Assembly (NCBI GenBank): GCA_039802265.1
Contig: JBDRWI010000048.1
Coordinates: 1 to 16,822 of the forward strand
DNA length: 16,822 nt
Direction: 5' to 3'
Source of the DNA: a candidate division WOR-3 bacterium
GTDB lineage: Bacteria; Hydrothermota; Tepidihabitantia; SM23-42; JAOAFX01
Part shown: positions 1 through 16,822 of the stretch, piece by piece
How positions within the stretch are numbered: the first letter of the stretch is position 1
Layout of the letters: each line of letters starts with the position of its first letter
Program-made: the position numbers and the translations under genes
Notes under the pieces: model-generated
Database searches by the model: none
What the model saw: only the letters and a program-made list of their open reading frames with translations
Told to the model about the DNA's origin: nothing

Positions 1-752
1 GCCCCTAAAATCCATAGATAATTCAGACCTATCAAAAATGGATCAAAAAACCTAATGCTGACTGTAGTATCATAACCTTTAAAAAAGTGAAAATAAAAGA
101 TTTGATAAAAAGCAGGCTTCTGGTATTTTAAAAGAAAGTAGCCATAAATACCAATTACCACAATGAAAAATCCTGCTACCAGGTAGCATATTGCCTTGAA
201 TTCTTTTTTAAAAAGAAGGTATATTACTGCGGCAGGAAGAATAAATATTCCTGATAATTTAATACTGAAACCAACGCCTGCCAAAATGCCAATAGAGACC
301 CAGTTCAATGGCTTAAAATCGCTGCGGATAATGAACCACATTACCAGGATTGAAATGAAAAGGGTAAAAATTTCTCTTTCAAAAATGTGATAACGGAAGA
401 ACAACGAAGAGAGGCTATAGACCGAAATAACGAATATTGCAATGTATTTATCAAAGATTCTTCTGGCTATATCAAAGAGCAAAATTGTTGAAACTGAAAT
501 AATTACCGCAGTCAATATCTCAGCAATACGATAGGAAACACCAAAGAGGTTATATAAAACTGCAAGCAGATATTCTATTGTTGGCGGATGGACACAGATG
601 GTTTGAAGAAATGGTTTCAATCCTGATTTAAAAGCGAATGCATGGTATAAGTATATCGAATCTTCAAACCAGGCATAAGGATAGAATATTCGTAACAGGC
701 GGGGTAGAACAGCGATTAAAACTACAAAAATCAATACATTTTTTTTATGCAC
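1..752 (-). CDS. ArnT/PMT (GT39/GT83-like, GT-C fold) multi-pass membrane glycosyltransferase, 3' end runs off window
   Basis: Not in the ORF track (no stop in window). Manual translation from GTG at 752: MHKKNVLIFVVLIAVLPRLLRIFYPYAWFEDSIYLYHAF...VHPPTIEYLLAVLYNLFGVS...GILAGVGFSIKLSGIF, open to position 1. Acidic pair after TM1, HPP motif and G-x-G-x3-K motif fit GT-C enzymes. An alternative in-frame ATG lies at 809. Confidence 0.7.
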   Translation of the reverse strand, partial: MHKKNVLIFVVLIAVLPRLLRIFYPYAWFEDSIYLYHAFAFKSGLKPFLQTICVHPPTIEYLLAVLYNLFGVSYRIAEILTAVIISVSTILLFDIARRIFDKYIAIFVISVYSLSSLFFRYHIFEREIFTLFISILVMWFIIRSDFKPLNWVSIGILAGVGFSIKLSGIFILPAAVIYLLFKKEFKAICYLVAGFFIVVIGIYGYFLLKYQKPAFYQIFYFHFFKGYDTTVSIRFFDPFLIGLNYLWILG

Positions 753-785
753 GGATATAGACTTTACATTCCTTTCATCTGAAAT

Positions 786-825
786 GGCGACTTTAGTCAC
801 TTGACTCATTAGACTAAAGCACGCC
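786..825. repeat. Intergenic inverted repeat (hairpin): possible terminator or REP-like element
   Basis: GGCGACTTTAGTC (786-798) pairs with GACTAAAGCACGCC (812-825): perfect 8-bp core plus 4 outer bp, 13-nt loop, only a weak U-tract on the - strand. Confidence 0.5.
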
Positions 826-854
826 CTGAAGCAAATCGGAGTTTGTATTTTAGA

Positions 855-1109
855 TTACTCTATAACCTTAAATACCTGGTCCTTCTCGTGGACAACTGAG
901 TCCACCTTCATTCCTATACTCTCACCTTTCTTTGCCTTCTCTATCGGTTTATGCTCAATCTGCATAGAATTTACAACCTGCTTGAAATCGGTAGTATGTC
1001 CCTTGATATGAATAGTATCGCCAATGTTCAGTTCATCATCAGTAATCTCAATTACGGCAACGCCGATTTTATTGAAATAATGGGTGACAACGCCAATTAG
1101 TTTCTCCAT
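855..1109 (-). CDS. Small translation-factor-like beta-barrel protein (resembles stand-alone peptidase U32 C-terminal domain)
   Basis: 84 aa; IGVVTHYFNKIGVA...LNIGDTIHIKGHTTDF.Q.V.SMQIEH..IE.AKKGESIG.KV pattern; AAGGAG RBS upstream. Confidence 0.75.
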   Translation of the reverse strand: MEKLIGVVTHYFNKIGVAVIEITDDELNIGDTIHIKGHTTDFKQVVNSMQIEHKPIEKAKKGESIGMKVDSVVHEKDQVFKVIE

Positions 1110-1126
1110 TCCTGCTCCTTTTTACA

Positions 1127-1154
1127 ATTTTATCTATTTTCGATTTGAAGTCAA
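1127..1154 (-). promoter_or_regulatory. sigma70-type promoter for 855..1109
   Basis: TTGACT (1154-1149)-N16-TAAAAT (1132-1127), followed by AAGGAG RBS. Confidence 0.6.
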
Positions 1155-1176
1155 TAAGTCGATTTGAATCCGCTTA

Positions 1177-1204
1177 TTGACATAATGATTTTTTTGCTTA
1201 TAAT
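1177..1204 (+). promoter_or_regulatory. sigma70-type promoter of glnA operon
   Basis: Perfect TTGACA (1177-1182)-N16-TATAAT (1199-1204); ATG at 1214 follows after only 9 nt, no SD. Confidence 0.75.
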
Positions 1205-1213
1205 CCAATATAG

Positions 1214-2554
1214 ATGAGAAAAAGAAGTCAAAGACAAAAGAGACCATTAACTGATGGAGTTCAGTTCATAGACTTGAAGTATTGTACCCTGATCGGAACT
1301 CTAAATCACATTACAATACCTGTCCAGCGTTTTGAAGAAATATTAACTGAGGGAGTTGGTGTTGACGGTTCAAGTCTGCCCGGATATAAGGGTGTACATA
1401 AGGGTGATATGCTCCTCTTTCCTGATTTAGAAACCGGTTTTATTGACCCCTTTTTTGAACCAAAGACAATTTCATACCTCTGTAGTATCTATCTTCCTGA
1501 TAAATTGGTGCCTTATGAAAGGGACTCAAGGAGTATTGCCCAGAAGGCGGTAGATTATTTAAGAAAGACCCTAAATACCGCCGCATTCTTCCAGCCGGAA
1601 TTGGAGTTTTATCTCTTTGACAGTTGCTTATTTGAAGAGGGCACTGATTACAGTTATTACCGTATTGAGCTTGAAGGTAGTTCAAAAGAATCGGTCAATT
1701 ATCCAATCAGGTTTAAAGGTGGATATCATATTGGACCCCCTGAAGACAGTGCTACTAATCTCCGTAATGAAATGGTAAATCTACTTAAGAATTGTGGCAT
1801 AAATTCAAAATATCACCACCATGAGGTCGGCGGGCGGGGGCAGATGGAGATTGAACTCCTCTTAGAACCATTGGTGAAGGCGGCAGATAATATTCTGCTT
1901 GCCAAATATCTATTAAAATGCCTTGCCCGGCGGCATAACAAATTGCTTACCTTTATGCCCAAACCATTTCTGGGTGAACCGGGAAATGGACTCCATCTCC
2001 ATCAATATTTGGGTGAAAAGAATCGTTCCCTATTTTACGACTCCGGGGCAGAGAACAACCTGAGTGAATTATGTCTGAATTACATCGGTGGAATTCTCCA
2101 CCATTCAAGGGCGCTGTGCGCCTTTACCAATCCAAGCACGAATTCTTATAAACGGCTGATACCGGGCTTTGAGGCACCCACCTATACCGACTTCGCCCTG
2201 GGAAGCAGGACTTCGGCAATTCGGGTGCCGGCATATATCCAGAACAAAAGATGCCTTGATATTGAATATCGGATTCCGGATGCAACAAGTAATCCGTATC
2301 TGGCGTTGAGTGCAATCCTTTTGGCAGGCATTGATGGAATAGAAAATAATCTGAAGCCTTCCCGAAGGGAGAAGTTGCCAACAAACTCCTACGAGGCAAT
2401 CAATGCATTGAAGGATGACTACAAATTCCTATTGAAGGGTGATGTGTTCAACAAAGACCTGATTGAGCGCTGGATTGAGGTTAAAACCAAAGAATTTGAG
2501 GAGGTTCATTTAAGACCACATCCGTATGAGTTCAATCTCTACCTGGGTGTATGA
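1214..2554 (+). CDS. glnA: Glutamine synthetase type I (beta-like insertion present, adenylylation loop absent)
   Basis: DGSS, PELEFYLFD, KGGY, HHHEVG, QMEI, TFMPKP, GNGLHLH, NSYKRLIPGFEAP, SRTSAIRVP, IEYRIPD, NPYL and C-terminal PHPYEF motifs; metal and substrate ligands look intact. Confidence 0.93.
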   Translation: MRKRSQRQKRPLTDGVQFIDLKYCTLIGTLNHITIPVQRFEEILTEGVGVDGSSLPGYKGVHKGDMLLFPDLETGFIDPFFEPKTISYLCSIYLPDKLVPYERDSRSIAQKAVDYLRKTLNTAAFFQPELEFYLFDSCLFEEGTDYSYYRIELEGSSKESVNYPIRFKGGYHIGPPEDSATNLRNEMVNLLKNCGINSKYHHHEVGGRGQMEIELLLEPLVKAADNILLAKYLLKCLARRHNKLLTFMPKPFLGEPGNGLHLHQYLGEKNRSLFYDSGAENNLSELCLNYIGGILHHSRALCAFTNPSTNSYKRLIPGFEAPTYTDFALGSRTSAIRVPAYIQNKRCLDIEYRIPDATSNPYLALSAILLAGIDGIENNLKPSRREKLPTNSYEAINALKDDYKFLLKGDVFNKDLIERWIEVKTKEFEEVHLRPHPYEFNLYLGV

Positions 2555-3558
2555 AGGAAGCGATTAACATCGGGATAGTTGGTTGCGGTGCTCATGCCCA
2601 GATTGCCCATATCCCCGTCTTTAAGAAAAACCGGGACTGCAATCTTCTGGCAATATGTGATACCGATGTGCGTAAGTTGGACTTACTCGGTTCAAAATAT
2701 AACATCCCCAGGCGATATCAGGACTTCCAGGAACTCCTGGAGGACAGAGAGATTGATGCCTTAATAATTTCAACACCAAATTATCTTCATGCACCGATGA
2801 CCATTTCCGCAATGAAATACGGTAAGGATGTCCTCTGTGAAAACCCAATGGCGATAAACTTGAAGGAGGCGCTGGAGATTAAAAAAACCATAGAGGGGAC
2901 AAAGAGAAAACTCGCCCTTGCCCTTACGGGAAGATTCAGACCCGATGTCCAGACACTAAAAAAATTCATTAACGAGGGTGAACTGGGTGATATCTACTAC
3001 CTGAAGACCGGCTGGCTCATTGGCACCAGTGAATGGATTTTGCCAGAGTGGAGGCTGGATGTCTTAAAGAGCGGGGGCGGTGCATTCCTTACAATGGGGA
3101 CCCAAATTTTGGGCATTGCCACATATTTCCTGGAAGATAAAGAGCCATCAACGATTTTTGCCTCGGTCCATAAAAAGGAATCCGCAGCTGAGGTTGAAGA
3201 TACCGCAATGGGAATTATAAACTTTCGCGATGGAACCCTCCTCACGATTGAGGTAAGTTGGTCACTGCTCTTTGAAAAGGATTTCTTGTACTGCAATGTA
3301 TTTGGCAAAAGGGGGGCAGCATTGCTCAATCCACTGAAGATTCAAAAAGAACTACACAATGAACTGGTCAATGTTACCCCCACAATCCTGCCCAAAAACC
3401 TCTATAAGGTGGCCTGCGAATTACAGGCACAATTCTTTATTGATTCGGTGCAAAAGAATCATCAACCACCATTTGGCGTTGAGGACGGAATCCTGATTGC
3501 CCGGATTACCGATGCCTTTTATGAATCTGCCAGGAAACAAAAATTGGTGAAGATTTAA
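2551..3558 (+). CDS. Gfo/Idh/MocA-family oxidoreductase-like protein, predicted catalytically inactive
   Basis: Rossmann IGIVGCGAHA, STPNYLH, VLCENP (canonical EKP), RF.P, G.LG.I, SGGGAFLTMGTQ (canonical GGG...D...H), VED.A; ATGA overlap with the glnA stop. Confidence 0.88.
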   Translation: MKEAINIGIVGCGAHAQIAHIPVFKKNRDCNLLAICDTDVRKLDLLGSKYNIPRRYQDFQELLEDREIDALIISTPNYLHAPMTISAMKYGKDVLCENPMAINLKEALEIKKTIEGTKRKLALALTGRFRPDVQTLKKFINEGELGDIYYLKTGWLIGTSEWILPEWRLDVLKSGGGAFLTMGTQILGIATYFLEDKEPSTIFASVHKKESAAEVEDTAMGIINFRDGTLLTIEVSWSLLFEKDFLYCNVFGKRGAALLNPLKIQKELHNELVNVTPTILPKNLYKVACELQAQFFIDSVQKNHQPPFGVEDGILIARITDAFYESARKQKLVKI

Positions 3559-5076
3559 TTGCAACTCCCTTTAATATTAATCTCTGCTTTATTATGTTCT
3601 CTATCTTTCCACCCCCTGAACTTACATTTTTTTGCCTGGTTTGGTCTTTTGCCACTTTTATTCACAATTGAAAAGGCAAAATTATCCAAGGTCTTTTTAA
3701 ATGGAATCCTGTTTGGTTTTTTCTTTTCACTTTTTTCGCTCTTCTGGATTATCTTTTTACAGATTGAGACCAGTGTTAAACTACTAATGCTTTTGGGTAT
3801 GGTGGTGATGTTCTTTTATATTGGGTTATACTACGGTACTGGCTTTCTGATTACAAGGCTCATCGGTATCTGGTATCTTCCGTTTATCTTAGCCGGTCTT
3901 GAATTCTTAAAGGGACTGGGTGAGATTGGCTTTCCCTGGCTCTCTTTTGGTTATTCGCAGGCGCGCTATCCGATAATAATTCAGCAGGCATCGATCTACG
4001 GGGTCTATGGAATTTCTTTCTGGCTCTATTTAATCAATGTCACACTCTTTAATTTTTTAAGAAACAAAAATTTCAAAAATCTCCTGTTTGTGCTTTTGTT
4101 CTTCTTTCTCCCTTTGGGGTACGGCTTCATAAGAATCAAGGATATCCCCGCGGGCTTTAAAAAAATCACCGTGGGCATAGTGCAACCCAATATTGACCCC
4201 AATCTGAAATTCAACGCCGCATTGAGGGATGAGACATTTAATCGGTTAATCTATCTCTCGGAAAGATGTAAAGAAGAGGCAGAAGATACATTAAATTTAG
4301 TCGTTTGGCCCGAGACGGCAACGCCGGTCTTCTTAAAGACTCCGGGTATCTATCAGAATATGGTCTTGGAACTTGCCCGCCGCATCAGTGCACCGGTTCT
4401 GACCGGCACGCCAATCTACAATAAAAAATCTCAGGAAATTTATAATGGAGCAGTATTAATAAAGCCCGAGGAGGGCATAACCCAGGAGTATAAAAAGATA
4501 CATCTGGTTCCATTTGGTGAACACATTCCCTTTGACCGCTATATTCCACTCTTTAAAAAAATTGACCTGGGTGAAGGTGACTATACACCCGGAAATGAAT
4601 ATACTGTGTTTGCTACAGATGATTTGAAGTTTTCATGTCTGATATGTTTTGAATCGATCTTCCCGGAAATTTCGCGCACATTTGTGAAACACGGTGCCTT
4701 ACTGCTTTTGAATATCACCAATGATGGCTGGTTCGGAAGAATCTCCGGACCACAACAACACAATGATATGGCAATTCTGCGGACGGTGGAAAATGGCGTA
4801 CCTTTGGTCCGCAGTGCTAATACCGGGATATCAATGGTGGTTGACCCTTATGGTCGGATATTGAAGGAGACAAATCTCTTTGAGGAAGGAATTATTGTCT
4901 GCACAATTGAGTTAAATAGAATCAACACATTATACAGAATATTGGGCGACTGGCTGCCAATGTTTGTGCTCTTATTTACACCGGTTTTATTATTATTAAA
5001 AAAACCGCGGTTATTTCTTAATGTCCTCAGGAAGCGGGTCAATCACCAGTTGAATTGTCGTCCTTCTTGCCTTTGA
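3559..5076 (+). CDS. lnt: Apolipoprotein N-acyltransferase
   Basis: N-terminal TM helices, GFPW..GYSQ, VQPNI, catalytic E (WPET), K (KIHLVPFGE), C (ICFES), NITNDGWFG, QH, RSANTGIS; TTG start directly after the upstream TAA. Confidence 0.95.
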   Translation: MQLPLILISALLCSLSFHPLNLHFFAWFGLLPLLFTIEKAKLSKVFLNGILFGFFFSLFSLFWIIFLQIETSVKLLMLLGMVVMFFYIGLYYGTGFLITRLIGIWYLPFILAGLEFLKGLGEIGFPWLSFGYSQARYPIIIQQASIYGVYGISFWLYLINVTLFNFLRNKNFKNLLFVLLFFFLPLGYGFIRIKDIPAGFKKITVGIVQPNIDPNLKFNAALRDETFNRLIYLSERCKEEAEDTLNLVVWPETATPVFLKTPGIYQNMVLELARRISAPVLTGTPIYNKKSQEIYNGAVLIKPEEGITQEYKKIHLVPFGEHIPFDRYIPLFKKIDLGEGDYTPGNEYTVFATDDLKFSCLICFESIFPEISRTFVKHGALLLLNITNDGWFGRISGPQQHNDMAILRTVENGVPLVRSANTGISMVVDPYGRILKETNLFEEGIIVCTIELNRINTLYRILGDWLPMFVLLFTPVLLLLKKPRLFLNVLRKRVNHQLNCRPSCL

Positions 5077-5505
5077 ATAATTGTTATAACTTGAGAATTC
5101 ATAGTCCCCGGGGTCCTGTGTCAACTTCCTCTCCACGGGCAGGTGGTGCATAAACTCTAAATGGCTCTTCAATGTCTTTATGTCCTCTATTACCTCGGCA
5201 TCAAAACTCTGTGACCAGACCGTTCCTTCCCTCTTTTTTACCTCATTGTATTTCCGGGCAAAATTTCCTTTTATCAGTTTCATAATCTTCGAGATATTGA
5301 ACATCCTGCCCGGTTGAATTATCAAATAGAAAGATTCGGGCATAATGAGATAGCCATATATCCGGTAGTTGAGCATATAGCGATGATAACCAATAGACAA
5401 AACCAAAAATCTTGCCCAGTGCGGGTCGTTAAAAATTTCTGTACAATCCTTGGTTGTGGTCCAGATGTAGTATATGGCATCGGGTTTTATTATTCTCTTT
5501 GCCAT
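5011..5505 (-). CDS. RAYT/IS200-like (Y1 HUH) transposase-fold protein with degenerate active site
   Basis: Scaffold motifs Y..T, IF.D, GYLIMP, ISKIMK.IKG, N....R.G.VW...F....I, PV...L...P.DY.FSSY; HUH reads SFY and catalytic YIH.NP reads FMHHLP; AGGAG RBS overlaps the upstream stop. Confidence 0.8.
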   Translation of the reverse strand: MAKRIIKPDAIYYIWTTTKDCTEIFNDPHWARFLVLSIGYHRYMLNYRIYGYLIMPESFYLIIQPGRMFNISKIMKLIKGNFARKYNEVKKREGTVWSQSFDAEVIEDIKTLKSHLEFMHHLPVERKLTQDPGDYEFSSYNNYSKARRTTIQLVIDPLPEDIKK

Positions 5506-5514
5506 TTTTGACTC

Positions 5515-6582
5515 CTATCTGAGTAATTGCTCCATTGCCTCCGCATCCAGATTTTTAACAATCAGAACGATCAGTTTTAAAAGATTTTCATAATCTTCAT
5601 AAGAGATGATGCTTGCTGCTGAGTGAACATATCTTGTAGGGATACCCAGTGCCAGACTGGGGACACCAATATTGGTGAGATGTATTGCACCGGTGTCATA
5701 ACCACCCTTTATTGATGTGAGATGATAGGGTATGTTATTCAACTCGGCAAGCTCGATAACAAAGTTCTTTAAATTGGTATGGGGAATCATCGTTCGGTCA
5801 TAGATCAAAATGCCAACGCCGGAGCCGAGTTTTTCAATTGCCTCGGAACTGTTCCCCGGTGTGTCACGGGAAATGCTCACATCAAGGGCAAAGGCAAAGT
5901 CCGGTTGAATCAAATTGGCTGAGGTCCTTGCCCCGCGCAGTCCCACCTCTTCCTGGACCGTTCCTACAAGGTAGACCGTATTGGGATGCGGAGTCGCAAC
6001 AAGTTCATCAAGTAAATTAACAAGCAGGGCACAACCCATCCGGTCATCCCATGCCTTGCTCATTAAAATATCACCATCAGCCATTTCTTCAAATTGACCG
6101 ATGGGCATAATCGGATCACCGGGTCTTATTCCTAACTTTTCAGCGGGGTGGCAATTTTTTGTTACTCCCACATCTATGTACATATTTTCAATATCAGGGA
6201 GTTTCTTTCTCTCCTCCGGAGGCAGTTCATGGATCGGCTTCAACCCTATCACACCCGGAAAAAGCTCGCCCTTTCGATTTTTTATCTTCACGCGCAAACC
6301 CGGTAGATTTCCATCCCACCAGCCACCGATTGGTAGAAATTTTATGAAACCTTCTTTTGTGATTTCCTTTACCATAAAGCCAATCTCATCCATATGGGCA
6401 GCAAACATTATCTTCGGGCTTTCTGATGCTCCATTTTTCTTTGCAATCAAACTCCCAATTCGGTCTCTGGAAACCTCGGCCTTGTTTTCAAATCTCCTTT
6501 TTAATATCTCAACAACCTCATCTTCATAGCCTGAAATACCAAAGGCCTGTGATAGTTCTTTCAGGACTTCTTTGTGGTCCAT
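5515..6582 (-). CDS. M42-family (TET/glutamyl) metallo-aminopeptidase
   Basis: G.SG.E, AAHMDEIG, KAWDDR.G, TVQEEVGLRGA, ALDV, GG.D, RYVHS; AAGGAGG RBS. Confidence 0.93.
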   Translation of the reverse strand: MDHKEVLKELSQAFGISGYEDEVVEILKRRFENKAEVSRDRIGSLIAKKNGASESPKIMFAAHMDEIGFMVKEITKEGFIKFLPIGGWWDGNLPGLRVKIKNRKGELFPGVIGLKPIHELPPEERKKLPDIENMYIDVGVTKNCHPAEKLGIRPGDPIMPIGQFEEMADGDILMSKAWDDRMGCALLVNLLDELVATPHPNTVYLVGTVQEEVGLRGARTSANLIQPDFAFALDVSISRDTPGNSSEAIEKLGSGVGILIYDRTMIPHTNLKNFVIELAELNNIPYHLTSIKGGYDTGAIHLTNIGVPSLALGIPTRYVHSAASIISYEDYENLLKLIVLIVKNLDAEAMEQLLR

Positions 6583-6596
6583 TTGTTCCTCCTTAA

Positions 6597-8513
6597 TTAT
6601 ACATCCAGATTTACCACAAATTTCGCATTCTCTTCAATAAATTTCCTTCGTGGTTCAACCTCATCACCCATAAGGATAGAAAATAGCCTGTCGGCTTCAG
6701 CCGCATCTTCCATCGTCACTTTTTTCAAAATGCGCCGCTGGGGGTCCATAGTCGTCTGCCAGAGTTGTTCTGGATTCATCTCTCCCAGTCCTTTGTAGCG
6801 TTGTATATCATATTTCTCATTAGGGTTTTTCTTCAAAAATTTCTGTAGTTCCTCATCTGAATAGAGATATGCCTCTTTTTTATCGTATCTTATGCGATAA
6901 AGTGGTGGCTGGGCTATGTATATGACACCGGCATCAATCAATTCGCGCATAAATCTGAAGAAAAATGTCAAAAGCAGGGTTCGGATATGGGCACCATCAA
7001 CATCCGCATCGGTCATAATTATTATCTTTTTGTAGCGCAACTTTGAGATGTCAAAATCATCCTCACCGATACCACAGCCAATTGCTGAAATTAGGGTTCT
7101 GATCTCTTCATTGCCGAGGATTTTGTTGAGGCTGCTCTTTTCAACATTCAAAATCTTACCGCGCAGTGGTAAGATTGCCTGAAATGTCCGATCTCTTCCC
7201 TGTTTGGCACTGCCACCGGCCGAGTCCCCCTCAACGACAAATATCTCACTCTCATCTGGATTCTGGGAAGAACAATCAGCAAGTTTACCTGGTAGGAAGT
7301 CACTGTCAATCAGCGATTTTCTCCTCGTCAATTCCCGCGCCTTCCTTGCCGCCTCCCGAGACTTCGCAGCAGTGAGGACCTTGTTGATAATTACGGAGGC
7401 GATTCGAGGATTCTCCTCAAGGAATGCGGATAACTTTTCATTCACTAACGATTCAACAGCGCCCTTTGCCTCGGGATTTCCCAGTTTGGTCTTGGTCTGT
7501 CCTTCAAATTGTGGTTCCCTGATCTTTACTGAAATAACCGCAGTCAGTCCTTCCCGGGTGTCTTCACCAGTAAATACGAGATCTTCCTTTAACTGATTAT
7601 GGCGTCGGGCATAGTCATTTAAAGTTCGGGTAAGTGCCGATTTGAAGCCAACAAGATGGGTACCTCCTTCGTGGGTATTGATTGTATTGGCAAAGGTGAA
7701 GATGTTTTCTAAATAGGAGTCGTTATATTCCATTGCTACTTCAATCTCAATGCCATTTACGGTTTCGTGAAAATAGCATGGCTTATGCAGACGCTGACGA
7801 CCTGAGTCAAGAAACTTCACCAGGTCAACAACCCCGCCGGTGGAAAAGAACCTTTCTTTATATCCAGACTTCACATCCTCAAAATCAATCTTTAAGCCTT
7901 TATTCAAAAAGGCAAGTTCCCGCAGGCGCTGGACAATTATCTCCTTACTGAATTCAACCTTTTTGAAGATTTCTTTATCGGGTTTGAATCTAATCTTTGT
8001 TCCGGTTTTCTTTGTCTTGCCGATGACCTTGACACTATCCTGAGGCTCGCCCTTTTTATAAGCCTGATAGAATATCTTTCCATCGCGATAGACCTCGGCC
8101 TCAAGAAACTCACAGAGGGCATTCACCGCACTTACTCCCACACCATGCAATCCACCGCTGATCCGATAGACCTTATCGTCAAATTTACCACCCGCATGGA
8201 GCATTGTAAGGACAACTTCAAGGGCTGATTTCTTCTGGGTTGGATGGATATCGGTAGGAATTCCCCGGCCATTATCTTCAACTTCAACTACATCCTTGTC
8301 TACTGTAACCCTTATATAATCACAATAACCTGCAAGTGCCTCATCAATACTGTTATCAACCACCTCAAATATCAGATGGTGTAAACCCCTTACTCCTACA
8401 TCACCGATATACATCGCCGGCCGGCGTCGTACTGCCTCAAGTCCCTTTAAAATCTGAATCTTTGAGGCATCGTAAAGGTCATTTGCTTTTACCGTATCTT
8501 CTTTTTCAGTCAT
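6597..8513 (-). CDS. gyrB: DNA gyrase subunit B (short type)
   Basis: GLEAVRRRPAMYIG, EVVDNSIDE, LHAGGKF, GGLHGVG, FEGQTKTKLGN, VEGDSAGGSAKQGR, PLRGK, MTDADVDG, RYKGLGEMN, C-terminal NLDV; sits next to recF. Confidence 0.97.
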   Translation of the reverse strand: MTEKEDTVKANDLYDASKIQILKGLEAVRRRPAMYIGDVGVRGLHHLIFEVVDNSIDEALAGYCDYIRVTVDKDVVEVEDNGRGIPTDIHPTQKKSALEVVLTMLHAGGKFDDKVYRISGGLHGVGVSAVNALCEFLEAEVYRDGKIFYQAYKKGEPQDSVKVIGKTKKTGTKIRFKPDKEIFKKVEFSKEIIVQRLRELAFLNKGLKIDFEDVKSGYKERFFSTGGVVDLVKFLDSGRQRLHKPCYFHETVNGIEIEVAMEYNDSYLENIFTFANTINTHEGGTHLVGFKSALTRTLNDYARRHNQLKEDLVFTGEDTREGLTAVISVKIREPQFEGQTKTKLGNPEAKGAVESLVNEKLSAFLEENPRIASVIINKVLTAAKSREAARKARELTRRKSLIDSDFLPGKLADCSSQNPDESEIFVVEGDSAGGSAKQGRDRTFQAILPLRGKILNVEKSSLNKILGNEEIRTLISAIGCGIGEDDFDISKLRYKKIIIMTDADVDGAHIRTLLLTFFFRFMRELIDAGVIYIAQPPLYRIRYDKKEAYLYSDEELQKFLKKNPNEKYDIQRYKGLGEMNPEQLWQTTMDPQRRILKKVTMEDAAEADRLFSILMGDEVEPRRKFIEENAKFVVNLDV

Positions 8514-8525
8514 ACACTCTCCTTA

Positions 8526-8810
8526 TCAACCAATTTTAAATTTGATATCCTTTAAATTAAAACCTAAATCATTTATTTTCTTTAGAATCCGGTCCTTCAT
8601 TAAGAATAATTGCGCCTTCCAGACCGGGTTGTCAACACTTACATAGAGATTATCGGTATCCATGCTGGTTGCCCGCGTGTGCCTTGCGATGCGTTCACCA
8701 ACAATCTGGGGCCATTTCTCAATGATTATATAGTCCTTGATTTTTTCCTCCAGTGCCATATTTTTTACAATCCGTTGAAGAATCTTATCTATCCTTTCAG
8801 GAGACTTCAA
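8526..8810 (-). CDS. dciA: DUF721 / DciA-family replicative helicase-loader-like protein
   Basis: W..IVG..IA.HT......L.V.VD...W..QL......IL.KIN pattern, in the usual position between recF and gyrB. Start moved from 8870 to TTG at 8810 (MKSPERID...), which overlaps the recF stop. Confidence 0.8.
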   Translation of the reverse strand: MKSPERIDKILQRIVKNMALEEKIKDYIIIEKWPQIVGERIARHTRATSMDTDNLYVSVDNPVWKAQLFLMKDRILKKINDLGFNLKDIKFKIG

Positions 8811-9846
8811 CCTGCCCGCCTTGAATAAAAAATCTTTTTTTAACCATCTTTTTTGTGCAGTTGTCCTCATTTACAGTGGCGTAAAAAATTTGCCCGGAAA
8901 GCATATCAAAAAGGGCTTCTTTCCTCTTTTGATCAAGCTCACTCGCCGCTTCATCAAGAAGGAGGATGGGTTTGCCTCCAAGTTTTTCCTGGAGTATTTC
9001 AGACTCAGCAATCTTTAATGCAATTGCTGATAGACGAACTTCACCATCAGAACCAAAATCCTTTATAGGACGGCGATTACGGATTATTAAAATATCATCA
9101 CGATGGGGACCAATACCGGTTATTTTATATTTAATATCCTCGGGCTCTCTTTCTTTCAATAACTCAAGGTCAAGTTGCATCTTAAATGTTGAATCCCGAT
9201 ATTCCATATCTAATCCATTCAACCCAAGAGTCTGTCCGACCCCGACAAACTTTTCTTTAAGGACCGGTATAATTTTTCCCCTTTCTTTGTAAATCTCATT
9301 TCCATAATGAATCATTTGTTCATTTATTACATTCAGAAGTTCAATATCAATATCTGTCTGATCCATTTGCAGGAGGCAGTTTCGTTGTCTCAAAATTCTC
9401 CGGTATTCACTCAAATTTACCAGATAGTTAGGGTTCAACTTAGAAATGAGCCAGTCCAGAAAGGCCCTCCTCCTTGATGGTGTTCCCCGGAGAATCCAGA
9501 CATCATCAAGGGAAAAGATGCATACTGCAAGCCAGCCAATAAATTCGCTGAGCCGGTTTTTCTCCACACCCCCCAAGGTCAACCGCTTCTCACCGTTATA
9601 GAAGATATTTGCTTCAGTTTTATCAGATTTTGCCTGAATCCGCAAAGATGGCTCATTGAACTTCAACAGATTACGCTCATCATTTGTGCGAAAGGAACGG
9701 GTATAGGCGGAGAAGAAGATCGCCTCCAATAGATTGGTCTTACCTGCCCCGTTGGGACCGATTATTAGATTTAATTGGTCAGAAAACTCAAGACGATTAT
9801 CCACCAGATTGCGAAAACCGTTGTATTCAATCTTTTGTAGTATCAT
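8797..9846 (-). CDS. recF: DNA replication/repair protein RecF
   Basis: FRNL, Walker A GPNGAGKTNLLEAI, SFR, G.PS.RR.FLD, Y...L.QRN.LL, GPHRDD, GS.GE, PILLLDE..SELD. ATG 9846 preferred over 9852 because of promoter geometry. Confidence 0.93.
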   Translation of the reverse strand: MILQKIEYNGFRNLVDNRLEFSDQLNLIIGPNGAGKTNLLEAIFFSAYTRSFRTNDERNLLKFNEPSLRIQAKSDKTEANIFYNGEKRLTLGGVEKNRLSEFIGWLAVCIFSLDDVWILRGTPSRRRAFLDWLISKLNPNYLVNLSEYRRILRQRNCLLQMDQTDIDIELLNVINEQMIHYGNEIYKERGKIIPVLKEKFVGVGQTLGLNGLDMEYRDSTFKMQLDLELLKEREPEDIKYKITGIGPHRDDILIIRNRRPIKDFGSDGEVRLSAIALKIAESEILQEKLGGKPILLLDEAASELDQKRKEALFDMLSGQIFYATVNEDNCTKKMVKKRFFIQGGQVEVS

Positions 9847-9853
9847 TAACATT

Positions 9854-9881
9854 ATTATATATATTTTTTCAAAAAAGTCAA
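9854..9881 (-). promoter_or_regulatory. sigma70-type promoter of recF operon
   Basis: TTGACT (9881-9876)-N16-TATAAT (9859-9854); ATG 9846 follows after 7 nt, at the expected +1. Confidence 0.7.
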
Positions 9882-9907
9882 GAGTGGGTTATTAATAAAG
9901 GATTGTT

Positions 9908-10939
9908 TCAGTAGAGGGTAATCCGCTCCTTGAGGTATTCGGGTGAGAGTTTACCTTCGCTAACGAGTTTTCTCTTTGATTGTTCCATATCCTGCATACC
10001 AAATTGCTTGCCGGTCTGGATTACTGACTCAATCTGATAGACCTTCTGCTCCCTTATTAGATTGCGCACCGCCTGGGTTGCAATGAGGATTTCAAATGCC
10101 GCCACCCTGCCCGGCGCATCTTTTCTTGGATATAATCGCTGGGCTATTACTCCCTGCAGGGACTCAGAGAGTTGTACCCTTATCCGGTCCTGCTGATCAG
10201 TCGGAAAGACATCAATGATTCTGGTAACGGTCTTTGCGGCACTTGAGGTATGAAGTGTCGCAAAGACCAGATGACCGGTTTCAGCAGCGGTGAGAGCGAG
10301 ACTGATTGTTTCTAAATCGCGCATTTCGCCGACTAAAATATAATCCGGGTCCTCTCTTAATGCACTCCTTAATGCCTGACTGAATGAGTGGGTATTGGAA
10401 CCGACCTCACGCTGGTTTACGATACAATTCTTCGAGGTGTGAATAAATTCTATCGGATCTTCTATGGTAATAATATGCCCATCTTTATTGGTGTTGATAT
10501 AATCAATCATTGAAGCAAGGGTTGTTGATTTACCGCTGCCGGTCGGTCCGGTTACAAGAATTAAGCCATAGTCAAGGTCAATAAGTTCCTGGATAACGCC
10601 GGGCAGACCAATATCTTTCATATTAGGAATTTTTTCTGGAATTACTCTGAAGACCGCACCCAACCCCTGGCGCTGATGAAAGATATTCACCCTGAATCTG
10701 CCAATTTCAGGAATATGGAGGGAGAAATCAATTTCCTTCTCTTTTTCCAGACTTGTCTTCTGTTCTTCATCAATTATATCAAAGATCAACTCACGTATCA
10801 CCTCAGCACTCACCTCGCTTTCATTTAATTTCTTCATTGAACCATAAACTCGCATCATTATCGGGGAACCGGCACTCAGGTGTAGGTCACTGGCATTTGA
10901 ATTTATCGTATATTTCAATAATTTTTTAATCTCGCTCAT
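9908..10939 (-). CDS. pilT: Type IV pilus retraction ATPase PilT
   Basis: ASDLHL, RFRVN.F, Walker A GPTGSGKST, TIEDPIE, LREDPD.ILVGEMRD, AETGHLVFATLH and the PilT-specific AVRNLIRE motif. Confidence 0.95.
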   Translation of the reverse strand: MSEIKKLLKYTINSNASDLHLSAGSPIMMRVYGSMKKLNESEVSAEVIRELIFDIIDEEQKTSLEKEKEIDFSLHIPEIGRFRVNIFHQRQGLGAVFRVIPEKIPNMKDIGLPGVIQELIDLDYGLILVTGPTGSGKSTTLASMIDYINTNKDGHIITIEDPIEFIHTSKNCIVNQREVGSNTHSFSQALRSALREDPDYILVGEMRDLETISLALTAAETGHLVFATLHTSSAAKTVTRIIDVFPTDQQDRIRVQLSESLQGVIAQRLYPRKDAPGRVAAFEILIATQAVRNLIREQKVYQIESVIQTGKQFGMQDMEQSKRKLVSEGKLSPEYLKERITLY

Positions 10940-11522
10940 AATCTTTTTCTAAATTGGTGATTTTGATTACTATATTCCCCTGCATTTGATATTTTTTGAT
11001 ATTTCCATTTTCGTCAATAAATTCAATAGTTGCTTTATTGTTAGCAATGGTAATTGTGATACTTCCTTTAAATTCCTCGCCAGTTAAGAAGGGTTCAGTC
11101 TGTTCAACGAGAAAGAATTGGTCAAGGAGATGGAGGATCTTTTCGGGTTCAGCAGCCGAGACGACAACCTCCTTTTTGGCAATCTCTTTTATCTTTTCAA
11201 CGGCCTCTTTATTTGCTGGATTTCCAATTGCCACATAGAGATTTCCTTCAATTTCATATAATGGAATAATACAGTAATCATATAATAACTTTTCAGGGAA
11301 TGAACGGATGAGTTTGCTATCAAGAATTTCCGGTTTCAATTGAATGAAAGGTATTGATGCCTGTTCACTCAAAAGCCAGATCAGGTCGCGGGAGGTGATA
11401 TAGCCCAATTCAATCAAAATCTCACCCAATTTTTTTTGGCTTTGTTTCTGGATTTGTAGTGCTTCGTTCAACTGGTCGATTGTAATAATCCCGCTCTTTA
11501 TGAGCAATTCACCGATAAGCAT
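10926..11522 (-). CDS. Stand-alone MshEN / GspE-PilB N-terminal domain protein (no ATPase)
   Basis: Tandem LIGELLIKSGIITIDQLNEALQIQ / KLGEILIELGYITSRDLIWLLSEQ (MshEN repeat), then P......Y.IIP......LYVAIGNP (T2SSE N-terminal); no Walker motifs; short unassigned beta-rich C-terminus. Confidence 0.85.
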   Translation of the reverse strand: MLIGELLIKSGIITIDQLNEALQIQKQSQKKLGEILIELGYITSRDLIWLLSEQASIPFIQLKPEILDSKLIRSFPEKLLYDYCIIPLYEIEGNLYVAIGNPANKEAVEKIKEIAKKEVVVSAAEPEKILHLLDQFFLVEQTEPFLTGEEFKGSITITIANNKATIEFIDENGNIKKYQMQGNIVIKITNLEKDYERD

Positions 11523-11881
11523 TATAATCCGATCAGTTCAAAAACCTTTGCCTTTAGGGTTTTGATATCTATCGGCTTGGTAATGAAGGCAGCAACATCC
11601 GAGGTTTTAACCACAATATCATCTTCCATTAGATGATATGCAGAACAGATGATTATCGGAATCTCTTTATTCCGCTCCCTTATTCTTTCAATCGCCTCCA
11701 GACCGTGTATTCCAGGCATCTTTATATCAATAATCAAAAGGTCAAACCTTTCTTTGGTTACAAGCCTCAGTGCCTCTCTGCCGTCATCTACATCAACGAT
11801 ATCATAATCACCTTCCAATACCTCTTTTAATAATGCCCTGATTGGTGCCTCATCATCACAGACTAAAATTCTTTTCTTCAT
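11522..11881 (-). CDS. Single-domain response regulator (CheY-like receiver)
   Basis: ILVCDDE, phospho-acceptor D52 (IDIKMPG), IICSA, FITKP; AAGGAG RBS. Confidence 0.93.
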   Translation of the reverse strand: MKKRILVCDDEAPIRALLKEVLEGDYDIVDVDDGREALRLVTKERFDLLIIDIKMPGIHGLEAIERIRERNKEIPIIICSAYHLMEDDIVVKTSDVAAFITKPIDIKTLKAKVFELIGL

Positions 11882-11892
11882 TTTAACTCCTT

Positions 11893-13464
11893 TTAAATTC
11901 CATACCTTGGTAAATAGACGAGACAGGTCGTCCCTTTTCCCACTTCACTTTTTATTTCAATCTTACCATTGTGGTCATCAACAATCTTCTTTACAATCGC
12001 CAGTCCCAGCCCGGTTCCTCTGGACTTTGTGGTAAAGAAGGGTGTAAATAACTTCTTCAGGTCCTTTTCTGGAATTCCCTTGCCGTTGTCAATGACTTCG
12101 GTGAGCACAAAGTTATCCCTTGTAGAGAAATTGACTTTGATGGTTCCGTTCTGTTCCATTGCCTCAATGCTGTTGTTGATAAGATTTACAAAGAGTCGGC
12201 GAATGGATTCTTCCTCTCCCTTTATCAGGGGAGTATCTTCACAGTTTATTAGGACCGGGACCTTCAGTTCTTGGACAATTTTTTCAATCAATTCCTTTAA
12301 ATCAATCTTTTCAAATTCAATTTTACGGGCACGGGCAAAGGTTAAGATATCATCAATAATACGATTGATACGCTGTGTCCCTCTAAGTATTTCCGATATA
12401 TAAAACTTCCTTTTGTCATCGTCATTTGCTTGCGGAAGGAGCTGGGCAAAGCCATAAATTGATGTCAGTGGATTACGAATCTCATGGGCAACCCAACTTG
12501 CCATCTTACCCAAGTAAGAAAGCCTCTCGGCATGTCTTAGTTGCTCTTCAAGTTTTCTTATCTCAGAAAGATCCTTAAAGAGAACGACACAACCCGTAGC
12601 ACTTTCATCCGTCCCAATTATTGGTGTAATATTACATCCAATTGGAATTCTGTCGCCGCTTTTACTCAAAACCTCAACCTCGTCACGAATGATTGATTTA
12701 CCAGTATTTATCGCACCTTGAATTCTTTCCCACAGTGGTTCAATACCATCAATACTTTTTATGTGATAACCTAAAAGTTCTTCTCGGCTGAAACCGAATA
12801 CTCGTTCTGCCTCCGGATTTACAGTGGTAATGATCCCACTTGCTGTCACCGCAATTATCCCTGAGGCAACGCTGTTTATGAGTTTCTCATTATAGATGCG
12901 CAGTTCGATCTCTTTTGCGGCAATTCTTTCCACCTCTTTTTTCAATTCTATGTTAAATTTTTCAAGTTCTTCTTTCTTTTTCAACTCCCGGCGCACCGAC
13001 TCTGCCCAGTAACTGCTTACCAGAGAGATTATAAAGAGAAATGGAATCCGAATCAGGAATTTTGAATCAAGGAGTGAAGTCTCGGGCTCTGCCTGATGGA
13101 TGAGCCATCCATAAATAAGGCTGGCAACAATGGCAATTGGAATACTACCCCCGGTGCTCTGTCCTACTGAGGCGATAAATATTGCGAGAAAGTAAATAAG
13201 ATAAAAATCTGTCTGAATACCGCCGGTAAAATAGATTCCCGCAGATATAATGATTATATCAAAGAAAAATAATGCAAAAGAAAACCAGGGTCTTTGGAGG
13301 AATCTCTGTGGCAGGCGACTAAGAACGAAGTTTGAAATCAAATAGATAAGAGCAACAAAATAACCGGGTTCGCCAAAGCGTAATCCTTTACTTGAATAGG
13401 TCATTACCAGAATGGTAGAAAGTATCAGAACGAATCGAAGGAATGAGAATGTTTTCTTATCCAT
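11893..13464 (-). CDS. PilS-like membrane sensor histidine kinase (5-6 TM, PAS, HisKA, HATPase)
   Basis: Hydrophobic N-terminus, PAS (SGIIAV...G.I..VNPEAE..FG), H-box AHEIRNPL, N-box NLINNS, DNGKGI, FTPFFTTK, GTGLGL. Start set to ATG 13464 because the longer ORF overlaps the promoter. Confidence 0.9.
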   Translation of the reverse strand: MDKKTFSFLRFVLILSTILVMTYSSKGLRFGEPGYFVALIYLISNFVLSRLPQRFLQRPWFSFALFFFDIIIISAGIYFTGGIQTDFYLIYFLAIFIASVGQSTGGSIPIAIVASLIYGWLIHQAEPETSLLDSKFLIRIPFLFIISLVSSYWAESVRRELKKKEELEKFNIELKKEVERIAAKEIELRIYNEKLINSVASGIIAVTASGIITTVNPEAERVFGFSREELLGYHIKSIDGIEPLWERIQGAINTGKSIIRDEVEVLSKSGDRIPIGCNITPIIGTDESATGCVVLFKDLSEIRKLEEQLRHAERLSYLGKMASWVAHEIRNPLTSIYGFAQLLPQANDDDKRKFYISEILRGTQRINRIIDDILTFARARKIEFEKIDLKELIEKIVQELKVPVLINCEDTPLIKGEEESIRRLFVNLINNSIEAMEQNGTIKVNFSTRDNFVLTEVIDNGKGIPEKDLKKLFTPFFTTKSRGTGLGLAIVKKIVDDHNGKIEIKSEVGKGTTCLVYLPRYGI

Positions 13465-13480
13465 AACATTTATATGCTCA

Positions 13481-13509
13481 ATTATACCCATTATTTCTCC
13501 CCAAGTCAA
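13481..13509 (-). promoter_or_regulatory. sigma70-type promoter of the kinase-receiver-MshEN-pilT operon
   Basis: TTGACT (13509-13504)-N17-TATAAT (13486-13481). Confidence 0.7.
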
Positions 13510-13519
13510 CAAACTGGTG

Positions 13520-13661
13520 ATTCTTGGGGGACTGGGTGAAAGGCCCAGTCCCTATTCAGGAGGGGAGTATCTATGAAGGGACCTCCTGTTTTTATATATT
13601 CCTTAGCCTCTGGCATCTAAAATCAATAACCATTTTTATATCATTATTTTTTCTTCTCAAA
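13520..13661 (-). ncRNA. Candidate sigma54-dependent small RNA (or structured leader)
   Basis: Predicted +1 at about 13661; AU-rich 5' part, hairpin CAGGAGG/CCUCCUG (13588-13557) with 18-nt loop UCCCUUCAUAGAUACUCC, then 9-bp GC hairpin GGGACUGGG/CCCAGUCCC (13552-13528). The 3' end is uncertain (no U-tract). Confidence 0.45.
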
Positions 13662-13670
13662 TCATTACTT

Positions 13671-13687
13671 ATGCAAAAACTGTGCCT
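13671..13687 (-). promoter_or_regulatory. sigma54 (-24/-12) promoter
   Basis: AGGCACAGTTTTTGCAT vs consensus TGGCAC-N5-TTGCW; GG (13686-13685)-N10-GC (13674-13673) spacing is exact; adjacent to a sigma54 activator gene. Confidence 0.75.
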
Positions 13688-13745
13688 GAAAAATCGCTGA
13701 AATTACATTAAATTATTATTTGAATTTGCCTTTAGTTTCAACAGG

Positions 13746-13762
13746 TGTTCATTATATGAGCA
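13746..13762. promoter_or_regulatory. Imperfect palindrome, candidate enhancer (UAS) for the sigma54 activator
   Basis: TGTTCAT-TAT-ATGAGCA, about 85-100 bp upstream of the predicted sigma54 +1, separated from the promoter by an AT-rich tract. Confidence 0.45.
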
Positions 13763-13780
13763 ATTCTGAAATGAACCATG

Positions 13781-13808
13781 TTGACATTCCCTTTTTTTTA
13801 TGTATTAT
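13781..13808 (+). promoter_or_regulatory. sigma70-type promoter of the activator gene
   Basis: TTGACA (13781-13786)-N16-TATTAT (13803-13808); GTG at 13814 follows after 5 nt. Confidence 0.65.
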
Positions 13809-13813
13809 CTATT

Positions 13814-15202
13814 GTGGATACAATACTTGTGATTGATGATGATGAGTCAATAAGAAATTTTCTTAATGAACTATTCTCCCGGGAGGGTTACACAGTCTAT
13901 TCCGCAGCAAACGGCAATGAAGGCTGGGATATATTCATTAAAAGAGACCCATTTATGATTTTACTGGACCAGGTTTTACCGGATATAAGAGGTATTGAAT
14001 TATTGATAAAAATAAAAAGTTACAGTCCTGAGACGAATGTGATAATAATTACGGGCTATGGTGAAATAAAGGATGCAGTCAGGGCTATGGAAGCTGGTGC
14101 ACTTACCTATCTCTTAAAACCCCTGGATACAACTGAATTAAGGATTCTTATCAAACGGGCAAAGGAAAATTGGAGAATAAAGAAAGAAAGGGACTTCCAC
14201 AGGAAAAAAATACAGACTCTTATAAGAGGCAAATGGACCCCTATCTTATTCAAATCAAAACTGATGGCTGAGATATTTGAAAAATGTCAGCTGGTGGCAA
14301 AGACTGATACAACAGTCCTCCTTGAGGGTGAAACCGGAACCGGCAAAGGACTCTTTGCTGCATATCTCCATCAGATAAGCAACCGCTCAGATGGTCCATT
14401 CATTGATATTGACTGCACAACAATTCCCGAGAATCTTCTGGAATCGGAGCTCTTTGGGTACGAACCGGGTGCCTTTACTGATGCAAAAAGGAGAAAAGAG
14501 GGGCTTATTGAACTGGCTAATAATGGAACAATCTTTCTCGATGAAATTGCCAGTCTGCCATTTCTGCTTCAGGGTAAACTCTTGAAGGTGATTGAAGAAA
14601 GGTCTTTCAGGAAACTGGGTGGAAAGGGTGAAATAAATGTTGATGTCCGTATAATCGTTGCAAGCAATAAAGACCTTCTGGAATTGACCGAGAAGGGATT
14701 GTTCAGGAAGGACCTTTATTATCGGGTGAGTACCTTTCCAATAAGGTTGCCGCCCTTACGCGAGAGAAAGGAAGACATCATTCCCCTTGCGGAGCACTTT
14801 TTCCAGGAACTCAAGAGAGAATTTCATAAAGACCTTGCTGGTATTGAATCGGATGCATTAAATGCCCTACTGGATTATGATTGGCCCGGTAATGTTCGTG
14901 AATTGCGGAATACAATTGAAAAGGCAGTAATACTTGCTCAGGGAAAAACGATTACAAAAAATGATATACAACTCACAATTGGGCATGCCCGGTCAATGCC
15001 TGAAGAAACTTTAAGTTCTTATAGTGAGGCACTGGCAGAGTTTGAGAAAAGAATAATAAGTGATGCACTCAGGCAGACTAAGGGAAATCAGACAAGGGCA
15101 GCAGAGATTTTGAAGGTATCAAGGAATTTTTTAATCAGACAGATGAAGAAGTATGGCATCAATCCATATGAATACAAGATGCATCAAGGTAATGAAGTTT
15201 GA
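13814..15202 (+). CDS. NtrC/PilR-family sigma54-dependent response regulator (REC-AAA+-Fis HTH)
   Basis: ILVIDDD, ILLD, KP; GETGTGK, ESELFG, GAFTDA, FLDEI, FRKDLYYR, LPPLRER.EDI, WPGNVREL, GNQTRAAEILKVSR. Start set to GTG 13814 (MDTILVIDDD) because the extra 12 codons cover the promoter. Confidence 0.93.
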   Translation: MDTILVIDDDESIRNFLNELFSREGYTVYSAANGNEGWDIFIKRDPFMILLDQVLPDIRGIELLIKIKSYSPETNVIIITGYGEIKDAVRAMEAGALTYLLKPLDTTELRILIKRAKENWRIKKERDFHRKKIQTLIRGKWTPILFKSKLMAEIFEKCQLVAKTDTTVLLEGETGTGKGLFAAYLHQISNRSDGPFIDIDCTTIPENLLESELFGYEPGAFTDAKRRKEGLIELANNGTIFLDEIASLPFLLQGKLLKVIEERSFRKLGGKGEINVDVRIIVASNKDLLELTEKGLFRKDLYYRVSTFPIRLPPLRERKEDIIPLAEHFFQELKREFHKDLAGIESDALNALLDYDWPGNVRELRNTIEKAVILAQGKTITKNDIQLTIGHARSMPEETLSSYSEALAEFEKRIISDALRQTKGNQTRAAEILKVSRNFLIRQMKKYGINPYEYKMHQGNEV

Positions 15203-15206
15203 AAAA

Positions 15207-16822
15207 TTATTTAGAAAATATAAATCCCTTTTCTTTGAACAACTTAATGCAAATGTCAACTATTCTCGCATCAAACTTGATACCTCTACCTATACTTATA
15301 TCATCTAATGCCTGGTCAAGACCTAATGCCTCACGGTAAGGACGATGTGAAATCATTGCCTCAACAATATCGGCGACACAGAGTATCTTTGCCTCAAGCA
15401 TTATCTTATCACCCGTCAATCCGTGGGGATAACCCGAGCCATCATTCTTTTCGTGGTGTTGCAAGACAATCTCAGGGATGGGCCAGGGGAAATTAATGGG
15501 TTTCAAGATTTCATAACCAACCTGACAATGTGTCTTTATTATATCAAATTCTGCCGAGGTGAGTTTTGTTGGCTTAGCAAGTATTTCAGCAGGGACATAT
15601 ATCTTGCCTACATCGTGTAATAAAGCAGCAATTCGGAGATAATGAATCACTTCTGCTGAGAGGTTCATCTCCTCAGCAATTGCACAGACGAGTTCAGAAA
15701 CCCTGCGCTGATGTCCTGCGGTGTATGGGTCGCGCTTCTCCACCGCTGAGGCAAGGGCAGTGACCGTACCTTCAAGGAGTCTATTCAACTGCTCGTAACT
15801 ACTTTTTAATTTCTGGTTTGCCTTAAAGGTCTCAGTTATATCGCGTGCTACACCAAGTATACCGACGGGCTTTAAATCTTTATCCCTGAGAAACTTGAAG
15901 GTCGTTTCCGTCCATAACTTAGAACCATCTTTACGCTCAATCTGAAGAATTAAAGAACGAAACCTTTCAGTATCTTTCTCTGGACTGAATTCAATCGCAA
16001 TTTCTTCTTTCAATGCCTTCATTGCCTCTCCATAGGAATTGGGGCTCAATAACTTCTCCGCACCTTCTCCCAGTAATTCAGAGACCTCATAGCCCAGAAA
16101 TCTTATTGAAGGACTTACAAATGTAAATCTTAAATCCATATCAAGGATAAAAATTATTTCAGTGATATTATCTGTGATCAACCTGAGTCGCTCCTGGTTC
16201 TTTAACAAATTTTCTCTCATAATCTCCTGTTCAGTTATATCTCGCGCAATCCCACACAGACCCCATATATTCCCTTTTTCATCATATAATGGAACTTTTA
16301 TAGTATGAAATTTGATTTTCTTACCCCTGATGGTTTTCACTGGGAAGCCTTCAACAATCTCACCTGCCAGTACCTTTTTATCTTCTGCAATTATTTGTTT
16401 TGCTATTTCAGGAGTAAAAAAATCAGTATCACTTTTCCCTATGATTTCTTCGCGTTCCACTCCAAATAGTTCGGCAGTGCACTTATTCACCATTACATAC
16501 TTTAATGAACTATTCTTTATAAAAATACAATCTCGTGCCGATTCAACCACGGTTCTGAAAAGTTCTTCGCTCATTCTCAATTTATCCTGTATTCTTTTTC
16601 TTTCAGTAATATCTCTTATCAATGCGAGGAGATATACGCCATCAGGCAATTCAAATCTTCTCAAAGTTACCTCAGCATCGAATAATGAACCATCAGGTCT
16701 TTTGTGTTGCCATTCAAAAAATACAGGCTTGCCGGAAAGGGCATCATTCATTATTTCTATCGCCTTTTCCTTTGAATTTCTGCCATCGGGTTGATTTTCT
16801 GGCGACAAATCATAAGGATAAG
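15207..16822 (-). CDS. Multi-PAS HD-GYP domain protein (cyclic dinucleotide phosphodiesterase), 5' end outside window
   Basis: Frame is open to the window edge (YPYDLSPENQPDG...). At least three PAS/PAC units ending RDITE; RDPYTAGHQRRV, LLHDVGK, HHEKNDGSGYP, VADIVEAM..HRPYR. Confidence 0.92.
   Translation of the reverse strand, partial: YPYDLSPENQPDGRNSKEKAIEIMNDALSGKPVFFEWQHKRPDGSLFDAEVTLRRFELPDGVYLLALIRDITERKRIQDKLRMSEELFRTVVESARDCIFIKNSSLKYVMVNKCTAELFGVEREEIIGKSDTDFFTPEIAKQIIAEDKKVLAGEIVEGFPVKTIRGKKIKFHTIKVPLYDEKGNIWGLCGIARDITEQEIMRENLLKNQERLRLITDNITEIIFILDMDLRFTFVSPSIRFLGYEVSELLGEGAEKLLSPNSYGEAMKALKEEIAIEFSPEKDTERFRSLILQIERKDGSKLWTETTFKFLRDKDLKPVGILGVARDITETFKANQKLKSSYEQLNRLLEGTVTALASAVEKRDPYTAGHQRRVSELVCAIAEEMNLSAEVIHYLRIAALLHDVGKIYVPAEILAKPTKLTSAEFDIIKTHCQVGYEILKPINFPWPIPEIVLQHHEKNDGSGYPHGLTGDKIMLEAKILCVADIVEAMISHRPYREALGLDQALDDISIGRGIKFDARIVDICIKLFKEKGFIFSK

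What the first reader, a model, noticed from the sequence alone, without database searches (positions are those of the whole stretch)
5011..5505. Catalytically dead RAYT/IS200-fold protein domesticated into the recF-gyrB operon
Seen: MP-x-H-u-H reads MPESFY (S58, Y60), WQ reads WS, and catalytic Y-I-H-x-N-P reads FMHHLP (F118), yet the structural motifs are recognisable over the whole 164 aa with no frameshift. It has an AGGAG RBS, lies 9 nt after the peptidase stop, and has no flanking IS-end or REP hairpins and no tnpB. Known: Y1 HUH enzymes need both His residues and the Tyr to cleave ssDNA hairpins. Inference: an exapted hairpin ssDNA/RNA-binding protein (regulator, dominant-negative inhibitor of active TnpA, or a factor linking REP-like hairpins to gyrase/RecF/DciA), analogous to nuclease-dead TnpB-derived regulators.
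Basis: partly seen in the sequence, partly recalled or inferred. Interest (0 to 1): 0.72.

Follow-up and report, generated by a model that had tools for sequence, protein, structure and literature searches.

The report
Disarmed transposase kept in gyrase operon
A small gene at the end of the recF-dciA-gyrB operon descends from a DNA-hairpin-cutting transposase, has lost its cutting residues, and is still kept almost unchanged as a single copy across two families of uncultured bacteria, so it likely now works as a non-cutting, predicted two-subunit DNA-binding host protein whose target is unknown.

Summary
Observation confirmed. The 164-aa ORF has the RAYT (TnpA-REP) fold (4ER8, Z 16.0). Three metal ligands are gone (HUH reads SFY; the Asn of YxxxNP is Leu), and so are the residues that read the GTAG guide. 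The catalytic Tyr column drifts freely (Y 39, H 17, F 2, R 1 of 59).

It is not a decaying relic. It is present in 41 of 46 genomes of two WOR-3 families, and the five misses look like assembly gaps. It is single-copy, always directly behind the M42 peptidase, has omega 0.033, and its tree matches gyrB. It came from GTAG-REP-flanked active RAYTs and landed in an older gyrB-M42 operon; outgroups show the site empty.

Helices B and C are nearly invariant. A homodimer through helix B is predicted (0.53 vs control 0.01). Best reading: a non-cutting, dimeric hairpin/palindrome-binding host protein. A gyrase-specific or anti-REP role has little support, and expression was not shown.

This scan reported the same family before on other DNA (e1-9965028) and other dead RAYT lineages. 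My six literature searches found no description.

The parts
5011..5505 (-). Catalytically dead RAYT/TnpA-REP-fold gene, 164 aa (P0001)
5512..5516 (-). AGGAG ribosome-binding site overlapping the M42 stop codon; a purine-rich RBS precedes the ATG in all 24 loci printed
5365..5424 (-). Helix B (residues 28-47), 13 of 20 positions invariant in 59 orthologues; carries most of the predicted homodimer interface (33, 36, 37, 39, 40, 42-44)
5326..5334 (-). Former HUH motif, now S58-F59-Y60 (S 59/59; Y 57, H 1, N 1)
5230..5292 (-). Helix C (residues 72-92), equivalent to the hairpin minor-groove helix of 4ER8; 15 of 21 positions invariant, basic (K76, K79, R84, K85, K90)
5185..5217 (-). W97-E107: former GTAG-reading region; E. 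coli Q95, W99, E100 and R104 correspond to S98, D102, A103 and E107
5140..5154 (-). F118-L122: former catalytic Tyr (column free: Y/H/F/R) and third metal ligand Asn (now L/Q/E/M, Asn in 0 of 59)
5515..6582 (-). M42 aminopeptidase, directly upstream in every orthologous locus with DNA there
6597..8513 (-). gyrB
8526..8870 (-). dciA
8797..9852 (-). recF-like SMC/AAA ATPase (named recF from the RecF/RecN/SMC domain and operon position), first gene of the operon
9854..9881 (-). Sigma-70 consensus promoter (TTGACT-16-TATAAT, 11 of 12) ahead of recF; the same pair of boxes is visible in the orthologous loci. Likely drives the operon through to the dead RAYT

Best explanation
The gene is a RAYT transposase that has lost its metal-binding and guide-reading residues and is kept under strong selection as a single-copy host gene, and it likely works as a predicted homodimer that binds, but does not cut, a hairpin or palindromic DNA structure. 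SHOWN: (a) it descends from an active GTAG-REP-flanked RAYT family; (b) it sits at the end of a pre-existing recF-dciA-gyrB-M42 operon at a site that is empty in outgroups; (c) it lost both HUH histidines, the third metal ligand and the GTAG pocket on a long stem branch, then changed very slowly; (d) it is inherited vertically with omega about 0.03. PREDICTED: two subunits pack helix B against helix B, with helix C at the edge of the interface. INFERRED: co-transcription from the recF promoter gives steady housekeeping expression, and the two invariant basic C helices grip a two-fold symmetric stem (cruciform arm, lagging-strand hairpin or palindromic site) by its backbone, without the GTAG foot. 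It would act as a structural or regulatory DNA-binding protein. The target and the benefit to the cell are not identified. About 0.93 for 'dead and domesticated', about 0.55 for the whole mechanism.
For: Catalytic loss is family-wide: S58 59/59, His at 60 in 1/59, Asn at 122 in 0/59. The 14 closest active relatives, chosen as HUH/Y-intact, keep H, H, Y, N at 14/14, and 138 of 155 rows of the wider alignment keep H/H/Y. These are the metal ligands in 4ER8. Retention: 15/15 genomes of family f1, 26/31 of f2, 0/2 of f3. M42 is directly upstream in 27 of 27 other full-length loci with upstream DNA, of 28 fetched. Omega 0.033 vs 0.055 for M42; mean identity 79% vs M42 73%, RecF 52%, GyrB 84%. 9 of 11 supported splits are in the GyrB tree and the other 2 conflict with no supported split. 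Stem 0.88 changes/site, clade support 100/100. Helices B and C and the tail are 0.96-0.97 conserved, the former catalytic helix 0.66. Helix C residues matching E. coli hairpin contacts R78, K81, Q83, T85 are invariant (K76, K79, N81, A83) and H86 is R/K. Median pI 9.3. Homodimer score 0.53, best of 3 controls 0.01; the mark was reached by 20 of 30 solved one-chain pairs and 1 of 23 single-chain proteins; runs agree in at least 75% of contacts, pLDDT at least 82. 9 of the 10 interface positions are invariant, against 57 of 164 overall.
Against: No binding, target site or phenotype was shown. No conserved hairpin flanks the gene. The E. coli enzyme cannot bind its hairpin without GTAG contacts, and those residues are lost here; only group 3 enzymes are reported to bind without GTAG. 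N81 and K85 of helix C lie in the predicted dimer interface, so dimerisation may partly cover the old DNA surface, which would explain the conservation without DNA binding. E. coli contacts R46, K82 and R97 correspond to L45, G80 and S100. The interface stripe is largely inherited from the active parents, so it is not a new invention of the dead clade. The dimer is a model made with my own alignment, for which the calibration holds only roughly.
Confidence: 0.55

Rival explanations
1. It is a guard against REPtrons: it covers REP hairpins or forms dead heterodimers with incoming parent-type RAYTs.
For: The helix-B stripe (F33, Y40, Y43, hydrophobic 44, N81, K85) is shared with the active parents, so mixed dimers are conceivable. 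The host genome carries 35 copies of a GTAG REP with a C-TTNA-G loop like the parents' REPs, and no intact short RAYT was found in its assembly (89% complete).
Against: A parent-type intact RAYT was found in only 1 of 48 genomes, and there it sits beside the dead gene's lineage unharmed (G204). The host REP family has 0 to 101 copies per genome with no relation to the gene: 16 of 31 f2 genomes have none, and one f3 genome without the gene has 3. The parent-type REP pattern is no commoner than its control. GTAG-reading residues are lost. Very slow evolution is unlike an arms race.
Confidence: 0.13
2. It no longer binds DNA hairpins. The conserved surfaces serve the dimer and a protein partner, or bind a structured RNA.
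For: Part of helix C is in the predicted interface. A new invariant tail (R147-R148, Q152-L153-V154) and T16-T18-K19 are conserved without an obvious role at the old DNA site.
Against: K73, K76, K79, K90 and other basic helix-C residues not named in the interface are invariant, which fits a nucleic-acid surface better than a protein-only role. DNA versus RNA cannot be told from these data.
Confidence: 0.13
3. It is an adaptor for gyrase, RecF, DciA or the sliding clamp at hairpins of the replication fork.
For: It has stayed in the recF-dciA-gyrB operon in every locus seen. IS200-type transposases are thought to contact the clamp (PMC6006769 passage). The tail has an invariant QLV.
Against: The operon also holds an unrelated peptidase and, in outgroups, an EF-G-like gene. 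gyrB-M42 adjacency predates the RAYT (4 of 4 outgroup genomes with the M42 orthologue), so position is explained by where it landed. QLVID(S/P)L does not match the clamp consensus QL[SD]LF quoted in that paper. No complex with these proteins was tested.
Confidence: 0.1
4. It is still an enzyme, with a rebuilt active site or new chemistry.
For: New conserved polar residues appear (C21 56/59, E23 57/59, H29 59/59, E88, N141), and 39 of 59 keep the Tyr.
Against: The Tyr column accepts H, F and R, no His pair or Asn remains at the metal site, and the helix that carried catalysis is the least conserved element. Whether the new residues cluster in space could not be checked.
Confidence: 0.07
5. It is a recently inactivated relic that hitch-hikes in an essential operon.
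For: It is embedded in an essential operon, and expression was not shown.
Against: Omega 0.033 with synonymous sites near saturation (mean pS 0.79). No frameshift or internal stop in 40 full-length matches: the two flagged stops are the natural ends. It is more conserved than three of its four operon neighbours.
Confidence: 0.02

Closest known systems
E. coli TnpA-REP / RAYT (PDB 4ER8; Messing et al. 2012, PMC3479197: abstract, sections 16-18 and passages read)
   Same: Same fold over 142 residues (Z 16.0); catalytic helix in cis; W, P, SS landmarks; basic helix C; single-copy chromosomal gene.
   Different: No HUH, no third metal ligand, free Tyr column, GTAG-reading residues replaced, no flanking REPs. 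It is a predicted helix-B homodimer, whereas 4ER8 is a monomer.
Unnamed active RAYT family with double-foot GTAG...CTAC REPs and a TTAA loop (Elusimicrobiota, Spirochaetota and Auribacterota loci L071-L079; WOR-3 copy P0221)
   Same: 39-46% identical; shares RFL..I.YH.Y, IKGNFARKYN and the Q..ID tail. Falls in the same part of the tree (support 82, quick tree).
   Different: These keep H/H/Y/N and Q/D/R, are flanked by REPs (8 of 9 loci by script, the ninth by eye), sit in unrelated neighbourhoods, and often carry in-frame inserts. They do not fit one subclass of Quentin et al. 2018 cleanly (double-foot REPs as in 2.4, but an SS motif and inserts between helix C and strand 4).
Domesticated RAYTs of Bertels et al. 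2017 (PMC5581495, passages read) and the TnpA-Y1 survey of Quentin et al. 2018 (PMC6006769, part of the text and sections 13, 17 read)
   Same: Single copy, housekeeping-like inheritance, proposed host benefit.
   Different: Those studies concern catalytically intact proteins. Quentin et al. set aside sequences lacking HUH/Y as probably non-functional, which is the class this gene belongs to.
IS200/IS605 TnpA (IS608, ISDra2)
   Same: Y1 HUH core (Z 8-9); dimeric.
   Different: Not mobile, no ends, no tnpB. IS200 dimers form through shared beta-sheets, not helix B.
TldR, nuclease-dead TnpB repressors (PMC10705468; search listing and start of abstract only)
   Same: Analogy only: a transposon nuclease kept after loss of catalysis.
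   Different: Unrelated fold, RNA-guided; no guide RNA is known or was sought by covariance search here.

Membership tests
RAYT / TnpA-REP | Y1 HUH core fold with catalytic helix in cis | tested here: met
   4ER8 best match, Z 16.0, rmsd 2.8, 142 aligned; profile match E 6e-9
RAYT / TnpA-REP | Score above the curated NCBIfam NF047646 cut-off | tested here: not met
   75 bits vs 80; close, as expected with catalytic columns lost
RAYT / TnpA-REP | HUH histidines | tested here: not met
   S58 59/59; His at 60 in 1/59
RAYT / TnpA-REP | Y-x-x-x-N-P motif (catalytic Tyr, metal-binding Asn) | tested here: not met
   F118 here, Tyr in 39/59; Asn in 0/59; Pro 59/59
RAYT / TnpA-REP | GTAG-contacting residues (Q95, E/D100, R104) | tested here: not met
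   S98, A103, E107; parents keep Q 14/14, D/E 14/14, R/K 14/14
RAYT / TnpA-REP | Flanking REP hairpins (REPtron) | tested here: not met
RAYT / TnpA-REP | Single copy, vertical inheritance | tested here: met
   one genome (G220, 6% contamination) has two copies, each behind its own M42
RAYT / TnpA-REP | Mn2+-dependent ssDNA cleavage | not testable with these tools
   needs purified protein
IS200/IS605 insertion sequence | Y-x-x-x-Q motif, subterminal hairpins, tnpB, multiple copies | tested here: not met
   NF033573 15 bits vs 55; no ends or tnpB; one copy
Known anti-phage defence proteins (PADLOC) | Match to a PADLOC model | tested here: inconclusive
   no match at E 0.01; the library dates from 2023
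TldR-like RNA-guided regulator | TnpB fold with adjacent guide RNA | tested here: not met
   fold is Y1 HUH; intergenic gaps around the gene are 8-13 nt upstream and unconserved downstream

The most novel reading that the evidence does not exclude
Nuclease-dead RAYTs are a recurrent, undescribed class of bacterial DNA-structure-binding regulators, the HUH counterpart of TldR. This family is one member: a helix-B homodimer, an assembly not seen in solved Y1 structures, that has swapped GTAG-guided cutting for symmetric hairpin or cruciform binding and has become a near-core gene co-expressed with gyrase.
Probability: 0.35. Interest if true: 0.8.

Novelty: new variant of a known kind. Interest (0 to 1): 0.6.

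Why it matters
Why RAYTs persist as single-copy genes is an open question (Bertels et al. 2017). This family shows that a RAYT can be worth keeping, more strictly than RecF, DciA or the M42 peptidase, with no cutting chemistry, no GTAG pocket and no REPs. The host benefit can therefore lie in binding alone. Surveys discarded HUH-less sequences as non-functional, so such genes were filtered out by design. It is a small, basic, well-folded protein with a close active parent (P0221 and its REPs), which makes a direct dead-versus-active comparison easy at the bench. The limit: the hosts are uncultured and no target is known.

Tried and rejected
Expression: no RNA holder was listed. The one raw-read RNA run laid 0 reads on the stretch and the other true RNA run laid only two short foreign pieces, so this is no test either way.

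Joint arrival of M42 and the RAYT: suggested by f3, where gyrB ends the operon. Rejected when four other-order genomes showed gyrB-M42 without the RAYT.

P0075, a second HUH/Tyr-damaged RAYT in WOR-3 genome G238, as a deeper orthologue: its best hits are this family, but it lies in another operon and groups weakly with an active protein (80/68). Unresolved; no AU test was run.

Clamp-binding motif in the tail: spacing does not fit the published consensus; not modelled.

Operator-like inverted repeat (TTTTC-N3-GAAAA) in the recF promoter spacer: seen by eye in about a third of 24 loci only; rejected.

The direct phmmer search of solved structures gave no relevant hit; profiles were needed. PADLOC gave nothing. 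The Atlas returned only Y1_Tnp clusters. Earlier-finding look-ups by sequence and by place were empty.

Pairwise dN/dS was usable for only 12 of 276 pairs because of saturation (median 0.039, max 0.18), so the codon-model value is the one relied on. The 79-row tree finished only in quick mode. The look-up of encoding contigs was closed, so the contexts of P0086 and P0110 were not seen.

Full report
OBSERVATION. The ORF at 5505-5011 (- strand) encodes 164 aa without frameshift. It is the last gene of a same-strand run recF-dciA-gyrB-M42 peptidase, 9 nt after the peptidase stop, with AGGAG overlapping that stop. Its end overlaps the convergent lnt ORF by 66 nt. It scores just over the Pfam Y1_Tnp cut-off and just under the NCBIfam RAYT cut-off. 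The AlphaFold model (pLDDT 83, pTM 0.83) matches E. coli TnpA-REP 4ER8 best: Foldseek E 5e-7, Z 16.0 with rmsd 2.8 A over 142 residues, next hit 9.4. There is no tnpB and no REP or IS end: 16-mers around the gene occur at most twice in the genome, and the local inverted repeats are short and lack a GTAG foot.

THE FAMILY. A homologue search returned 72 hits among 79 candidates. 58 are near full length at 71-95% identity, several named as WOR-3 proteins, and the next full-length tier is at 37-43%. Of the 48 genomes of the host order, 39 have a full-length orthologue and 2 a fragment cut by an assembly gap: 15 of 15 in family f1, 26 of 31 in f2, 0 of 2 in f3. A 42nd genome's hit is a different 319-aa RAYT. 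The five f2 misses are 76-91% complete. Four lack the M42 orthologue as well, and the fifth has it running off a contig end. One genome has two copies, each behind its own M42. In 28 other full-length loci fetched, M42 lies directly upstream in all 27 that have DNA there, while the downstream gene differs (ComM-like ATPase, methyltransferase, lnt). A sigma-70 consensus promoter precedes recF here (11 of 12) and in the orthologous loci (by eye), so one transcript through to this gene is likely but not shown.

SELECTION AND INHERITANCE. Over 24 genomes the protein averages 79% identity, against 73% for M42, 84% for GyrB, 52% for RecF and 55% for DciA (one row each dropped for M42 and DciA because of N or a stop in the match). 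The codon-model omega is 0.033, against 0.055 for M42. The 12 of 276 unsaturated pairs give a median of 0.039. Nine of 11 splits with bootstrap of 85 or more occur in the GyrB tree, and the other two conflict with no supported split. All five listed differences inside the gene in one related-strain contig are synonymous (worked out by hand; 21 further differences over the whole stretch were not shown).

WHAT WAS LOST. In 4ER8 the metal is held by H59, H61, N119, H123 and E161, and Y115 is the nucleophile (PMC3479197 section 18). By the profile alignment, H59, H61, Y115 and N119 correspond to S58, Y60, F118 and L122. Among 59 orthologues, position 58 is always Ser, 60 is His once, 122 is never Asn, and 118 is Y 39, H 17, F 2, R 1. 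So the Tyr is often still there but free to change, as expected when its chemistry is gone. In the wider alignment 138 of 155 rows keep H/H/Y; the 17 others include four rows of this family and two truncated ones. The GTAG-contacting residues Q95, E/D100 and R104, and W99, correspond to S98, A103, E107 and D102. The 14 closest active relatives, which I selected as HUH/Y-intact (P0068 left out), keep Q, D/E and R/K at 14 of 14. It means canonical REP recognition is gone too.

WHAT WAS KEPT. Mean conservation is 0.96 in helix B, 0.97 in helix C and 0.96 in the YEFSS-to-QLVID tail, but 0.66 in the former catalytic helix. Relative to each group's own average, helix B rises from 0.88 in the parents to 1.12 and the catalytic helix falls from 0.98 to 0.77. 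Helix C is the minor-groove helix of 4ER8; R78, K81, Q83, T85 and H86 correspond to K76, K79, N81, A83 (all invariant) and R/K84. Other contacts are not kept (R46, K82, R97 correspond to L45, G80, S100). A two-copy prediction gave a symmetric dimer through residues 33, 36, 37, 39, 40, 42-44, 81 and 85. The score was 0.53 against a best control of 0.01. That mark was reached by 20 of 30 solved one-chain pairs and 1 of 23 single-chain proteins, the runs agree in at least 75% of contacts, and pLDDT is at least 82. Nine of these ten positions are invariant, against 57 of 164 overall. The stripe is mostly polar at 36, 43 and 44 in the broad family but already hydrophobic in the parents. It differs from the beta-sheet dimer of IS200 enzymes, and 4ER8 is a monomer. 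The model supports a dimer; it does not show one. N81 and K85 in the interface leave open whether the old DNA surface stays exposed.

ORIGIN. The closest intact relatives (39-46% identity) are RAYTs of Elusimicrobiota and other lineages, flanked by GTAG...CTAC palindromes with a TTAA loop, in unrelated neighbourhoods. One such protein occurs in a WOR-3 genome of the host family (P0221). The dead proteins form one clade (100/100) on a stem of 0.88 changes per site with short branches inside (12 rows in the quick tree): a burst of change, then constraint. In 4 of 4 other-order genomes with the M42 orthologue, gyrB-M42 are adjacent and followed by an EF-G-like gene (3) or another unrelated gene (1), with no RAYT. 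One f3 genome keeps M42 beside the EF-G-like gene. So the RAYT most likely entered behind M42 in the ancestor of f1 and f2, and its place is explained by where it landed. This weakens a gyrase-specific reading.

TESTS OF THE GUARD IDEA. The host genome has 35 copies of a GTAG REP family and two longer, HUH-intact RAYTs of about 290 aa, but no intact short RAYT in the assembly. Across the order this REP family ranges from 0 to 101 copies with no relation to the dead gene. The parent-type REP pattern is at control level, and a parent-type protein was found in 1 of 48 genomes. REP-flanked genes are often unassembled, so these are lower bounds.

VERDICT. Shown: a RAYT-derived gene without catalytic or guide-reading residues, single-copy, vertical and strongly conserved. 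Predicted: a helix-B homodimer. Inferred: a non-cutting binder of hairpin or palindromic DNA, expressed with housekeeping genes (0.55 overall; 0.93 for dead and domesticated). It works like the DNA-binding half of a RAYT but fails the membership tests for an active RAYT or an IS200 element. Quentin et al. 2018 set HUH-less sequences aside as probably non-functional, and Bertels et al. 2017 discuss domestication of RAYTs in general (passages). Six literature searches showed no description of a conserved dead RAYT; supplements were not read, and subscription journals are mostly not covered. This scan's earlier notes report the same family from another genome (e1-9965028) and dead RAYTs in several other lineages. 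Those notes are unchecked except where my results overlap.

Noticed in passing
L163:9191-9649 (G238, protein P0075): A second intact-ORF RAYT in another WOR-3 order with Q-x-H for HUH and R-I-H-T-L-P for the Tyr motif. It has an RBS, ends an unrelated operon before a terminator-like hairpin, and has no REPs. Either an independent inactivation or a relocated deep relative.
   Followed up: partly
proteins P0086 (with P0222, P0223) and P0110: A further pair of HUH/Tyr-damaged RAYT-like proteins that group together (94/96), apart from this family; host and context not seen.
   Followed up: partly
window 9846-9881: The recF promoter's -10 box ends about 7 nt before an in-frame ATG in the window and in f1 relatives, with no Shine-Dalgarno, which suggests a leaderless recF mRNA.
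   Followed up: no
window 5011-5076: Convergent overlap of 66 nt between lnt and the dead RAYT (43 nt in the congeneric genome, L061); no terminator-like site was found between them.
   Followed up: no
G000, e.g. C6:48610-48700, C9, C87: A multi-copy (about 20-29) AT-rich double-hairpin element followed by one of two fixed sequences, often at contig ends. It looks like a non-GTAG repeat that is the end or the preferred target of a collapsed insertion sequence.
   Followed up: no
G000 C65:2441-3313 and C56:164-1033 (L031, L032): Two about 290-aa HUH-intact RAYT-like proteins with Y-I-H-R-Q in place of Y-x-x-x-N-P and a C-terminal extension; the C65 gene is bracketed by long inverted repeats.
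   Followed up: no
L071-L079 and P0221: An active RAYT family with double-foot GTAG...CTAC REPs, a TTAA loop and in-frame inserts between helix C and strand 4. It does not fit one published subclass and may itself dimerise through helix B.
   Followed up: partly
G000 genome-wide; G204, G066, G163: A GTAG REP family is shared across the host family with 0-101 copies per genome, yet no cognate intact short RAYT was found in the G000 assembly.
   Followed up: partly
L053:8635-9771 and L052:5335-6462 (family f3): An RQC-domain plus Tpt1/KptA RNA 2'-phosphotransferase fusion lies convergent to gyrB where the M42-RAYT pair is in f1/f2 (only the L053 copy was scanned).
   Followed up: no
window 8797-9852: recF-dciA-gyrB is detached from dnaA-dnaN, which lie on another contig (C22).
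   Followed up: no
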